Shown: piece after piece, positions 1-64,000 of the stretch
How positions within the stretch are numbered: position 1 is the stretch's first letter
How the letters are laid out: the number at the start of each line of letters is the position of its first letter
Assembly (NCBI GenBank): GCA_937943575.1
Contig: CALEAV010000007.1
Location: forward strand, 9,969 to 73,968
DNA length: 64,000 bases
Origin: an uncultured bacterium
GTDB lineage: Bacteria; Desulfobacterota; Desulfobaccia; Desulfobaccales; 0-14-0-80-60-11
Reading direction: 5' to 3'
Translations under genes and position numbers: made by a program
Notes under the pieces: generated by a model
Told to the model about the DNA's origin: nothing
Seen by the model: only the letters and a program-made list of their open reading frames with translations
Databases searched by the model: none

Positions 1-895
1 ACAGGTCCGCATATTCGGCGGCATAGTCGTCGCAGTACTGGCAGGCGTAGCGCTTCATGAACTCCAGCTTCTCTAAGGGGATGGTGCGCAGCTCGCCGGA
101 TTTCAGATGCACCATCAGGGTTTCCTTGACGTTGATTTTGCGCACCTCCTCCCAGCGGAACCCCCCCAGCTCCATGAGCCGCCGGCGCTCGGCCTCGCCG
201 AAGTGGAAGTTGCCGGTGCAAAAGAGCCCCAGGTGCACGGTGATGGAGCCCGCCGGCACGATCCCCAAGACCTCCATGCGCCGCAAGGCGTTGATCTGGC
301 AGGGCGTGCCCACAAAGGCCACCCGGTTGAGGCGCTTTTTGGCCACCTCCCCCAGCTCGATGATGGAAGGGGAAAACGTGCTGCTCTCCAGGGTGGCATA
401 GACCTTGGAGAAATGGGTCATGCCGTGGATGGTGTCGAAATGGAACCCGGCGGCGTCCAGGATCTCCTCCCGGGTGATGGCCAGCCAGGGCCAGCGCCGG
501 AATTCCCCCACCTTGCGGCTGACGATGGCCCCGTCGATGCGGCCCAGATCAAAGAGGTGCAGGAGCAGGGCAGTCACCACCCCGCCGTCCGTGCCCCGGG
601 CCAACACCCCGGGGTCGGCGGCCCGGGCCACCTGGGTGCTGAGAATGCGGCCCATGGGCGCGCTCCAGGACACCAGGCGCTTGGTCTCCTCGTCCAGCTC
701 GTGAATCTCCGGACAGATGGAGTAGCACAGGCCGCATTCAATGCACTTCTCGATGTCCTTGTAGCGGGGGCGGCCGTCCTCCCCCAGCTCCAGGGCGCCG
801 TAATTGATGGCGGTGCAGAAGGTCACGCAGCCGCCGCAATGGTGGCACAGCCCCGGCTTCTGCACCTCCTGGATGAGATGAAAAAAGGTCTTCAT
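1..895 (-). CDS. FrhB/FdhB-family (coenzyme F420 hydrogenase/dehydrogenase beta subunit-like) protein with N-terminal 2x[4Fe-4S] domain; 3' end beyond the window edge
   Basis: Absent from the ORF track (no stop in window). Manual translation from ATG 895: MKTFFHLIQEVQKPGLCHHCGGCVTFC...KCIECGLCYSICP...TDGGVVTALL...VAFVGTPCQI...LGLFC...ACQYCDDYAAEYADL. GGAGG RBS upstream. Confidence 0.85.
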   Translation of the reverse strand, partial: MKTFFHLIQEVQKPGLCHHCGGCVTFCTAINYGALELGEDGRPRYKDIEKCIECGLCYSICPEIHELDEETKRLVSWSAPMGRILSTQVARAADPGVLARGTDGGVVTALLLHLFDLGRIDGAIVSRKVGEFRRWPWLAITREEILDAAGFHFDTIHGMTHFSKVYATLESSTFSPSIIELGEVAKKRLNRVAFVGTPCQINALRRMEVLGIVPAGSITVHLGLFCTGNFHFGEAERRRLMELGGFRWEEVRKINVKETLMVHLKSGELRTIPLEKLEFMKRYACQYCDDYAAEYADL

Positions 896-912
896 GGCGC
901 CTCCTCCCCGGG

Positions 913-1356
913 TCAGCCGGCAGCTTCCGCCAGCTCCGCTCTTAGCGGCCTCAGCGGATTGGGCCCCAACGCCCGGATCTTCTCGACAAACTGCGTCACC
1001 ACCTGGGCAAACCGGGGAGCCTCGGCGGACGACACCCATTCCAGCGCATAGCGCTCCGGGTCAAGATTCAGGGTCTCCAACACCAGCCGGGTGGCTTCAA
1101 AACGCGACAGGGCTTTGTAATTACCATCCAGGTAATGACAGTCACCCAGATGTCACCCCATCACCAATACCCCATCCACCCCCCGGCTCAGCGCCTTCAC
1201 CACCAGCTCCGGATGCACCATGCCGGAACAATTCACCCGGATCACCCTGAGATTGGGCGGATACTGCAAACGGGACACTCCCGCCAGGTCCGCCCCGGCA
1301 TACGCACACCAGTTGCACAAAAAACCCAGCACCACCGGTTCAAATGTCTCTTCCAT
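913..1356 (-). CDS. mvhD: MvhD/FlpD [2Fe-2S] subunit, probable selenoprotein (TGA at 1153-1155, codon 68)
   Basis: FLCNWCAYAGADLAG...RVNCSG...VLVMG-TGA-HLGDCHYLDGNYKA...EWVSSAEAPRF. The frame stays open after the TGA to a stop at 913, and the TGA falls on the first Cys of the GCHxGDCHY motif. Confidence 0.9.
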
Positions 1357-1480
1357 GTCGCCTCCTTGATTGCGTCGCCGCATGGGGGGCTAACCCGCCC
1401 TTTCCCCCTTCCCCCTTGCGGGTTGGGAGGGGGGCGCCGGGGGAGGGCAGGGCACCAAAGCCCCTGGCCCTTCCCATGAC

Positions 1481-4400
1481 CTACAGCGCCTCCAGCACGG
1501 CCTCCACCTGGGCCTCCAGCTGGGGCAGGGTGAAGCCGTGCACGGTGATGCCCTCCTTGGGGCAGGTGGCCTCGCACAGGCCGCAGCCCTTGCAGAGGGC
1601 CTTGTCGCTCGCCACCCGCCGGTGGCGGCGGCCGTCCTCGCCCTGGTAGTCCTCCAGTTTCAGGGCCAGATACGGGCAGACGTCCACGCACAGGCCGCAG
1701 CCGTCGCAGTGGCTGGTAACCTCGCTCTTGATGGCATCCAGCTCCATGGCGCTTCGGGCCAGAATGATGCCGGCCCGGGTGGCGGCCGCCTTGGCCTGGC
1801 TGACGGCCTCCTCCAAAGGTTTGGGATGGTGGCAGAGGCCGGCCAGAAACACCCCGTCCACGGTGGAGTCCACCGGCCTCAGTTTGGGGTGGGCTTCATT
1901 GAAGAAGCCGTCCTCGTTGACGCTCAGTTTGAAGAGCTCCACCAGCCCCCCGGGGTCGTGGGGCCTGATGCCGCTGGCCAGCACCAGATAGTCGGGGGCA
2001 AGCTGCACCGGCAGCCCCAGGATGGGGTCGGTCACTGTCACCTGGAGCCGGCCGTCGGCCTCCCTTACCTGGGGCTTGTTCTCCAGGGTGTAGGGGATAA
2101 AGATCACCCCCAGCTCCCGGGCCTTGGTGGCGAGGGTCTCCCGCAGGCCGTAGGTGCGAAGGTCCCGGTAGAGGATGTAGACGGGTTTGTCCGGGTCCAG
2201 CTCCTTGAGGCGGATGGCGTTCTCCACCGAGTGGGTGCAGCAGGTGCGGCTGCAGTACATGCGTCCCGGCTCCCGGGAGCCCACACACTGGATGAAGACC
2301 ACCGGGCCGGCGGCCTTGAGGTCCGCCGGTTTTTCCCGGAGCAGGGCGTCCAGCTCCAGGGCGGTGAGCACCCGGGGGTGCCGGCCGTAGAGATATTCCT
2401 CAGGCTTGTACTCCTGGCCGCCGAGGGCCAGGACCGCCACCCCAAAGGAGAGGCTGCGGCTCTCCCCGGCCACGCTGACCTCGCTCCGGAAATTGCCCAC
2501 CGAGCCGGAGACGCTTGTCAGTTCCGCCTGTTTCAGGACCTGGATCTTGGGGTGGTTCTCCACCTGGGCGATGAGGGTGGTGAGGAAGGGCCGCACCTCC
2601 TCCCCCTTCCAGGTGCGGTTGAGGTGCCAGGCGTTGCCGCCCAGCTTGTCGGTCTTTTCCAGCAGGGTGACGGCATAGCCCTGTTCCGCCAGCTCCAGGG
2701 CCGCAGTCAGGCCGGCGACGCCCCCGCCCACCACCAGGGCCTGCTGCACCACCGGCACCGCCTCCCGGGTCAGAGGGTAGTCCAGGGCCGCCTTGGCCAC
2801 CGCCATGCGCACCTGGTCCCGGGCCTTCAGGGTGGCATAGGCGGGGTTGTGCTGGTGCACCCAGGAGCCCTGGTTCCGGATGTTGGCCATCTCCACCAGA
2901 TAGGGGTTGAGACCCGCCTCCCGGAGGGTGTCCTGAAACAGGGCCTCATGGGTGCGGGGCGTGCAGGCGGCGATGACGATGCGGTTGAGGTTCAGCTCCC
3001 TAATCTTGGCGGCGATGAGGTCCTGGGTGTCGGTGGAGCAGGTGAAGAGATTGTTCTCCACGAAGGCCACATGCGGCAGAGTGCGGGCATACTCCGCCAG
3101 CCCCTTGACGTCGATGACCCCGGCGATGTTGATGCCGCAGGAGCAGATGAACACCCCGATGCGGGGTTCGTCGGCGGAGACGTCCCGCTCCGGCGGGTAG
3201 GTCTTCTCCCGGGTGAGGGTGCCCCGGGCCGCGACCAGGCTCCGGGCCGCCTCGCCCGCCGCCGCCGAGGCGTCCATCACCGCCCGGGGGATGGACTTGG
3301 GGGATTCGGCGGCGCCGCAGACATAGATGCCGGGCCGGGAGGTGGCCACCGGATTGAAGCCGTTGGTGGCCACAAAGCGGAACTGGTTCAGGTCCAGGGC
3401 GGCGGTGCGGGCCAGCTCCTGGGCGGAATCCGGGGCCTCCAGGCCCACGGAGAGCACCGCCAGGTCGAAGTCCTCCCGGCGCGGGCGGCCGTCCTCCCCC
3501 ACATATTCCACCTGCACCCCCCGGTTCTTGGGGCCGGGGAGGAGGCTGTGGGGCCGGGCCCGGACGAAGCGCACCCCCTTGGCCTGGGCGTTGACGTAAT
3601 AGCGCTCGAATTCCTTGTTGTGGGCCCGCAAGTCCATGTAAAAGATGGTGGTCTCGGCGCCGGGGAGGTGGTCGGCGGTGACCAGGGCCTGCTTCACCGC
3701 GTACATGCAGCAGACGGTGGAGCAGTAGGGGTTGCCCCGACCGTCCTGGCTGCGGGAGCCGACGCATTGGATCCAGGCCACCCGCCTGGGCTCCTGGTGG
3801 TCCGACGGCCGGATCAGGTGCCCCTGGAAGGGGCCGCCGGCGGAGAGGAGCCGCTCGTACTCCAGGCCGGTGACCACATCGGGCACCCGGCCGTAGCCGT
3901 AGGGGGCCAGCACCCCGGGGTCGAAGGGGCGGTAGCCCGGGGCCAGGATCAGGGCCCCCACCTTCAGGGTGACGGTCTCTCCTTGATCCTCAAAGTTGAT
4001 GGCGCCGGTGGGACAGAACTTCTCGCAGGCCTTGCACTTGCCCTTGGCAAAGTAGAGGCAGGCGTCCGGATCGATGGCGTATTTCAGGGGGACCGTCTGA
4101 CTGTAGTAGATGTAGATGGCCTTGCGCTTGCCCACCCCGAGATTGTAGTCGTCGGCCACCTTTTTGGGGCATTTCTCGGCGCACAGCCCGCAGGCGATGC
4201 ACTTGTCCGGGTCGACGTATCGGGGGTTTTTCCGCAGGGTGACGGTGAAATTGCCGGGGCCGCCGTGGATCTCGGCCACCTGGGACAGCGTGTGCAGCTC
4301 AATGTTCAAGTGCCGACCGCACTCGACCAACTTGGGCGACAGAATTCACATGGCGCAGTCGTTGGTCGGGTAGGTCTTGTCCAGTTGGGCCATCTTGCCG

Positions 4401-4789
4401 CCGATGCCGGCCTTGGCCTCCACCAAGTGGACGTAGTAGCCGGAGTCGGCCAGATCCAGGGCGGCCTGGATGCCGGCGATGCCGCCGCCCACCACCATAA
4501 CCGCACCCACCACATTTCCTGTCATGTTGTCCTCCCGGGTTGCTGGGGCAGCCTGCCTGGGGACCAGGCGGGGTTGGGCCTCCCGCCCTCCGCCCACCTC
4601 CCGGGGGGCCAGGGCCTCGGGGTCCAGGTGGAACTCCTGGCAGAGGTGGGCCAGGTCTTCCGGGGTGAAGACCAAGCCCTTGCCGGGTCCGGGACGGCAA
4701 GGCAGGCGGCCGCTCTTCACCCAGTTGCGGATGGTGTTGCGGTGGACACCGATGGCTTTGGCCAGGGCCACGAGGTGGACCACAAACAT
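1481..4789 (-). CDS. hdrA: Large HdrA-like flavo-iron-sulfur protein, probable selenoprotein (TGA at 4346-4348), with an 88-aa in-frame N-terminal HTH extension; alternative start at 4525
   Basis: [16 protein letters not shown]...[27 protein letters not shown] joins in frame to the 949-aa ORF. That ORF has two QCVGSR...YCS..CC motifs, a second GGGVAG FAD motif, HPKLRPVD and ferredoxin motifs. Confidence 0.9.
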
Positions 4790-4859
4790 GTCGGCGCTCC
4801 TTTTCTGCCTCCGGAGGGGGGGGCGAACTGTGCAATTTGTGCAATGTGCATTTTGTGCT

Positions 4860-4888
4860 TTTTTACCTGGATTGCACCCGCCTGTCAA
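4860..4888 (-). promoter_or_regulatory. sigma70-type promoter for the HTH-hdrA-mvhD-frhB operon
   Basis: TTGACA (4888-4883), 17 nt, TAAAAA (4865-4860); lies just downstream of the nfnB terminator. Confidence 0.6.
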
Positions 4889-4913
4889 GAAAAATCTGCC
4901 CCTCCCGGACAAC

Positions 4914-4941
4914 AAAAAAGGCCGGGGGATCCCCCCCGGCC
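4914..4941 (-). terminator. Rho-independent terminator after nfnB
   Basis: GGCCGGGGG/CCCCCGGCC stem followed by T6 on the minus strand. Confidence 0.75.
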
Positions 4942-4963
4942 CCACCGGCCCAACCTTGCGGCT

Positions 4964-6379
4964 CTACCAGCCGTAGGTCAGGAAATCATGGATGGAGTTG
5001 CTGGCCAGACGGCCGGCGCCCATGGCCAAAATGACCGTGGCCGCACCGGTGACGATGTCCCCCCCGGCCCAGACCCGGGGCTTCATGGTCTTGCCGGTCT
5101 TGGGATCGGCGATGATGTAGCCCCACTTGTTGAGGGCCAGGCCCGGGGTGGCCTTGGTGAGCAGGGGGTTGGCCCCGGAGCCGATGGCGATGACCGCGGT
5201 GTCGATCTCCACGATGAACTCCGAGCCCGGAATGGGAATGGGGCGCCGGCGGCCGGAGGCGTCGGGTTCCCCCAGCTCCATCTTCAGGCATTCCACCCCG
5301 GTGAGGTAGCCGTCTTCGTTGCCCAGGAAGCGCACCGGGTTGGTGAGGAAGAGGAATTCCACCCCCTCCTCCTCGGCGTGGTGGATCTCCGCCGCCCGGG
5401 CCGGCAGCTCGGCGTGGGAGCGCCGGTAGATGATGTAGGAGTGCTCGGCCCCCATGCGCAGGGCGGTGCGGGCTGCGTCCATGGCCACGTTGCCGCCCCC
5501 GAAGGTGGCCACCTTCTTGCCCCTCACCAGCGGCGTGTCGTAGTTGGGGAAGTCGTAGGCCCGCATCAGGTTGGAGCGGGTGAGGTATTCGTTGGCGGAA
5601 TAGACCCCGATATAGTGCTCCCCGGGGATATTGAGGAACATGGGCAGGCCGGCCCCCACCCCCAGAAAGACGGCGTCGAAGCGCTCCAGGAGCTCATCCA
5701 CCGTCTCGGTGCGCCCGATGACCGCGTTCACCTCAATCTTGACGCCCAGGCGCTCGAGATACCGGCACTCATGGGCCACGATCTCCTTGGGGAGGCGGAA
5801 CTCCGGGATGCCGTAGATGAGCACCCCGCCCGGGGCATGCAGGGCCTCAAAGATGGTGACCTCGTGGCCCTTGAGGATGAGGTCGCCGGCCACGGTGAGA
5901 CCTGCGGGGCCGGAGCCCACCACCGCCACCTTCTTGCCGGTGGGCGGCGCCTTGGGGGGCAGGATGTCCCGGCCGTGGAGGCGCTGGTAATCGGCGGCGA
6001 AGCGCTCCAGGTTGCCGATGGCCACCGGCTCGTCCTTTTTCCCCACCACGCACAGGCCTTCGCACTGAATCTCCTGGGGGCAGACCCGGCCGCACACCGC
6101 CGGCAGGGAGTTCTTCTCCCACAGCTTGCGGATGGCCGCCTCAAAATCCCCTTCCTTGATGAACTTGATGAAGCCGGGGATGTCGATCTCCACCGGGCAG
6201 CCCTGCTTGCAGCGGGGGTCCTTGCACTGGATGCAGCGCTCCGCCTCCTTCATGGCCAGCTCGGGGGTGTAGCCGTAGGGCACCTCGTTGAAATTATGGC
6301 GCCGGACCTGGGGGTCCTGCTCCGGCATCTTCTGCCGGGGGATCTTCTCTTTTTTCGGAGCCTTGACTTCTTCAGACAT
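4964..6379 (-). CDS. nfnB: NfnB/SudA large subunit (GltD-like) of electron-bifurcating NADH-dependent ferredoxin:NADP+ oxidoreductase
   Basis: EAERCIQC...CPV, VCGRVCPQEIQCE, VVGSGPAGL, YGIPEFRLPK, GGGNVAMDAAR, AGGDIVTGAATVILAMGAG; paired with nfnA. Confidence 0.9.
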   Translation of the reverse strand: MSEEVKAPKKEKIPRQKMPEQDPQVRRHNFNEVPYGYTPELAMKEAERCIQCKDPRCKQGCPVEIDIPGFIKFIKEGDFEAAIRKLWEKNSLPAVCGRVCPQEIQCEGLCVVGKKDEPVAIGNLERFAADYQRLHGRDILPPKAPPTGKKVAVVGSGPAGLTVAGDLILKGHEVTIFEALHAPGGVLIYGIPEFRLPKEIVAHECRYLERLGVKIEVNAVIGRTETVDELLERFDAVFLGVGAGLPMFLNIPGEHYIGVYSANEYLTRSNLMRAYDFPNYDTPLVRGKKVATFGGGNVAMDAARTALRMGAEHSYIIYRRSHAELPARAAEIHHAEEEGVEFLFLTNPVRFLGNEDGYLTGVECLKMELGEPDASGRRRPIPIPGSEFIVEIDTAVIAIGSGANPLLTKATPGLALNKWGYIIADPKTGKTMKPRVWAGGDIVTGAATVILAMGAGRLASNSIHDFLTYGW

Positions 6380-6405
6380 GCGTCATCTCCTCCCTTGTGT
6401 CTCGG

Positions 6406-7260
6406 TCAGCTCTTGTGGGAGCAGCCCTGCCCCAGGCTGGCTTTGAAGCGGTCGTAGGCCAGCTTCTCTTCCGGCAGATAGGAACGCAGCCTCAGGGTGA
6501 GCTCGTCGAAGTCCACCTGATGGCCGTCAAACTCGGGGCCGTCCACGCAGGCGAACTGCATCCTGCCGCCCACCTGCACCCGGCAGCAGCCGCACATGCC
6601 GGTGCCGTCCAGCATGATGGGGTTGAGGCTCACCAGGGTCTTGACGCCGAACTCCTTGGTCATCTGGCTGCAGAACTTCATCATGGGCACCGGGCCGATG
6701 CACACCGCCAGGCCGATGTCCCGGTTCTCGGTGAGGACCTTCTTCAGCATCTCGGTGACGAAGCCCTTGTGCCCGTAAGAGCCGTCATCGGTGCAGATAT
6801 GCAGCTCGTGGGAGGCGGCCCGCATCTTGTCCTCCAGGATGAGCAGCTCCTTGGTGCGGGCGCCGATGATGGCGATGACGTGGTTGCCCAACTGCTTCAG
6901 CCCCCGGGTGATGGGGTGCAGCACTGCGATGCCGGTGCCGCCGCCGACGCAGACCACCTTCCCCACTTTCTCCAGGTGGGTGGGCTGCCCCAGGGGCCCG
7001 ATGACGTCAAGATACGCATCCCCCACCTTCAGGGTCTTGAACAGGGCGGTGCTCTTGCCCACCACGGCGTAGATGATGTTGATGAGACCCCGTTCCGGAT
7101 CGGTGTCGGCCATGGTCAGGGGGATGCGCTCCCCCGTCTCGTTGGCCCGCAGGATGACGAACTGGCCCGGTTTGGCTTTCTTGGCAATCTTGGGGGCCCT
7201 GACCCAGTTGCTGATGATGGTGCCCTGGGCCATTTCCTCGCGTTCCACAATTTCAAACAT
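6406..7260 (-). CDS. nfnA: NfnA/SudB small subunit (FAD, [2Fe-2S])
   Basis: KPGQFVILR, GERIPLT, GGGTGIA, GPVPMMK, LNPIMLDGTGMCGCCRV...FACVDGPEFDGH. Confidence 0.9.
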   Translation of the reverse strand: MFEIVEREEMAQGTIISNWVRAPKIAKKAKPGQFVILRANETGERIPLTMADTDPERGLINIIYAVVGKSTALFKTLKVGDAYLDVIGPLGQPTHLEKVGKVVCVGGGTGIAVLHPITRGLKQLGNHVIAIIGARTKELLILEDKMRAASHELHICTDDGSYGHKGFVTEMLKKVLTENRDIGLAVCIGPVPMMKFCSQMTKEFGVKTLVSLNPIMLDGTGMCGCCRVQVGGRMQFACVDGPEFDGHQVDFDELTLRLRSYLPEEKLAYDRFKASLGQGCSHKS

Positions 7261-7381
7261 AGGCGCATCTCCTCACTTCGGGAAAATGGTGGCCTCGCCT
7301 TGCCACTCCCCCAGGCTGTCGGCGGAACGGCCCGCTGCTCTTGTAATCGTATCCTCTTACCACGGCCGCCTGCCGGGGTTC

Positions 7382-7399
7382 AAGTGATAAATATCACAA
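7382..7399. promoter_or_regulatory. Rex-like palindromic operator upstream of nfnA
   Basis: Minus strand TTGTGATATTTATCACTT with core GTGATA-TT-TATCAC; resembles TTGTGAA-N4-TTCACAA. Confidence 0.5.
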
Positions 7400-7509
7400 T
7401 TATCAAAAAGAGGGAAGCGGCCGCCGGGCCCGGTAGGCCCGCCCCCAAGGCCGCCCCCTGCCATCCGGCCGGTCCGGTCTGCAGGGGAGGCCCGAGAGGG
7501 GACCCCCCC

Positions 7510-7546
7510 AAAAAAAGGCCGGCCTCCCCCACAAGAGAAGCCGGCC
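7510..7546 (-). terminator. Rho-independent terminator after fhs
   Basis: GGCCGGC...GCCGGCC stem followed by a T run on the minus strand. Confidence 0.7.
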
Positions 7547-7590
7547 GGCGCCCGGCCGGGGAGCGCCCGGCCGGGAGGAAGGGTAGCTCC

Positions 7591-9375
7591 TTAGAAGAGG
7601 CCGATGACCTTGCCGGTCTTGACGTCCACATCCACCCGCCGGAAGGCCGGGTCGGAGGCGGTGCCGGGCATGAGGCTGATGGCGCCGCACACCGGGCAGA
7701 TGAACTTGGCGCCGCTGTAGACCAGGAAGTCCCGGACGGGGAGCCGCCAGCCCTTGGGCACGCCCTTCTTGGTGGGGTCGTGGCTGAGGCTCAGGTGGGT
7801 CTTCACCATCATGGTGGCGTATTCGTTGTACTTGGGATCCTTCTCGAAGCGCTCGGCCTTGGCCACCGCTTCGGGGAGGAAGTCCACCCCGTCGGCGCCG
7901 TAGACTTCCTTGGCGATGACTTCCACCCGCTGGCGCAGGGGCATCTCATTGGGATAGAGGAACTTGAAGTCGTTCTTCTCCTTGCAGGCCTCCATGACCG
8001 CGTCGGCGAATTCCAGGGCGCCTTCGCCGCCGAACTGCCAGTGCCGGGAGACCGCCACCCGGGCCCCTTCGGCCTCGCACACCCGGCGGATGAGGTCGTG
8101 CTCCTCTTTGGAGTCGAAATGGAAGGCGTTGATGCACACCACCGGGTTGATGCCCGCCTTCTTGATGGTGCGGATATGGTGCACGGCGTTCTGGACGCCG
8201 TCTTCCAGCCACTTGAAGGTCTGGGGCGACGCTTCGAAGTATTCCTTGGGGATGGGCTTGCCGGGCGGGCAGGGGAGGGCCCCGGCGTTGACGCCGTGGT
8301 GCTTGAGACCCCGCACCGTGGTGGTGAGCACCGCCACATGGGGTTTGAGGCCGCTGAAGCGGCATTTCACGTTCCAGAACTTCTCAAAGCCGATGTCGGC
8401 GCCGAAGCCCGATTCGGTGACGTGGTAGTCAAAGAGCTTCAGGCCGATCTGGTCGGCGATGATGGAGGACTGGCCCACGGCGATGTTGGCGAAGGGACCG
8501 GCGTGCACAAAGACCGGCTGCTTCTCCACCGTCTGCATGAGAGTGGGGTTGATGGAGGGCACCATCCAGGCGGTCATGGCATTGCCCACTTCCAGGTCGC
8601 CGGTGGTGATGGGGTTGCCCCGCTTGTCATAGCACACGGTGATGTTGTTGAGGCGCTCCTTCAGGTCGGCCAGGGAGGTGGTGATGGACAGGATGGCCAT
8701 GACCTCCGAGGACACCGCAATGCCGAACTTGGAGGCCATCATGAAGCCATCCATCTTGCCGCCGATGCCGATGATGATGTTGCGCAGCGCCTGGGCGCAG
8801 AAGTCGATGATCCAGCCCATCTCGAAGTTCTTGGGGTCAATGTCCAGGCGCTTCAGGTTCCGCTTCGCCAGCTGCTCATCGGTGTAGTTGAACTCATGCT
8901 GCAGGCGGGAGGTGGCGGCCACCATGGCCAGGTTGTGGGCGTTCATGATGTTGTTGATGTCGCCCGTCAACCCCAGGGAGAACTCGGTCATGGGGATGAG
9001 GAGCGAAATGCCGCCGCCGGCCGCCGTGCCCTTGATGTTCATGGTGGGGCCGCCGGAGGGTTGCCGGAGGGCCCCGCCGACGTTCACCCCCCGCTTGCCC
9101 AGACCCTCAATGAGACCCAGGGAGGTGGTGGATTTGCCCTCGCCCAGGGGGGTGGGGGTGATGGCGGTGACGTCGATGTAGTAGCCGTCGGGTTTGTCCT
9201 TCAGGCGCTCCAGGCACTTCAGGTAGTCCACGCGACCGATTTTCTGCCCGTAGGGGATGCGCTCCTCCTTGGGGATGCCCAGCATCTCGCACATGTCGTC
9301 GAAGGGGATCATCTCCGCTTCGGCGATTTCGGCGATCTGCCAGTCTTTCATGGTGACCGGATCATACTTTGCCAT
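7591..9375 (-). CDS. fhs: Formate-tetrahydrofolate ligase
   Basis: [59 protein letters not shown]. Confidence 0.97.
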
Positions 9376-9514
9376 AAACTCGCCTCCTTCAGATTAGGGG
9401 TATTGCCTCCATAGGCTTCCCACCGGCTTCAGCGCTGGCGTACACGCGCAGAAAGCCTTCATGAGTCCTGGCCCCCACCGCGCCAGCGCTCATGCTTTTT
9501 TTCACATATGCCCC

Positions 9515-9543
9515 CTTTTAGACGAGAGCCTGGGGTTTGTCAA
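9515..9543 (-). promoter_or_regulatory. sigma70-type promoter for fhs
   Basis: TTGACA (9543-9538), 17 nt, TAAAAG. Confidence 0.5.
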
Positions 9544-9602
9544 CAAATATTTTGCCCCAGGAACGCTTTTCCCTTCCCGCCTCCCGGCCCGGGATTTTTG
9601 GT

Positions 9603-9647
9603 TTGACAAAGATTTTCCGGCTCCCTACAATGTGAAGAGAATTACAA
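9603..9647 (+). promoter_or_regulatory. sigma70 promoter for metV-metF(-cooS) with overlapping Rex-like site
   Basis: TTGACA (9603-9608), 17 nt, TACAAT (9626-9631); ATGTGAA-GAGA-ATTACAA at 9630-9647. Confidence 0.65.
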
Positions 9648-9737
9648 AAAGGGGACCGCTCCCGGCCAGGCGCCGGGGCCTGAACGGAAGCATGGTTTTC
9701 TACCCGAACCCGGGGCCCCCGGGTTTAGGAGGATGGC

Positions 9738-10409
9738 ATGGTAGTCGCGGAATCCAAGCCTGTCAGCGAAATCCTGGAGATGATCAAGGACTGCAAGAAA
9801 GTGGTGGTGGCCGGATGCAAAGGCTGCGTCACCGTCTGCAACTCCGGCGGCGAAAAGGAAGTGGGCATCCTGGCCTCAGAGTTGCGTCTGGCCCGCAAGG
9901 TGGCCGGCACCGACCTGGAGGTGCTGGAATACACCTGCGAGCGCCAGTGTGACCCGGAATACATCGAGCCCCTGGACGATTTGGTCAAGGATGCGGACGC
10001 AGTGGTCTCCATCGCCTGCAGCGTCGGACCCCAGTACATCGCCGCCCGGTATCCCTTCCTGCCGGTGTTCCCGGGCCTCAACACCGTCTTCATCGGCGGC
10101 GCCGCCGAACACGGCGTCTGGAAGGAGTATTGCCAGGCCTGCGGTCAGTGCATCATCGGGGATTTCGGCGGATTGTGCCCCGTGGCCCGCTGCGCCAAGT
10201 CCCTGATGAACGGCCCCTGCGGCGGCTCCTCGGGGGGCAAATGCGAAGTGGGCAAGGGCACCATCGACTGCATCTGGCATCTCATCTATGAGCGCCTCAA
10301 GAACCTGGGGCAGCTCTCCAGGCTGGAAAACCCCTGGGGCTTCAAGAACTGGTCCACCAGCCGGGACGGCGGGCCCCGCACCATGATCCGGGAGGAGTTA
10401 CGGAAATGA
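9738..10409 (+). CDS. metV: MetV (methylene-THF reductase-associated Fe-S subunit)
   Basis: GCKGCVTVC, RQCDPEY, CQACGQC...CPVARCAKSLMNGPCGGS...CIW; overlaps the metF start (ATGA). Confidence 0.9.
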   Translation: MVVAESKPVSEILEMIKDCKKVVVAGCKGCVTVCNSGGEKEVGILASELRLARKVAGTDLEVLEYTCERQCDPEYIEPLDDLVKDADAVVSIACSVGPQYIAARYPFLPVFPGLNTVFIGGAAEHGVWKEYCQACGQCIIGDFGGLCPVARCAKSLMNGPCGGSSGGKCEVGKGTIDCIWHLIYERLKNLGQLSRLENPWGFKNWSTSRDGGPRTMIREELRK

Positions 10410-11338
10410 CACTGACGGCCGGGAGCAAACTGGAAAAGATCTTGAAAAGCGGCCAAAAGGCCGTCACCTGCGAATGCGGTCCGCCCCGGGGCGCCGACGC
10501 CGAGCATTTCCGCCACAAGGCCTCCTTCCTCAAGGATGTCGCCGACGCGGTGAACGTTACCGACAACCAGACCGCGGTGGTGCGCTTCTGTTCCCTGGCG
10601 GCCTGCCGCATTCTTCTGGATATGGGCATCGAGCCGGTGATGCAGATGGTCACCCGGGACATGAACCGCATCGCCCTGCAGAGCAATGTCCTGGGCGCCG
10701 CCGCCCTGGGCATCAAAAATCTCCTCTGCCTTACCGGCGACCACAACTCCTTCGGCGACCATCCCCAGGCCAAAAACGTCCACGACCTGGACTCGGTGCA
10801 GCTTTTGGCCGCGGTCAGGGGCATGCGGGATGACGGCAGGATGATCAGCGGCACCGAGGTGGTGGGGCGGCCCCAGATGTTTCTGGGCGCCGCGGTGAAC
10901 CCCTTTGCCGACCCCTTCGAGTTTAGGGTGGTGCGCATGGCCAAGAAGGTCAAGGCCGGCGCCCAGTTCGTCCAGACCCAGTGCATCTATGACATGGAGC
11001 GCTTCGCCAAGTTCATGCAGATGGCCAATGACATGGGCCTGACGGAGCAGTGCTACGTCCTGGCTGGGGTCACCCCCTTCAAGAGCGTGGGCATGGCCAA
11101 CTACATGAAGAAGTTCGTCCCCGGCATGCTGGTGCCCGACTCCTACATCCAGCGCCTCAAAGGCGTGCCCAAAGAGAAGCAGGCGGAGGAGGGCATCAAG
11201 ATCGCCGTGGAGCAGATCCAGCAGCTCCTGGAGATGAAGGGGGTGGCCGGCATCCACCTCATGGCCATCGAATGGGAGGAGCGGGCGCCGGAGATCCTCA
11301 AGGCCGCCGGGCTGGTGCCGCGGCCCCAGGTGGATTGA
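10406..11338 (+). CDS. metF: Methylenetetrahydrofolate reductase
   Basis: ECGPPRGAD, NVTDNQ, RDMNRIALQS, CLTGDH, KKVKAGAQFVQTQ, GIHLMA. Confidence 0.95.
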   Translation: MTLTAGSKLEKILKSGQKAVTCECGPPRGADAEHFRHKASFLKDVADAVNVTDNQTAVVRFCSLAACRILLDMGIEPVMQMVTRDMNRIALQSNVLGAAALGIKNLLCLTGDHNSFGDHPQAKNVHDLDSVQLLAAVRGMRDDGRMISGTEVVGRPQMFLGAAVNPFADPFEFRVVRMAKKVKAGAQFVQTQCIYDMERFAKFMQMANDMGLTEQCYVLAGVTPFKSVGMANYMKKFVPGMLVPDSYIQRLKGVPKEKQAEEGIKIAVEQIQQLLEMKGVAGIHLMAIEWEERAPEILKAAGLVPRPQVD

Positions 11339-11461
11339 CGCCCCCGACCCGGGGCTGGGCCAGGAGGCAGCGGCCCCAATGTGTCGTCATCGTCGCCCGG
11401 CCCAAAGAGATGGGGGCCGGGCTTTTGTTTCTGTGCCTGGACAAACCATGGAGGTGCGGTG

Positions 11462-13354
11462 ATGGATCACCGGGAAGGATCAACACAGGCGATCTCCATT
11501 CAGGCGGACACCCTGGCCCTGGCGCAGCAGGCCCGCAGCCAGGGGGTGGCCACGGTCTGGGACCGGGCCCGGGCCCAGGAGCCCCAATGCGGCTTCTGCT
11601 CCTTGGGCTTGAGCTGCCGCATCTGCGTCATGGGCCCCTGCCGCATCGACCCCTTCGGCGAGGGCCCCACCCACGGCATCTGCGGGGCGGATGCCGACAT
11701 CATGGTGGCAAGGAACCTCGGGCGCATGATCGCCGCCGGGGCCGCCTCCCATTCGGACCACGGCCGGGATCTGGTGGAGACCCTCCACGCCGTGGCGGAG
11801 GGCCGGGCCCCGGGCTATCAGATCACCGACCCGGCCAAGCTGGAGCGCCTGGCGGTGGAATTCGGCGTGGACGGCAGCCTGCCGGTCCTCGACAAGGCCA
11901 AGGCCCTGGCTGAGGCCCTGATGGAGGAATACGGCATCAGGAAAGGCCACCTCACCTTCAGCCGGCGCCTCCCCGCCCCCCGGCTGGCCAAATGGCAGGC
12001 CCTGGGCATCGCCCCCCGGGGGGTGGACTGGGAAGTGACGGAGATGATGCACCGCACCCACATGGGGGTGGACAACGACTACGTGAATCTCCTCCTGCAG
12101 GCCCTGCGCTGCGCCCTGGCCGACGGCTGGGGCGGCTCCATGATCGCCACCGAGATCTCCGACGTGCTCTTCGGCACCCCCACCCCCATCCCCAGCGAGG
12201 TGAACCTCGGGGTCCTCAAGCAGGACCAGGTGAACATCATCCTCCACGGCCACAGCCCCCTGGTGAGCGAGATGGTGGTTCGGGCCGCCCAGGACCCGGC
12301 CCTGCTCAACCGCGCCCGGGAGCTGGGGGCCCAGGGCATCAACCTGGCGGGCCTGTGCTGCACCGGCAATGAGGTGCTGATGCGCAAGGGCATCCCCATG
12401 GCCGGCAACCACCTGGTGCAGGAGCTGGCCATCCTCACCGGCGTGGTGGAGGCTATGGTGGTGGATTATCAGTGCATCATGCCGGCGGTGGCGGAAGTGG
12501 CCGCCTGCTACCACACCCTGTTCTTCACCACCTCGGCCAAGGCCAAGTTCCCCAAGGCGGTGCACCTGCCCTTCAGCCCGGACAACGGCGAGACCCTGGG
12601 CCGGGAGCTGGTGAGCCGGGCGGTGGAGAACTTCCCCCGCCGCAACCCGGCCAAGGTATTTCTGCCCGCCGGCCAGGCGGTGCGGCAGGTGAGCGGCTTT
12701 TCCGTGGAGGCCATCCTCGCCGCCCTGGGGGGCACGCCGGAGCCACTCCTCGACGCCCTCAAGGCGGGCCGGATCCGGGGCGCCGCGGCAGTGGTGGGCT
12801 GCAACAATCCCAAGGTCACCCAGGACCTGGGCCACACCACCATCACCAAAGAGCTCATCGCCCACGACATCCTGGTGCTGGACACCGGCTGCACCGCGGT
12901 GGCCACCGCCAAGGCCGGCCTCAAACAGCCGGAGGCCGCCGCCCAGGCGGGCCCGGGGCTGAGGGCCGTGTGCGAGGCCCTGAAGATCCCGCCGGTGCTG
13001 CACATGGGCTCCTGCGTGGACAACACCCGCATCATCAATCTGGTGGCGGCCCTGGCCAACGCCCTGGGGGTGGACGTGGACCAGCTCCCGGTGGCCGCCG
13101 CGGCCCCGGAGTGGTACTCCGAAAAGGCCGCCGCCATCGGCTGCTACGCCGTGGCCACCGGGGTGTTCACCGTCCTGGGGGTGACTCCCCCGGTCCTGGG
13201 GAGCAAAAACGTCACCGAGCTGCTGCTGTCGGGGTTAAAGGACCATCTGGGGGCCTGCTTTGCGGTGGAGCCCGACCCCAAGAAGGCCGCGGCCCTGATG
13301 ATCCGCCACATCGAGGAAAAGCGGCAAGCCCTGGGGCTGGACAGCCGCCTCTAG
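11462..13354 (+). CDS. cooS: Ni,Fe carbon-monoxide dehydrogenase catalytic subunit
   Basis: CRICVMGPC, SHSDHG, LHGHSP, LCCTGNE, DYQCIMP, GCNNPK, TGC, HMGSCVDN, WYSEKA; GGAGGT RBS before ATG 11462. Confidence 0.95.
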   Translation: MDHREGSTQAISIQADTLALAQQARSQGVATVWDRARAQEPQCGFCSLGLSCRICVMGPCRIDPFGEGPTHGICGADADIMVARNLGRMIAAGAASHSDHGRDLVETLHAVAEGRAPGYQITDPAKLERLAVEFGVDGSLPVLDKAKALAEALMEEYGIRKGHLTFSRRLPAPRLAKWQALGIAPRGVDWEVTEMMHRTHMGVDNDYVNLLLQALRCALADGWGGSMIATEISDVLFGTPTPIPSEVNLGVLKQDQVNIILHGHSPLVSEMVVRAAQDPALLNRARELGAQGINLAGLCCTGNEVLMRKGIPMAGNHLVQELAILTGVVEAMVVDYQCIMPAVAEVAACYHTLFFTTSAKAKFPKAVHLPFSPDNGETLGRELVSRAVENFPRRNPAKVFLPAGQAVRQVSGFSVEAILAALGGTPEPLLDALKAGRIRGAAAVVGCNNPKVTQDLGHTTITKELIAHDILVLDTGCTAVATAKAGLKQPEAAAQAGPGLRAVCEALKIPPVLHMGSCVDNTRIINLVAALANALGVDVDQLPVAAAAPEWYSEKAAAIGCYAVATGVFTVLGVTPPVLGSKNVTELLLSGLKDHLGACFAVEPDPKKAAALMIRHIEEKRQALGLDSRL

Positions 13355-13599
13355 GGCGATGACCGCACCTGGCTCCTGGGAGGGGAGGCCGGGGGCCGGC
13401 CCCTCTTTCAGGTCCACCTTTCCCCGCACGGGGGTGAGCGGAGGGGGGCAGCAGAGAACCGCTGCTCCCCCGACTCTTTCCTCACAACCGTCCACGGCTT
13501 CCCTCGTCTCCCTGGCCGCCGAAAAGGATTGACAAGCCGGCCGGGGCTCAGTAAGAATTAACACCAAGACACGCCGCACAAATCAGGGAGGGGAGCGAT

Positions 13600-13926
13600 A
13601 TGGCGGGTGAACCCTTGGAAGTGAGCGACGCCACCTTTGAGGAGGATATCCTCAAGTCTGACATCCCGGCCTTGGTGGACTTCTGGGCGGCCTGGTGCGG
13701 GCCTTGCCGGGCGGTGGCCCCGGTGGTGGAGGAGCTGGCCCGGGACTACGCCGGCAAGGTGAAGGTGGCCAAGATGAACGTGGATGAGAACGCCAAAACC
13801 CCGGCCAAATACGGCATCCGCGCCATCCCCACCCTCATCATTTTCAAGGGCGGCCAGGTGGTGGAGCAGATCACCGGCGCCGTCTCCAAGGGCGTCATCG
13901 AAGCGGCTTTGAAAAAGGCCCTGTAA
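13600..13926 (+). CDS. trxA: Thioredoxin
   Basis: VDFWAAWCGPCR, IPTL. Confidence 0.97.
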   Translation: MAGEPLEVSDATFEEDILKSDIPALVDFWAAWCGPCRAVAPVVEELARDYAGKVKVAKMNVDENAKTPAKYGIRAIPTLIIFKGGQVVEQITGAVSKGVIEAALKKAL

Positions 13927-13939
13927 GCCGATAGCCTGC

Positions 13940-14872
13940 ATGACCACCTGGGATTATGACGTCATCATCATCGGCGGCGGGCCCGCCGGTCTGACGGCGG
14001 GCATCTACACCGGCCGGGCCCGCCTCAGGGCCCTGCTGGTGGAAAAACTCATCCACGGCGGCCAGATGATGACCACGGACCTGGTGGAAAACTACCCCGG
14101 ATTCCCTGAGGGCATCTCCGGCCCCGAGCTGAGCGACCGCATGCGCAAGCAGGCGGAGCGCTTCGGCCTGGAGATCATCAGCGGCGAGGTCCAGGAGATC
14201 AGGCCCGGGAACCCGGTGCATACCGTGGTCCTGGCAGATCGGGAACTGACCGCGCCGGCCCTCATCATCGCCACCGGCGCCAGCTATAAGCACCTGGGGG
14301 TGCCCGGGGAGGCGGAGCTCGTGGGCCGGGGCGTCAGCTTCTGCGCCACCTGCGACGGCGCCCTCTATCGGGACCAGGAGATCGCCCTGGTGGGCGGCGG
14401 CGACACCGCCCTCACCGAAACCCTCTTCCTCAGCCGCTTCGCCAAAAAGATTCACCTCATCCACCGGCGGGACCAGTTCCGGGGTGCCAAGTACCTCCAG
14501 GAACAGGTCCTGGCCCTGGAAAAAGTCCAGGTCCACTGGGACTCGGTGGTGGAGGCCTTTGAGGGCAAGGAGGCCCTGGAGGCGGTCCGCCTGAAAAACG
14601 TCAAGACCGGCGAGGTGACCCGCCTGCCGGTGAGCGGCTGCTTTGTGGCCATCGGCATCACCCCCAACACCGCCTTCCTCAAGGACCTCTTGCCCATGGA
14701 CGAATGGGGCTTCCTCTTCACCGATGCCGACATGGCCACCGCCATCCCCGGCATTTTCGCCGCCGGCGATGTCCGCTCCAAAAACCTCTGGCAGATTGCC
14801 ACCGCCGTGGGAGACGGCGCCATCGCCGCCCACGCGGCGGAGAACTACCTCAACCGTCTCCGCAAGGAGTAG
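13940..14872 (+). CDS. trxB: Thioredoxin reductase
   Basis: IIGGGPAGL, VENYPGF, GVSFCATCDG, GGGDTA, FAAGDV. Confidence 0.96.
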   Translation: MTTWDYDVIIIGGGPAGLTAGIYTGRARLRALLVEKLIHGGQMMTTDLVENYPGFPEGISGPELSDRMRKQAERFGLEIISGEVQEIRPGNPVHTVVLADRELTAPALIIATGASYKHLGVPGEAELVGRGVSFCATCDGALYRDQEIALVGGGDTALTETLFLSRFAKKIHLIHRRDQFRGAKYLQEQVLALEKVQVHWDSVVEAFEGKEALEAVRLKNVKTGEVTRLPVSGCFVAIGITPNTAFLKDLLPMDEWGFLFTDADMATAIPGIFAAGDVRSKNLWQIATAVGDGAIAAHAAENYLNRLRKE

Positions 14873-14877
14873 TTCCC

Positions 14878-15594
14878 ATGCTGCGCCTCAGGTGGGCCCC
14901 CCTCGGCCTGATCCTGTGCCTGGCCGTGACAAGCGGCTGTGGCACCATGAAGGGCTGGTTCTCCAAGAAAAAGCCGGACAAACCCCCGGAAGTCCTGGCG
15001 GAAGAAGGCATCAAACAGTTGAAACGCAAGAAGTATGAAGACGCCATCGAGACCTTTGAAAAACTCAAGGACCGCTACCCTTACAGCGATCAGGCGCTCC
15101 TGGCCCAGGTGAAGCTGGCGGACGCCTACTTCTATAAAAAGAAATACGACGAAGCCCTCCAAGTCTATAAAGAATTCGAAAAACTTCACCCCACCAACAA
15201 GGCCGTGCCCTATTCCATCTACCGCCAGGGGCTGTGCTATTACATGCAGCGCTCCACCATCGACCGGGACCAGACCCCCACCGCCAAGGCCCTGGCGGAA
15301 TTCAAACGCCTGAAGGAGAAATTCCCCGACTCGGAATACGTCCCCAAGGCCGAGGCCTACATGGCCAAATGCCGGCAGGATCTGGCCGCCCATGAGTTCT
15401 ATGTAGCGGAGTTTTACTACCGCACCAAACGCTACTCCTCGGCCCTGGAGCGCTTCCAGACCCTCGCCCAGGAATATCCGGATTACAACCCGGCCAAAGT
15501 AAAAGATTACATCGCCAAGTGCCAGGCCAAGGTGAATAATCCCGACAAGAAATCCGGGAACTTCATCACCAATCTCTTTGACGCCCGCTGGTGA
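14878..15594 (+). CDS. bamD: Outer membrane protein assembly lipoprotein BamD
   Basis: Lipoprotein signal (LAVTSGC), TPR repeats, DRDQTP, LAAHEFYVAEFY. Confidence 0.88.
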   Translation: MLRLRWAPLGLILCLAVTSGCGTMKGWFSKKKPDKPPEVLAEEGIKQLKRKKYEDAIETFEKLKDRYPYSDQALLAQVKLADAYFYKKKYDEALQVYKEFEKLHPTNKAVPYSIYRQGLCYYMQRSTIDRDQTPTAKALAEFKRLKEKFPDSEYVPKAEAYMAKCRQDLAAHEFYVAEFYYRTKRYSSALERFQTLAQEYPDYNPAKVKDYIAKCQAKVNNPDKKSGNFITNLFDARW

Positions 15595-15907
15595 GGCCAG
15601 TAGAGGCGGGTGGCGGCAACACCCGCCCGCCTCCGCCTTTTCCGCTTTCCTCCCCAGAGATGGCGTCCAAAAGTGGCGGCTGAGGCCTCAGCATCCGCCG
15701 CGCCTCTCATTCTCCCCTTACCCCCATAGAGACGCCCAGGAAGGCCGGGGGCGTCAGGGCCCGCCAAGGCACAGGGCCCGGGTGGCGGCGAAAAGGCGTC
15801 CGGGGCCCCTGCCCCCTCCCGGGCACCGGGAGGCACCGGACACGGCCCCGCCTCCTGGTCGGCCCCCCACACGGGGGGTGCCGGCCCTTTTTGCATGCCC
15901 CGGACCC

Positions 15908-16672
15908 TCAGGGGAGCTTCAGGTCCAACCCCTCCAGGGGGGCGAGGCTGGGGTAGTGGGTGAGGTCAAAGCTGATGGGGGTGATGCTGATATACCCGGC
16001 CTGGAGCGCCCCGTAGTCGGTGTCCAGGTCCAGCTCCTGGCGCTCGTTGATTTCCGCCAGCCAGTAATAGACCCGCTCCCGGGGGTCCACCCGGCGCTCG
16101 AAGTGCTCCACCAGGCGGCCGGTGTCCTGCCGGGTGATGCGGATCCCCAAGATCTCTTCTTCCGGCCGGGCCGGCAGGTTGACGTTGAGGCAGACTTTGG
16201 GGGGCCAGGCGGACCAGCCGGCCAGGGCCGACACCAGACGCCGGGCGAGCCTCGCGGGGAGGCAGAAATCCGCCTGCCTATAGGTGTCCAGGGAGAAGGC
16301 GATCCCCCGGATGCCCAGGATGACAGCTTCGGTGGCGGCGGATACGGTCCCGGAGTAGAGCACGTTGATCCCCACGTTGGGCCCCAGGTTGATGCCGGAG
16401 ACCACCAGGTCCGGGGGGCCGTTCAGGAGCTCCGCCAGGGCGATCTTGACGCAGTCCGCCGGGGTGCCGGTCACCGACCAGCCCCGGACCCCGCCCGGCA
16501 GGAGCACCTCCTTGACCCGCAAGGGGTGGCTCAGGCTGATGGCGTGCCCCACGGCGCTCTGTTCGGTGTCCGGGGCCACCACCGCCACTTCCCCCACATG
16601 GCGCAGCTCCCGGTAGAGGGCGCTCAAGCCCGGGGCAAAGATCCCGTCATCGTTGGTCACCAGAATTTTCAT
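15908..16672 (-). CDS. surE: 5'/3'-nucleotidase SurE
   Basis: ILVTNDDGI, GTPADCV, SGINLGPN, YSGTVSAATEA, ISITP. Confidence 0.96.
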   Translation of the reverse strand: MKILVTNDDGIFAPGLSALYRELRHVGEVAVVAPDTEQSAVGHAISLSHPLRVKEVLLPGGVRGWSVTGTPADCVKIALAELLNGPPDLVVSGINLGPNVGINVLYSGTVSAATEAVILGIRGIAFSLDTYRQADFCLPARLARRLVSALAGWSAWPPKVCLNVNLPARPEEEILGIRITRQDTGRLVEHFERRVDPRERVYYWLAEINERQELDLDTDYGALQAGYISITPISFDLTHYPSLAPLEGLDLKLP

Positions 16673-16942
16673 CTGTCCGCCGCCTTCCCCAGGAAAAAGG
16701 TGCCGCCCCGGTTCCGGGGGAGGAGGGGGCGGGCCATGGCCATCCCTCCTTCACCCCTGGCCGGGAAGGGATTTTCAGGAGTGCGGGGCCGGGGCCGTCA
16801 ACCCCTTCCCGGCACTCCATTTTATTGAAGCCCCAGCCGCCTGTGTGGCGCAGCCGGCGCCTGCCCCCTCAGCGGCCAGGGCGGTCGCCACAGTCCCCCA
16901 GCCGACCCCTCCCGCTCCGCCTTTGCCCCCGGTCAGGGACAT

Positions 16943-18289
16943 TCAGGGGGTGCCGCCGCTTTTGTCGGCCGGCTGGGTGAGGCGGGCCATGTCGGCCTGC
17001 CACTGCTCAAAGCCGGTCTTGGGAAGGAGGGCGGCCTCCTGTTTACCCCCCCGTTCCAGGCGCACCGTCAGCCTGTCCTTGTCCGCCTTGCCCGCCTGGG
17101 TCAGGCGGAAGAGGAGCTCCCCGGCCCCGTCCCGCACCTCCACCAGATACTCCTTCCTGGCGGCCCCCGCCTGGGGGAGCAGCCGGTCATACTCCAGCTC
17201 CTGCAGCTTGATAAGCGCCGCCTCCAGGCGTACCGCAGGCTGGCGCACCTCCTGCCCCTCGGGGCCGGTGAGCTTCCAGGCGTCCTTCTCTTTCACCCCG
17301 GTCCAGGGTTTGTCCGGCGGCCCCCAGGTGAGCTTGGCCGCCTCACTCACCTCGCCGGACCACAGGCGTCGGTCCTCCAGGGCAGCGGGCAGGCCTAGCA
17401 GGCGCTGGCCCACCTCGGACTCCACCAGAAACAGCTCGCCCTGGGCTTCCTTCCGGGCATAATAGTCGCCCTCCCGCCGCCCTCCCAGGATCAGGCTCTG
17501 GGGCGGCCCCTCCGCCGGATAAACGCTCACCTCGGCGGTGGGGAGGGGGGCAAAACCGAGCTGGGGCTCCTTGGGCGGCTCACGGACGAACTCCTTCACC
17601 CGGGCCAGGGTGAGGAAGCGCAGGAAGGACTCCAGGCGGTCCTTGCGCACCTTGACCTCCTCCCGGCCGCTCAGGCGCCACAGGCCCGCGGGGGTCTTCT
17701 CCAGCTCCAGGGTGCTGGGGCCCACCACCAGCCGCAGCTTGCTCACCTTCTCCGGGGCGAACTCAAAGAGCGCCTTGTCCCGGAAGGCCTCCAGGGGCCG
17801 GTCCAGGGTGTCTTTGGTGGCGGCATTGAGGGTGTAAAGGCGCGGCTCGTCATCCCGCTGCACGTAATACCCCAGCTGCCCCGGCGTGGCCTGGCCCACC
17901 TTCAGGCGGTGGGTCCGATCGCCGGCCGTCACCTCCACCACCAGGGCGGGCTGGTCCAGGCCGTAGGCCTTGGGGTCGCTCAGCTCCCCCAGATCCCGGT
18001 CCCGCTCCAGGGTGGCCAGAAGATTCACCTGGCTGCGGACCGTCTCCTGGTCGGCCTTGGCCTGCAGGGGCTTTTCCAGCCGCCAGACCTGGTCCTGGCG
18101 CACCAGGCGGATCTCCTGGTCCTTTTTGCGCAGCCGGATGGCGCTGATCTCCTCCTCCTTCACCGGCACCAGACGGCGGGCCTCCCGCTCCTGGCGGTCC
18201 CGGCGCTCCTGGTGCCACGTCGCCAGGAAATAGCCCGCCGTGAGCACCAGCAGGATCACCACGAAGGAGAGAAGACGCCGGGGATGCAT
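16943..18289 (-). CDS. DUF4340-like membrane-anchored periplasmic protein of a Gld-type ABC locus
   Basis: N-terminal TM helix, repeated W..P/ADQ/YGLD.P units; follows a gldG-like gene. Confidence 0.7.
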   Translation of the reverse strand: MHPRRLLSFVVILLVLTAGYFLATWHQERRDRQEREARRLVPVKEEEISAIRLRKKDQEIRLVRQDQVWRLEKPLQAKADQETVRSQVNLLATLERDRDLGELSDPKAYGLDQPALVVEVTAGDRTHRLKVGQATPGQLGYYVQRDDEPRLYTLNAATKDTLDRPLEAFRDKALFEFAPEKVSKLRLVVGPSTLELEKTPAGLWRLSGREEVKVRKDRLESFLRFLTLARVKEFVREPPKEPQLGFAPLPTAEVSVYPAEGPPQSLILGGRREGDYYARKEAQGELFLVESEVGQRLLGLPAALEDRRLWSGEVSEAAKLTWGPPDKPWTGVKEKDAWKLTGPEGQEVRQPAVRLEAALIKLQELEYDRLLPQAGAARKEYLVEVRDGAGELLFRLTQAGKADKDRLTVRLERGGKQEAALLPKTGFEQWQADMARLTQPADKSGGTP

Positions 18290-18302
18290 CTTTTGCCTCC
18301 CT

Positions 18303-19739
18303 TCAGCGGCGGGCCCGGCGGCGCAGGTAGGCCGCCACCCCGGCCGCCAGCATGGCCCCGGGGATAAAGATCAGGGTGAGGAAAAAGAGGCCGTAGATCT
18401 GCCAGCTGGTGAGGTTTAAGGGCTGCGGCTTTTTTTCGTCCCGCCGGATCAGGATCTGCTTTTCCTCCTCGGCCAGGAAATTCACCGTGTTGAGAAACAG
18501 ATCGCCGTTCATGGAGAGGTTGAAATAGCCGTTGGTGGCGAAATCCACATCCCCGAAGACCGCCAGGTAGGCGGTTTTGCCCTCCTCCTTTTTCTCCTGG
18601 GAGGCCGCCTTCTCCTTGGCTTCGGAAGCCCCGTCCTTGAGCTCCGGGGGCTTGAGCTCCACCAGCACCGCCAGGTTGAAGGGCCCCTGCCGGTCCGTCT
18701 GGGGGTTGAAGTCCCAGTTCTCCTTTTTCAGGACCTCCCGGCCGATCTTCTCCCAGCTCGTCTGGGTGGAGAGGGCCAGGGGCAGCCCGGCGGCTCCCGG
18801 CAGGTCCCGGCGCAGGCCCAGGGGCCGGGCCAGGGGAAAGAGGGTGACCACATTGGTGAAGTCCCGGGTGATGCGGTGGGGGCCGTATTTCACCGCAATG
18901 GGCATGACGACGCTGGCCCCCAGGGCCTGGCTCACCTGGTTGTGGTCCAGCACCAGGCCGTCATTGAGCTCCACCCCGTAGCCCAGGAGGAAGTCCTTGA
19001 GGCCCGCATCCTGGAAGGGCTCCAGCATCACCAGGAGGCGGCCGCCCCGGGCCAGGTAATCCTTCAGGGACGGGATCTCCTGGGGGAAGAGGGGCTTCAC
19101 CGGCCCGGCGATGACCACCACGGCGGCGTCCGCCGGAACCTTCCCCTCTTTGAGGAGATTGAGCTCGCTCAGGAGGAACCCCTCATTCTCCAGGGCCCGT
19201 TTGGCGGTGAGGAGGCCCTCCCGGCGGGGCTCCTCAATGCTCCGCTCGCCGTGGCCGGTGAGGAAATAGACCTTTTTCTGCTGCGGGCGCAAGAGCCGCC
19301 GCAGGGCCTCGGAGAGGGCCTCCTCCTCGGCCCGGTCCGCCATCTGCCGCCGGCCGTCATACTCCAACAGCACATTTCCAGGAAAACGGAAGCCCGCCTC
19401 CCGGGCCTTGTGGGGATTCCGGTCCGGGTCCACAAAGCTGAAGGAGACCTGGGGGTTGGCATAGGCGTAATTCTGGAGCACCTCCCGGGCCCGCTGGCGG
19501 TCGCCCTGGCCCTCCGGGAGAAAGGCGGTCATGGTGAGAGGCTTGTCCACGTCCTTCAGAAGCGCCAGGGTGACGGCGGTGAGGGACTGGGATTTCCCCT
19601 GGGTGAGGTCCAGGCGCCCGGGGTAGCGCCCCGCCAGCAGGTTGATCACCACCAGGATGGCCAGCACCAGCGCCACCGCGGCCGCCGAGCCGCCGCCGTA
19701 GACCACGGTGCGGGTGAAGAGACGATCACGCAGAGCCAC
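18303..19739 (-). CDS. GldG-like ABC transporter auxiliary component
   Basis: RLDLT...SLT, VDPDRNP, VYFLTGHGE, YLARGGRLLV, FGDVDF...NGDLFLNTVNFL, C-terminal TM; GTG start chosen at 19739. Confidence 0.8.
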   Translation of the reverse strand: MALRDRLFTRTVVYGGGSAAAVALVLAILVVINLLAGRYPGRLDLTQGKSQSLTAVTLALLKDVDKPLTMTAFLPEGQGDRQRAREVLQNYAYANPQVSFSFVDPDRNPHKAREAGFRFPGNVLLEYDGRRQMADRAEEEALSEALRRLLRPQQKKVYFLTGHGERSIEEPRREGLLTAKRALENEGFLLSELNLLKEGKVPADAAVVVIAGPVKPLFPQEIPSLKDYLARGGRLLVMLEPFQDAGLKDFLLGYGVELNDGLVLDHNQVSQALGASVVMPIAVKYGPHRITRDFTNVVTLFPLARPLGLRRDLPGAAGLPLALSTQTSWEKIGREVLKKENWDFNPQTDRQGPFNLAVLVELKPPELKDGASEAKEKAASQEKKEEGKTAYLAVFGDVDFATNGYFNLSMNGDLFLNTVNFLAEEEKQILIRRDEKKPQPLNLTSWQIYGLFFLTLIFIPGAMLAAGVAAYLRRRARR

Positions 19740-19755
19740 GGTACCCCCCCACCCA

Positions 19756-20526
19756 TCAGGCTCGCCAGCGGCGGGATTCCAGCTGCCGCTGGGTGAGGAA
19801 GAGGAAAAAGTAAATGAAACTGAGGTAGAAGATGACATCCCGGGTGTCGATCACCCCCCGGGCCAGATTTTCAAAGCGCTCCAGCAACGACAAGGCGGCA
19901 AACACCCCGCCCCAGCCCGCCGCCCCCAGCTCCTGCTGCCAGCCGATGAGCCAGAAGAGGAGCAGCAAGGCAAAGGCCAGCACCGCGGCGATGATCTGGT
20001 TCTCCGTCAGGCTGGAGGCAAAGAGCCCCAGGGCCAGGCAGGCGCCCCCCAAAAGGATGAGACCCAGATAGCCGCTGGCCAGGGCCCCCCAGTCCAGGCG
20101 GGTGATGGGCGCCAGCGACAAAGGATAGATGACCGTGATGGCCAATAAGAGGAGATAGACCAAAAGCGCCGCCAGAAACTTCCCCAGGATGATGGCCCCG
20201 TCGGTGAGGGGATAGGTAAAGAGCAGCTCGGCGGTGCCGGAGCGCTTCTCCTCGGCCAGGAGGCGCATGGTGATCAGGGGCACCAGAAAGAGAAAGACGA
20301 TGGCCAGGGTGCCGAAGAGCGGCCGGAAGACCATCTGCTGGGGGGTGAGCAGGGCCGCCAACTGCGGATTCTGGGCCCCCTGGAAGCTCAGGAGATTGTA
20401 GTAGAGCAGGTTGGCGTAGAAGAAATAACCGCCCAGAAGCAGAAAGCAGAAGCCCACCAGGTAAAAGATGGGGGTGGCGAAATAGATGGTGAGCTCCTTG
20501 CGCACCATCGCGCCGATGCCGGACAT
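19756..20526 (-). CDS. GldF-like ABC-2 permease
   Basis: KELTIYFATP, PLITMRLLAEEKRSGTAELLFTYP, LFASSLTENQIIAA. Confidence 0.85.
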   Translation of the reverse strand: MSGIGAMVRKELTIYFATPIFYLVGFCFLLLGGYFFYANLLYYNLLSFQGAQNPQLAALLTPQQMVFRPLFGTLAIVFLFLVPLITMRLLAEEKRSGTAELLFTYPLTDGAIILGKFLAALLVYLLLLAITVIYPLSLAPITRLDWGALASGYLGLILLGGACLALGLFASSLTENQIIAAVLAFALLLLFWLIGWQQELGAAGWGGVFAALSLLERFENLARGVIDTRDVIFYLSFIYFFLFLTQRQLESRRWRA

Positions 20527-20528
20527 CC

Positions 20529-21455
<927 letters not shown>

Positions 21456-21628
21456 GACTCAAGGGCGCACATCCTCAGGGACAAAAATTATAACCGTGGC
21501 TATTTGAGGGGAGGGACGCCCGGAAGAGCACGGCTCTCCCCCTCCTCTCCCTCCCCTCCTGAGGTTGGGGGGTAGGGCTTGGGAGGGGCGCAGACCTGTA
21601 GCCCCCTGACCCCTCCCCCACGCCTGCC

Positions 21629-22558
21629 TCAGGACGCCCGGGCCGCCCGGAAGGCCGCCACGGTGCGGGCCAGGCCCTCCTCCAGGGGAACCGTGGGCTG
21701 CCAGCCCAGGCGCTCCCGGGCCAGGGCGGCGTTGAGGGCGCTGCGCCGCTGCTCCCCGGGCTTGGGGGGCCCGTGCACCGGCTCCCGGGGCGAGTCGCAC
21801 AGCCGCTGCAGATGCCGGTAGAGCGTCAGGATGTCCGTTTCCGTGCCGGTGCCGATGTTGAAGATGCCGGGGGCGGGATAATCCAGGGCCAGAAGGTTGG
21901 CCGCCACTACGTCCGCCACATAGACGAAGTCCCGGGTCTGGAGGCCGTCGCCGTTGATCACCGGCTGCTCGCCGGCCAGGAACTTTTCGATGAAGATGGC
22001 CACCACCCCCGCCTCCCCCAGGCCGTTCTGCCGGGGCCCGTAGACATTGGCGTAGCGCAGGGAAATGGGGATGAGGCCGTATTCCCGCGCATAAAAATGG
22101 AGATAGTGTTCCACCGCCAGCTTGGCCACCCCATAGGGGCACTCCGGCCGGGGCACATCGCTTTCGGCGGCCGGCACCGGCGCGGCGTCGCCGTAAATGG
22201 CCCCCCCCGTGGAGGCGAAGATGAACCTTTGCACCCCGGCCTGGACCGCGGCCTGGCAAAGATTCAGGGAGCCCAGGATGTTCTCCCGGGCGTCGAAGAG
22301 GGGATCGGCCACCGAATGGCGCACGCTCATCTGGGCGGCGTGATGGATGATCACCTGGGGCCCAAAGTCCAGGATAAAATCGTAGGCCTCCCGGCTGTTG
22401 ATGTCCAGGGGAAGAAACTGCGCCGCCGCGGGCACGTTCTCCCGGCGGCCGCTGGAAAGATTATCCAGCACCGCCACGTCCCAGCCCGCCGCCACCAGCT
22501 GATCCGCCACATGAGAGCCGATGAAGCCCGCTCCCCCGGTCACCACCACCCGCTGCAT
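21629..22558 (-). CDS. NAD-dependent epimerase/dehydratase (GalE-like)
   Basis: VTGGAGFIGSH, ASTGGAIYG, YGVAK, RYANVYGPRQ, QTRDFVYV. Confidence 0.9.
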   Translation of the reverse strand: MQRVVVTGGAGFIGSHVADQLVAAGWDVAVLDNLSSGRRENVPAAAQFLPLDINSREAYDFILDFGPQVIIHHAAQMSVRHSVADPLFDARENILGSLNLCQAAVQAGVQRFIFASTGGAIYGDAAPVPAAESDVPRPECPYGVAKLAVEHYLHFYAREYGLIPISLRYANVYGPRQNGLGEAGVVAIFIEKFLAGEQPVINGDGLQTRDFVYVADVVAANLLALDYPAPGIFNIGTGTETDILTLYRHLQRLCDSPREPVHGPPKPGEQRRSALNAALARERLGWQPTVPLEEGLARTVAAFRAARAS

Positions 22559-23097
22559 CCCCTCTCTCCCTTCCGGCTGGGCGCAGCCGCCTGCTAAGCG
22601 GACCGGCGCCCTGCCCGTTGTTATACCACAAAACCCCACGGGGGCAAGGAGACCTCCCCCCGGTTTCTTCTCCTCTTTTCGACTGATTTGAAGGGAAGTT
22701 GAGGCCGGATTGAAATATTTTCAAAAATGGCGGAGGGCGGCATCCAGGAATGGCAGCCCCCGGATCCTTTAGGCATCCTTTCCCGATCCCACAAGCCGGA
22801 GAGGGCAGGGGAGGGGAACCGAGAAGGGGTCTGGCGCCCCTCCCTCCCCTGTTCATTTAGACTCGAGAGCAATGCCCGATTACCTTAACAAAATTTAGGG
22901 AATGGGCCTGAAAGAGGGGGAGGGCTCCATGATCTTGGGCCCTGGCGGCCAAAAGTTATCGGAATGGTCTCAAATATAATGGACTTTGCGCTTTATTCCC
23001 GGTAAGGTTGACATTAATGCCCCAAGGGACGGGCCAGGGCAGGCTTTTATGCCCCCGTGGTCCGACCGGGGGCGGAAGTCCTTATCCGGAGGGGGAG

Positions 23098-24540
23098 ATG
23101 GTGCGGATCATCCTGATGATGGCCATGGGGGTGCTCCTGGCCGGGACCGGGGGAGTCCTGGCCGCAGAGGTCCCGGTGATGACCCTGCCGCAGCTCATGG
23201 ACCTGGCCTTGAAGTACAGCCCCGAGGTCAAGGCCAGTCAAAGCGAGGTGGACTACGCCCGGGCCCGGAAGGACGAGGCCCACGGCTACCTCTACCCGCA
23301 GCTGGAGGCCACCGCCCTGGGGAGCATCGTCCCCAATTCCCGGGCGCCTTTCTTCAAGGACCTGAACGGCTCCAAAGTGCTCTTTTACCCGGACCCGGCG
23401 GACCAGCTCCACGGCGTCAACGTCTTCGGACGCCTGGATGTCACCCTCATCCAGCCCCTGTACACCTTCGGCAAGATCAAGTTCCGGGAGCGGGCGGCGG
23501 AAAGCTTCATCAAGGTGAAGCAGGCCGGGGTGGAGAGCAAGCAGGGCGAAGTCCTCACCCGGGTGGCCGAGGCCTACTACGGCCTCATCCTGGCCAACCA
23601 GGGCAAGGATGAAGTGAAGGAGGCCCGCACCTACATCCGGGACATCAAAGAGCGCATCAACCGCCTCATGCAGGTGGGCTCCGCCACGGTGAAGGAGACG
23701 GACAGATACCGGGTGGCGGCTTATGAAGGCGGGGTGGAGAAATTCGCCGCCGAAGCCGAGGAGGGCTCCAAACTGGCCTACCAGGCCCTCAAGGCCATGA
23801 CCGGCATGGGGCCCGGCCAGGAATTCCGGGTGCCTGCCGACCTGCCCGCCGCCGAGCCCCTGCGGGAGGACCTGGACTACTTTGTGCGGCAGGCCCTGGA
23901 GCTGCGGCCCGAATTCACCCAGCTCAAGGAGGGCCTGCGGGCCCGGCAGCTGCTGGTGGACGCCGCCCGGGCCGACCGCTATCCCTCCCTTTTCCTCATG
24001 GTCATGGGCGCCCTGGCCGGCGCCCCGGGCCGGGACCGCATCACCGGCAATTTCCGGGACCCGGCCATCGTGGACTACTACAACACCGCTTTTGTGGCGC
24101 CGTTTGTAGGCATCCGCTGGAACTTCGATTTCGGCATCGCCCAGGCCAAGGTGAAGGCGGCCCAGGCCGAGCTGGCGCAGCTCCAGCACACGGAAAAGGC
24201 CGCCCTCATGGGCATCCCCCTGGAGGTGGCCAAGCACTACGCCAAGGTCCAGGAGAGCGCCAAGGCGGCCAAGGGGCTGGAGACGGCCTATATCAACTCC
24301 CGCCGCTGGCTGGTCACCGCCTTCAGCAACTTCGACATGGGCCTGGGGCAGCTCAACGACATCTTCCAGGCCGTCGAGCGCTACGGCAAGTTCCGGGGGG
24401 ACTACCTCGTCAGCCTCTATGAATACAACCTGGCCCGGGCCAAACTGGACCAGGCCACCGGCTTGTATCGCCGCACGCTGGCCCAGGGGGCGGCGCCGGC
24501 GGCCGGCAAGCCGGGGAACCTGACGCCAGCCGGGCGCTGA
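23098..24540 (+). CDS. TolC-family outer membrane protein
   Basis: Signal peptide, YLYPQL, QPLYTFGK, LELRPE, RYPSL, YNLARAKLDQATG. Confidence 0.85.
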   Translation: MVRIILMMAMGVLLAGTGGVLAAEVPVMTLPQLMDLALKYSPEVKASQSEVDYARARKDEAHGYLYPQLEATALGSIVPNSRAPFFKDLNGSKVLFYPDPADQLHGVNVFGRLDVTLIQPLYTFGKIKFRERAAESFIKVKQAGVESKQGEVLTRVAEAYYGLILANQGKDEVKEARTYIRDIKERINRLMQVGSATVKETDRYRVAAYEGGVEKFAAEAEEGSKLAYQALKAMTGMGPGQEFRVPADLPAAEPLREDLDYFVRQALELRPEFTQLKEGLRARQLLVDAARADRYPSLFLMVMGALAGAPGRDRITGNFRDPAIVDYYNTAFVAPFVGIRWNFDFGIAQAKVKAAQAELAQLQHTEKAALMGIPLEVAKHYAKVQESAKAAKGLETAYINSRRWLVTAFSNFDMGLGQLNDIFQAVERYGKFRGDYLVSLYEYNLARAKLDQATGLYRRTLAQGAAPAAGKPGNLTPAGR

Positions 24541-24664
24541 TGGCAGCGGGGGGACGGGTGAAGGAGATCACCTTCCCCCCTGCCGTCCCGAACTTTCGCC
24601 CAGGGGGCTCTGGGCCGCCCTCCCCGGCCGGGCTTCAGGGTGACCTCCGTTTTGGCCGCCTCCT

Positions 24665-25267
24665 TCAGGGAATCACATCCAGCACCTGGTAACCGGCCTT
24701 TTCCAGGGCCGCCACAATGGGCTTGAGGTCGCACTTCTGGAGGCGGAAGACGTGGCGGCGGCGCCGGCCCTTGGTGAGTCCCAGGGCAATGTTGATGATC
24801 TTGCCGCCGGCTTTTTCAATCAGGGCGGTCACCTTTTCCAGTTCGGCGGGATCCTTGTCCAGGAGCACATCCAGGCGGGAGCTGCTCCTGAGCAGCCCCA
24901 GCATGGAGAGGAAGGCGGCCAGGAGATCCAGGGTGGTGATCACCCCCACCAGCTTGTCCCCCTCCATCACCGGCATGCCCCCGATCTTGTGTTCATACAT
25001 CAGGCGGGCCGCCTCCTCCACCCCGGTGTCCGGGCTGACGGTGATGGGCGCCTCGATCATCACATCTCCCACCGTGATCACCTCCAGCATGGAGGCCAAA
25101 AGCACCTCCCTGAGCAACCGGGAGGTGATCCAGCCCACCATCTGGCCGTTCTTCATCACCGGCAGGTGGCGGATGTTGTGCTCCTGCATGAGCTTCAGCG
25201 CCTGGTCCACCCGTTTGTCCGGCGTGATCGTGACCGGATTTTTGTGCATGATCTGCCCCACTCGCAT
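24665..25267 (-). CDS. CBS-pair plus ACT-like protein (AcuB family)
   Basis: NIRHLPV, KIGGMPV, LVGVITTLDLL, C-terminal ACT-like segment. Confidence 0.85.
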   Translation of the reverse strand: MRVGQIMHKNPVTITPDKRVDQALKLMQEHNIRHLPVMKNGQMVGWITSRLLREVLLASMLEVITVGDVMIEAPITVSPDTGVEEAARLMYEHKIGGMPVMEGDKLVGVITTLDLLAAFLSMLGLLRSSSRLDVLLDKDPAELEKVTALIEKAGGKIINIALGLTKGRRRRHVFRLQKCDLKPIVAALEKAGYQVLDVIP

Positions 25268-25415
25268 CGTTGCGCCTCCCCGGATGGAGTTGGGGCCAGC
25301 GTAAAACAAACAGGCGGGAATTTCCAGGAAATTCCCGCCTGCGGCGACCTCTGGGCTGAGTCGTCTGCCCCCTCCGGGCCCTCACCCCGGGGAGAAGGGG
25401 GGCAGCCCCCGGGTT

Positions 25416-26537
25416 TCAGTTGGTGGCCAAAACACTCTGCATGGTGGCCACCAGGTGCTCCGCCTCCCCGATGTAGCAGGAGAGATTGGCCCGGTGGTTG
25501 GCCAGGATCCCGTCCTTGGCGGCATCGGTGATGATCCAGGGGGCGAGATGCGTGCCGGCGTGCAGGGCGTGGATGGTGTCGTCCAGGAGCTTGTGGGTGT
25601 TTTTCTTCAAGAGCTCGGCGGCAAAATCCTCCTTCACCGCCTCCAGCATCTGGGACATGCCCACCGCCACCCCCTGGGAGAAGTAGAAGTAATCGTCGGT
25701 TCTCGTCCAGCGCACCGGGGTGCCGTCGGCCTCGGTGTCCTTGATGAGGTTGTGGTAGCAGCTCCCCAGGATGTCCTTGTAGTTGCCCAAAAGCGCAATG
25801 AGATTGTCCACCCGGGCATAGAAGCGGCTGCGGCCCCGCTGCAGATCCTCCATATAGATTTTAAGATCCTGGATGGCCTCCCGGTATTTGCCCGAGGCCG
25901 AAGGAAACCAGTATTTGTCCGGGCTCACCATGAGGAAGTTCATGGCTTCATTCACCTGGGGGTTGTAGGCCTCGGTGATGGCAAAGCGGGTCAGGTTCTC
26001 ATTGAGGACCACGATGGTGCGCCGGGCCACCTCCAGCACCCCCAGCTGGTGGTGGTTGACGTTGTCCGTGAGGCCCAGCTTGCCGAAGACGATGGTGTTG
26101 GGCCGCCAGCCGAGGAAGCGCCTGTTGACCTCGTCATCAATGATTTTGATGAGGGCCTGGGTGAAGGCCACCCCCTTCACCGCCGCCTTGGGTGGGGGGG
26201 CCCCGGGGGCCAGGGGCGGCGCCACCGGAGAAGCCGGGGGCACCGAGGGGGCTTTCGGGGCCTCAGCGCCCGGTTCCTCCGGCCTGCCCTCCTCCGGGGC
26301 CGGAGGGGCGGGGGCCGGGGTGGGGACTGTCAGCGACGGCGCCGGGGCCAGGGCCGCCTGCTCCCCCTCCCCGGGCGCTCCCCTCCAGGCCCTCCAGCGG
26401 CCATGCAGGAAGAGGCCCGCAAAAAAGAGGAGCACCAGCACCACGATGACCAGCAGGCGGTGCTTCAGCAGCTTGAAGAGGGAGGAGGCCCGGGGGGGCG
26501 GCTCCGGGGGCAGGGGGGCGGGCATCTCAGTAGTCAT
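25416..26537 (-). CDS. Membrane-anchored protein, DUF2333-like
   Basis: TM helix, Pro-rich linker, then GWRPN...DNVNHHQLGVLE...WFPSA...ARVDNL...DDYFYFSQG...ANHRANL. Confidence 0.65.
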   Translation of the reverse strand: MTTEMPAPLPPEPPPRASSLFKLLKHRLLVIVVLVLLFFAGLFLHGRWRAWRGAPGEGEQAALAPAPSLTVPTPAPAPPAPEEGRPEEPGAEAPKAPSVPPASPVAPPLAPGAPPPKAAVKGVAFTQALIKIIDDEVNRRFLGWRPNTIVFGKLGLTDNVNHHQLGVLEVARRTIVVLNENLTRFAITEAYNPQVNEAMNFLMVSPDKYWFPSASGKYREAIQDLKIYMEDLQRGRSRFYARVDNLIALLGNYKDILGSCYHNLIKDTEADGTPVRWTRTDDYFYFSQGVAVGMSQMLEAVKEDFAAELLKKNTHKLLDDTIHALHAGTHLAPWIITDAAKDGILANHRANLSCYIGEAEHLVATMQSVLATN

Positions 26538-27115
26538 GGCTGATGACTCTCCTTGGCAGCGCCGACAGGCGAACCCTCCGAGAAAATCTCCGCCTCAAAG
26601 ACATAGATGCGGGTCTCCGGGTCCTTCCAGGCCGAAGGCGGCAACCCCGCCTTGCAGCAGGTCTGCTCCAGAAAGGTGGTGCGGTTCCAGCGATATTCCG
26701 TGGCCACCTGCGGAAGCAAAAGGCCCCGGCAGAGCCCCCGCTCGATATACAGGCCATGCCTGCCCACCTCAATCTCCCGGGGGTCCTCGATCCGGCGCAT
26801 GGGCGTCAGGACGGAGATCTCCAGCTCCACCTCCGGGAGCTCCGCGGCGGCAAGCGGGGGAAAGCGGGGGTCCTGGAAGGCGGCGGCCTGGGCCATCTCC
26901 GCCACCGCCTGGGCCAGGGGCTTGACGGCCTCCAGATAGCCGATGCAGCCCCGCAGCCGCCCCTGCCGGTGCAGGGTGACGAAGACCCCCCGGGGCTCCC
27001 GCAGGGCCGGGGGCAGACTCTGGGGCAGCTGCAGGGCCCGCTTCTCCAGGCCGGCGGCGATGCTCTCCCGGGCGATCTGGAGGAGGAGGCGCCGTTCGGC
27101 CTCCGACAGGGGCAT
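26534..27115 (-). CDS. AMMECR1-domain protein (AmmeMemoRadiSam protein A)
   Basis: GVFVTL, LRGCIG, AAFQDPRF, EISVLTP, GRHGL, GLLLPQVA, KAGL. Confidence 0.9.
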   Translation of the reverse strand: MPLSEAERRLLLQIARESIAAGLEKRALQLPQSLPPALREPRGVFVTLHRQGRLRGCIGYLEAVKPLAQAVAEMAQAAAFQDPRFPPLAAAELPEVELEISVLTPMRRIEDPREIEVGRHGLYIERGLCRGLLLPQVATEYRWNRTTFLEQTCCKAGLPPSAWKDPETRIYVFEAEIFSEGSPVGAAKESHQP

Positions 27116-27314
27116 GATGAGTCCGTCCTCCCACACTTGAGGGGCCGCCTCAGCGGCCCGGAGATGCCTGACTTCCCCTCTCATTAAATCAGATTTCCTT
27201 CCCGTGTCAATGGCAGCACCGGCGGGGACCACCTCTATGGTAGGGCTGCCTTACCTTGCATCTCCCCCCCGGAAAGGGTACATTTCCTAGCATCCCTTTG
27301 AGGGCGCGGGCTTT

Positions 27315-28013
27315 ATGCAGACTTACCCCCTCTTTGCCATCCTCACCGGCAGGCCCGTCCTGGTGGTGGGGGGCGGCGCGGTGGGGGAGCGCAAGGTCCT
27401 GGATCTTCTGGCTGCCGGGGCCCGGGTGACGGTGGTGAGCCGGGAGTTCACCCCCCGCCTCCAGGAGCTGGCGGCCCGGGGGGAAATCCGGACGATCCAA
27501 GGGGGTTTCGACCCCGGCCAGGTGGCGGGCATGGCCCTGGTGGTGGGGGCCACCGATGATCCGGAGGTCAACGCCCGGGTGAGCCGGGCGGCCCAGGCCG
27601 CCAATATCTGGGTCAACATCGTGGACGCCCCGGAGCTCTGCACCTTCATCGTGCCGGCCCAAATCAGGCGGGGGGAACTCACCCTGGCGGTGAGCACCGG
27701 GGGCGCCAGCCCGGCGCTGGCCCGGCGCCTGCGGGAGGCCCTGGAGCGCACCTTCGGCCCGGAATACGGCCCCTACCTGCGTCTCCTCCGGGCCGTCCGG
27801 GAGCGGGTCCTGGAGGTCCGCCGGGGTCACCCCGACAACGCCGCCCTGTTTCTGCGCCTGGCGGACTCCCCCCTGCTGCCGGCGGTGGCCCGGGGAGACC
27901 GGGAGGCGGTCCGGGGCCTGCTGGGCGAGGTGCTGGCCGGGGTGCTTCCGGAGGCCGTCGTGGAGGAGCTCAGCGCACTGATCCTGGAGGAGCCGCCGCC
28001 CACCGGGAGATGA
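27315..28013 (+). CDS. Precorrin-2 dehydrogenase (SirC / CysG N-terminal)
   Basis: VVGGGAVGERK, VNIVDAPELCTFIVP, AVSTGGASPALA. Confidence 0.9.
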   Translation: MQTYPLFAILTGRPVLVVGGGAVGERKVLDLLAAGARVTVVSREFTPRLQELAARGEIRTIQGGFDPGQVAGMALVVGATDDPEVNARVSRAAQAANIWVNIVDAPELCTFIVPAQIRRGELTLAVSTGGASPALARRLREALERTFGPEYGPYLRLLRAVRERVLEVRRGHPDNAALFLRLADSPLLPAVARGDREAVRGLLGEVLAGVLPEAVVEELSALILEEPPPTGR

Positions 28014-28116
28014 GCACCATTGCCGGCGGCCCGGGGCCGCCCACAGTTGCAGTCAGACTCACAAAAGCAGCCTCGGCAGCGCCCCTCCTTCGTGGCCGCT
28101 GCCGGGGCCAGGGCGC

Positions 28117-28947
28117 ATGGCCGCACTTCTGATCTCCCTCATCCTGCTGGCCTATTTCGGCGGCACCGCCGCCTACCTGGCCTATGTCTTTGTGCAGCGG
28201 GAGGGCTTCGCCCGGGTGGGCGCGGGCTGCCTGGCCGCCGGCTGGCTGGTCCACACCGGCGAGCTGATGCGGCGCTTTGTGTCCCTGGGCCAGCTTCCCA
28301 TGTCCACGCCCGGAGAGGCCCTGTTCTTCTTCAGCTGGACCCTGACGGCCGTCTTTCTCCTCCTCACCTGGCGCTTCCCCATCCGCATCCTGGGCGTCCT
28401 GGTGGCGCCCCTGTCGGCCCTGATGGCTGCGGCCCTGTGGCTGCTCCCCAGCCGCCCCGGGGGGGTCTCCCCCCTGCTGGCGGGCTTCTGGCTGCACCTG
28501 CACGTCCTTTTGTCCCTGGCGGGCACCGCCGCCCTCACCCTGGCGGGCTTGGGCGGCCTCCTTTATCTCCTCCAGGAGCGGCAGCTGAAGCAGAAAAAAT
28601 TCGGCTTCTTCTATCGCCGCCTCCCCTCCCTGACGCAGCTGGACCGGTTGAACCACTGGTGCCTGACCTTGGGTTTCCCTCTGCTGACGCTGGGGATCAT
28701 CACCGGCTCCCTCTATGCCCAGATGGCCCTGGGCCGCTTCTTCAACTGGGACCCCAAGGAGATCCTCACCCTCATCGCTTGGCTGATCTACACCGTCCTC
28801 CTGCATGAGCGCCTCACCGTGGGCTGGCGGGGGAGGAGGGCCGCCTGGCTGGCCCTGGGGGGCCTGAGCATCATGGTGCTGGCCTTCGCCGGGGCCAGCC
28901 TGTGGTTCACCGGCTATCACAGCTTCGGGAGTTTCCGCATGCCATGA
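28117..28947 (+). CDS. CcsA/HemX-family cytochrome c assembly membrane protein
   Basis: Multi-TM, WLHLHV, RLPSL..LD, GFPLLTLGIITG, WDPKE, GWRGRRAA. Confidence 0.85.
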   Translation: MAALLISLILLAYFGGTAAYLAYVFVQREGFARVGAGCLAAGWLVHTGELMRRFVSLGQLPMSTPGEALFFFSWTLTAVFLLLTWRFPIRILGVLVAPLSALMAAALWLLPSRPGGVSPLLAGFWLHLHVLLSLAGTAALTLAGLGGLLYLLQERQLKQKKFGFFYRRLPSLTQLDRLNHWCLTLGFPLLTLGIITGSLYAQMALGRFFNWDPKEILTLIAWLIYTVLLHERLTVGWRGRRAAWLALGGLSIMVLAFAGASLWFTGYHSFGSFRMP

Positions 28948-30251
28948 ACCTGGTGCTGGTGGGAGTCAATCACAAGACCGCGCCGGTGGAGCTCCGGGAA
29001 AAACTCTGCGGGCTCTTTCCCGACCCACAGACCGCCTACCAGCGGCTGAAGGCGGCCCCCGAGCTCTCGGAGGTGCTTTACTACAACACCTGCAACCGGG
29101 TGGAGGTGCTGGCGGTGGCCCCGGACCCCGAGGCCGGCATCCGCCGCCTCACGGAATTTTTGGCCTCCCATCCCGAGGTGGACCCGCCGGAGCTGGAAAA
29201 GGCGCTGTATGTGCACCAGGGGGAGGCGGCGGTGCGCCACCTCTTCCGGGTGGCCGCCAGCCTGGATGCCATGGTGGTGGGGGAGCCCCAGATCCTCGGC
29301 CAGGTGAAGGCCGCCTACCGCCAGGCCACGGAGCAGAACGCCACCGGCCCCATCCTCAACCGCCTGCTCCATAAGACTTTCTCGGTGGCCAAGAAGGTGC
29401 GCACCGAAACCGGCATCGGCGACCACGCGGTGAGCATCAGTTATGCCGCCGTGAGCCTGGGGAAAAAGATCTTCGGGGAGCTTGGCGGCAAAACCGCCCT
29501 CCTCATCGGCGCCGGGGAGATGGCGGAACTGGCTCTGGAGCACCTGCGCCGTCAGGGGGTGGACCGGATCATCATCGCCAACCGCACCCTGGAGCGGGCG
29601 GCGCGGCTGGCGGAGCGCTTCCGGGGCCGGGCGGTCCCCCTGGAGGGGCTGGAGGAGGAGCTCCTCGCCTGCGACATCCTCATCAGCTCCACCGGCGCCG
29701 AAGGCTATGTCCTGAGGCGGGAGCAGGTGGCCGCCGCCATGCGCCGCCGCCGGCAGCGGCCCCTCTTCCTCATCGACATCGCCGTCCCCCGGGACCTGGA
29801 CCCCCGCATCAATGAGCTGGAATACGTCTATCTCTACAACATCGACGACCTGAAGGAGGTGGTGGAGAGCAACGTCCAGCGCCGCCAGCAGGCCGCCTCC
29901 CAAGCCGAGGGCCTGGTGGCTGCGGAAACTCTGAAGTTTCTGGACTGGCTCAAGACCCTGGGGGTCTTTCCCACCATCATCGCCCTGCAGGAGAAGGCCC
30001 GGGCCATCTGCCGCCAGGAGCTGAAAAAGACCCTGGGCCACCTGGGGCCCCTCACGCCGGAGCAGGTGGAGGCCCTGGAGGTCCTGACCCGCTCGGTGGC
30101 CGCCAAACTGCTCCACGACCCCATCATGTTCCTCAAGCGCAACCACCACAGTCGCCATGCCGCGGCGGAAATCACCCTGGTGCGCCGCCTCTTCAACCTG
30201 GACCCCGACGAAAATCACCTCCGGAAGCCCGCCCTGGCAGAGTCCGACTGA
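28944..30251 (+). CDS. hemA: Glutamyl-tRNA reductase
   Basis: GVNHKTAPVELRE, TCNRVE, LDAMVVGEPQILGQVK, IGAGEM, DIAVPRD. Confidence 0.97.
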   Translation: MNLVLVGVNHKTAPVELREKLCGLFPDPQTAYQRLKAAPELSEVLYYNTCNRVEVLAVAPDPEAGIRRLTEFLASHPEVDPPELEKALYVHQGEAAVRHLFRVAASLDAMVVGEPQILGQVKAAYRQATEQNATGPILNRLLHKTFSVAKKVRTETGIGDHAVSISYAAVSLGKKIFGELGGKTALLIGAGEMAELALEHLRRQGVDRIIIANRTLERAARLAERFRGRAVPLEGLEEELLACDILISSTGAEGYVLRREQVAAAMRRRRQRPLFLIDIAVPRDLDPRINELEYVYLYNIDDLKEVVESNVQRRQQAASQAEGLVAAETLKFLDWLKTLGVFPTIIALQEKARAICRQELKKTLGHLGPLTPEQVEALEVLTRSVAAKLLHDPIMFLKRNHHSRHAAAEITLVRRLFNLDPDENHLRKPALAESD

Positions 30252-30385
30252 CCCGGGGCATTGCGTAACCTGCCGGAAAAGATTATTTTTTAGGTATCAT
30301 CGGGGAGCCGGGAAACCCCGGGGCCGAGCGGGTGGTGTGGACTTGTCCCGCTCTGTGCTTCCCCCCGGGAAGAGGTGGGCGGCTT

Positions 30386-30772
30386 ATGTCCAAGATCATT
30401 GACATCGAAGAGCGGCTGAGGCAGGAGCAGCAGAAGCGGCTCCAGGTGGACCGGGCCAAAAAGGTGGAGATGGTGCGCAAGATCCTGCAGTGCACCCGCT
30501 GCCTCTCCCGTTGCGTCAAATGCGGGCTGCACTTTGAGACGCAGCAGATGTACAAGCGCTACGAGGGCTTCCGCTTCTGCGACAGCTGCCAGGAGGAGTA
30601 CCACGAATACCTGCGGCTTACCCGGGGGCAGGGCGAACCCCGCTATCCGTGGTATAACCGGCAATGGCGCCGCACCTGGGAGACCTGGCTGGCCTACCAG
30701 CAGGCCCTGAAGGAATACGGCGAGTCGCCGGAATTTCTGGATCTGGTGCGGGAGGTGGAGTGGGGACGTTGA
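30386..30772 (+). CDS. Hypothetical Cys-rich (putative Zn-binding) protein
   Basis: MSKIIDIEERL...QCTRCLSRCVKCG...FCDSCQEEY; host-like codon usage. Confidence 0.7.
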   Translation: MSKIIDIEERLRQEQQKRLQVDRAKKVEMVRKILQCTRCLSRCVKCGLHFETQQMYKRYEGFRFCDSCQEEYHEYLRLTRGQGEPRYPWYNRQWRRTWETWLAYQQALKEYGESPEFLDLVREVEWGR

Positions 30773-30805
30773 GGGGAGAGGCCGGACCTCTCCCCGGGGA
30801 GACGG

Positions 30806-31003
30806 TTATTTGCTGCCCACCCCCAGACGGTAGGCGTGCTGCAGGATCTCCATGGCAAAGTCAAAGGCGCTCTGGCCGTCCATGGTGAATTCAAAGTGCG
30901 TCACCGAGCCGGTGTAGAGCATCACTTTGAGAACCCCTTCAGGGCGTTGCGCCACGGCGATCTCCCCCTTGGGTTCCAGGGTCTTGAATGTGCGATGGAC
31001 CAT
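30806..31003 (-). CDS. Small hypothetical protein (65 aa)
   Basis: GGAGGAG RBS before ATG 31003; MVHRTFKTLEPKGEIAVAQRPEG...; hidden at the end of a long shadow ORF in the track. Confidence 0.6.
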   Translation of the reverse strand: MVHRTFKTLEPKGEIAVAQRPEGVLKVMLYTGSVTHFEFTMDGQSAFDFAMEILQHAYRLGVGSK

Positions 31004-31087
31004 GTTTCTCCTCCCACCCGGGTGATTTCCTGAATGTTCAACCATAACCGAATCTCCCCGGAAATTCAACCGTAGAGTGCCAACGCC

Positions 31088-32980
31088 ATGGCAGTTGCCG
31101 TGCCGGAGTATGACCTCATCGTGGTGGGGGCCGGGCATGCCGGCTGCGAAGGGGCGCTGGCCGCAGTGCGCCTGGGCCTGAGCGTGCTTCTCTTCAATCA
31201 GAACCTGGACACCACCGCCCACATGGCCTGCAACCCGGCGGTGGGGGGCCTGGCCAAAGGCCACCTGGTGAAGGAGATCGACGCTTTGGGCGGGGCCATG
31301 GGCTGGCTGGCGGACAAAACCGGCGTCCAGTTCCGCACCCTCAACCTCTCCAAAGGCCCGGCGGTGCGGGGCACCCGGGTGCAGTGCGACAAGCCCGCCT
31401 ACCGCCTGGCCATGAAACTCTATCTGGAGGCCCAGCCCCGGTTGCACCTCAGGGAGGCCACCGTCACCCGGCTTCTGGTGGAGGACGGCCGGGTCACGGG
31501 GGTGCTGGACGCCTATGGCATGTGTTATCGGGCCCGGGCGGTGCTCATCACCACCGGGACTTTCCTCAACGGTCTCATCCACATCGGCCCCACCAAGATC
31601 CCCGCCGGCCGGGCGGGCGAATTCGCTGCCATCGACCTGGCCCGGCACCTGAAGGACCTGGGCTTCCGCCTGGGCCGCATGAAGACCGGCACCCCGCCCC
31701 GGCTTCGGGCCGCCAGCATCGACATCGCCGGCATGGCCAAGCTGGAGGGCGACCCCCGGCCCCGGCCCTTCTCCTGGCGCACCACCAAGCTCCCGGAGGA
31801 ACAGCTCGTCTGCCACGTCACCCACACCACCCCCGAGGTGCACGACTTCCTGCGCCGCCACATCCGCCACTCGCCCCTGTACAGCGGCGAGATCACCGGG
31901 GTGAGCGCCCGCTACTGCCCCTCCCTGGAGGACAAGGTGATGCGCTTCCCCGAAAAGCTGAGCCACCAGGTCACCCTGGAGCCCGAAGGCCGGGACACCC
32001 AGGAGATCTACGCCAAGGGCCTGGGGAACTGCCTGCCGGTGGAGCTGCAGCTGGAGCTCTTTCGCAAGGTGCCGGGGCTGGAGCACTGCGAGGTCATGCG
32101 GCCGGCCTACGCCATCGAATATGACTATGTGGACCCCGTGCAGCTCAAACCCACCCTGGAGACCAAGCTCATCCAGGGGCTGTATCTCGCCGGCCAGATC
32201 AATGGCACCTCGGGCTATGAGGAGGCCGCGGCCCAGGGCCTGTGGGCGGGGATCAACGCCGCCTGCCGCCTCCTCGGGCGGCCGCCCTTTGTCCTGCACC
32301 GCTCCCAGGCCTATATGGCGGTTTTGGTGGACGATTTGGTGACCAAGGGAACTCGCGAGCCCTACCGCATGTTCACCTCCCGGGCGGAGTACCGGCTGCT
32401 CCTGAGGGAGGACAACGCCGACCGGCGCCTCAGCCGCATCGGCTATGAGCTGGGGCTGGTGGACAGGGAGGCCCTGGAGCGCCTGGAGGAGAAAGAGCGC
32501 CTCCAGGCCGAGGAGGAGGCGCGGCTGCGGGGCCGGCGGGTCTTCCCCACCCCTCAGGTGAATGACACCCTCGCCGCCCTCAAGACCGCGCCCTTGAGCG
32601 AGCCCACCCCGGCCCTGAAGCTCCTGAAGCGGCCGGAGATCAGTATCGCCACCCTCTACCGCCTCCTGGGGGAGGAGCCCCCGGTGCCGGAGGAGGTGGC
32701 GGAGCAGGTGGAGATCGCCTGCAAATACGAGGGCTATCTCAGGCGCCAGGCGGAGACCGCCGCCAAGCTGGCCGCCTGGGAGGCCAAAGAGATCCCCGAA
32801 TCCCTGGACTATGACCGCCTCCCGGGGCTCTCCCATGAAGTGCGCCAGAAGCTCAAGGAGGTGCGGCCCCGGACCCTGGGGCAGGCCTCCCGCATCTCCG
32901 GCATCACCCCCGCCGCCCTAAGCCTCCTTATGGTATATATCAAACGGCGAAAAGAGCCCGCTTGCGGCCGCCTGCCGTGA
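31088..32980 (+). CDS. mnmG: tRNA U34 modification enzyme MnmG/GidA
   Basis: [66 protein letters not shown]. Confidence 0.98.
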
Positions 32981-33413
32981 AATCCCCCTGCGGCGGGGCA
33001 TCCGGGCGGCGGCCCGCGAAGGTGAGTCTTACCTGCCTCCCTCTGCCGGGACCGCCGGCCGGAGAGAGCGCTGCGCAGGGAAGCTGGGAGGAGCCCCAGG
33101 AGGGCTGGCGCCCGGCGGGGCGCCCTGCCCCCGGGACTGCCATGCGGGCCTGGCGGCCGGGGAGTATAGGGGCGGCGGGCTGCAGGCGGGTCATCTCTCC
33201 CGGCAGACAAAAAGGCGCCCTCATGTCCGGGCGCCTTCCTGTTCCAGGGCTGAGCTGGTGACGCGAGGGCCTCTCACAACTGCGCCCCGCCATGGACCTC
33301 CCCCTGGTTCGCCCTCTCCTTTCCTTGATCAGGGCAGTCGGGGGCCCGCAATTCGTTTGGTCTCAGGGAGGCGGGCCGGCGAGCCCCTCTTCCCCTGCCC
33401 TCCTCAAGGCGTC

Positions 33414-33647
33414 TCAGTAGCGGCCCCGGCTCTTCTGGTAGCGGTCGTAGAGGAAGCCGCCCAACACACCGGCGCCGCCGCCCACTGCCGCCCCGACGGC
33501 CGGGGAGCCGGCGGCCCAGCCGATGAGGGCGCCACTGGAGGCCCCCACCGCCCCGCCGCTCAACATGCGCTGTTCCGTGGAGCTCATGCCGGCGCAGCCG
33601 GCGACCAGGAGAGTCCCCGCCAACACCAGAATCATGACCCGCTTCAT
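33414..33647 (-). CDS. Small glycine-zipper lipoprotein
   Basis: Lipobox LVAGC, GGAVGASSGALIG...GAAVGGGAGVLGG; GGAGG RBS. Confidence 0.8.
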   Translation of the reverse strand: MKRVMILVLAGTLLVAGCAGMSSTEQRMLSGGAVGASSGALIGWAAGSPAVGAAVGGGAGVLGGFLYDRYQKSRGRY

Positions 33648-34345
33648 GGTTCACCTCCCCCAGGCCCCGTTTTCTCCCCCGGGTGCCCTGTGCTGCAGAT
33701 CCTGACACTATCTTCCGGGCGAGGAGTCCGGAGGGCCGCATTCCGCTTCCCTGCTCCCGGCCCCCCCCGGCCCACATTTTTGGGGGCATCGTGCCCCGGC
33801 CCCAATTTTCCCGCTGGGGCCGGAGGGGAGATGCCGCTCCCGGTCCCCCTTGGCAAACCCCCGGTACCGCCCTCTCCAGCCGCCCGGGGCCGAGCCCCCT
33901 GCCGCCGGCGCCGACGTCCCCGGAATCAGCGCTCCGGGGGAACGCCCGGCAGGTGTCGCCCCCTACCACCCCGCACCGGGGTGGAGGGCTGAACCGGGCC
34001 ATCCCGGGAGAAAGGGTCCACCTCCCGTGAGAGCACGGACGTGGCAACCCGCCGCATTCCCGCCGGGGTGCCCGGGAGACCGCCGCAACCGCCCGTTGTG
34101 GCCGCGACGGGCTCCAGGTCCGCCTCATGGCTCACCCCCCGGAGCCCGCCCGGCTCGCCGCTCCGGGACCTCGTGGCCTCATGCCTGCCATCCCCCGGGA
34201 GCCCCTTCCTCCCCGGGCAGGGCCAGCCCCGGGCCGGTTCAGAGCAGGCTGACAGAGTCGGATCGGGAGCCCCTCACCCTCCCCGGGCAGGGCCGCCAGG
34301 GCCAGCCCCGGGCCGGCGGGTCCGCCGGATGCCGCCTCGGCCCCC

Positions 34346-34729
34346 TTATTTGGCGGGTTTGGCCGGAGTCTCCGGCGGGCAGAGCTTGGTGCAGCGCCGG
34401 AGCACCACCTCGATCACCGGCATGGCCCGCTTGTCGGCATTCTCCTGATAAAACCTGTCCACTTCCTGGATGATCTGGTTGATGGTGAGATGCTTCAGCT
34501 CATCCACAAAGGCCTGGGAGATGCAGGGGCCCCGGCCGGCGCCGGCGGCGGCCACCTCAAAATCCGCCATGTTGCCGATGCCTTTGATGTAGGCGACCTT
34601 GATCTCCGGGGACATGGTCGCCCAATGGGTGCCGTTCCACAGCTCCGGCCTGCCCTGGGCCGCCCCCGGACCGGCCGCCAGCAGCACCAATACCATTGTG
34701 GCACCCGCCAGATAACTCAGCCTGCGCAT
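34346..34729 (-). CDS. Exported hypothetical protein
   Basis: Signal peptide, WNGTHW...KVAYIKG, two Cys sites; GGAAGG RBS. Confidence 0.7.
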   Translation of the reverse strand: MRRLSYLAGATMVLVLLAAGPGAAQGRPELWNGTHWATMSPEIKVAYIKGIGNMADFEVAAAGAGRGPCISQAFVDELKHLTINQIIQEVDRFYQENADKRAMPVIEVVLRRCTKLCPPETPAKPAK

Positions 34730-34761
34730 GTCGGTCTTCCTTCCGTGGGTGGCATGCGGCC

Positions 34762-35109
34762 TCAGGTGTTCCGGGCCGACGCCCCCCGGGTGGTGGCCAC
34801 CCCTTTCTTGCGGCCGGATTTGGGGGATGTCTTTTTGCCCGAGACCGTTGTTTTTTTCCCCTTCTTCTTGCTGCTCACCTTGGGGGTCGGGCGGGTTTGC
34901 CGCCCCGGTTTCACCGTCTGCTGGGTGGCAGGTTTCTCGGTCTCCGCCGTCGGCCCCTCCGGATGCTTGCTTTCCGGGTAGGCCAGGGGCCGGTTGCCTT
35001 CGAGGATGGGCGGGATGGCAGGAGGTTGGGCGTCCTGCTGCGCCAGGAGGGGGGGAGTCAGGGCCAGACAGAGCAGGCCGGTGAGGGCAAGTTCTCCCAG
35101 TCGCTTCAT
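34762..35109 (-). CDS. Exported hypothetical protein with Lys-rich tail
   Basis: Signal peptide (PPLLA-QQ), C-terminal KKKGKKTTVSGKKTSPKSGRKK. Confidence 0.6.
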   Translation of the reverse strand: MKRLGELALTGLLCLALTPPLLAQQDAQPPAIPPILEGNRPLAYPESKHPEGPTAETEKPATQQTVKPGRQTRPTPKVSSKKKGKKTTVSGKKTSPKSGRKKGVATTRGASARNT

Positions 35110-35279
35110 GGCCGGTTTCCTGTGTGGGATTTAGGTTGCAATCCTTGCGGGCGGGGATGGGCGGCGTCGCCCCCCGCTTTCCCCTCTCCCCCGTGTGTCC
35201 GGAGAAATCCGGGGGGGCGGGATGCCAGTCTCACCACCTGGCACCCCGGCAGAAACCCTGGACTGATGCCTCTCTCGGC

Positions 35280-35534
35280 TTAAGAAGGCTGCTGTTCCGC
35301 CTTTTTGGCCTTGGTCTTGCTCTTCTTGGCCTTGGTGGTCTTGGCCTTCTTCGCCTTCTTGGTGGTGGTTTCCTTCTTCTCGGTCTTTTGCGTGGCGGCG
35401 GTTTCAGCCTTCGGAGCCTGGGATTCCACTGCCGGCGCCGGCGCAGTGGCCGTCTCCTCCTTCTGGGCCAGCCCCATGGCGGGCAGGCTCAAAAGGAAGG
35501 CTCCCCCCACAACCCAGGTCAACAACTTTTTCAT
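35280..35534 (-). CDS. Small exported Lys/Ala/Thr-rich protein
   Basis: MKKLLTWVVGGAFLLSLPAMGLA-QKEE...KKAKKAKTTKAKKSK; GGAGG RBS. Confidence 0.7.
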   Translation of the reverse strand: MKKLLTWVVGGAFLLSLPAMGLAQKEETATAPAPAVESQAPKAETAATQKTEKKETTTKKAKKAKTTKAKKSKTKAKKAEQQPS

Positions 35535-35561
35535 AAGGCCCATCCTCCAAAAAATAATAAG

Positions 35562-35638
35562 TGGTGGCGGTGCAGGGATTCGAACCCCGGACACTGCGGA
35601 TATGAGCCGCATGCTCTAACCAGCTGAGCTACACCGCC
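35562..35638 (-). tRNA. tRNA with CAT anticodon, probably elongator tRNA-Met
   Basis: GGCGGTGTAGCTCAGCTGGTTAGAGCATGCGGCTCATATCCGCAGTGTCCGGGGTTCGAATCCCTGCACCGCCACCA: cloverleaf, G1-C72 paired (not initiator), encoded CCA. TTGACA at 35678-35673 upstream. Confidence 0.93.
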
Positions 35639-35778
35639 ATCCCCTTCATATATATTCCCCCCTCCGGCCCCCTGTCAAACGAAAATTCCGGGCGCCCCGG
35701 GGCCGCTTGGGGCTGAACCTTCCGGGTGAGGCGGCGGTGCGTTTCTGTAATCCTGAGACCACGGGAGACCCGGGAAGG

Positions 35779-36465
35779 TTAACTTTCTCCCGGGCCAGGA
35801 GAGCCGGACGCGCCCCCTGCCAGCCGCTGAAGGAGCCGGGGGAAGCGGCTGATGAGCCCGTCCGGGCCCGCCGCCGCCAGCCGGGCCGGGTCGCCATACC
35901 CGTAGGTGACCGCCACCGTGGCGGCCCCGGCGCCTTTGCCCGCCAGCACATCCGCGGGCTTGTCCCCCACCATCAGGGTGCGCTCCGGCCGGGCCCCCAG
36001 CTCCGTGATGAGGGCCATCAGACCCCGGGGGTCCGGCTTCAGGACGCCGTAACTGTCCCCGCCCCGGACCGCCAGAAAAAAGGGGGCCAGCCCCAGTCGG
36101 TCCACAATGCCCCGGGTCAGGGCGGTGAGCTTGTTGGACAGCACCGCCAGCTTCCGGGGCGCCAAGGCCGCCAGGGTCTCCGGCACCCCGGGGTAGAGGC
36201 GGGTCGCCTCCACCAGGTGGGCGGCGTAATAATCCAGATACCGGCGGCGCACCTCCCCATAGAGCGCCTGGTGCTCCGGCCCCAGAGCCCGGCGGAGAAA
36301 GGTCTCCTCCCCGCCACCCAGCATCTCCGCCACCGCCGCCTCCGTATACCCGGGCAACCCCACCGCCGCCAGGGCATGGTTCAGGGCTGCGGCGATATCC
36401 GGGACGGTGGCCGCCAGGGTGCCGTCCAGGTCAAAGACGATGAGCTCCGGGTCGGGCAGAGGCAT
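35779..36465 (-). CDS. HAD hydrolase, phosphoglycolate phosphatase-like
   Basis: FDLDGTL, LSNK, KPDP, MVGDKPADV, VTYGYG. Confidence 0.88.
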   Translation of the reverse strand: MPLPDPELIVFDLDGTLAATVPDIAAALNHALAAVGLPGYTEAAVAEMLGGGEETFLRRALGPEHQALYGEVRRRYLDYYAAHLVEATRLYPGVPETLAALAPRKLAVLSNKLTALTRGIVDRLGLAPFFLAVRGGDSYGVLKPDPRGLMALITELGARPERTLMVGDKPADVLAGKGAGAATVAVTYGYGDPARLAAAGPDGLISRFPRLLQRLAGGASGSPGPGES

Positions 36466-36586
36466 ATCAGGCTGACTCCGGGGCCGGGGCGCGGGAGGGC
36501 TTGACCCCGCTTTTTTGGCCCTCTCCCCCCTCTCCAGGTTCAGCTGGCTCCCGGGGAACTCCCCGGCGGCCCCGGCAAAGCAAAAG

Positions 36587-37564
36587 TCAGACCCCGGGGG
36601 TGGAGGCGCCCCCCTGGAGCTCCTGCCAGCAAGGCAACACCCCCAGACCGTGGGCGCTTTTCACCGCCGAGAGGATGGCCGCCTCCAGGGCCGCCTGGGT
36701 GAGCAAGCCCACCACATGCAGGTCCGCCCTGACCTCGGGATGGGCGAGCACAAAGATGATATCGCCGTCAAACAGGGTGTGGACCGGCCGGATGCAGCGG
36801 GCCAAGGCGTTGTGGCCCATCTGGGCGATCTTCTGGGCCTCCTCCCGGGTGAGGCGGGCGTTGCTGGCCACCACCCCCACCGTGGTGTTTTGCTCCCCGA
36901 AACGCTGGCGCACCACCCCCCGGCGGATGTGTCGGGCGCTGTCGGCAAACTCCCGGCTCTCCGGGCCGGTGCGGGCCCCGGCCAGGATCTCCCCGGTCTC
37001 CGGATCCACCACGTCCCCGAAGGCATTGACCACCACCAGGGCCCCCACCTGCAGCCCCTCCGGGCCGCTCACGTGCGCCGTCCCCAGCCCCCCCTTGGTG
37101 GCCTGGCGGATGCCGAAGAGCTTGCCCACGCTGGCACCGGTGCCGGCCCCCACGCTGCCGTCCCCCTGGGGCTCACTGCGGGCCGCCAGACAGGCGCTGA
37201 AGCCCATGGCCCGGTCAGGCCGCACCCGGCAGTTCCCCACGGTGAGATCGTAGATCACCGCGGTGGGCACGATGGGCACCCGGGTGATGGCCACATCAAA
37301 GCCCCGGCCCTGCTCCTCCAGAAACTCCATCACCCCGCCGGCGGCGTCCAGACCGAAGGCGCTGCCGCCGGCGATGCAGACGGCGTGGACCTCATTCACC
37401 ACATGCAGGCCCTGAAGGGCGTCCAGCTGCCGGGTGCCCGCGGCGGAGCCCCGGATGTCCACGCTCCCCACGGTGTGGGGCGGGCAGAGCACCACCGTGA
37501 CCCCGGTGAGGTTTTTGTAATCACTGGCATGCCCCACGGCAAAGCCGGGCACCCGGGTGATCAT
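36587..37564 (-). CDS. DmpA/P1-family aminopeptidase
   Basis: VGHA...TGVTV, GGSAFGLDAAGGV, VPIVPTAVIYDL, GAGTGA, VNAFGDV, NTT, PVHTLFDGD. Confidence 0.88.
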   Translation of the reverse strand: MITRVPGFAVGHASDYKNLTGVTVVLCPPHTVGSVDIRGSAAGTRQLDALQGLHVVNEVHAVCIAGGSAFGLDAAGGVMEFLEEQGRGFDVAITRVPIVPTAVIYDLTVGNCRVRPDRAMGFSACLAARSEPQGDGSVGAGTGASVGKLFGIRQATKGGLGTAHVSGPEGLQVGALVVVNAFGDVVDPETGEILAGARTGPESREFADSARHIRRGVVRQRFGEQNTTVGVVASNARLTREEAQKIAQMGHNALARCIRPVHTLFDGDIIFVLAHPEVRADLHVVGLLTQAALEAAILSAVKSAHGLGVLPCWQELQGGASTPGV

Positions 37565-39396
37565 GGCGCCGCCTCCACCGGCACCACCCGGCCGCCCCGG
37601 CAGGTGAGGAGATAGACGGTGAGCTCCCCCTGCCGGTTTTCACTGAAGCCCTTCAGCCACGGCACCTGGGGGGCCCCCCGGAAGGCCATCAGCCGCCTGG
37701 CCACCTCCTCCCGGCTCAGGGGGCCGTCGGCCGCCACCCGGCTCAGGAGGCGGCCGGCCAGGTAGCCCTGGGCGGCGAAATAGTCCGGCGCTTTGCCGTA
37801 GCGCTGCCGCCAGGCGCTGACGAACTCCTGCACCGCCGGGTTCGGGTCCCCCGGGAAAAAGCCTTCCGGAAAGATGACCCCTTCCAGCTGCCTGACCCTG
37901 GCGTCGTCGGGGTGAGCCAGGTTGGTGCCCAAAAGGGGCAGGCGGCGCAAGGGATGGTCGGAAATCCGGCTCAAAAGCGAGCTGAGGACGGCCGCCTCCT
38001 CCGGGACGAACCAGGCGTCAAAGGGCCGGGACCCCCCCTCCGACTCCGGAAAGAGGGCCAGCAAGGGGGAGAGGGCCAGGCTGAAGTCCCCGCTGCCGGG
38101 GGGGTAGGTTCCCTGGACCACCACCTCGCCCCCCCGTCTGGCGAGCTCTTCCTGAAACAGCCGGGTGAAGGTGCGGCCGTAGGCCGACTCCGGGGCCAGG
38201 ATGGCATAGCGCTGCCAGCCCCGGGCCACGCCGTAGCGCACCAGCTCCTGGACCTGGGCCTGGGGGGTGAGGAAGGCCTGGAACACCCACTCCCCGGCCT
38301 CCGTCACCTCGGCCCGCTGGGTCAGGGCCAGGAGCGGCACCCCCGCCTCCTGGGCCGCCCGGGCCGCCTCCGGGGCCTCCGCCGAGGCAAAAAAGCCCAC
38401 CATCATCACCACCCCGGGCTGGCGGGCCAGGGCGCCCACCCCCTGGGCGGCGCCGGCACCGGCAGCCTCCTGGAAGACCACCTCCACCGGCGCCCCCTGG
38501 AGGGCCAGCTCCAGGCCCCGTTTCAGCCGCTGCCCTGCCTCCGCCAGGTCCCCCGCCAGGGGGATCACCGCCCCCACCCGGGGGCGGGCGGGGGTGAGGA
38601 GCTGCTCCGCCGCCTGGGCCTCGGGCGTCCCCGGGTAGCGCTCCGTGAGCAGGGTGAGCCAGCGCCGGGCCTCCTCAATGCGGCCGGCCCGCCGGGCATT
38701 CTCCGCCAGCCGGGCCAGCAGGGCGGCGCTCAAGGGGGTGTCCCGGTAGAGATTCGCCAGGCGCTCCAGATCGACAGGGCTGGCCTGCTCCAGCAGGCGC
38801 TTTTTTAAAAATTCGAACCACTCGGCATCCCCGGCGGCCAGATCCTGGTGCGCCAGGCGCAGGCGCACAAAGGCGGGTTCCACCTGCCCCTGCCGCAGGG
38901 CGATCTCGGCCAGGAGGGCATTGGTGGAGAAGCGCAGGGCCACCGGCAGGTCGGCGGCGGTGAGGGGCTCCAGGATCTGCAACGCCCGGGTGTATTGCCC
39001 CAGCTTGTAGTAGGCCCGGCCCAGACCGTAGCGGATCTCCCGGCTCTGGTCCAGGTCCGGGTTGTGGGCCAAAAGGGTCTCATAGCGGCTCAGCGCCCCG
39101 GCCCAGTCCCCCAGAAGCCCGGTGAGCTCCGCCTCCCGGAGCCGGGCCCGAAAGGCCTGGGGGCCCTGGGGATGCCGGCTGAGATAGGTGCGGTAGTCCC
39201 GCAGGGCCTGTTCATAGTCCTGGCGGCGGTAGGCCGCCTCCGCCTGGTGGAAGAGCTCCTCCCCCGCCGCCTCCGGCGCAGCGGCCGGACGACGGGCCCC
39301 CACCTGGATCTGGGGCTGCACCACCACCGGCGGGGGGCTGACGCAGCCCGCCAGCAGCAGCCCGACCAGCAGAAGATATGGCCAGCGTCTCATCAT
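37561..39396 (-). CDS. Lipoprotein with TPR repeats and a periplasmic-binding-fold domain (LpoA/LppC-like)
   Basis: Lipobox LLAGC, TPRs, VGAVIPLAG, LAPESAYG, AAQGYLAG. Confidence 0.75.
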   Translation of the reverse strand: MMRRWPYLLLVGLLLAGCVSPPPVVVQPQIQVGARRPAAAPEAAGEELFHQAEAAYRRQDYEQALRDYRTYLSRHPQGPQAFRARLREAELTGLLGDWAGALSRYETLLAHNPDLDQSREIRYGLGRAYYKLGQYTRALQILEPLTAADLPVALRFSTNALLAEIALRQGQVEPAFVRLRLAHQDLAAGDAEWFEFLKKRLLEQASPVDLERLANLYRDTPLSAALLARLAENARRAGRIEEARRWLTLLTERYPGTPEAQAAEQLLTPARPRVGAVIPLAGDLAEAGQRLKRGLELALQGAPVEVVFQEAAGAGAAQGVGALARQPGVVMMVGFFASAEAPEAARAAQEAGVPLLALTQRAEVTEAGEWVFQAFLTPQAQVQELVRYGVARGWQRYAILAPESAYGRTFTRLFQEELARRGGEVVVQGTYPPGSGDFSLALSPLLALFPESEGGSRPFDAWFVPEEAAVLSSLLSRISDHPLRRLPLLGTNLAHPDDARVRQLEGVIFPEGFFPGDPNPAVQEFVSAWRQRYGKAPDYFAAQGYLAGRLLSRVAADGPLSREEVARRLMAFRGAPQVPWLKGFSENRQGELTVYLLTCRGGRVVPVEAAP

Positions 39397-39529
39397 GGTG
39401 CACTCAGAATAGTGAGGGGAGGGCCGGGAGACCCGGAGGCCCCCGCCCTCCCCTGAAGCGGCCCCCCTTCCCCGGAAAGGAGGGGGCTGGGACAGGATGC
39501 CTCCTGCCCCTCCTGGTGGAACCGCCGGT

Positions 39530-41425
<1,896 letters not shown>

Positions 41426-41446
41426 TTATATTCCTCCTCGCAAAAC

Positions 41447-42046
41447 TTATGCGGAAATATCAACACCGGGGGAGGCAGGCCGGTTGCCGCTGCGGGCCAC
41501 CACCACCATGGCGGGCCGCAGGAGCCTCGTGCGGAAGAGATACCCCCGCTGCAGCTCCTTGGTGACCGTCTGGTCCGCCAGCTCCGGGGCCTCCTCCTCC
41601 ATGACGGCGTGGTGATAGGCCGGGTCGAAGGGCTGCCCCAGGCACTCCACCGGGGTGACCCCGAATTTCTGCAGCACCTTGAGAAACTCCTGGCGCACCA
41701 GCTCCAGGCCCTCCAGCAGTCCCGGGGGCGCCTCGAACTGGCGGCCGTTTTCCAGGGCCCGCTCCAGATTGTCCAGCACCGGCAGGAGCTCCTTGAAGAC
41801 CGCCTCGTTGGCGTACTGCACCACCTCGGCCCGCTCCCGCTCGGCCCGCTTCTTCAGGTTCTCCAGCTCGGCGGCGTAGCGCAGAAGCCTGTCATGGCAT
41901 TCCTGGGCCTCCTTGGTCTTCTCCGCCAGCAGGCGTTTCAGCTCTTCCGGATCCGGCTCGGCCGCCGGCGTCTCTGCGGTGTCGGGGGCCGTCTCCCCGG
42001 CCCCGGCCGGTTCTTCCCGCTTATCGGTGTCAGTCATGGAGTGCAT
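41447..42046 (-). CDS. grpE: Nucleotide exchange factor GrpE
   Basis: AELENLKKR, LLPVLDNLERA, FDPAYHHA, QRGY...LLRPAMVVV. Confidence 0.95.
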   Translation of the reverse strand: MHSMTDTDKREEPAGAGETAPDTAETPAAEPDPEELKRLLAEKTKEAQECHDRLLRYAAELENLKKRAERERAEVVQYANEAVFKELLPVLDNLERALENGRQFEAPPGLLEGLELVRQEFLKVLQKFGVTPVECLGQPFDPAYHHAVMEEEAPELADQTVTKELQRGYLFRTRLLRPAMVVVARSGNRPASPGVDISA

Positions 42047-42108
42047 AAACCTCCCAAACCATAATCATTCCGAACGATGGATGCAACGGCCCGGCGGCGG
42101 GGACAATG

Positions 42109-43158
42109 TCAGGAGTGGTGCTTTCTCAGCCAGTCGGTGACCAGGGCGGCGGTGTAGCGCACCACCGGGACGATGCGGGCGTAATCCATGCGCATGGGGC
42201 CGATGACCCCGAGGCTCCCCACCGGCGCGTCGTCCAGGGAATAGGAGGAGGCCACCAGGCTGAGCTGCATCTCCGGGAACTTGTCGTCCGGGCTGATGAT
42301 GATCTGCACCCCCTGGGAGGCCAGGGTCTGGTCCAGCAGGGCGATGAGGTGGTGCTTCTCCTCGAAGGCCCGGAAGATGGCCCGGATCTTGGCCACATCG
42401 GCGGCGAATTCCGGATAATCCAGGATGTGGCTGGTGCCCTCGATCATCAGCTCGCCCTGGTCCTCCGCCGCCAGGGCCTGGCGGCTTAAGTTCAGGGCCT
42501 GGGCCACCATCTTGTCAAACAGGTCCTTGTCCTTGGCCATCTGCTCCAGGATGCGGCGTCGGGCCTCCGCCAGGGTGAGGTTCTGGCAGAGGTCGTTGAG
42601 ATAGCGGCTGAAGCGGTCCAGCTGCTCCTGGGTGAAGGCGACGCCGCTCCTCAGAAACCGGGTCTGCACCTGCTGATCCTGGGAGACCAGCAGCACCAGG
42701 ACAAAGTCCCCGCCCAGGCTGATGAACTGGATGTGGCGCAGGTGCACCGCCCGGGGCCGAGGGGTGAGGACCAGGGCCGGGTGGCCGGTGGCCGCTGACA
42801 GGGCCCGGGAGGCCTGCCGGAAGAGATCCTGGGGCTCCGCCGCCACGGGCTTGAAGACCTCCCGGATCTGCCGGCGGGCGCTGGCCTCCAGCTCCCTCAC
42901 CGGCAGGATGTGGTCCACGTAGTAGCGGAAGGCCAGGGCCGTGGGCACCCGCCCGGCGGAGGTGTGGGGCTGGCGCAGGTAGCCCCGGTCCTCCAGGTCC
43001 AGCATGACGCTGCGGATGCTGGCCGAGGACAGATTCAGGCCGGAGAGCTTCGCCACCACCCGGGACCCCACCGGCTCGCCGGTGGCGATGTACTGGCTCA
43101 GCACGGTGGCTAGCACCCGCCGCTCCCGCTCTGTTAACGTGTTCGCCGCTGTCACCAT
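42109..43158 (-). CDS. hrcA: Heat-inducible repressor HrcA
   Basis: YIATGEPVGS, SSASIR, QPHTSAGRVPT, GVIGPMRMDY. Start set at ATG 43158 because a promoter overlaps the longer TTG start. Confidence 0.95.
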   Translation of the reverse strand: MVTAANTLTERERRVLATVLSQYIATGEPVGSRVVAKLSGLNLSSASIRSVMLDLEDRGYLRQPHTSAGRVPTALAFRYYVDHILPVRELEASARRQIREVFKPVAAEPQDLFRQASRALSAATGHPALVLTPRPRAVHLRHIQFISLGGDFVLVLLVSQDQQVQTRFLRSGVAFTQEQLDRFSRYLNDLCQNLTLAEARRRILEQMAKDKDLFDKMVAQALNLSRQALAAEDQGELMIEGTSHILDYPEFAADVAKIRAIFRAFEEKHHLIALLDQTLASQGVQIIISPDDKFPEMQLSLVASSYSLDDAPVGSLGVIGPMRMDYARIVPVVRYTAALVTDWLRKHHS

Positions 43159-43174
43159 CGCGTCCGCCTGTTTC

Positions 43175-43203
43175 AAAGTAAGGTGGCCCCGGGGAGATGT
43201 CAA
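43175..43203 (-). promoter_or_regulatory. sigma70 promoter for hrcA-grpE-dnaK
   Basis: TTGACA (43203-43198), 17 nt, TACTTT. Confidence 0.55.
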
Positions 43204-43306
43204 GGGATTTGTCCCGAATTCAAGGAGTTACCCCTTTACCCCCCGCCCCCGGGGGGTGACACCGCAGGCCTGCTCCCCCCCTGCCCCCACCACCGGCCCC
43301 TGCCGC

Positions 43307-43981
43307 TCAGCCCTGGCAGCGGTGGCGGATGCTCTCCCCCTCCGCGGCGTAGACCACCTGTTCGGCGATATTGGTGGCGTGGTCCCCCACCCGCTCCAGG
43401 TGGCGGGCCACGCTGATCTGGGCCTCCCCGAAGCCGATGACCTCATCGGCCACCATCTCTTTCAGGATATCCTGGGTGAGGCTCCGGTGGAGGTCATCCA
43501 CCTCGTTGTCCGCCCGGCAGACCTCCCGGGCCAGGGCGGGGTTGTGCTCCACGTAGGCGGCGAGGCTCTGGCGCACCATGGTCAGCGCCATGCCGGCCAG
43601 CCGGCTCATCTCCGGGTGGAAAGTCCGGCCGCCGGGAGGGTCCAGGGACAGGGCCTCCTCGGCGATATTCACCGCCAGGTCGCCGATGCGCTCCAGCTCG
43701 GCGACGATGTGGTCCGCGGCCATGATCTCCCTCAGGTCCGCCGCCACCGGCTGGTAGAGGGCGATGAGCCGCACGCATTCGGCGTCGATGGCCTCCTCCA
43801 GGTCGTTGATGTCCCTGTCCCCGGAGATGACCCGGCGGGCCAGCTCCCGGTCCTGTCGCAGGAAGGCCTGGACCGCCCGTTGGATGGCCTCCTCCGCCAT
43901 CCCGGCCAGCTTCAGGAGCCGCTCCTTCAGGGAGGCGATCTCCTGCCGGAATTTGTCCACCTGTCTGGGAGCTTCCGCCAT
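43307..43981 (-). CDS. phoU: Phosphate signalling protein PhoU
   Basis: QPVAADLR, ELERIGDLAVNIA, LERVGDHATNIAE. Confidence 0.93.
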   Translation of the reverse strand: MAEAPRQVDKFRQEIASLKERLLKLAGMAEEAIQRAVQAFLRQDRELARRVISGDRDINDLEEAIDAECVRLIALYQPVAADLREIMAADHIVAELERIGDLAVNIAEEALSLDPPGGRTFHPEMSRLAGMALTMVRQSLAAYVEHNPALAREVCRADNEVDDLHRSLTQDILKEMVADEVIGFGEAQISVARHLERVGDHATNIAEQVVYAAEGESIRHRCQG

Positions 43982-44428
43982 GATGCACCTCGTGGCTGCA
44001 GCGCCCCCCTCCCCGGGGGCGGCGCCGCGGCAGCGCCCGGCCGCAGTCCGGCCGTTTTCTCCTTCAAGGTTATTGTTCCACAGGCGGCTGCAGAAACCAA
44101 GCCCTTCCGCCGCCGGGGCCTGGGGGCCGCCCAGGCCGGCCCCTCCCCCCGGGGCGCCGCCGGCTCCGAGAGCTCCTCCGGGACCGGCAGGGCCGGGCCG
44201 AAGGGAAGGAGGACACCCGGGCCAGGCCGGCAGGCCGGGGTGCCCGGGAGCTCCCGGCTCCGGGGGGTTAGGGAAATCGCGGCCGCACAAAGCCTTGCGG
44301 CGACCTCTGCCGCCTCCAAGGCGGGGCGGCCGGCGCCGGAGGGGCTGACCAACCCCCCTTTACGGCCGTGTCCTTCGGGAGGCCCGGGTTCCCCTCCGCC
44401 GCCGCCACCCCCCGGCCCGGTTGGGCCC

Positions 44429-45169
44429 TCAGTAGCTCACCTCCACCAGAAAGAGGCCCTGGGGTGGGGCGGTAGGCCCCACCAGGCGCCGCTCCGGACG
44501 GGTGAGCAGCTCCGCCAGGTGCGCAACCGGCCGCTTCCCCCCGCCGATCTGCACCAGGGTGCCCACCAGGCTGCGCACCATGCCCCGAAGAAAGCCGGTG
44601 GCGGTGATGCGGAAAATGAGCAGCTCCCCTTCCCGTCGCCAGCCCGCCGCCAGCACTCGGCGCCTGGTGGTGCGCAGGCCGCTGCCACTGGCCTGGAAGG
44701 CGGCAAAATCGTGCTCGCCCACCAGCAGCCGGGCGGCCTCCTCCAGGGCCGGAACCGCAAGGGGCCCGGCGACCTGCCAGACGTAGCGGAGATTCAGGGG
44801 CGAGCGCACCGGCCGCTGAAGGATCTGGTATTCATAGGTTTTGGCCCGGGCGGATTTGCGGGCATGGAACTCCGGGGGCACCTCGGCGGCCGAAAGGACC
44901 GCAATATCCGGCGGCAGGAGGGAGTTGAGGCCCTGCACGAAGGCCCGGAGGGGCAGGGAGCTAAGGGTGTGGAAGTTGGCCACCTGGCCTTTGGCGTGCA
45001 CCCCGGCGTCGGTGCGGCCGGAGCCGATGAGGTGCACCTGTTCGCCGGTGAGGCGGGCCAGGGCGCTTTCAATGGTCCCCTGCAGGGTGAGGGCGTTTTT
45101 CTGGCGCTGCCAGCCGTGGTAGCGGGTGCCGTCGTATTCCAGGTCCAGGCGGAGGTTGCGGGGGCCCAT
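44429..45169 (-). CDS. truA: tRNA pseudouridine synthase A
   Basis: EYDGTRYHGWQ, GRTDAGVHAKGQV, FHAR, HDFAAF, FLRGMVR, TAPPQGL. Confidence 0.95.
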   Translation of the reverse strand: MGPRNLRLDLEYDGTRYHGWQRQKNALTLQGTIESALARLTGEQVHLIGSGRTDAGVHAKGQVANFHTLSSLPLRAFVQGLNSLLPPDIAVLSAAEVPPEFHARKSARAKTYEYQILQRPVRSPLNLRYVWQVAGPLAVPALEEAARLLVGEHDFAAFQASGSGLRTTRRRVLAAGWRREGELLIFRITATGFLRGMVRSLVGTLVQIGGGKRPVAHLAELLTRPERRLVGPTAPPQGLFLVEVSY

Positions 45170-45186
45170 GGCCGGGCACCGGCGGC

Positions 45187-46233
45187 TCAGGGGACCAGGG
45201 GCGGGCCGTCCAGGCCGGTGGTCTCGGGAAAGCCGGCCATGAGGTTGAAGTTGCACACCGCCTGGGCCGCGGCGCCCCGCCCCAGGTTGTCGATGGCGGC
45301 CACCACCACCACCCGGTCCCCCGCCGGGTGCACCCTGAGGGCCAGGTCGCAGAAATTGGTGCCCCGCACTTGGGCGGTAGTGGGGAGAGTTCCCGGCGGC
45401 ATCATCCGGACGAAGGGCTCGTCCCGATAGAAGCCTTCGTAGAGCCCATAAAGCTCCGCCTCGGTGGCCGGCGAAGTCAGGGTGGCGTAGAGGGTGGCGA
45501 GGATGCCCCGGTTCATGGGCACCAGATGGGGGGTGAAGGTGAGGCGCACCGGCTCCCCGGCCAGGAGGCTCAGCTCCTGCTCCATCTCCGGGGTGTGGCG
45601 GTGCTCGAAGACCTTGTAGGCCCGGAAGCTGTCCGCCACTTCGCAGAAGGAGGTGGCCAAGGACGCCCCCCGGCCGGCGCCGCTGACGCCGCTTTTGCAG
45701 TCGGCGATGAGGGTGTGGAGCTCCACCCGCCGGGCCCTGACCAGGGGCGCCAGCCCCAGGACGACCGCGGTGGGGTAGCACCCCGGGTTTCCCACCAGGC
45801 GGGCCGTGGCCAAGCGCTGCCGGTGGAGCTCCGGCAGGCCGTAGACCGCCTCCTCCAGCAGCTCCGGGGCCGTGTGCGGCTGATACCAGGCTTCATACAC
45901 TCCAGGGTCCCGGAAGCGGAAGTCGGCGCTCAGGTCCACCACCCGCATGCCCGCAGCCAGCAGGCGGGGCACCATCTCCAGGGCGCTGCGATGCGGCACT
46001 GCGGTAAAGGCAAACCGGGCCCGCCTCGCCACCTCCTCCGGGTCCGGGGGGATGAACTCCTGGTGGACGATCCCGGCCAGGGCGGGGAAGACCTGGCCCA
46101 CCGGCCGGCCCTGATACTCCCGGGAGGTGAGGGCCGCAAGCCGGACGTGCGGGTGCCGGGCCAGAAGGCGCAGCAGCTCCAGGCCGGTGTAGCCCGAGGC
46201 CCCCACCACCGCCACGGTCACCTGGGCGGACAT
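45187..46233 (-). CDS. argC: N-acetyl-gamma-glutamyl-phosphate reductase
   Basis: VGASGYTG, DLSADFR, NPGCYPT, SGVSGAG, HRHTPE, DNLGRGAA. Confidence 0.96.
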   Translation of the reverse strand: MSAQVTVAVVGASGYTGLELLRLLARHPHVRLAALTSREYQGRPVGQVFPALAGIVHQEFIPPDPEEVARRARFAFTAVPHRSALEMVPRLLAAGMRVVDLSADFRFRDPGVYEAWYQPHTAPELLEEAVYGLPELHRQRLATARLVGNPGCYPTAVVLGLAPLVRARRVELHTLIADCKSGVSGAGRGASLATSFCEVADSFRAYKVFEHRHTPEMEQELSLLAGEPVRLTFTPHLVPMNRGILATLYATLTSPATEAELYGLYEGFYRDEPFVRMMPPGTLPTTAQVRGTNFCDLALRVHPAGDRVVVVAAIDNLGRGAAAQAVCNFNLMAGFPETTGLDGPPLVP

Positions 46234-46242
46234 GGCAAAAAA

Positions 46243-46638
46243 TTACCGCTTGGAGTATTGGCAGCCCCGGCGGGCGCCCCGCCGGCCGTATTTCTTGCGC
46301 TCCTTGATCCGGGCGTCCCGGGTAAGGTAGCCTGCCTTTTTGAGGAGGGGGCGGTATTCGGGGTTGAGCTCCTGCAGGGCCCGGCTGAGGCCGTGCTTGA
46401 TGGCCCCGGCCTGGCCTTCGGGGCCGCCGCCGGTGACCCTCACCAGGATGTCCAACTCGGCGCCCACGTTGAGGAGCCGCAAGGGCTGGCTGACCAGATT
46501 GCGGGTGGTCTCCAGGGGGAAATAGTCCTGGAAATCCCGGTCATTGATGATGATGCGGCCGTTGCCCGGCCGGAGGTAGACCCGGGCCACCGCCGATTTC
46601 CGTTTGCCCACCGCATGGATGTTGAACGACTGGGCCAT
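46243..46638 (-). CDS. rpsI: 30S ribosomal protein S9
   Basis: [32 protein letters not shown]...YSKR. Confidence 0.98.
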
Positions 46639-47072
46639 TAGTCCTCCCAGGTCACCGGCCGGGGCTGCTGGGCCTCATGGGGATGCCCGGGGCCGGCGTA
46701 AATCTTCAGTTTCTTGAGGAGCTGGCGCCCCAGGCTGTTTTTGGGGAGCATGCCCCGAACCGCCTGGCGCAGCAAGTCCTCCGGCCGTTTCTTCAGAAGC
46801 TGCCGGGCGGTGATGCTCTTGAGCCCGCCCATGTAGCCGGTATGGCGGTAATATATCTTTTTGTCCCACTTCTGCCCGGTGAGGCGCACCTTGTCGGCAT
46901 TCACCACCACCACGAAATCCCCGGTGTCGAGGTGAGGGGTGAAAACGGGTTTGGTTTTACCCCGCAGCGCCATGGCAATGCGGCTGGCCAGGCGGCCCAG
47001 CACCTGGCCCTGGGCGTCCACCAGGAGCCACTCCCGGGGCACTTCCCCTTTCTTGGCCATATAGGTCGGCAT
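46638..47072 (-). CDS. rplM: 50S ribosomal protein L13
   Basis: [43 protein letters not shown]; TTGACA-18-TATATT promoter at 47132-47103. Confidence 0.97.
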
Positions 47073-47335
47073 GACAACCCTCGTCTCAGAAATAACCTGA
47101 TTAATATATCGATTTCCCCCAAAGCTTGTCAATCCCCAGGTGCGGCGGGGGGACATTTCGGCCTTGGCGGCCGGGCCACCGTGAGTGGCGGCGGGCCCCC
47201 CTGCCGCCAGACCCCTTCATGAGGCTTGGGGGAGAGGGCGTGAAGGGCAGCAGGGCGCTGCTCCTCGGGATGAGTCCAGGGCCAGGGTGCGGTCCCCCCG
47301 CGGTTTCCTTCTCCCCTTTTTTGGGCGACAATGAG

Positions 47336-47971
47336 GTGACTTCCTTCAAGGAGGCGGCCATTTTCCCCCTGTTTCTCATTGCCGCCATGGTCCTGCATGC
47401 CTGGCCGGCACCGGCCCCGGCCCAGTCCGGGAGGCCGCCTGCGGCCCTGCGCCGCCCGCCCCTCCAGCAGCTCTTTCATACCGAGCGGGTGGATGTCGTC
47501 TATGACCGCCGGGAGCACCTGGAGGAGCTGGCCCGCCGGCTGGGGGTGGCGCCGCCGGCCCCCGGAGCGCCCCCGGACCTGGGCACCCTGGCCCTGCGCT
47601 TGGATGACATGCTGGCGGAAATCACCCGGGTGCTCAAGCGCCAGCCGCCGCCGGGGGTGCGGCTTAGGCTGCGGCTTGTGCCCGATGCCCTGGCGGTGCG
47701 CCGGCAGCACGACGCCTTGACCGGCCTGCGGCCCCACACTCCCGGGCCCCGGGGCTGGCTGCCCGCCTTTTATGAGCCCAAAAGCCGCACCCTGTATCTC
47801 TCGGTGGCGGATGCCCGCATCGGCCTCCTGGCCCATGAACTGACCCACTTTGTGCTGAGCGAATCGCCCGGAGGCCGGCCCAGCGAGGTCTTCCAGGAAT
47901 CCCTGGCCCGCTATCTGGAAGAACGCTACCTCTCGGGGCGCTCCTTCGATTTCCGGCCGCCGGGGCCTTAG
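47336..47971 (+). CDS. Exported HExxH-motif protein (putative zinc metallopeptidase); start uncertain
   Basis: Signal-like N-terminus, AFYEP...TLYL, LLAHELTHFVL, FQESLARY. Confidence 0.6.
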   Translation: MTSFKEAAIFPLFLIAAMVLHAWPAPAPAQSGRPPAALRRPPLQQLFHTERVDVVYDRREHLEELARRLGVAPPAPGAPPDLGTLALRLDDMLAEITRVLKRQPPPGVRLRLRLVPDALAVRRQHDALTGLRPHTPGPRGWLPAFYEPKSRTLYLSVADARIGLLAHELTHFVLSESPGGRPSEVFQESLARYLEERYLSGRSFDFRPPGP

Positions 47972-47972
47972 G

Positions 47973-49196
47973 ATGTCGGCATCTCCCCCCCGGCTGTTCC
48001 CCGCCCTGTGCGCCGTGGGCTTTTTGGCCCGCTTCTCCTACGCTCTGGCCCGGAACCCGGTGCTGCCACTCTTTGCCCTGTATTTGGGGGCCGGGCCCGA
48101 AGCCATCGGCCTGGCGGTGGGCATCTCCACCGTCACCGGGATTTTCTTCAAGCTGCCCTCCGGCGCCCTCTCCGATGTCATCGGCCGGCGCCGCACCCTG
48201 CTCATGGGCCTGGTTATCTTCGGGGGGATGCCCTTTGCCTACCTCGTCGTCCATAACTACCCCTCCCTCATCCTCATCCGCTTCCTGCACGGGCTGGCCA
48301 CTGCCATCTACGGCCCGGTGGCCATGGCGGTGGTGGCGGATCTCGCCGGGACCAGAAAAGGCGAATGGCTCTCGTGGTTCTCCTCGGTGACCATCATGGG
48401 GACGCTGGCGGGGGCACCGGTGGGCGGATTTCTGCTCACCTTTCTGACCCAGGGCCAAGGCCCGGTTCTCGCTGACTTCCGCCTGGTCTTCCTGCTGTCC
48501 GGGCTGGCCGGGACCGCTGCCCTCCTTTTGGGTCTGATGGCCTTACGGGGGAAAGAGACGGTGGCACCTCACCCCGGGGCCCTGAAAGAGCGCCTCAGCC
48601 GGTTTTTCTCCGGCATCAAAGAGGTGCTGGGCGACCGGCGGGTGGTCATCACCTCCAACATGGAGGGTTTGCAGAACCTGACGGTGGGGGCCCTGGAGGC
48701 CTTTCTGCCGGTGTATGCGGTCACGGTGGTGGGGCTGAATGAATTTCAGGCAGGTTTGCTGTGGGGCGTCCAGGTGCTCACCACCATCCTGGCCAAGCCC
48801 ATGATGGGGCGCCTGTCCGACCGCTTCGGGCGCAAATTCATCATCGGCGCCGGCATGGTCCTGTGCGCCGGCTCTTTCGCCGCCATCCCCCGGCTCACGT
48901 CTTTCTCCCCGCTCCTTGCCACCGCCTCGGTTTTCGGGCTGGGGGAGGCCTTGGTCACCTCGTCGTGTGCAGCCCTGGTGGCGGATGTATGTCAGGAAAG
49001 ACACTTCGGCGCCGCCATGGGCGCCTTCGGCACCATCTTTGACCTCGGGCATGCCGCCGGCCCCATCCTGGCCGGCCTCCTCCTGGCCCGTCTGGATTAC
49101 CCCGGGGCCTTCGGCCTCCTGGCGGCGGTGCTCGCGTCGGCGGTGCCGGTCTTTGTCCTGGGGGTGAAGGAACCGGGACGCCGGATCGCCCGCTGA
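47973..49196 (+). CDS. MFS transporter
   Basis: About 12 TM segments; GALSDVIGRR and GRLSDRFGRK motif A repeats. Confidence 0.92.
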   Translation: MSASPPRLFPALCAVGFLARFSYALARNPVLPLFALYLGAGPEAIGLAVGISTVTGIFFKLPSGALSDVIGRRRTLLMGLVIFGGMPFAYLVVHNYPSLILIRFLHGLATAIYGPVAMAVVADLAGTRKGEWLSWFSSVTIMGTLAGAPVGGFLLTFLTQGQGPVLADFRLVFLLSGLAGTAALLLGLMALRGKETVAPHPGALKERLSRFFSGIKEVLGDRRVVITSNMEGLQNLTVGALEAFLPVYAVTVVGLNEFQAGLLWGVQVLTTILAKPMMGRLSDRFGRKFIIGAGMVLCAGSFAAIPRLTSFSPLLATASVFGLGEALVTSSCAALVADVCQERHFGAAMGAFGTIFDLGHAAGPILAGLLLARLDYPGAFGLLAAVLASAVPVFVLGVKEPGRRIAR

Positions 49197-49241
49197 CCCG
49201 CCGCAGGGCGAACGGTTCGGGTGAGGGCTCCGGGAGACCGG

Positions 49242-51155
49242 TCAATCCCCCCGGCCGGGCAGGAGCCGGAAGAGCTGCCGCCGGGCGGCGGGCTCCAGGT
49301 GAAACTCGGCGGGCATGGGCGCGGCCAGGGCCCCCTGAAAGGCCCGGCCCAGGGGCGTGGGGGCCAGGCGGCCCCGCTGGCGCATGACCAGGGCTTCAGG
49401 CCCCTCGGACCAGGCGGCGGCCAGCCAGTGGATGCCGGCCTGGGCCAGCCGGGGGCCCAGGGCCTGCACTTGGCGGCCTTCCAGGGGGCCGGCGGTGATC
49501 CCCAGGGCGGCCACCGACTCCTGCCGGCCGAGGCGCCGCAGCTCCCCCAAGCCGGCGGCACTCGCCCCCGCCGGGAGCGTGAGCCCGTAGATCAGGTGGG
49601 GCACCGGGGAGCCGTCGGAGAAGGGCAGGGGAAAGCCGGACAGCTCGCTACCCAAGCCCGGCACCAGGGCCACGGCCCGGGGATGCTCCCGGCGCAGCTC
49701 CCCCAGCATGGCCAAAAGGTGATTCCGCCACACCGGCCAGGTGACCCGGGGGAGCAATCCGGCGGTGGCATCCCCCGGCCCGGGGTCGTGGGGCGGGCCG
49801 AAGAGCTGGAAGAGCACCGCCGGCTCCTCGGCATAACGCCGGGCCAGGATTCCCCAGAAATCCAAAGAGCCCGGATCCGGCAGCGGCGGGTCATAGCACT
49901 CACCCCCGGGGCCCCGGTGCGTGGGCAGCAGGCTGGAGAGGAGGGAGAGCTGGAGGATAGTGTACAGGCCGGCGGCGGCCGCGGTGGCGACGGCGGCATC
50001 CACCGCTTCCAGATAATCCTCGCCGTCGGCCTCGCCCCGGCCCTCCAGGGCCAGATCCTGGGCCAGGGGGAGGCGCACCACCGTGGCCCCCCAGGAGCGG
50101 AGCATCGCCGCCTCCGCCGAGCTCAGGGGGAGTGGGAAGGTGCTGCCCTGGGGGGCGGCCCGCTCCAGCCCCTGCAGGGTGACCCCCCTAAGGAGCCGCA
50201 CCCGGTCCCGTTCATCCACCAGAAAGCGCCCCTCCACCCGCAGCCAGGGAAGGTGGCCGGAGAGGCTGCCGCCGGGCAGGCGGGCGGCTCCGGGCCGGGG
50301 GTGGGGGTTGTCGGCCGGCAGGATCAGGGTCCGCTTCCGGGCCGGCGCCTCTAACGTGGGCCGGCGCCAAGGGATTTTCTTAGCGGCGGGACCCCGGCGG
50401 GGGCGGCCGATGCGGGAGCGCGGCGCCACCCCGGCGGCCCGGGGGCTTTCCCGGTCTTTGGCGGGGATTTTCCAGGGCGCCACCGGGCCGGTGGCCTTGA
50501 CCCGGGGCTTGTCCCGCTGCGGAGCGGGTTTTTGTCCGGCGGGGCGGACCACCCGGGGGCTGAGTTCAGCCGCTCGGCGGCGCTCGGACTGCGGCCGCTT
50601 TTTCTCCGGTTCCCGGGAGGCTGGCAGCTTTTCCCGGCGCCAGTCACCGCCGGGTTTGGCCGACAAGGCGAGTGGCGGCCTCTCTTTTTCCGGCCTCGGC
50701 CCCTGTGGCCGACGCGCCGGGGCCTTTTTGGCCCTGAGGGTCTGAGGCCGCCGTGGCCGGGTTTTGGCGGGTGGCTTGGCCGGCTTTGGACGGCGTTCCC
50801 GACGCTTAGGTTCCCCCGCCTGGCGGGTGGCCAAGGGGGCCATAGTGCGCCGGGCTTCCCGACTGCTCTCCCGGGCCTCCTCCTCCTTGGCTGCTTGCCG
50901 TCTTTCCTGGCGGCGTTGCTGCTGGAGACGCCGCCGGCGGGCCGCCTCCTGCTCCCGGCGGCGCCGCTCCTTCTCCTCCCGCTCCCGGGCCTCCCGCAGA
51001 GCCTCAGCCCGGCGGGCCTCCTGCCGCTGACGCTCCCGGGCCTCCTCCCGGGTCCGGACGGCGGCCTCGGCCCGGCGCTCCTCCTCCCGGCGGCGGGCCC
51101 GCTCCGCCTGCCGTTCTGCCCGGCGGCGCTCTGCCGCTCTGTCGGTGCGGCTCAT
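49242..51155 (-). CDS. Charged coiled coil, Lys/Arg/Pro-rich linker, degenerate GH5 domain
   Basis: R/E-rich helix, then WLRVEG...LLRGVTLQGLE...WGATVVRLPL...YTIL...LFQLFGPPH; no NEP or TEWG motif. Confidence 0.75.
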   Translation of the reverse strand: MSRTDRAAERRRAERQAERARRREEERRAEAAVRTREEARERQRQEARRAEALREAREREEKERRRREQEAARRRRLQQQRRQERRQAAKEEEARESSREARRTMAPLATRQAGEPKRRERRPKPAKPPAKTRPRRPQTLRAKKAPARRPQGPRPEKERPPLALSAKPGGDWRREKLPASREPEKKRPQSERRRAAELSPRVVRPAGQKPAPQRDKPRVKATGPVAPWKIPAKDRESPRAAGVAPRSRIGRPRRGPAAKKIPWRRPTLEAPARKRTLILPADNPHPRPGAARLPGGSLSGHLPWLRVEGRFLVDERDRVRLLRGVTLQGLERAAPQGSTFPLPLSSAEAAMLRSWGATVVRLPLAQDLALEGRGEADGEDYLEAVDAAVATAAAAGLYTILQLSLLSSLLPTHRGPGGECYDPPLPDPGSLDFWGILARRYAEEPAVLFQLFGPPHDPGPGDATAGLLPRVTWPVWRNHLLAMLGELRREHPRAVALVPGLGSELSGFPLPFSDGSPVPHLIYGLTLPAGASAAGLGELRRLGRQESVAALGITAGPLEGRQVQALGPRLAQAGIHWLAAAWSEGPEALVMRQRGRLAPTPLGRAFQGALAAPMPAEFHLEPAARRQLFRLLPGRGD

Positions 51156-51359
51156 GCTGCGGTCCCGTGGCGTGTCAGCGGCTCCGCCGCCACGCACAAC
51201 CCCCAGGAAATCGTAGCCATTTCGGGGCCAGGGAGGACACCCCAGAGGCAAGGCCCTGCTGCGATTCCTGATGGAATTTCATTGAAATTTCCCTTGGATA
51301 AATAAGGACCCCTGCAACGCCTGCATCCCGGCCCCCTTCGATTCCCGGGCTCCTTTCAT

Positions 51360-51623
51360 TTAGGCGACTCCCGGCTCCTCCGGCTCTTCCGGTTCCTCCG
51401 GCAGGCGGGCCCAGACCTGTTCCAGGGCCTCCTGCAGGCGGGGAAAGAGCCGGGCTTCCATCGCCGCCAGCTCCTCATCCAGCTCCCGGGCCCGCTCCGG
51501 GTCCATTTCCCCCACCTTGAGGCGCAAAAGCAGCAGCTCCTCAAAGCGGTCCAGATCCCGGGGCCGGGCCTGGGGGTGGAGGGCCAGCACCGCCGCCCGC
51601 TCCTCGGGAGTGAGGGTCCTCAT
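51360..51623 (-). CDS. Small acidic helical hypothetical protein (87 aa)
   Basis: ATGA overlap with the upstream gene's stop; MRTLTPEERAAVLALHP...EEPEEPEEP. Confidence 0.65.
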   Translation of the reverse strand: MRTLTPEERAAVLALHPQARPRDLDRFEELLLLRLKVGEMDPERARELDEELAAMEARLFPRLQEALEQVWARLPEEPEEPEEPGVA

Positions 51624-54331
51624 CGCCCCAGTTTCCATTCCAGCCGATCCCTAAGAAATCTGAGGGTCAGCCGGTCCAGACGGCACCCTGGAGGAAAACG
51701 GGCCAGGAAGTAGTTGTCCATCAGGTTGGGCTGCGCCGGGTTGATCAGCTCCGGGTGATAGCTGCACCAGGAGGCCGGGTAGCCCAGACCGTCGCGCCGG
51801 CGGTCGCTGGCGTAGCTTTGCCCGTCATAGTCGGCAAACCGCCGGGGGATGGGGCCGCCGGCCCGGGACCGGCGCTTGCGGTTCACTTCGAATAACACCA
51901 GGGGCAGGTCGGCATACAGATCATCCACGCCGCCATTGTCCCGGTCGGAGAAGGCGTGCACGAATTCATGCAAGGGATCCAGGATATAATCCACGGGCGC
52001 ATGCAGGGTCGCCACTCCCGGTTCCCGGGGCCGGCGCCGGTGGTGGTGTCTGGCCCCGTCGTAACGAAATGGGCGGCCCTCTGAGGCAATGTCGTCCACG
52101 GTGTAAGAGGCCGAGCAGCGCCGGTGGCCGGGGGAATGATAGAACACCAGGCAGACGTCGGCCTCAAGCAGCTCCGCCGCCAGATAAGCCCGGACCCGCC
52201 CCCGGTCCGGCTCCATGACGCCGCCGGCCAGCTGCCGGCACAGGGCATGGGCCGCCTCCACTGTGTCCGGGGCGAACCGGGCCGCCACCCGGATATCCAG
52301 GGCGTACGGGTGCAGCAGGGTCTCCCGCTGGCCAAAGAGCGAGCGCAGGGCCTGAGCCACCGCCCGGTGGAAGCGCTCCCGGCGGCTGAGCAGGGGCTCG
52401 GCCTGGAAGCCCCCCCGCCGGGTCTCCACCACCGGATTGGCCAGCAACAGAATGGTAAACCGGCGCTCCGCGGGCTTGCTCTCATCCCCCGGATAGATTT
52501 CGGTAAACTCCCCGGGAGCCGCCTCCACCCGAAGACTCACCGGGTCGCTATGCACCCCGTCCGGCCGCACCACCCAGCACAGCACCTCCCCCAGGGGCAC
52601 CGTGGCCGGCAGCCGGTCCACCAGCAGGAGGTGGGGCAGACTCAGCGTGGGCAGGACGGACACCCGGGCCGCCGGGGTCCAGAACTCCAGGCGGCTCCCC
52701 GGCAGAAAATCATGGCCCTGCACGGCGAAGAAATCCTCCCGCCTCGCCGGACCGGTGCGAATGAGATACCGGCCGCGGCCGCCCCGGGGCCGGTCCAGGG
52801 CGAAGGCCAGCCGGGGGAAGGCCGGCATGGTGTTCAGGGCCGCCCGGACCAGCTCTCCGAACTCGGTGGGCCGGCGGCGGGAGCCGTCCATGATGTAGGT
52901 GCGCCAGGTGACCTGGGCGCCGGTGGGCAGGGTGCGGCTCCCGGTGCCCCGCTCCACCAGAAGCGGCTTATCGGCCCAGGACCAGGCGGTCCAGCCTGCC
53001 AGGCCCGGCCAGACGCCGTCCCGGAAGCGGTGCCGATCCCGGAGATACTGCTCCAGCTCAATCCCCCAGCGGAGTTGAGCCGCCTCGCCCCCCCACTCGG
53101 TGATGAAGATGGGATGGGCCTCCCGGAGGCGGGGAAAGCCGAACCAATAATCCCAATCGGCCCGGGTGGCGGTGCTGCGGCCGGGAGTGGTGTGGTGGTA
53201 GACGTGGGCGGCATAGACGGCGTTGGGCAGGGTGCGGCCGCCGGGCAGGGGCACCGGAAAATGGCGCAGGTTGAGGGCCCAGTCCCAGCCGCTGACAAAG
53301 AGGAGGGCCCGGCCGTGCTCCCGGTGGATCACCTGCTCCAGGCGCCTCACCCAGGTGTGCCAATGGTCCACCCATTCCTTTTCCGTGGCCAGCCGGGGGG
53401 TCACCGCAGCCTGATCGTCGGCCAGGGGGACGTGAGGCTCGTTGAACAGGTCGAAGAGCACCGCCGGCTCCCGCCGGTAGCGGCTGGCCAGCAGCCGCCA
53501 GAGGCGCACGGAGTTCTCCTCCGGCAGGGGCGGCACCCGGTTCACCGAGCCGTCCGCCAGGTGCCCGAAGTCCCGGCGGGTGTCGAACCACTGCAGGTCC
53601 AGGAGCGTATAGGCGCCCTCATGGGCGGCCCACTCAATGATGCGGTCCAGGTTGGCCAGGTAATCCTCCCGGGTGAGGGCCCACTCCTGGTTGAGGGGCA
53701 GGCGGATGACATTGGCCCGCCAATGGCGCACGATCTCCCGGATGAGCTCCCGGGTGATGCCCGCGCCCTCCCGGGAGGTAGGCCGCCTCACCCCGGTGGG
53801 ATCGAGAGCCCCCCGGTCGGTGTATTCCATACCGGAGAGGTTCACGCCCCGGAGCACCACCGGGTCGCCGTCCTCGTTCACCAGGCGGTTGCCGTCCACC
53901 CGGAGCCACTTCAAGCTTCCGGAGAGGCGGCGGCGCACCGGCGGCAGGCGGGTGCCCGGGGGGGCCAGGTAGATGGCCGGGGCCTGCCGGAAATCGTGGG
54001 CCGCCAGGCTCTCCTCCTCCCCTCGGCGGCCCGGCGCGGGGCCGTCATAGGCAATGGCCCGGTAGTAAAGGTAAGGATAACGGCGGAGCGCCCGCCAGGC
54101 GGCCTCATCCAGGCGGTAGCGGGCCCGGCCCCGCTTCACCGGGAGGGGCCCTTCGTCCCGGGAGGTGGAGAAATTCTCCGGCCGGCGCCGGTTCGCCAGG
54201 GCGCCGTTGAAGAGCACCGGGTCGGTGGTCACCTCCACCTCGCAGAACTGCCGGTCCGTGGTGATGGTGAAGGCCGGAGGCGGCCCGGTGGGGTCCACGG
54301 TGGGACGCTCAGCCCGGATGCGCACTGCCAT
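51620..54331 (-). CDS. Multidomain protein: N-terminal beta-rich domain, GH5, IPT/Ig-like domain, HExxH metallopeptidase (M64-like)
   Basis: LRGVNLSGMEY, ANVIRLPLN, FDLFNEPH, YAAHVY, PIFITEWG, WTAWSW; C-terminal HEFVHAFSD...DDLY, NLMD. No signal peptide seen. Confidence 0.8.
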   Translation of the reverse strand: MAVRIRAERPTVDPTGPPPAFTITTDRQFCEVEVTTDPVLFNGALANRRRPENFSTSRDEGPLPVKRGRARYRLDEAAWRALRRYPYLYYRAIAYDGPAPGRRGEEESLAAHDFRQAPAIYLAPPGTRLPPVRRRLSGSLKWLRVDGNRLVNEDGDPVVLRGVNLSGMEYTDRGALDPTGVRRPTSREGAGITRELIREIVRHWRANVIRLPLNQEWALTREDYLANLDRIIEWAAHEGAYTLLDLQWFDTRRDFGHLADGSVNRVPPLPEENSVRLWRLLASRYRREPAVLFDLFNEPHVPLADDQAAVTPRLATEKEWVDHWHTWVRRLEQVIHREHGRALLFVSGWDWALNLRHFPVPLPGGRTLPNAVYAAHVYHHTTPGRSTATRADWDYWFGFPRLREAHPIFITEWGGEAAQLRWGIELEQYLRDRHRFRDGVWPGLAGWTAWSWADKPLLVERGTGSRTLPTGAQVTWRTYIMDGSRRRPTEFGELVRAALNTMPAFPRLAFALDRPRGGRGRYLIRTGPARREDFFAVQGHDFLPGSRLEFWTPAARVSVLPTLSLPHLLLVDRLPATVPLGEVLCWVVRPDGVHSDPVSLRVEAAPGEFTEIYPGDESKPAERRFTILLLANPVVETRRGGFQAEPLLSRRERFHRAVAQALRSLFGQRETLLHPYALDIRVAARFAPDTVEAAHALCRQLAGGVMEPDRGRVRAYLAAELLEADVCLVFYHSPGHRRCSASYTVDDIASEGRPFRYDGARHHHRRRPREPGVATLHAPVDYILDPLHEFVHAFSDRDNGGVDDLYADLPLVLFEVNRKRRSRAGGPIPRRFADYDGQSYASDRRRDGLGYPASWCSYHPELINPAQPNLMDNYFLARFPPGCRLDRLTLRFLRDRLEWKLGR

Positions 54332-54332
54332 C

Positions 54333-55133
54333 TCAGCCTCCGGCAATTTCCCGGGCCAGCGCCGCCAGGGCCGTGGCCAGCGCACCCAGATGCTCCTCTC
54401 CCGGCATCAGGGGCAGCGCGGCCACCCTGTCTGCCAGGTCCCGGGCCGCCGGGGCCAATTCCGGCAGTCGCCCGGCCAGAGAGGAAAGGCCGTCCACCAC
54501 CCCCTTCACCGCCCCGGCCACTGCCTCCGGGCTTGCCGGCGGGTCCGCCAGGAAGGCCGAGATCCTGGCCAGGGCCGCGGCCGCTTCCTTGGCCGCCGCC
54601 GGGGGAACCTCCCGGGCGAGGGCCTCCTGCAGGGCCTGGGCCGCTTGGAGGATTGCCCCAAGGCCCCGGGTGCGCCCCTCCTCCCACAGCTCCGGGGGGA
54701 GCGGGCGCACCGACAAGGACAGGGTGCTCAGGCTCTGGGCGGGAAAGAGGCCCGGGGCGGCCACCTGCAGGCCGGCCCGGTTCTCCTCCACCTGCAGCGC
54801 CGCCCTGAGGTCCAGACGGGCCTCGGCAATGACCCGGTCCCTCAGGCCCCGGGAGCCGGCCTCCAGGGCCTGGAGCAGGGCCTGGAGGATTTCTTCCACG
54901 GCCACCCCCCGGCGTCGGGCCACGGCCTCTTTCAACTTCTCCCGCACCTCCCCCAGCTGGCCGGCGAGCTTCTCCACCAGCGACTTGAGGCGGGCGTTGT
55001 CCCGCTCCAGGGCCGCCCGCTCGGCTACGGCGGCATCCCGCTCCCGCCTGAGGCTCTGGGCCAGGGCTTCCGCCACCTCGGCCCGCACCTGGGCCAGGGT
55101 GGCCTGGCGCCGGTAGAAGTCCAGCTCCGCCAC
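54333..55133 (-). CDS. Coiled coil, helix/beta-hairpin module, helical tail (hypothetical)
   Basis: GTG start 1 nt after the upstream stop; VEEILQALLQALE...IAEARLDLRAAL...LSTLSLSVRPLPP. Confidence 0.75.
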   Translation of the reverse strand: MAELDFYRRQATLAQVRAEVAEALAQSLRRERDAAVAERAALERDNARLKSLVEKLAGQLGEVREKLKEAVARRRGVAVEEILQALLQALEAGSRGLRDRVIAEARLDLRAALQVEENRAGLQVAAPGLFPAQSLSTLSLSVRPLPPELWEEGRTRGLGAILQAAQALQEALAREVPPAAAKEAAAALARISAFLADPPASPEAVAGAVKGVVDGLSSLAGRLPELAPAARDLADRVAALPLMPGEEHLGALATALAALAREIAGG

Positions 55134-55134
55134 C

Positions 55135-55914
55135 TCACTCCTCCTCAGCCCTGACGGTGGGGAGGAGGCGGAAGGTCATACGCAGGGTGGAGAGGGCTCC
55201 GGGCTCCACCCGGCCTGCCTCCGGGGTGACAAAGCGGGGCTCCGCCTCCCCGGTGCGGGGGGCCTCCAGCACCCCCCGGGCCTCCACCTCCAGGGAGGTG
55301 AGGGCGGCGGTAAACTGCTTCCCCGGCGCCGCCCGGCCCTCCGCCAGGCCCTCCAGCACCCCGGCCAGCTTGCCGGCCAGGTCCGTGGGAAAGACATGCC
55401 CCACCACCCCCCGCTCCGCCAGCCGGTCCTGCAGCCGGGAGATCTCCTCGGCCAGTTTCAGGCGCTCGGCCTGCCAGGTCTGGCGCGCCGCCTCATGCTC
55501 CCGGGTGAGCTGCTCCAGGGCCGCCTTCACCGCCTGGGAGACCTGCCGCTCCACATCCGCCTTGACCTGGGCCAGGTCCTGGAGGGCCTGGTCCCGTTCC
55601 CGCTTCCAGACCTCCGCCACCTCCCTGATGGTCCTGAGGCTCCCCAGCTCCGCCTCCTTGAGGCGCAGCTCCTCCTGGGCCCTGGCCAGGGCGGCCTCCA
55701 GCTCCCGCACCCGGCCCTGGGCCAGCTCCGCACGCTCCCTGAGCTCGGCATTGAGGGCTTCAGTGCGGGCCAGGGCCTGGCGGGTGTCCTGCAGCTCCTT
55801 GGTGGCGGCCTCCAGTTTGAAGGTCAGCTCCCGGCGGGACTGCTCCACCAGGTTCAGCTGGGTGCGGACCTGGGCCAGCTCCAGTTTGACGCGTTCCAGT
55901 TCTTCGGGCGGCAT
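55135..55914 (-). CDS. Long coiled coil plus C-terminal helix/beta-hairpin module (hypothetical)
   Basis: About 175 aa heptad region, then TDLAGKLAGVL...LTSLEVEARGVL...LSTLRMTFRLLP. Confidence 0.8.
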   Translation of the reverse strand: MPPEELERVKLELAQVRTQLNLVEQSRRELTFKLEAATKELQDTRQALARTEALNAELRERAELAQGRVRELEAALARAQEELRLKEAELGSLRTIREVAEVWKRERDQALQDLAQVKADVERQVSQAVKAALEQLTREHEAARQTWQAERLKLAEEISRLQDRLAERGVVGHVFPTDLAGKLAGVLEGLAEGRAAPGKQFTAALTSLEVEARGVLEAPRTGEAEPRFVTPEAGRVEPGALSTLRMTFRLLPTVRAEEE

Positions 55915-55917
55915 GGC

Positions 55918-56565
55918 TTAAGTTCCCGGCCCGCCGCGGTGCTGCAGCACCCGGGCCGTCTCGTCGTCCACCTTCACCAGGGCCCGCAAACTCACCGCCC
56001 CGTCTTCTTCCGCGGTCTGCACAACATACCAGGCCCGGGCGCCGCCGTTGAAGTTCACTGTCACCCGGGGCTCGGGGCGGCCTTGGGCGTCGGTAAACAG
56101 ATACGGCAGGGCCGCGGCCAAGGCCGCCTCCGCCGTCAGCGCCGGGGGGGCGGCGGCCGCTCCCGGGGGCGGCACCGCCACCACCGCCAGCTTCACGGTG
56201 CTGGCCGCCTGGAGGTCATAAGAGAACTGGTTGGTGTAGCGGGCATTCACCGGCTGGGCCCACAACCGGGGCAAGGGCTTCCGGGGCACGCCGGCCACCC
56301 GGGGGGGCTCCGCCTTGGGGGCCGGCTGCTCCAGGGCCAGGGCGATCCTGAGCTCCAGCTCGGTCCGGGGGATTTGGTACCAGGTGGCCTCGAGGCCGTA
56401 CTGGGAGAGCACCGGGTCCTCGTTGATGAGCTTCTGGATCTCGATGGAGTGGCGGTCCAGCTCGGCCTGGGCCCGGCCGATCCCGGAGCCCAGGGCCACC
56501 AACAGCTCCTCCAGAGGCGTGGAGATCAGGTCGGCGATCTGCTGGGCGGGAGTTCCGTTGGGCAT
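55918..56565 (-). CDS. DUF2589-like protein with C-terminal PepSY-like domain
   Basis: PLEELLVALGSGIGRAQAELD...WYQIPRTELEL...FSYDLQAASTVKL..VPPP, then LTAEAALAAA...WYVV...VKVDDETARVL. Confidence 0.7.
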   Translation of the reverse strand: MPNGTPAQQIADLISTPLEELLVALGSGIGRAQAELDRHSIEIQKLINEDPVLSQYGLEATWYQIPRTELELRIALALEQPAPKAEPPRVAGVPRKPLPRLWAQPVNARYTNQFSYDLQAASTVKLAVVAVPPPGAAAAPPALTAEAALAAALPYLFTDAQGRPEPRVTVNFNGGARAWYVVQTAEEDGAVSLRALVKVDDETARVLQHRGGPGT

Positions 56566-56581
56566 GAGGTTCCTCCCGGCG

Positions 56582-57190
56582 TTACGGCGTGCGGGTGACG
56601 GTGGGCGGGCTGGTAAAGGTGTTCACCGTGGTCACCGCCGGCTCCAGGCGGGAGGGCGGCGGCACCGGACGCATCACCGCCCGGAGCACGCTGGCCCCCT
56701 GGGCCTGATAGCTGTATTTGTTGGCGGTGCGGTAGTCCACCGTGCCGGCATGGGCCCGGCTGCGGCCCAGCCCCAGGAAACCCGCGGCCCGGCCCCGGGT
56801 CTCCGTCACCCGCTCCTCCCGCATGGTGATGGAGAGGCGCACCTCGATGGTGGCCTCGGTGAATTGGTAGAAGGTGGGCAGCAGACCCGCCTGGAACATG
56901 CTCATCTTCACCGGCGGGGCGCCGGTGGCGGTCACCCGGGCCCCGGTCACCGGCACCCTCTCCGTGCGGATGCCCCCGGCGCCGTCGGGCACCGTCACCT
57001 CCACGGTGCGCACCTCCGGCTCGATGATCTCCGTGACGTCGGTGAGCACCTCCACCTCGGTGTTCACCAGTGTCTTCATGGTTTCCAGGGAGTTGTGATC
57101 CAGGGCCGCCTGGCCGTCGGCGATGGCCACGGCCAGGTTGCGCACCAGTTCGGCAAAGGGCAGATCCAACAGATCGCGGCCGATGGCCAT
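56582..57190 (-). CDS. DUF2589-like protein, paralog 2
   Basis: GRDLLDLPFAELVRNLAVAIADGQAALD...GLLPTFYQFTEATIEV...YSYQAQGASVLR..RPVPPPSRL. Confidence 0.75.
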   Translation of the reverse strand: MAIGRDLLDLPFAELVRNLAVAIADGQAALDHNSLETMKTLVNTEVEVLTDVTEIIEPEVRTVEVTVPDGAGGIRTERVPVTGARVTATGAPPVKMSMFQAGLLPTFYQFTEATIEVRLSITMREERVTETRGRAAGFLGLGRSRAHAGTVDYRTANKYSYQAQGASVLRAVMRPVPPPSRLEPAVTTVNTFTSPPTVTRTP

Positions 57191-57211
57191 AACGACTCCT
57201 TTGTGCCCCGC

Positions 57212-57841
57212 CTAGCTGATGCTGACGGCTGCCGGCTGCCCCTGCAGCATGGGCAGGCAGTTGATGGTGAGCACCCGGGGCGTCAGACGACTGGGCGGCG
57301 GCACCGGTTTCAGGGTGGTCCGGAGCAGGCTCGAGCCCTCCGCCGAGTAGGAATAGGTGTTGGCAGTCTTGTAATTCACATGGGAGGCAAAGGAGGCGGA
57401 GCCCCAGCCCCAGGAGGCGCTGGCCTCCAGGGAGGCCCCCACCTCAAATTCGCTGCTGCTGGTGGTCTTCTGGGAGATGGACATCTTCACTTCAATGATG
57501 GATTCGGTGAACTGGTAGAAGGTGGGGGAGAGCCCCGCCTGCAGGAGGGTCATGTCCTCCGGGTCCATGCTCTCAAACTTCACCCGGGCGCCGGTGACGA
57601 TGATGGTCTCCCGCTGGGGGTTGCCCTCCTGGTCCCGCACCGTCACCTCCACGGTGCGGAAATCCGGCTCGATGATTTCCTGGATCTCCTGGATGATCTT
57701 CACTTTTTCCCGGGCCAGCATGCGGGCGGTGGACAGCGAGGTGCGGTCCAGGGCCAGTTGGCCCTTGGCGATGGCGAAGGCGAGGTTCATCACCATCTCG
57801 GGAAAGGGCACGTCCAACAGGTCTCTGCCGACACTTCTCAT
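57212..57841 (-). CDS. DUF2589-like protein, paralog 1
   Basis: GRDLLDVPFPEMVMNLAFAIAKGQLALD...GLSPTFYQFTESIIEV...YSYSAEGSSLLRTTLKPVPPPSRL; strong AAGGAGG RBS. Confidence 0.75.
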   Translation of the reverse strand: MRSVGRDLLDVPFPEMVMNLAFAIAKGQLALDRTSLSTARMLAREKVKIIQEIQEIIEPDFRTVEVTVRDQEGNPQRETIIVTGARVKFESMDPEDMTLLQAGLSPTFYQFTESIIEVKMSISQKTTSSSEFEVGASLEASASWGWGSASFASHVNYKTANTYSYSAEGSSLLRTTLKPVPPPSRLTPRVLTINCLPMLQGQPAAVSIS

Positions 57842-58029
57842 ACAACCTCCTTGTCAGTGAGCTGGCCGGACCGCAGGCCCGGAAGAAGGTGAAAGTTCCC
57901 GGAAAAGGGGTCGGGGCGCAGCCGCCCCAGCCCTTTCCCCACCCTCGTCTCCCCCCTGCCGCCGGGTGACGGGGAGTTTGAGAGGAGGGGGCCATTGGCC
58001 CTGCTGCCCTCCCCCCAAAAATTGCAGGT

Positions 58030-60213
58030 TCAGGCCGCCGGCTGGCCCCTCTCCCGGGCCAGGAGCTGCCGCACGGCGTTGAGGGCGAAGTGCTTCTTTA
58101 AGGCCCGGGCCGCCTTGCCCTGGGCGTCCAGCTGCACGCCGCCCACGAAGGACAAAAGCGGGCAGGCCTGAAGAACCTCCCTGCCCCCCGGGGGCATGCC
58201 GATGATGAAGCTGCCGCCCGCCGTGGCCATGAGCACCAGGCCGCCGTGGCGGGCCACGTAATCCTGGAGCAGCCGGGGTACTTCCGGGCCGGCGCGGCCG
58301 TCGGCGGGCCGCACCAGAAAGAGCTCCGGCTCCGGCCCGGCAGAGACCGCCGCACCCTGGCGCCGGGGCTGGCCCCTCAGGGCCAGATGCCGCACCTGCT
58401 CCAGGGTCTCTTCGCCCACCGTCTCCAAGGCCCGCTGCCAGGCCTCCTGGCGGCGCCAGGCGGAAAAGCCCTGGTCAGTGAAGAGCAGACGCACCTGGTG
58501 CAGCGGCGGCAGGGGGATGTGCGGCCACAGGGGGCTGGGCCCCACATACGGCACCCCCAGGGCGGCGCAGGCCAGGTCCAGATCCGGGGCGCCGGTGCCG
58601 GAAAAATCAATGGCCAGGCACATGTGCGCCAGGGCCGGCGCCAGCTCCTCCATAGAGAGGCGGACCACGCTGTCCGGGTCGCCGCCGGGCCGGGGCACCG
58701 CCACCGCCAGCCCGGGGAAGATGCGTTTAAGCAGCACCGCCAGGGGCAGCTCCGGGGGGCTCACCAGCACGTAGCCGATGGTGGCCCGGGGGGCGCCGGG
58801 GAAGAAAGGCGGCAGCCGCACCGGGATGCTCAACTCCTCGCCCCGCCGGAAGGCCTCCTGGCGGATCTGGAGGCTCACCTCCCCGGCCCGGCGCTCCGCC
58901 AGCTTCAGGCTCACCTGCACCCCGGAAGGGAGGGGGGCCAGGGTCTCGGCCACCGCCCCCTGAACCTCCGGGGGCAGGTCCTCCAAGGCCGGGCTCCCCT
59001 CCCCCGCCCGCCAGGTGATGAGGCGGCCGCGCACCGGCGGGCGCCGGGGCGGCGCCTGGCTGAGCACCCGCTCCCACTCCGAGGCGATGCGGTCCCAGCT
59101 GTAGCCCAGGGCGAACTCCCGGGACCGGCGGCTTTTTTCGGCCAGCAGGGCGCGGTCGGCATACAGGGCGCTTAAGGCCGCCACCGCCGCCTCCCGGTCC
59201 ACCAGCCCCCTGACCAGCCCGAATTCATCCACCACCCCGGCCTCCGCCGGCAGGGCGAAGCCATGCCCCGCCACCAGCTCCCGGCTGGCGGTGTAGCCCA
59301 GGGCCAGCGGCACCACCCCGGCGCTGGCGGCCTGGAGGTTGGGGAGCCCGAAGCCCTCCCCCCAGGAGGTGAGGAGGTGCACGTCGGCGGCGGCGTAGAT
59401 CTCCGCCAGCCGCTCCAGGGGGATGCCCCCTGAGGCCCGCATGCGGAAGCCCGGGGTGAAGCGCACCCTGGCCGTCAGCCCCAGGGCGTCGATGTCCTGC
59501 CGCAGGTCGTAGCGATAGAGGTCGCTTCTGGCGGCGTCGTCATCGGGGTCGGCGTGCAGGTGCAGGAGGACATCCGGCTTGTCATGGGCGAAGGCGGCAA
59601 AGATGTCCAACAGGCGGGGCAAAAGTTTGCGGGGTTGGTTGCGGGCGTCGGAAAGCACCACCAAGCGGCCCTCGTAGCCCAGGCGGGCCTTGGCCGCCGC
59701 CTTATCCGGCGGTGGCCGGAAGAGCTCAGTGTCCACCCCGTGGGGGATGTAGGCGGCGGCGATGCCGCAGGCGGCGGAGACCTCCAGGCCGAAACGGCTC
59801 ATGGCCACCGGCAGGTCCGCGGCGGCCAGCACCTTCACCCAGCCGGCGGGCAGGCGGCCTTCGGGGTCGGCCCCGTCCACCGGGTAGTAGTGCACCCAGC
59901 GGGTGCCGGAGAGGTCCAGGTAGCGCTGCACCGGCGGCTCGGTGAGGAAGCTCATCCACCAGATGTCCGCCAGGGTGATGACAAAGTGGGGCTGCAGCCG
60001 GTGGAGATACCCCAAAAGCACGTCGCTGCCGAAGCGGTCCCGGCGGATGGGATGGACGGGAATGCCCTGCCAATACGTGGTGGAGCCCTTAGCCTGCCAG
60101 CCCAGAATCTCCAGACGGTGGCCCCGGCGGGCCAGCCGGCGGCACACCTCCCGGGTCACCCCCCCGAACCCGGAAGGGGTGGTGGGACTGTCAGAGACCC
60201 ACAGAATCCGCAT
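58030..60213 (-). CDS. GT4-type (GT-B) glycosyltransferase with a ~340-aa C-terminal extension
   Basis: MRILWVSDSP..PSGFG, YIPHGVD, RNQPRK, TSWGEGFGLPNLQA, YSWDRIA; GGAGG RBS. Confidence 0.85.
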   Translation of the reverse strand: MRILWVSDSPTTPSGFGGVTREVCRRLARRGHRLEILGWQAKGSTTYWQGIPVHPIRRDRFGSDVLLGYLHRLQPHFVITLADIWWMSFLTEPPVQRYLDLSGTRWVHYYPVDGADPEGRLPAGWVKVLAAADLPVAMSRFGLEVSAACGIAAAYIPHGVDTELFRPPPDKAAAKARLGYEGRLVVLSDARNQPRKLLPRLLDIFAAFAHDKPDVLLHLHADPDDDAARSDLYRYDLRQDIDALGLTARVRFTPGFRMRASGGIPLERLAEIYAAADVHLLTSWGEGFGLPNLQAASAGVVPLALGYTASRELVAGHGFALPAEAGVVDEFGLVRGLVDREAAVAALSALYADRALLAEKSRRSREFALGYSWDRIASEWERVLSQAPPRRPPVRGRLITWRAGEGSPALEDLPPEVQGAVAETLAPLPSGVQVSLKLAERRAGEVSLQIRQEAFRRGEELSIPVRLPPFFPGAPRATIGYVLVSPPELPLAVLLKRIFPGLAVAVPRPGGDPDSVVRLSMEELAPALAHMCLAIDFSGTGAPDLDLACAALGVPYVGPSPLWPHIPLPPLHQVRLLFTDQGFSAWRRQEAWQRALETVGEETLEQVRHLALRGQPRRQGAAVSAGPEPELFLVRPADGRAGPEVPRLLQDYVARHGGLVLMATAGGSFIIGMPPGGREVLQACPLLSFVGGVQLDAQGKAARALKKHFALNAVRQLLARERGQPAA

Positions 60214-60553
60214 GGCCAAGCCTCCAGGAGGGTGAGGGCGGCGGGAAAGCTCGAAAGGAAGGGGGAAAGCCCGGTCTCTTCCGAGGGCCTCAAGCGCACC
60301 CCCATCGTAGCACATCCAAAAAAATAAAAAAATTTTTAATTTTGTTGGATATATTTTCTTTAAATTCAAACGAGTCCCGGCGGAGGAAGGGCCAGGCAGG
60401 GGAGCCCCTTGCCCCTCTCCCTCACCCCTGTCCCCGGAGGCGGGGAAGGGAGAAGGAGGCGCCACCGATCCCACCCTTTCCCGCTCCTCCCCTGCCAAGG
60501 CTGTCTGATGGCAGGGTGTGGCAAAAAGGGGGAGAAATCGGGAGGCACCTGAG

Positions 60554-61021
60554 ATGGAGATCTCCATCCCCGGGTTTGGTGACCTGTCCCTGGCCCATCT
60601 GGTCCTGGACTACAACGGCACCCTGGCCGCCGACGGCCGGCTGCTCCCCGGGGTGGCGCCGCGCCTTGTCCGGCTGGCCCCGAGCCTGGAGGTGCATGTG
60701 CTCACCGCCGACACCTTCGGGGGGGTCAGGGAGGAGTTGGCCGGGCTGCCGGTGAGGGTGACCGTTATTCCCCGGGGGGACGAAGCTCAGGCCAAGGCCG
60801 GGGTTGTCCGGACCCTGGGGGCGGAGCGCACCGCCGCCATCGGCAACGGCCGCAACGACGCCCTGATGCTCTCGGAGGCGGCCCTGGGGGTGGCGGTCCT
60901 GCAGGGGGAGGGCGCCGCCCGGGAGGCTTTGCTGGCCGCCGACGTGGTGGCCCCGGACATCCAGGCGGCCCTGGACCTTTTCCTCCACCCCGCCCGCCTC
61001 CTCGCCACCCTGCGGGCCTGA
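60554..61021 (+). CDS. Soluble P-type ATPase-like HAD hydrolase
   Basis: LVLDYNGTLAADG, LTADTFG, AIGNGRND, RLLATLR. Confidence 0.88.
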   Translation: MEISIPGFGDLSLAHLVLDYNGTLAADGRLLPGVAPRLVRLAPSLEVHVLTADTFGGVREELAGLPVRVTVIPRGDEAQAKAGVVRTLGAERTAAIGNGRNDALMLSEAALGVAVLQGEGAAREALLAADVVAPDIQAALDLFLHPARLLATLRA

Positions 61022-61073
61022 AGGGCGCCCGGCCGCGCCCCCGGGGAAGCCCCGCCCGCAAAGCCGCCGCAGG

Positions 61074-61628
61074 TCAGCCGGGCGGCAGCCGCAGGCGCTC
61101 CACGAGGCCCAGCTCCCGGATCAGCCGGGCCACGGCCGGGGGCACCAGGTGCTCCCAGGGCTCGCCTTGCCCCATCAGACGGCGGATGGCGGTGCCGCTG
61201 AGCCCTTTTTCCTCCGGGGTCCGGCGCCACAGGACCTCCACCTTGAGCCCCAGGCCGGTGAACTGGGCCAGTTTCCTCTCACCCCAGGCATCGTAAATGG
61301 TGAGGTAGAAAGTGGCCTCCAGGGGCACATAGTAGCGATAAAGCTCCGGGAAATTGATGGGCAGGGGCACCACCGCCATCTCCCGGCAGTCCAGCCCCGC
61401 CTCCCACAGGGCCTCCCGCACCAGGAGATGGCGCTCCCAGTAGGTGAGGGGGTTGTGCTTTGGGGAACTGCGGTGCGGGTCCGCCGGGTCAAAGCGGGTG
61501 TGGCTGGGATCCGGGTTGGTGATGCCCACCACCAGCCGGCGGCAGCGGGCCTTGGCGGCCAGCACATATTTCAGGTGATCCAGGTGAAAGATCTGAAAGC
61601 GGCCGTGCACCACTCCGAGCTCAGTCAT
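61074..61628 (-). CDS. NadM-like nucleotidyltransferase
   Basis: HGRFQIFHLDH, VVGITN, NPLTYWER, SGTAIR, WEHLVP. Confidence 0.8.
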   Translation of the reverse strand: MTELGVVHGRFQIFHLDHLKYVLAAKARCRRLVVGITNPDPSHTRFDPADPHRSSPKHNPLTYWERHLLVREALWEAGLDCREMAVVPLPINFPELYRYYVPLEATFYLTIYDAWGERKLAQFTGLGLKVEVLWRRTPEEKGLSGTAIRRLMGQGEPWEHLVPPAVARLIRELGLVERLRLPPG

Positions 61629-62946
61629 CGTCGCCCCCTTGCTGCCGGCCGAGGCGTAAGGACCGATAATTTCCGGGAAAATAGGGCTGATCCCGGGGGC
61701 TGTCCCGGAGGCCCATCAGCTTCCCCCGGTCCAGGAAGTTCAGAATGAGAGGCATCAGCTCCTCGCCCCTGACCAGCCCCAGGGCGCCCTGGGCGCAATC
61801 GATCTCCGCAAAGCGCTCGACCCGGTCCCGCCAGGTGTATTTCCCCAGCAGCAAAAGCGGCACCGGCTCCCCGGAGTGGATCATGGGCCCGGCGCTGGGG
61901 GTGGCGTGGTCGGCGGTGATCACCAGAAGCGTCTCCGGGTCGGGGACGATCTCCTCCAGAGCCACCGCCAGGGCCGCATCCAGGGTCTCGATCACCGCCC
62001 GCTTGTGATCCGGGTCCTTGGTGTGGGCCGCTTCGTCGGGGGCCTTGGTGTGCACATAGACAAAATCATACTGCCTAGCCCGGGCGGCCTGCCGGAGCCG
62101 GCCCGCCAGGTCCCGGGCGGGGTCCGCCGTGTCCTGCACCGGCGCCATCCTGAACCCCAAAAAGCGGCACAACCCCTGATAGAGGATTCCCGCCGCCACG
62201 GCCAGAGCTCTGAGGCCCCATTTCTCCCCGAAGGGCCTCACCGGCCGCCACTGCCCCGCCCGCTGCAGGCCCACGGCATTGAGGGGGGAAAGCCCCGCCC
62301 GGCGCCGGGCCCGGTTGAGGGGATGGGCGGCCAGCCGGGCATGGCTCCAGGCCGCATAGGCGTTGAGGACCCGGGCGGTGCGCCGGGCCCGGACATCGCC
62401 TTCATGCCCCTCCAGGGGCTGCACCTCCATCAACGGCCGCCCTTCGTAGATGGGATTGGAGTCGGTGACCGCCGCCGACACCTCCCCCCGAAGCCGCACA
62501 ATCCCCCGGATGCCCCCGGTGGGGATGAAGGAGACCTCCACCCCCTGGGCGGTGAACTCCCCCACCGCCGCCAGGAGCGTCCGGGCGGTCTCCTCCTCCA
62601 CCCGGGGGTCCTCCTCGACCAGTATCAGTTCGCCCCGCCGGCGGCGCACCGCAAAGATGCGCCCCAAGAGCGCCACCTCCTCCGGTCCCAGGGGAATCCC
62701 GGCCCCCAGGGCCTCCAGATACCCCCGCCCGGGGAACTCCGCCCAGGAATAGCCGAACAGGAGAAAATGGGCCAGCTCGCTGGGCAGGGCATACCCCAGG
62801 CGCCAGGGATGCAGGAGACCCGTCATCCCCATGGCCGCCAGCCGGTCGAGATGCGGCGTGCGGGCCGCCTCCAGGGGGGTGCGGCCGCTCAGGGCGGCGG
62901 AGGCCCGGTCCCCCAGCCCGTCCAGGATCAGGAGGATGCAGCGCAT
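61621..62946 (-). CDS. ApgM-family 2,3-bisphosphoglycerate-independent phosphoglycerate mutase-like protein
   Basis: LILDGLGD, TPLEAARTPHLD, PGRGYLEALG, HTKAPDEAAH, TADHATP, HSGEPVP. Confidence 0.85.
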   Translation of the reverse strand: MRCILLILDGLGDRASAALSGRTPLEAARTPHLDRLAAMGMTGLLHPWRLGYALPSELAHFLLFGYSWAEFPGRGYLEALGAGIPLGPEEVALLGRIFAVRRRRGELILVEEDPRVEEETARTLLAAVGEFTAQGVEVSFIPTGGIRGIVRLRGEVSAAVTDSNPIYEGRPLMEVQPLEGHEGDVRARRTARVLNAYAAWSHARLAAHPLNRARRRAGLSPLNAVGLQRAGQWRPVRPFGEKWGLRALAVAAGILYQGLCRFLGFRMAPVQDTADPARDLAGRLRQAARARQYDFVYVHTKAPDEAAHTKDPDHKRAVIETLDAALAVALEEIVPDPETLLVITADHATPSAGPMIHSGEPVPLLLLGKYTWRDRVERFAEIDCAQGALGLVRGEELMPLILNFLDRGKLMGLRDSPRDQPYFPGNYRSLRLGRQQGGDDD

Positions 62947-63059
62947 GGAGATTAAGTGATCCTTGGGGGAGGACCGGGGGGCTAGCAGACCTCCCTTCAA
63001 ACTCTCCTCCTCACCCTGGTTGAGGGGGCTGGGAGGCCACCCCTCCCCCGGCCATTCCC

Positions 63060-63896
63060 TCAGAAGGCGTGGGGGGAGGACCTCCTTCCGCTCCCCCGCT
63101 CGGAGGCCCGGAGCTGAAAATACTCCGCCACCACCGCCCGGGTCTGCCGGAGGGCCCCCTCCTCGTGCAGTTCCAGCACCCACCAGCGGCACAGGGGCAG
63201 GCCCTCCAGCAGACGCAGGCGGCCCTCCATCTGGGCCAGGCTCACCGGCGGCTGGTGCCCCGCCTCCGTCTCCTCATGATAGACGTGGGCCTGGAGGATG
63301 CGCTCCGGATGCGGGATGGTGAAGTCCTGGACGCGCCAGCCGCCGGTCACCACCGCCGGGGAGACCTGGGCATGGCCCACATCCAGGGTGCCGAAGGCCC
63401 CGGAGAGCCGGAGGAGCTTCTCATAGAGCCGGGGCCGGCTGCTCCAGCCCCAGGCCAGGTTTTCCACGCACAGGCGCAGCCCCAGCCGGTGGGCGAACTG
63501 CACCAGCTCGCTGAGGGCCGCCACCGCGGTGGGCCAGCTCAGGTCGGCGCTGGACTCCCGCCCCAGGCCGCCCAGGTGGAGGGTGACATAGCGGCCCCCC
63601 ACCTTGGAGATCAGGCGGCAGGCCTCCCGGTAAAGCCCCTGGGCCTGGCGGACTTCCCCCGGGTCTTCCGCCCCCAGGTCCACTCCGGGGAAGGCCAGGT
63701 GAAAACGGACCTCCAGGGGAGAGAGCGCTCTCAGTTCCCGGGCCAGCTCCCCCTCCGCCCGGGGGCCCCGGCTGACGGCCGCCGCCGGCAGGGTCCAGTC
63801 GATCCCTTCAAGGCCCAGATCCAGCGCCAGCTCCCGGAGTTTGGCCGCCTCCGGCAGGAAATTGCAGCAGGCGAGCTTGGGCCGAGGCCGAAGCAT
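63060..63896 (-). CDS. Sugar-phosphate isomerase/epimerase (AP-endonuclease-2 TIM barrel)
   Basis: RFH, VTLH, LCVENL, TLDVGHA, HVYH, VLE. Confidence 0.75.
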   Translation of the reverse strand: MLRPRPKLACCNFLPEAAKLRELALDLGLEGIDWTLPAAAVSRGPRAEGELARELRALSPLEVRFHLAFPGVDLGAEDPGEVRQAQGLYREACRLISKVGGRYVTLHLGGLGRESSADLSWPTAVAALSELVQFAHRLGLRLCVENLAWGWSSRPRLYEKLLRLSGAFGTLDVGHAQVSPAVVTGGWRVQDFTIPHPERILQAHVYHEETEAGHQPPVSLAQMEGRLRLLEGLPLCRWWVLELHEEGALRQTRAVVAEYFQLRASERGSGRRSSPHAF

Positions 63897-64000
63897 ACGT
63901 CTCCTCTCCCGGGCACCAGGGGGCGGCTGCCCCCGGCCCCCGGAGCAGTTCCTTGTGGAGAAATATATCGAAATATCGCCTGGGGTGTCCAGCTTTCCGA

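Follow-up and report, generated by a model that had tools for sequence, protein, structure and literature searches.

We found that a gene on the minus strand (1481..4789) of the window, that is, the whole 64,000-nucleotide stretch of DNA analyzed, joins a helix-turn-helix (HTH) domain in frame to an HdrA-like protein, and that an array of GCACA direct repeats lies at its promoter. Translation and profile matches indicate that the product would be a selenocysteine (Sec) HdrA-like flavoprotein with two FAD modules and U148, carrying a winged helix of the MerR/Xis/BldC type at its N terminus on a flexible linker. We consider it likely, with moderate confidence, that this BldC/Xis-like winged helix autoregulates the hdrA-mvhD-frhB-[NiFeSe] hydrogenase operon via the GCACA array. 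The fusion would then be a single-target, enzyme-borne autoregulator, a 'trigger enzyme' comparable to PutA.

An HTH domain fused in frame to an HdrA-like protein

The reading frame begins at an ATG (4789-4787) with the Shine-Dalgarno sequence AAGGAG (4802-4797) 7 nt ahead, and opens with [49 protein letters not shown]. The start column of this region (4787..4802) and a Shine-Dalgarno sequence are common to 24 out of 24 related loci. The same minus-strand frame remains open to a second ATG (4525-4523, Met89), which has GGGAGG (4536-4531) 5 nt ahead and leads into [15 protein letters not shown]. After residue 147 the frame reaches a TGA (4348-4346); with this TGA read as Sec, the protein comprises 1102 aa and ends at the stop codon at 1483-1481. 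The sequence bore out the original prediction of two starts equipped with ribosome-binding sites (4789 and 4525) and of a 147-aa HTH-bearing reading frame ahead of the UGA.

The in-frame TGA is predicted to encode Sec 148 in the motif TNDCAM-U-ILSPK. As in other bacterial selenoprotein genes, the UGA aligns with a Cys, which homologues carry at this position, the genome contains tRNA-Sec and selB (351.9 bits; cut-off 242), and a hairpin is present 3' of the UGA. The MFE fold contains this candidate bacterial SECIS (4304..4329), with a GGUCG loop, but at an energy that shuffles match (z-score -0.04), and the hairpin is not significant alone.

The HdrA part scored 971.5 bits against the NCBIfam HdrA2 profile (NF040770; cut-off 1100), in a match that begins with protein residue 89 and profile position 134, and 715.8 bits against NCBIfam HdrA (NF041778; cut-off 1400). 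Since both scores were under the cut-offs, we classify the encoded protein as an HdrA-like homologue and not as an equivalog. It has the hallmarks of HdrA, including the FAD-binding GxGxxG, the Cys/Sec in DCxM(C/U)I, ferredoxin inserts, and an MvhD partner. The FAD module, the inserted ferredoxin domains, the Cys/Sec motif, and an mvhD directly downstream are shared with HdrA/HdrA2 of methanogens and with the Sec-HdrA of Desulfobacterium autotrophicum, according to the available part of the published account (PMC2702500). However, archaeal HdrA has an N-terminal Fe-S domain of ~130 residues, which is absent here and has the HTH and linker in its place.

An intrinsic terminator (4918..4943, minus strand), with a stem of 11 pairs (9 G-C) and a T run, is predicted 3' of the upstream gltD/sudA-like gene; the terminator scan returned five terminator-like sites versus 0.7 expected. 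This predicted terminator marks the hdrA operon as a separate transcription unit. On the same strand are mvhD (913..1383; FlpD family, PF02662, 178.8 bits), with its own in-frame TGA (1155-1153) in ...VLVMG-U-HLGDCHY, and an frhB/fdhB-like gene (1..895; FrhB_FdhB_C, 123.6 bits) that extends beyond the edge of the window. Further along the contig, we found genes for a hydrogenase small subunit (Oxidored_q6, 95.9 bits) and a [NiFeSe] large subunit (NiFeSe_Hases, 108.6 bits), the latter with the C-terminal end ...RCYDP-TGA-LSCATH. The operon encodes three Sec proteins, namely HdrA, MvhD, and the [NiFeSe] large subunit.

Conservation of the fusion

HTH-HdrA architectures had been proposed as something to search for in related genomes, and we found the in-frame fusion in at least 26 of the 83 genomes of the order. 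The same frame continues up to the same TGA in all 24 related loci. The fusion frame is also intact in Desulfobacterales, where full-length Cys forms of 1100-1145 aa carry the HTH. A record from Desulfobacca acetoxidans (L006) has the fusion as well. The HRNT motif was present in all of the best 120 short matches, with alignment over 100% of the 147 aa, and among the best 120 long matches, 32 proteins of 609-1276 aa cover at least 94% of residues 1-147. The dN/dS ranged from 0.09 to 0.38 in the HTH, from 0.05 to 0.28 in the HdrA N-terminus, and from 0.38 to 1.24 in the linker. The fusion thus held up as conserved and is kept under purifying selection.

Gene callers end these proteins prematurely, at the Sec codon, and databases list the resulting 147-aa fragments as 'hypothetical protein', 'transposase-like protein', or 'NADPH-dependent 2,4-dienoyl-CoA reductase/sulfur reductase-like enzyme'.

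An assembly error or a recent stop loss that joined a regulator gene to hdrA has a negligible probability, and we found nothing in its favor. We rejected this explanation because the 24 loci, the Desulfobacterales, and the full-length Cys forms are all in frame, and because DNA contigs from two public runs over 4310-5100 agree with the sequence without indels, differing from it at 0 and 1 positions. The two runs may represent the source sample, so the 24 loci in frame to the same TGA are the better proof against a lost stop. The RNA evidence consists of one 172-nt contig from a relative in a metatranscriptome library. Contigs from RNA libraries correspond to 4608-4779 and 4244-4502; these are separate pieces from relatives, and the gap in cover between them is uninformative.

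The HTH domain and its linker

The predicted HTH_17/MerR-like winged helix-turn-helix comprises residues 1-60 (4610..4789). Residues 9-48 match Pfam HTH_17 (PF12728; 33.6 bits, cut-off 27) and MerR_1 (24.2 bits, cut-off 21.6), and the signature named in the original prediction was confirmed by both scores. Fused relatives scored 43.4 bits (P0253) and 29.1 bits (L032) against HTH_17. In the AF2 model, the domain has a pLDDT of 85-88 and the element order strand-helix-helix-wing-helix. Its nearest folds were RacA, BldC, Xis, and MerR N-domains, all of them weak matches (Foldseek E at least 0.06; VIA Z at most 5.5, a size that VIA itself grades as middling). Foldseek returned no match in the PDB at E <= 0.001, and searching PDB chains with the sequence of the 88-aa N-terminus gave nothing significant (best relevant match RacA, E 0.29).

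As modeled, the domain is similar to BldC of Streptomyces (MerR-like, 68 aa; PDB 6AMK, 6AMA), being a winged HTH of the MerR type reduced to a minimum, with neither coiled coil nor effector domain. The BldC-DNA structure matched the model weakly (Z 5.0, rmsd 2.2, 49/52 residues; TM 0.67 on target). However, identity was 16-20% in structural alignments, with no match at the sequence level, and BldC is free-standing and pleiotropic and recognizes an AATT-type repeat, whereas the domain described here is fused to an enzyme and would recognize GCACA(A) at a single genomic site. Membership in the BldC family as a free-standing winged HTH was not supported, as the domain is fused to proteins of 466-1145 aa.

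Excisionases and recombination directionality factors (RDFs), including Xis, RdfS, and GIsul2 Xis, belong to the same Pfam family, HTH_17, and the model matched Pukovnik Xis, the GIsul2 excisionase, and RdfS with Z of 3.7-4.1. Xis typically binds phased direct repeats. We rejected an excisionase/RDF because no integrase, att site, or mobile element adjoins the gene, the repeats are at the promoter, and the neighboring genes are metabolic (gltD-like, sudB-like, fhs, mvhD, frhB, and hydrogenase); no integrase was found among the ORFs listed for positions 1-9000 of the window or for locus L129. Classical MerR regulators have a long coiled-coil dimerization helix, a C-terminal effector domain, and a palindromic operator in a long promoter spacer. 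A classical MerR regulator was rejected as well, because the model shows no coiled coil after the winged HTH and a disordered linker instead, and because the repeats are direct and located past the -10 box of a promoter with a 17-nt spacer.

The linker (residues 61-88; 4526..4609) is variable and predicted to be disordered, with a pLDDT below 50 at residues 66-89. It is rich in Pro, Ala, and Arg, and its indels are whole codons only. Such a linker would suit a precursor that is cut to release a free small regulator and plain HdrA, the fusion serving merely for co-expression, and the internal start suggests that HdrA without the HTH is tolerated. However, a conserved cleavage motif is absent from the linker alignment, and a stop codon would do the same job yet is absent in 24 out of 24 loci. 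We therefore regard a cleaved precursor as improbable.

A conserved GCACA repeat array at the promoter

By eye and by homology, we identified a promoter-like site (4860..4888, minus strand) consisting of TTGACA (4888-4883), a 17-nt spacer, and TAAAAA (4865-4860). A promoter scan of 4300-5100 called no sigma-70-like site, because the -10 box TAAAAA is without the final T; relatives have TTGAC(A), ~17 nt, and TATAAT or TATATT at the same place. One base past the -10 box begins a putative operator (4829..4858) of four GCACA direct repeats (4858-4854, 4849-4845, 4842-4838, and 4833-4829) with spacings of 9, 7, and 9 bp. This array is the sole 4-copy GCAC[AT] cluster in the 2.58-Mb genome, and a regulon search in the same genome found no second A/T-spaced GCACA array. 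Plain GCAC-N4-GCAC pairs are common in the coding DNA of the genome (31 matches), probably as the antisense of CxxC codons, and hence are uninformative; only A/T-spaced, intergenic pairs are specific.

GCACA repeats downstream of a TTGAC(A) promoter were observed in all 18 f1 loci and in 5 out of 5 f2 loci. The spacings between adjacent repeats (n=56) were most often exactly 9 bp (39 cases), with 18 bp in 4 cases and 27 bp in 3. A strict 4-unit pattern matched 21 of the 83 genomes versus 2 of 83 for the reversed control, and in 17 of the 21 it was located just upstream of the HTH gene. HTHs of this type were found on three unrelated partners, namely HdrA, FrhB-like, and HdrD-like proteins. The same GCACA repeat pair is present upstream of HTH-FrhB-like fusions (L032, G003) and, in other families, upstream of HTH-HdrD-like genes at 16 out of 18 loci; at the other two (L142, L144), a search of 1.5 kb revealed no such pair. 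On the coding strand of the HTH-HdrD-like loci, there were 19 repeat-pair matches in 27.6 kb upstream versus 0 in 41.7 kb downstream. In the order, a GCACA pair was absent from the 420 nt upstream of three unfused Sec-hdrA loci.

Four BldC subunits occupy a 36-mer, bound head to tail to its 9-bp direct repeats, according to the part of the report available (PMC5859096). The geometry of the array described here, four direct repeats with a 9-bp period at a promoter, fits such a site. The original prediction of a DNA-binding HTH gained strong indirect support from this unique and conserved array, which lies inside the stretch proposed for EMSA (4825-4890), whereas the suggested coupling of redox state to transcription gained none. 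The HTH domain most likely binds the four 9-bp-phased repeats just past the -10 box, and its presence there would repress transcription of the operon. Since every array lies in cis to the HTH gene, the co-occurrence would also be compatible with another binding factor.

An alternative is an HTH that no longer binds DNA, being instead a structural or docking module of the Hdr/Mvh complex, with the array belonging to another, unlinked regulator. There is a precedent in BamF, a subunit of a related bifurcating complex in which a winged HTH motif makes a protein contact, as reported in the accessible part of a preprint (bioRxiv 10.64898/2026.04.10.717634), and the weak structural matches of the HTH to DNA-binding folds also fit this explanation. 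However, one HTH type on HdrA, FrhB-like, and HdrD-like proteins with the same promoter repeats is hard to fit to one complex. The genome has a single such array and no other close HTH of this type (weak matches only, best E 0.006), and the disordered, variable linker argues against docking. A docking role is thus unlikely, if slightly less so than the cleaved precursor, and autoregulation via the array is preferred.

Internal start and possible isoforms

The internal Shine-Dalgarno sequence and ATG (4523..4536) form a possible second start for HdrA without the HTH. GGAGG, 5 nt, and an ATG (12 loci) or GTG (7 loci) were found at 19 out of 24 loci, and the start is lost in 5. The residues encoded around it vary, while the Shine-Dalgarno sequence and start are kept. 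The internal start is also lost in a large clade (45 of 120 proteins). The proposal of two isoforms, HTH-HdrA and plain HdrA, from two starts is therefore plausible where the internal start is kept, and does not extend to the large clade. Because this clade lacks the internal start, the fused HTH-HdrA also works alone. The clade and the Cys forms, which carry the HTH as well, together show that the HTH is linked neither to a two-isoform design nor to Sec. Here and in most relatives, the internal start probably yields HTH-less HdrA too, and only part of the HdrA pool would thus carry the DNA-binding tag. The internal Shine-Dalgarno sequence may instead be a remnant of an earlier gene boundary.

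Selenocysteine and the HTH

We also considered a selenium switch, an idea raised in the original prediction. Failed Sec insertion at UGA148 would leave a 147-aa HTH fragment or a stalled nascent chain as the real repressor, which would silence the operon when its three selenoproteins cannot be made in full. Consistent with this, the HTH is encoded 5' of the first UGA in an operon for three Sec proteins, the TGA is present in all 24 loci of the order, and an in-frame TGA follows the HTH in 11 of the 18 HTH-HdrD-like genes. In Desulfobacterales, Sec-type loci have arrays, while a search of 1.5 kb gave no repeat pair for the two Cys-type loci examined (L012, L013). The Cys-type forms without a GCACA pair carry 'HRNTVTNW'. 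However, the HTH is retained in the Cys forms, and no in-frame TGA was seen in the HTH-FrhB fusion. The fragment would bear 59 residues of an incomplete Rossmann fold, modeled with low confidence, and Sec is common anyway in Hdr proteins of the phylum, as in D. autotrophicum (PMC2702500, in the part available). A selenium switch therefore has a low probability.

A more elaborate version, in which the HTH is a co-translational sensor of Sec insertion, is equally doubtful. The HTH would emerge from the ribosome before the first UGA; upon failed or stalled decoding, the fragment, or a nascent chain tethered next to its own promoter, would occupy the array and transcription would stop, whereas upon success the HTH would leave on the assembled enzyme. 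Untagged HdrA from the conserved internal start would keep the sensor from choking expression.

Discussion

Flavin-based electron bifurcation in anaerobes centers on HdrA-type flavoproteins. To our knowledge, little is known about the control of HdrA operons in bacteria. In the published literature, supplements aside, we found no description of an HTH on HdrA, and the words 'DNA', 'helix', and 'HTH' are absent from the accessible part of a preprint on the domain architectures of HdrA (501 sequences, 11 architectures). New here are four GCACA repeats directly past a -10 box that are unique in the genome and co-occur with this HTH type.

PutA and BirA are enzymes with their own N-terminal DNA-binding domain that autoregulate their operon. 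HTH-HdrA resembles these and RbkR, as trigger enzymes, in its N-terminal DNA-binding-type domain and in the proposed autoregulation of its operon. In PutA, the DNA-binding domain is a ribbon-helix-helix, and a redox-dependent switch is known; HTH-HdrA differs in its MerR-like winged HTH and in an internal start that may give untagged enzyme.

The finding offers a concrete cis element, a candidate regulator within an enzyme, and a possible natural isoform pair. It also warns annotators that truncation at the Sec codon yields misnamed 147-aa fragments. If autoregulation via the array is true, a BldC/Xis-type domain joins the short list of enzyme-borne autoregulators. The rule would apply generally to Hdr/Mvh hydrogenase operons in sulfate reducers and related bacteria, given that several families of the phylum have this HTH together with the repeat pair on genes for HdrA, HdrD-like, and FrhB-like proteins.

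A helix-turn-helix domain fused in frame to an HdrA-like protein

We re-read the minus-strand gene at 4789..1481 together with its upstream region. A strong terminator (4943-4918, minus) ends the upstream gltD/sudA-like gene. On the same strand it is followed by a promoter-like site read from the sequence (TTGACA 4888-4883, 17-nt spacer, TAAAAA 4865-4860), by four GCACA units (4858-4829) that begin one base past TAAAAA, and, 3' of these units, by a first Shine-Dalgarno (SD) sequence, AAGGAG (4802-4797), with its ATG at 4789. The frame from this ATG is free of stops up to a second ATG at 4525, which has GGGAGG 5 nt upstream. A TGA (4348-4346) is met after residue 147, and with selenocysteine (Sec) readthrough the frame extends to 1481, giving 1102 residues. 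The original prediction, an in-frame HTH-HdrA fusion with two starts equipped with ribosome-binding sites and a TGA after residue 147, was found to be right in every detail.

Residues 9-48 of the fusion protein matched HTH_17 (Pfam, 33.6 bits, cut-off 27) and MerR_1, and the remainder consisted of two FAD/NAD(P) modules and several 4Fe-4S domains (Pfam). The top NCBIfam model was HdrA2 at 971.5 bits, under its cut-off of 1100. This match begins at protein residue 89 and profile position 134, so that the HTH and linker occupy the place of the archaeal HdrA N-terminal Fe-S domain.

Homologues carry Cys at the position of UGA148, and the genome encodes selB (351.9 bits, cut-off 242) and tRNA-Sec. 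A hairpin with a GGUCG loop lies 3' of the UGA, with an energy no better than that of shuffled sequences. Judged from sequence, this UGA is a Sec codon. Because of it, the 147-aa fragments that end before the UGA are systematically mis-annotated; their public names include 'hypothetical protein', 'transposase-like protein', and 'NADPH-dependent 2,4-dienoyl-CoA reductase/sulfur reductase-like enzyme'.

Four further same-strand genes lie downstream of hdrA, in the order mvhD, frhB/fdhB-like, hydrogenase small subunit, and large subunit. The mvhD gene (913-1383, minus; FlpD match 178.8 bits) has its own in-frame TGA (1155-1153, in ...VLVMG-U-HLGDCHY), at which table-11 ORF lists break it into two pieces. 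The large subunit gene is of the [NiFeSe] type, with the C-terminus RCYDP-TGA-LSCATH, and lies outside the window on the minus strand (about 7230-8639 of contig C7 of the window's genome, G000; 3234-4640 of L129, a locus on that contig). With a TGA in the hdrA, mvhD, and large subunit genes, the operon encodes three selenoproteins. Past its 3' end, a gene judged from its translation to encode a sigma-54-dependent response regulator (receiver and AAA+; L129:12-1230, plus; G000:C7 about 4011-5229) faces the hydrogenase operon. Upstream of hdrA, 4964-9375 (minus) resembles a Wood-Ljungdahl-type neighbourhood, with gltD/NfnB-like (4964-6379), sudB-like FAD/2Fe-2S (6406-7260), and formate-tetrahydrofolate ligase (7591-9375) genes, all named from translations alone.

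Conservation of the fusion and of the internal start

A search with the 147 residues before the UGA returned 3888 proteins at E <=0.001 among 4012 candidates. The best 120 were 139-248 aa long, with 100% query coverage and 60-100% identity, and all 120 of these short proteins had an HRNT motif. Of the 120 best matches among longer proteins, 32 span >=94% of residues 1-147 (609-1276 aa; mostly Desulfobacterales-type records). These were called whole and read through the Sec position, with Cys there wherever the printed N-terminus reaches. When each species was represented by a single genome, 80 loci were kept, and 9 of them (Desulfobacca, Desulfobacterales, and Desulfobulbus records) aligned from residue 1 (residue 9 in L013) to 146 or 147. 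Within the window's order, residues 1-147 were matched in 24 of 83 genomes, and the frame was kept up to the same TGA in all 24 loci. On inspection, genomes G074 and G071 also carry the fusion, so that at least 26 of the 83 do. The stretch is also present and free of indels in two DNA runs, with no sign of a lost stop, although these runs could themselves represent the source sample.

Pairwise Nei-Gojobori estimates of dN/dS between the focal gene and nine relatives ranged from 0.09 to 0.38 in the HTH, from 0.05 to 0.28 in the HdrA N-terminus, and from 0.38 to 1.24 in the linker, whose length changes by whole codons only. The conserved frame and this dN/dS pattern argue that the upstream ATG is translated and that selection maintains the HTH as part of the protein. 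The comparisons indicate a genuine fusion of long standing.

The second part of the original prediction, two isoforms, fits most loci. In 19 of 24 loci the Met89 column holds a start codon, ATG in 12 and GTG in 7, with GGAGG 5 nt upstream. The residues encoded by this SD stretch differ between loci (R/K/Q-E-E/D/V/A), which points to selection at the nucleotide level, that is, on a ribosome-binding site. Two isoforms are therefore plausible in the window's genome. It does not fit the remaining five loci, where SD and start are both gone (CGC in four, CTT in one). The 'RPGK' clade can make HdrA solely as the fusion, which must therefore be a working subunit in its own right. In the best 120 short proteins, the Met89 column was V in 51, M in 20, R in 45, another residue in 3, and unaligned in 1.

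A GCACA repeat array upstream of the fusion

The main addition to the original prediction is the repeat array. Nowhere else in the 2.58-Mb genome do four GCAC[AT] copies cluster within 40 bp. In the window's family, each of the 18 loci has TTGAC(A) followed by a TATAAT-like box and by repeats of the consensus WWT-GCACA-A-W; the number of strict copies at a locus varies from two to five, and some units are degenerate. The sister family has a hydrogenase maturation protease gene (HycI) ahead of the HTH gene, and the same promoter with 2+2 repeats lies upstream of the protease gene in 5/5 fetched loci. Across 23 arrays (78 units), adjacent spacings were 9 bp in 39 of 56 cases, 18 bp in 4, and 27 bp in 3.

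A strict four-unit pattern occurred in 21 of the order's 83 genomes, and its reversed form, as a control, in 2 of 83. In 17 of the 21 the match immediately precedes the HTH gene; that in G071 is on a different contig, and those in G039, G063, and G067 seem to be chance matches or tandem repeats. Plain GCAC pairs were frequent in coding DNA of the window's genome (31 versus 4 in a reversed control), where they probably reflect CxxC codons on the opposite strand; a pair is diagnostic only if it is intergenic and A/T-spaced.

The same domain on other fusion partners

The array and the HTH co-occur across three fusion partners. In locus L032 and genome G003, this HTH with its linker is joined to an FrhB/FdhB-like protein instead of HdrA (466 aa; HTH_17 29.1 bits, with FrhB domains; L032:1501-2901, plus; G003:C402:4924-5160), and the same array lies upstream. 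A hydrogenase small subunit gene lies downstream there, and hdrA and mvhD are apparently missing from that operon. The 60-aa domain gave 175 matches at E <=0.001 against 1.84 billion representatives, among them fusions to an HdrC/HdrD-like Fe-S protein (e.g. P0253, HTH_17 43.4 bits). Many of the more distant relatives of the HTH (P0244, P0246-P0251, P0257, and others; 190-1040 aa) carry 3-18 tandem HTH_17 motif copies.

Full-length HdrC/HdrD-like fusions were found at 18 loci in 401 sampled genomes of the phylum (L130-L146 and L148; HTH at about 1530-1540 in each). A coding-strand GCAC[AT]-N4-GCAC[AT] pair lies upstream in 16 of the 18, mostly before a protease gene, with 19 pair matches in 27.6 kb upstream versus 0 in 41.7 kb downstream. 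Eleven of the 18 have an in-frame TGA after the HTH (...LLLPE-TGA-GHAY(Y/F)ATR), with about 180 further codons in frame; these are probably selenoproteins that gene callers have truncated. A selenium switch, in which the HTH-bearing product is tied to Sec decoding, would fit these TGA codons and an operon of three selenoproteins, but it is improbable; as Cys forms retain the HTH, such a switch is not required.

Sec-type Desulfobacterales HTH-hdrA loci have arrays; two Cys-type loci had none within 1.5 kb. The pair was also absent within 420 nt upstream of three unfused Sec-hdrA loci of the order (L112, L113, L115), which have TGGCAT-N5-TCGC about 60-90 nt upstream of the hdrA start. By eye, we take this to be a sigma-54-like promoter; if so, the control logic of unfused hdrA is distinct from that of the fused genes.

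Predicted fold and known systems

In an AlphaFold2 model (110 sequences), residues 1-60 had pLDDT 85-88 and the order strand, helix, helix, wing, helix; values fell below 50 in the linker (66-89). Foldseek gave no match at E <=0.001; its top rows were RacA-DNA (E 0.06, prob 0.98), BldC-DNA (TM 0.67 on target), Pukovnik Xis, and MerR N-domains. VIA-align scores, middling by the tool's own rating, were Z 5.5 for the Psf4 N-domain, 5.0 for BldC (rmsd 2.2, 49 residues), 4.1 for TipAL-N, Xis, and GIsul2 excisionase, and 3.7 for RdfS. The model is consistent with a MerR/Xis/BldC-type winged helix.

BldC is described as binding head-to-tail on direct repeats with a 9-position unit, four subunits on a 36-mer (PMC5859096). 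The array here has the same geometry, four direct repeats with a 9-bp period. HTH-HdrA resembles BldC and Xis in DNA site geometry and PutA-type trigger enzymes in logic, yet belongs to none of these families: BldC is free-standing whereas this HTH is fused to an enzyme, and HTH-HdrA has no integrase partner, unlike Xis. Classical MerR proteins have a coiled coil and an effector domain, both of which are missing here. In the literature searched, we found no description of an HTH on HdrA.

Proposed regulation

Most likely, the HTH on its flexible linker would bind the 9-bp-phased repeats, which overlap the predicted transcription start, and binding would repress its own operon. If a signal modulates binding, candidates are redox state, assembly into the complex, and selenium. 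A search with the HTH found no other close domain of the same type encoded in the window's genome. This, together with the uniqueness of the array, points to a single-target autoregulator carried by the operon's first structural protein. We infer DNA binding, the sign of regulation, and the use of both starts; the internal start would allow most HdrA to be made without the HTH tag. HTH-HdrA may be of interest for both electron bifurcation and gene regulation in anaerobes.

Follow-up and report, generated by a model that had tools for sequence, protein, structure and literature searches.

The nine co-oriented genes at positions 49242-60213 of the window (the whole 64,000-nucleotide stretch of contig CALEAV010000007.1 that was analysed) form a real operon, for which no function is described in the databases and literature searched. 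Sequence comparison places the cluster in a widespread operon family that has spread by horizontal transfer and whose distribution is patchy and HGT-like. The core of the operon, recognised in the same way, appears to consist of P, followed by S1, S2, an optional S3, and then one or two coiled-coil proteins with a reduced S domain, while GT4 and GH5 enzymes are accessories of the family and not core. With a probability of roughly 40%, the products form a hetero-oligomeric beta-sheet assembly that would carry wall-type enzymes and act on cell envelopes in microbial conflict; the assembly itself, its geometry, its location and its target are what we infer here.

All nine ORFs (G1-G9) are located on the minus strand at the coordinates first given, between an MFS gene (47973-49196) and a HAD-like gene (60518-61021), and the layout described in the initial annotation is thus borne out. 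The features are as follows:

59044..60213, minus strand: G1 residues 1-390, GT4-type glycosyltransferase domain (Pfam, PHROG and PDB matches)
58339..59043, minus strand: G1 residues 391-625, middle extension common to ~630-aa glycosyltransferases at other loci
58033..58338, minus strand: G1 residues 626-727, P domain of ~100 aa (phmmer, hhalign)
57212..57841, minus strand: G2 (S1), 209 aa, the most conserved subunit (homologues, AF2, hhalign)
56582..57190, minus strand: G3 (S2), 202 aa, S1 paralogue (50% identity to G2, E 3e-65)
55918..56565, minus strand: G4 (S3), 215 aa, short S core (residues ~1-135) and PepSY-like domain (139-215)
55135..55914, minus strand: G5 (CC1), 259 aa, coiled coil and C-terminal S-lite (residues 167-259, 55138-55416)
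54333..55133, minus strand: G6 (CC2), 266 aa, S-lite (residues 69-152, 54678-54929) between a helical region and a helical C-terminus
53927..54331, minus strand: G7 residues 1-135, N-terminal module common to other enzymes at these loci
52922..53926, minus strand: G7 residues 136-470, GH5 domain (Pfam Cellulase, PDB 4hty, both catalytic motifs)
51623..52654, minus strand: G7 residues 560-903, HExxH domain of an unannotated family (homologues and motif)
51360..51623, minus strand: G8, 87 aa, acidic (pI 4.5), overlapping the G7 stop by 4 nt
49242..51251, minus strand: G9, basic low-complexity N-terminus and GH5-like domain (pI 11.4; acid/base motif missing)

Recomputed from the ORF coordinates with starts set at 54331 (G7) and 51623 (G8), the intergenic distances within the central block of seven genes are identical to those claimed: 21, 16, 3, 1, 1 and -4 nt. 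The outer neighbours comprise rplM, rpsI, asd and genes for a cytidylyltransferase-like protein and a phosphoglycerate mutase; a scan of 10 flanking ORFs revealed neither an integrase nor a transposase. The Kyte-Doolittle mean never exceeds 1.64 in any 19-residue stretch of the nine proteins, and neither a signal peptide-like N-terminus nor a TM helix was found in any of them. On both points, the earlier statements held. Neither promoter nor terminator signals that would bound an operon exceeded the chance level, as would be expected if hypothetical genes had come to lie in one orientation by accident and did not form a functional unit. Such an explanation is hardly credible given the tight spacing, which includes 1-nt gaps and the 4-nt overlap, and it is contradicted by the synteny counts: because the identical gene order recurs across phyla, in dozens of unrelated genomes, the cluster goes beyond chance. 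The same recurrence answers the suspicion that the homologues are merely scattered without conserved synteny.

Synteny was counted in the 59 loci whose S genes are flanked by at least 600 nt upstream and at least 1500 nt downstream, with HMMs that were built from those loci themselves; 58 of the 59 have P, 57 have at least two S genes and 55 have S-lite. S2 was found by tblastn in 75/75 loci. Where the flanks are wide, 24 of 34 loci contain the glycosyltransferase and 18 of 34 contain GH5, all 18 of them together with the glycosyltransferase; minimal loci have neither and encode no cargo enzyme whatever. In a collection of 185,579 species, S genes were found in 191 stretches from many phyla, and the core genes are met again in numerous bacterial phyla as well as in some archaea, the archaeal and other taxon assignments following the labels of the records, which are mostly MAGs. 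Among the relatives, the S genes are patchy, being present in 4 of 41 genomes and missing from one same-genus genome. The initial impression that the cluster represents no recognised system was upheld: no model in Pfam, NCBIfam, PADLOC or PHROG names the core, PADLOC returned only coiled-coil noise for the cluster, and no phage homologues of the S proteins were found.

The S1-S3 paralogues, each ~205 aa long, share a common core in which an N-terminal helix is followed by amphipathic beta-strands. Homologues of S1 comprise 2480 clusters; identity to named ones reaches 70%, in Actinoplanes. In the AF2 monomer model of S1, a helix at residues 13-44 precedes the strands, residues 122-169 are of low confidence, and the hydrophobic/polar alternation of the strands is kept across 21 alignment rows; the protein also contains a Ser/Thr-rich segment and has a proline-rich tail at its C-terminus. 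S3 is a distant paralogue of S1/S2 (pairwise E 9e-6), the S3 group being linked by hhalign to the G2 group at 99.3% and to the G3 group at 99.7%. Neither model had a significant match among solved structures (for S1, Foldseek E of at least 0.13 and VIA Z of at most 4.6). The suggested PepSY domain corresponds to a PepSY-like fold at the C-terminus of G4, where residues 140-215 are predicted with pLDDT 82-95 and VIA Z values are 7.7 for 4exr, 7.4 for YpeB, 6.9 for the vibriolysin propeptide and 6.7 for YpmB, although the Pfam PepSY model matched 0/25 orthologues.

Both coiled-coil proteins contain S-lite, a reduced, ~90-aa copy of the S core (HMM E 6e-16 for G5 and 2e-8 for G6, in a small database), whose link to the S3 profile is moderate (72.5%, E 3.3e-5). 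The five proteins that had been described as related are thus S1-S3, which are paralogues, and G5 and G6, which are tied in by this shared domain and not by pairwise similarity, since G5 and G6 gave no match to each other. In Pfam, G5 matches only coiled-coil families, and weakly; its family (clusters 2, 22 and 11) recurs downstream of S genes at other loci, and phmmer connects G6 with cluster 41 (Actinoplanes, Frankia) and, weakly, with cluster 4. The idea that the coiled coils serve as stalks fits what was found in 49 long S-lite proteins elsewhere, in which PASTA (24/49) or TIG (11/49) domains come after the shared domain and DUF11, CARDB and Sortilin were each found once. G5 and G6 themselves contain no PASTA or TIG domains.

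Remote links of the S domain lead in two directions. By hhalign, S1/S2 are connected to DUF2589 (Pfam PF11655, function unknown) at 91.6% and E 8.1e-7, and the Atlas feature score for DUF2589 is 0.95. DUF2589 proteins are likewise ~200 aa long and share the S layout: the N-terminal helix bears an L-P-F/L...A-Q motif, beta-strands are present and the middle is rich in Ser/Thr. Their genes, too, can form adjacent paralogue pairs, as in 5/401 genomes; the five DUF2589 loci retrieved are short (~3.5 kb). The Pfam DUF2589 model, however, matches no S protein even at E 10. S-lite, in turn, aligns with Trypco2 end to end across 77 columns (61%, E 8.1e-5), and both are small domains in which an amphipathic helix at the N-terminus is combined with beta-strands and a tail rich in Pro and charged residues. 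The Trypco2 profile scored 0.03% against S1/S2 and 1.1% against DUF2589, and the Pfam Trypco2 matches reach only E 0.1 and 0.27. The profile link of S-lite to Trypco2/Pepco is weak, and any homology is putative. According to a preprint, Pepco (Trypco1/2) is a pore former that assembles into 9-10-mer beta-barrels with a basal amphipathic helix, kills by permeabilising membranes, and is a defence effector switched on by proteolysis, with proteases that can be fused to peptidoglycan-binding domains (bioRxiv 10.1101/2025.11.14.688446). Unlike Pepco/Trypco2, the cluster has no adjacent trypsin- or caspase-STAND partner, and it has several paralogous subunits, coiled coils, a P protein, a glycosyltransferase and glycanases.

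Proteolytic activation of Pepco raises the alternative that the operon is an intracellular anti-phage (abortive infection) module, in which S proteins would be latent Pepco-like pores in the producer membrane, triggered by coiled-coil/PASTA sensors or the HExxH peptidase upon infection-perturbed wall precursors. The absence of export signals, the patchy spread, the proline-rich tail of S1 and a weak, sub-threshold match (E 0.003) to the Pfam family GT4-conflict would all suit such a module. It is nonetheless unlikely, considering the PADLOC result, the missing STAND, trypsin or caspase partner, and flanks that are housekeeping and not a defence island. Moreover, PASTA, TIG, DUF11, CARDB, PepSY, M23 and GH5 are domain types that mostly act outside the cytoplasm, and the presence of PASTA in a Methanocalculus protein and of M23 in a protein of a MAG labelled Nitrosopolaris, that is, in archaea labelled as peptidoglycan-free, fits a foreign target better.

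The glycosyltransferase domain of G1 matches Pfam Glycos_transf_1 (28.3 bits, cut-off 26.4) and, over residues 1-387, PHROG 2170 glycosyltransferase (E 3.6e-33); its closest solved structure is glycosyltransferase B736L (3oy2, E 1.1e-4). The middle extension has no Pfam family, and by phmmer it matches the C-terminal parts of glycosyltransferase orthologues at many loci. P is elsewhere mostly a separate gene of ~95-145 aa just upstream of S1 (phmmer to small ORFs), as supported by hhalign to clusters c9 (96%, E 4.8e-9) and c68 (94%); its top PDB profile match, the subtilisin E propeptide (E 0.13), is a lead only. Phage GT4 enzymes of this kind can glycosylate virion proteins. G1 resembles them in the PHROG 2170 match and differs in being chromosomal and in having a 340-aa extension that ends in the P domain. 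Its nearest phage relative, the glycosyltransferase of Microcystis phage Mae-JY09 (31% identical), is encoded shortly downstream of the major capsid gene, a single small ORF separating the two, which is compatible with the original suggestion that the enzyme modifies a structural protein. GT4 probably glycosylates a structural component.

The same observation can be read as pointing to a self-directed structural glycoprotein assembly, where S and CC proteins would make up the producer's own surface layer, sheath, coat or cytoskeletal scaffold, decorated by GT4 and trimmed by GH5. The very strong conservation of S1, typical of self-assembling structural proteins, its Ser/Thr-rich segment, the joint occurrence of GT4 and GH5 in 18/34 loci and the extra GT2 genes adjoining Acidobacteriaceae loci agree with this. 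We consider it improbable, because with only 4 of 41 relatives having the cluster and one same-genus genome lacking it, the cluster is dispensable; in addition, minimal loci do without both enzymes, export signals were not found, and the M23, sedolisin, NAGPA and PASTA partners suggest that a wall is attacked or bound, not built.

The enzymes come next in the operon. G7 had been called a GH5-metallopeptidase, and its GH5 part is clear (Pfam Cellulase/GH5 E 2.4e-19; PDB 4hty E 5.8e-17), with NEP at 297 and TEWG at 411 both intact. The HExxH motif also stands, as HEFVH at residue 788: of the domain's 39 homologues, most stand alone as proteins of 388-474 aa that have no Pfam domain, and H-E-x-x-H is invariant in 13/13 aligned homologues. 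The M64-like identity is not borne out: the Atlas lead to M64 scored only 0.79, and the Peptidase_M64 HMM gave no match. Together with this domain, G8 is present only here and in L001, and it may be a cognate inhibitor. In G9, the Pfam Cellulase match is marginal (25.3 bits versus cut-off 23.5) and GPP sits where NEP belongs, so that the designation pseudo-GH5 is justified; its true start is possibly 51155, since the alignment with the L001 orthologue begins at residue 33. At other loci, the partner enzymes are M23, NAGPA and sedolisin. The N-terminal module of G7 also heads NAGPA-domain proteins at L004, L006 and L042 and is repeated in the 1093-aa Peptidase_M23 protein of L021.

One common module on different enzymes, and enzymes of secreted-type families that have no signal peptides, could mean that the S barrel is a dedicated export conduit passing GH5, the peptidase and other enzymes, loosely like holin/endolysin 'type 10' secretion. 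This reading, which differs from the preferred one in purpose only, is quite doubtful: the module is found in few loci (6 proteins in the loci surveyed and 3 database matches), and minimal loci have no enzyme to export.

In the preferred reading, that of an envelope-directed assembly, S and S-lite domains, built of a helix and amphipathic beta-strands, would join to form a hetero-oligomeric ring or barrel of beta-sheet, resembling the 9-10-mer barrels of Pepco/Trypco2 subunits; a domain shared by all five mid-operon proteins fits such co-assembly. Coiled coils would project from this body and elsewhere end in wall- or surface-binding PASTA and TIG domains, and GT4 would decorate a structural component with sugar. 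The leaderless enzymes, here the active GH5-HExxH fusion and the pseudo-GH5 and at other loci M23, NAGPA and sedolisin, may be attached to the assembly or released with it. An extracellular site requires an export or lysis step, since all nine proteins are without signal peptide or TM helix. By analogy, the cluster may be compared with leaderless bacteriocin/lysis complexes, in which a pore is combined with wall hydrolases: it would likewise combine a possible pore former with PASTA, M23 and GH5, and its small acidic G8 is coupled to the basic enzyme G7. Unlike those complexes, it has no recognisable immunity or lysis gene, neither an immunity-like membrane protein nor a lysis gene being evident at the cluster, and searches revealed no relation in sequence or fold to colicins, tailocins, holins or endolysins. 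The assembly would breach or remodel a cell envelope through pore formation together with glycan and peptide hydrolysis, and would likely serve in inter-microbial conflict.

The nine genes are head-to-tail open reading frames on the minus strand at 49242-60213, designated G1 to G9, in which S1-S3 are three paralogues of about 205 aa, CC1 and CC2 are coiled-coil proteins carrying a reduced copy (about 90 aa) of the S core termed S-lite, and P is the last ~100 residues of G1.

The nine genes, with the number of 75 loci of other genomes that have a tblastn match
58030-60213, minus strand: G1, 727 aa, glycosyltransferase ending in the P part; 40/75 loci
57212-57841, minus strand: G2 (S1), 209 aa; 75/75 loci
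56582-57190, minus strand: G3 (S2), 202 aa; 75/75 loci
55918-56565, minus strand: G4 (S3), 215 aa; 55/75 loci
55135-55914, minus strand: G5 (CC1), 259 aa; 11/75 loci
54333-55133, minus strand: G6 (CC2), 266 aa; 3/75 loci
51620-54331, minus strand: G7, 903 aa, GH5 and HExxH domains; 32/75 loci
51360-51623, minus strand: G8, 87 aa, small acidic protein; 1/75 loci
49242-51251, minus strand: G9, 669 aa, GH5-like protein; 27/75 loci

The gaps of 21, 16, 3, 1, 1 and -4 nt originally reported for the central seven genes are recovered from these gene starts, and the G+C content of the cluster region is 64-75%. The flanks are ordinary (rplM, rpsI, a semialdehyde dehydrogenase, an MFS transporter, a HAD-like hydrolase, a cytidylyltransferase-like gene and phosphoglycerate mutase). 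In agreement with the initial annotation, the 10 flanking ORFs scanned include no integrase or transposase; no 19-mer in any of the nine proteins exceeds a Kyte-Doolittle mean of 1.64, and no N-terminus resembles a signal peptide. A consensus scan of the cluster found no promoter, and terminators were not above chance. The sole long intergenic gap of the operon, the 188 nt between G1 and G2 (57842-58029), falls in the region's lowest-GC kilobase (0.641); an internal promoter for the S genes might lie there, the consensus scan of this gap having found none. Elsewhere in the window, a 281-aa ORF between rplM and the MFS gene (47126-47971, plus strand) matches no Pfam family at E ≤ 0.001, and the sole RNA gene detected is a tRNA-Met (CAT) at 35562-35638 (minus strand).

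The operon is conserved and mobile. Homologues of S1 fall into 2480 clusters at E ≤ 0.001; those with names are all 'hypothetical', none has a Pfam domain among the 120 matches listed, and identity among these reaches 70% in Actinoplanes and 67% in Frankia. A survey limited to one genome per species gave 191 stretches with an S1 relative, from which 75 distinct loci were retained; by record title they include members of Actinomycetota, Acidobacteriota, Chloroflexota, Eremiobacterota, Burkholderiales, cyanobacteria, Chlorobiaceae and Verrucomicrobia, and five are archaeal by label (a Methanocalculus isolate, two Methanosarcinales MAGs, a Halobacteria MAG and a Nitrosopolaris MAG). The scarcity of tblastn matches to G5 and G6 is a matter of divergence and not of absence. 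The survey was repeated on stop-to-stop ORFs with HMMs built from sequences of the same loci, and with these HMMs the 59 loci whose S genes are flanked by at least 600 nt upstream and 1500 nt downstream contained two or more S genes in 57 cases, three or more in 39, an S-lite protein in 55 and a P domain in 58. With the same HMMs, the 34 loci with wider flanks (at least 3 kb upstream and 6 kb downstream) contained GT4 in 24 cases and GH5 in 18, always alongside GT4. The proposed survey of S1 neighbourhoods therefore finds the gene cluster conserved as a unit across lineages.

Among relatives of the window's organism, S genes were found in 4 of 41 genomes: the window's own, two of three others of its genus, none of 21 in the remainder of its family and one of 14 in the sister family, where they are of a distant type. 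This pattern is that of an accessory, transferred element. In one member of the genus that is 99% complete and has no S genes (G708), the locus is rearranged, since the genes flanking the cluster lie there on three different contigs. No match to the window's MFS gene was found in the two cluster-bearing members of the genus. Three loci from Xenophilus and a related MAG (L020, L025 and L017) have one block before S1, composed of thiC, a trypsin-PDZ protease, DUF3047, a VTT-rhodanese protein and a HAD hydrolase, which is probably merely local synteny of close relatives.

Searches of Pfam, NCBIfam, PADLOC and PHROGs gave no match for G2, G3, G4 and G8, and merely weak coiled-coil-type matches for G5 and G6. 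The initial annotation described five related proteins. For three of them the kinship is firm: G2 and G3 are 50% identical (E 3e-65), and G4 is a distant paralogue (pairwise E 9e-6) whose group profile matches those of the G2 and G3 groups with probabilities of 99.3% and 99.7%. For the other two it is moderate, because pairwise comparison does not connect G5 with G6, and they are joined through profiles. An iterated S-lite HMM seeded with the last 95 residues of G5 recruited the coiled-coil proteins of other loci, then G6 (residues 69-152, E 2e-8) and, in later rounds, short S3-type proteins and G4; the S-lite profile (60-sequence alignment, ~90 aa) aligns collinearly with the S3 profile over 81 columns, at 72.5% (E 3.3e-5). 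The operon thus encodes several paralogous subunits with one domain in common, in which a long N-terminal helix is followed by amphipathic strands and closed by a motif of the type LST-x-x-x-x-F/L-x-x-x-P. The AF2 models of G2 and G4 are of middling confidence. The G2 model (mean pLDDT 67) has a helix at residues 13-44 and long strands after it, with residues 122-169 below 50, and the G4 model (mean pLDDT 73.6) has a helix at 6-49 followed by three strands. The alternation of hydrophobic and polar residues in S1 strands 111-123, 131-141 and 148-158 is kept in 21 aligned S1-type sequences. Nothing significant was retrieved with the S1 model by Foldseek (E ≥ 0.13, SecB in the top rows) or VIA (Z ≤ 4.6, hot-dog thioesterases), nor by profile searches of the PDB with S1/S2, Trypco2 and DUF2589. 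The idea that S proteins are type IV pilins was dropped: the N-terminal helix is charged, and pilin folds match only at Z 3.2-3.6.

The nearest named family to the S proteins is DUF2589 (PF11655), which has no described function. In a feature search of the ESM Atlas, all 30 matches placed G2 beside DUF2589 clusters with a score of 0.95, and the joint S1/S2 profile matches a 5-sequence DUF2589 alignment at 91.6% (hhalign, E 8.1e-7, 141 columns). The DUF2589 HMM itself found nothing in G2-G4 at E ≤ 0.1, in six distant S proteins at E ≤ 1, or in the window's own genome at E ≤ 10 and five other S-bearing genomes. Of 401 genomes, 5 contained true DUF2589 genes, in each case a side-by-side pair of paralogues of ~200 aa. 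These pairs, at loci L076-L085, come from five genomes of the class of genome G001, and their arrangement mirrors the S1-S2 pair. S1 and S2 therefore resemble DUF2589 in profile and in tandem pairing, and no S protein searched reaches the Pfam gathering score. In the papers found, DUF2589 is mentioned only in passing; one of them records four DUF2589-related Archaeoglobus genes in a row as up-regulated.

A second connection leads from S-lite to Trypco2 (PF19631). The Trypco2 HMM gave sub-threshold matches only (E 0.1 for one of six distant S proteins, E 0.27 for one of 25 S3 orthologues), and these marginal matches prompted a Trypco2 profile from an alignment of 14 proteins. S-lite matches this profile end to end at 61% (E 8.1e-5, 77 columns) and at 42.5% in a separate run; Trypco2 does not match S1/S2 (0.03%) or DUF2589 (1.1%) in profile comparison. 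Because profile matches run along the chain Trypco2 - S-lite - S3 - S1/S2 - DUF2589, these families may constitute one superfamily, a suggestive reading whose weakest links are only moderate.

The nearest characterised family is Pepco (Trypco1/2), a single-subunit, protease-coupled effector with only a weak link to S-lite. According to a preprint (bioRxiv 10.1101/2025.11.14.688446), Pepco is a protein of 117 aa with a basal amphipathic helix that forms heat- and detergent-resistant 9-10-mer beta-barrels and is toxic once its C-terminal tail is cut off. No trypsin- or caspase-type protease of the kind that cleaves this tail is encoded by the nine genes, the only peptidase-like part of which is the HExxH domain of G7. 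The operon might be thought to encode an intracellular abortive-infection pore, as the Pepco analogy and the missing signal peptides would suggest; we consider this unlikely.

Pfam Glycos_transf_1 (28.3 bits, cut-off 26.4) assigns G1 to GT4, residues 1-387 of G1 match PHROG 2170 (E 3.6e-33), and the closest solved relative is glycosyltransferase B736L (3oy2, E 1.1e-4). Phage relatives of G1 occur in seven phage records; in Microcystis phage Mae-JY09 the major capsid gene is followed by one small ORF and then the homologue, and in Tetrasphaera phage TJE1 it sits among sugar-nucleotide genes. Phage glycosyltransferases in such positions can glycosylate virion proteins, and the glycosyltransferase of the operon is of this structural-protein type. 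The product of the operon could also be a self-directed glycoprotein structure, to which we assign a small probability. In most other loci the counterpart of the last ~100 residues of G1 is encoded by a gene of its own, 94-148 aa long, that immediately precedes S1. Since this P part is homologous to the small genes preceding S1 in minimal loci (hhalign 96%, E 4.8e-9; 94%, E 1.1e-7), the universal core of the operon is P - S - S - (S) - CC, to which a second CC gene is often added. A complete five-gene version resides between metabolic genes on a 303-kb plasmid of Sphaerotilus sulfidivorans, where all five products (114, 172, 178, 165 and 278 aa) are annotated as hypothetical. The best PDB match of the P profile is the subtilisin E propeptide (E 0.13), and Inhibitor_I9 matches two of 35 P members at E ≥ 0.15; a possible resemblance to these propeptides is a lead only.

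The set of leaderless wall-type hydrolases varies between loci. In the window, G7 is a GH5 enzyme (Pfam Cellulase, E 2.4e-19; PDB 4hty, E 5.8e-17) with both catalytic motifs, NEP at 297 and TEWG at 411, and G9, called a pseudo-GH5, is indeed GH5-like (25.3 bits against a cut-off of 23.5), but GPP replaces NEP and the GH5 catalytic signature is incomplete. The first ~300 residues of G9 are of extremely basic, Arg/Lys/Glu/Pro-rich low complexity, the pI of the whole protein being 11.4; its true start may lie downstream of the annotated TTG at 51251, and the 614-aa orthologue at locus L001 aligns from residue 33, which is the ATG at 51155. Residues 560-903 of G7 (51623-52654) belong to an unannotated family whose homologues are mostly stand-alone proteins of 388-474 aa without a Pfam domain and whose HExxH motif (HEFVH at 788 in G7) is invariant in 13 of 13 aligned sequences. 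The suggestion that this domain is M64-like did not hold, as PF09471 matches none of the nine proteins and nothing genome-wide at E ≤ 10; the Atlas M64 score of 0.79 is a lead only. The acidic G8 overlaps the stop codon of G7 by 4 nt, has its only tblastn match at L001, and was found by phmmer among the loci, like the HExxH domain, nowhere beyond the window and L001, which is of the same genus. Because of this shared narrow distribution and the overlap, the two might be a cognate enzyme-inhibitor pair. The C-terminal 75 residues of G4 are modelled confidently (pLDDT 82-95), and their structural neighbours are PepSY-fold proteins: VIA gave Z scores of 7.7 for 4exr, 7.4 for YpeB, 6.9 for the vibriolysin propeptide and 6.7 for YpmB over 61-72 residues, and the top Foldseek hits, YpmB and vibriolysin, were non-significant (E ≥ 0.11). 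The Pfam PepSY HMM matched none of 25 S3 orthologues.

Homologues of the coiled-coil members terminate in domains that bind walls or surfaces. With the S-lite profile, 693 proteins were retrieved at E ≤ 0.001 from 1.84 billion representatives; among the best 150 of these, 49 are 295 aa or longer, and of these 49, 24 contain PASTA, 11 IPT/TIG, two DUF4332, and one each DUF11, Sortilin-Vps10, CARDB and HHH. In the 75 loci, PASTA was found in 8 of 64 CC proteins, including that of Methanocalculus (E 2.8e-30). The latter, on an isolate contig of Methanocalculus chunghsingensis (L054, 11078-12844), is a coiled-coil/S-lite protein ending in three PASTA stretches; to our knowledge, methanogens of the Methanocalculus group have no peptidoglycan. 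The N-terminal 135-residue module of G7, with which a word-indexed search found only three proteins, also heads NAGPA (phosphodiester glycosidase) proteins at three loci. A 1093-aa protein inside an S-type locus (L021, 12556-15834) has three or four copies of this module together with Peptidase_M23 (E 6e-13) and NEW3; the host is a MAG labelled as the ammonia-oxidising archaeon Candidatus Nitrosopolaris, the archaeal assignment being by label. Loci of Acidobacteriaceae also have genes for a sedolisin-type peptidase and GT2. The PASTA and M23 domains in archaea-labelled organisms favour a foreign bacterial target, and archaeal acquisition of antibacterial wall hydrolases has precedent.

The initial annotation had allowed for a match to an already described system. 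In PADLOC-DB 2.0 no component fits a defence system, G5 and G6 giving weak coiled-coil-type matches to JetC, LmuB and ZorA (best E 2.6e-5). PHROGs contains no phage structural family (tail, sheath or tube) for the subunits, and neither a homologue of S1 nor a locus was found in 50,697 phage records (tblastn) or IMG/VR. Several hosts are gas-vacuolate, and a gas-vesicle role was considered and dropped since no Pfam gas-vesicle family matched. The operon is described in none of the library models, defence catalogues or literature searched (supplements aside). Because of this, and because DUF2589 has no assigned function and Pepco is single-subunit and only weakly linked, we rate the operon as a new kind of system whose mechanism we infer.

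The simplest model, to which we give a probability of about 0.4, is an envelope-acting hetero-oligomeric assembly. Its body would be a hetero-oligomeric beta-sheet, perhaps a Pepco-like barrel, built from the S paralogues and bearing coiled-coil arms and attached enzymes, and the assembly would act on a cell envelope. Counting against this model, neither an export route nor a gene for immunity or lysis is visible, and the window's own CC proteins have no binding tails. That the structure is itself an export conduit for the leaderless enzymes seems quite improbable. The envelope-acting assembly may, more specifically and only tentatively, represent a new class of horizontally mobile nanomachine, used by bacteria and some archaea, in which a DUF2589/Pepco-like hetero-oligomeric beta-barrel, perhaps glycosylated by its own GT4, would carry wall-binding coiled-coil arms and interchangeable wall-degrading enzymes and would puncture and digest the envelopes of competing bacteria; we regard this fuller picture as doubtful.

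If it is true, several thousand 'hypothetical proteins', including the S1-relative and S-lite representative clusters (2480 and 693, respectively), would be brought into one framework, and DUF2589 would be placed in a functional setting. The principle of the Pepco-type barrel would then reach from single-subunit defence effectors to multi-subunit machines, and bacteria and archaea would have in common an inter-microbial weapon or export route that can be tested with an operon of five to nine genes.
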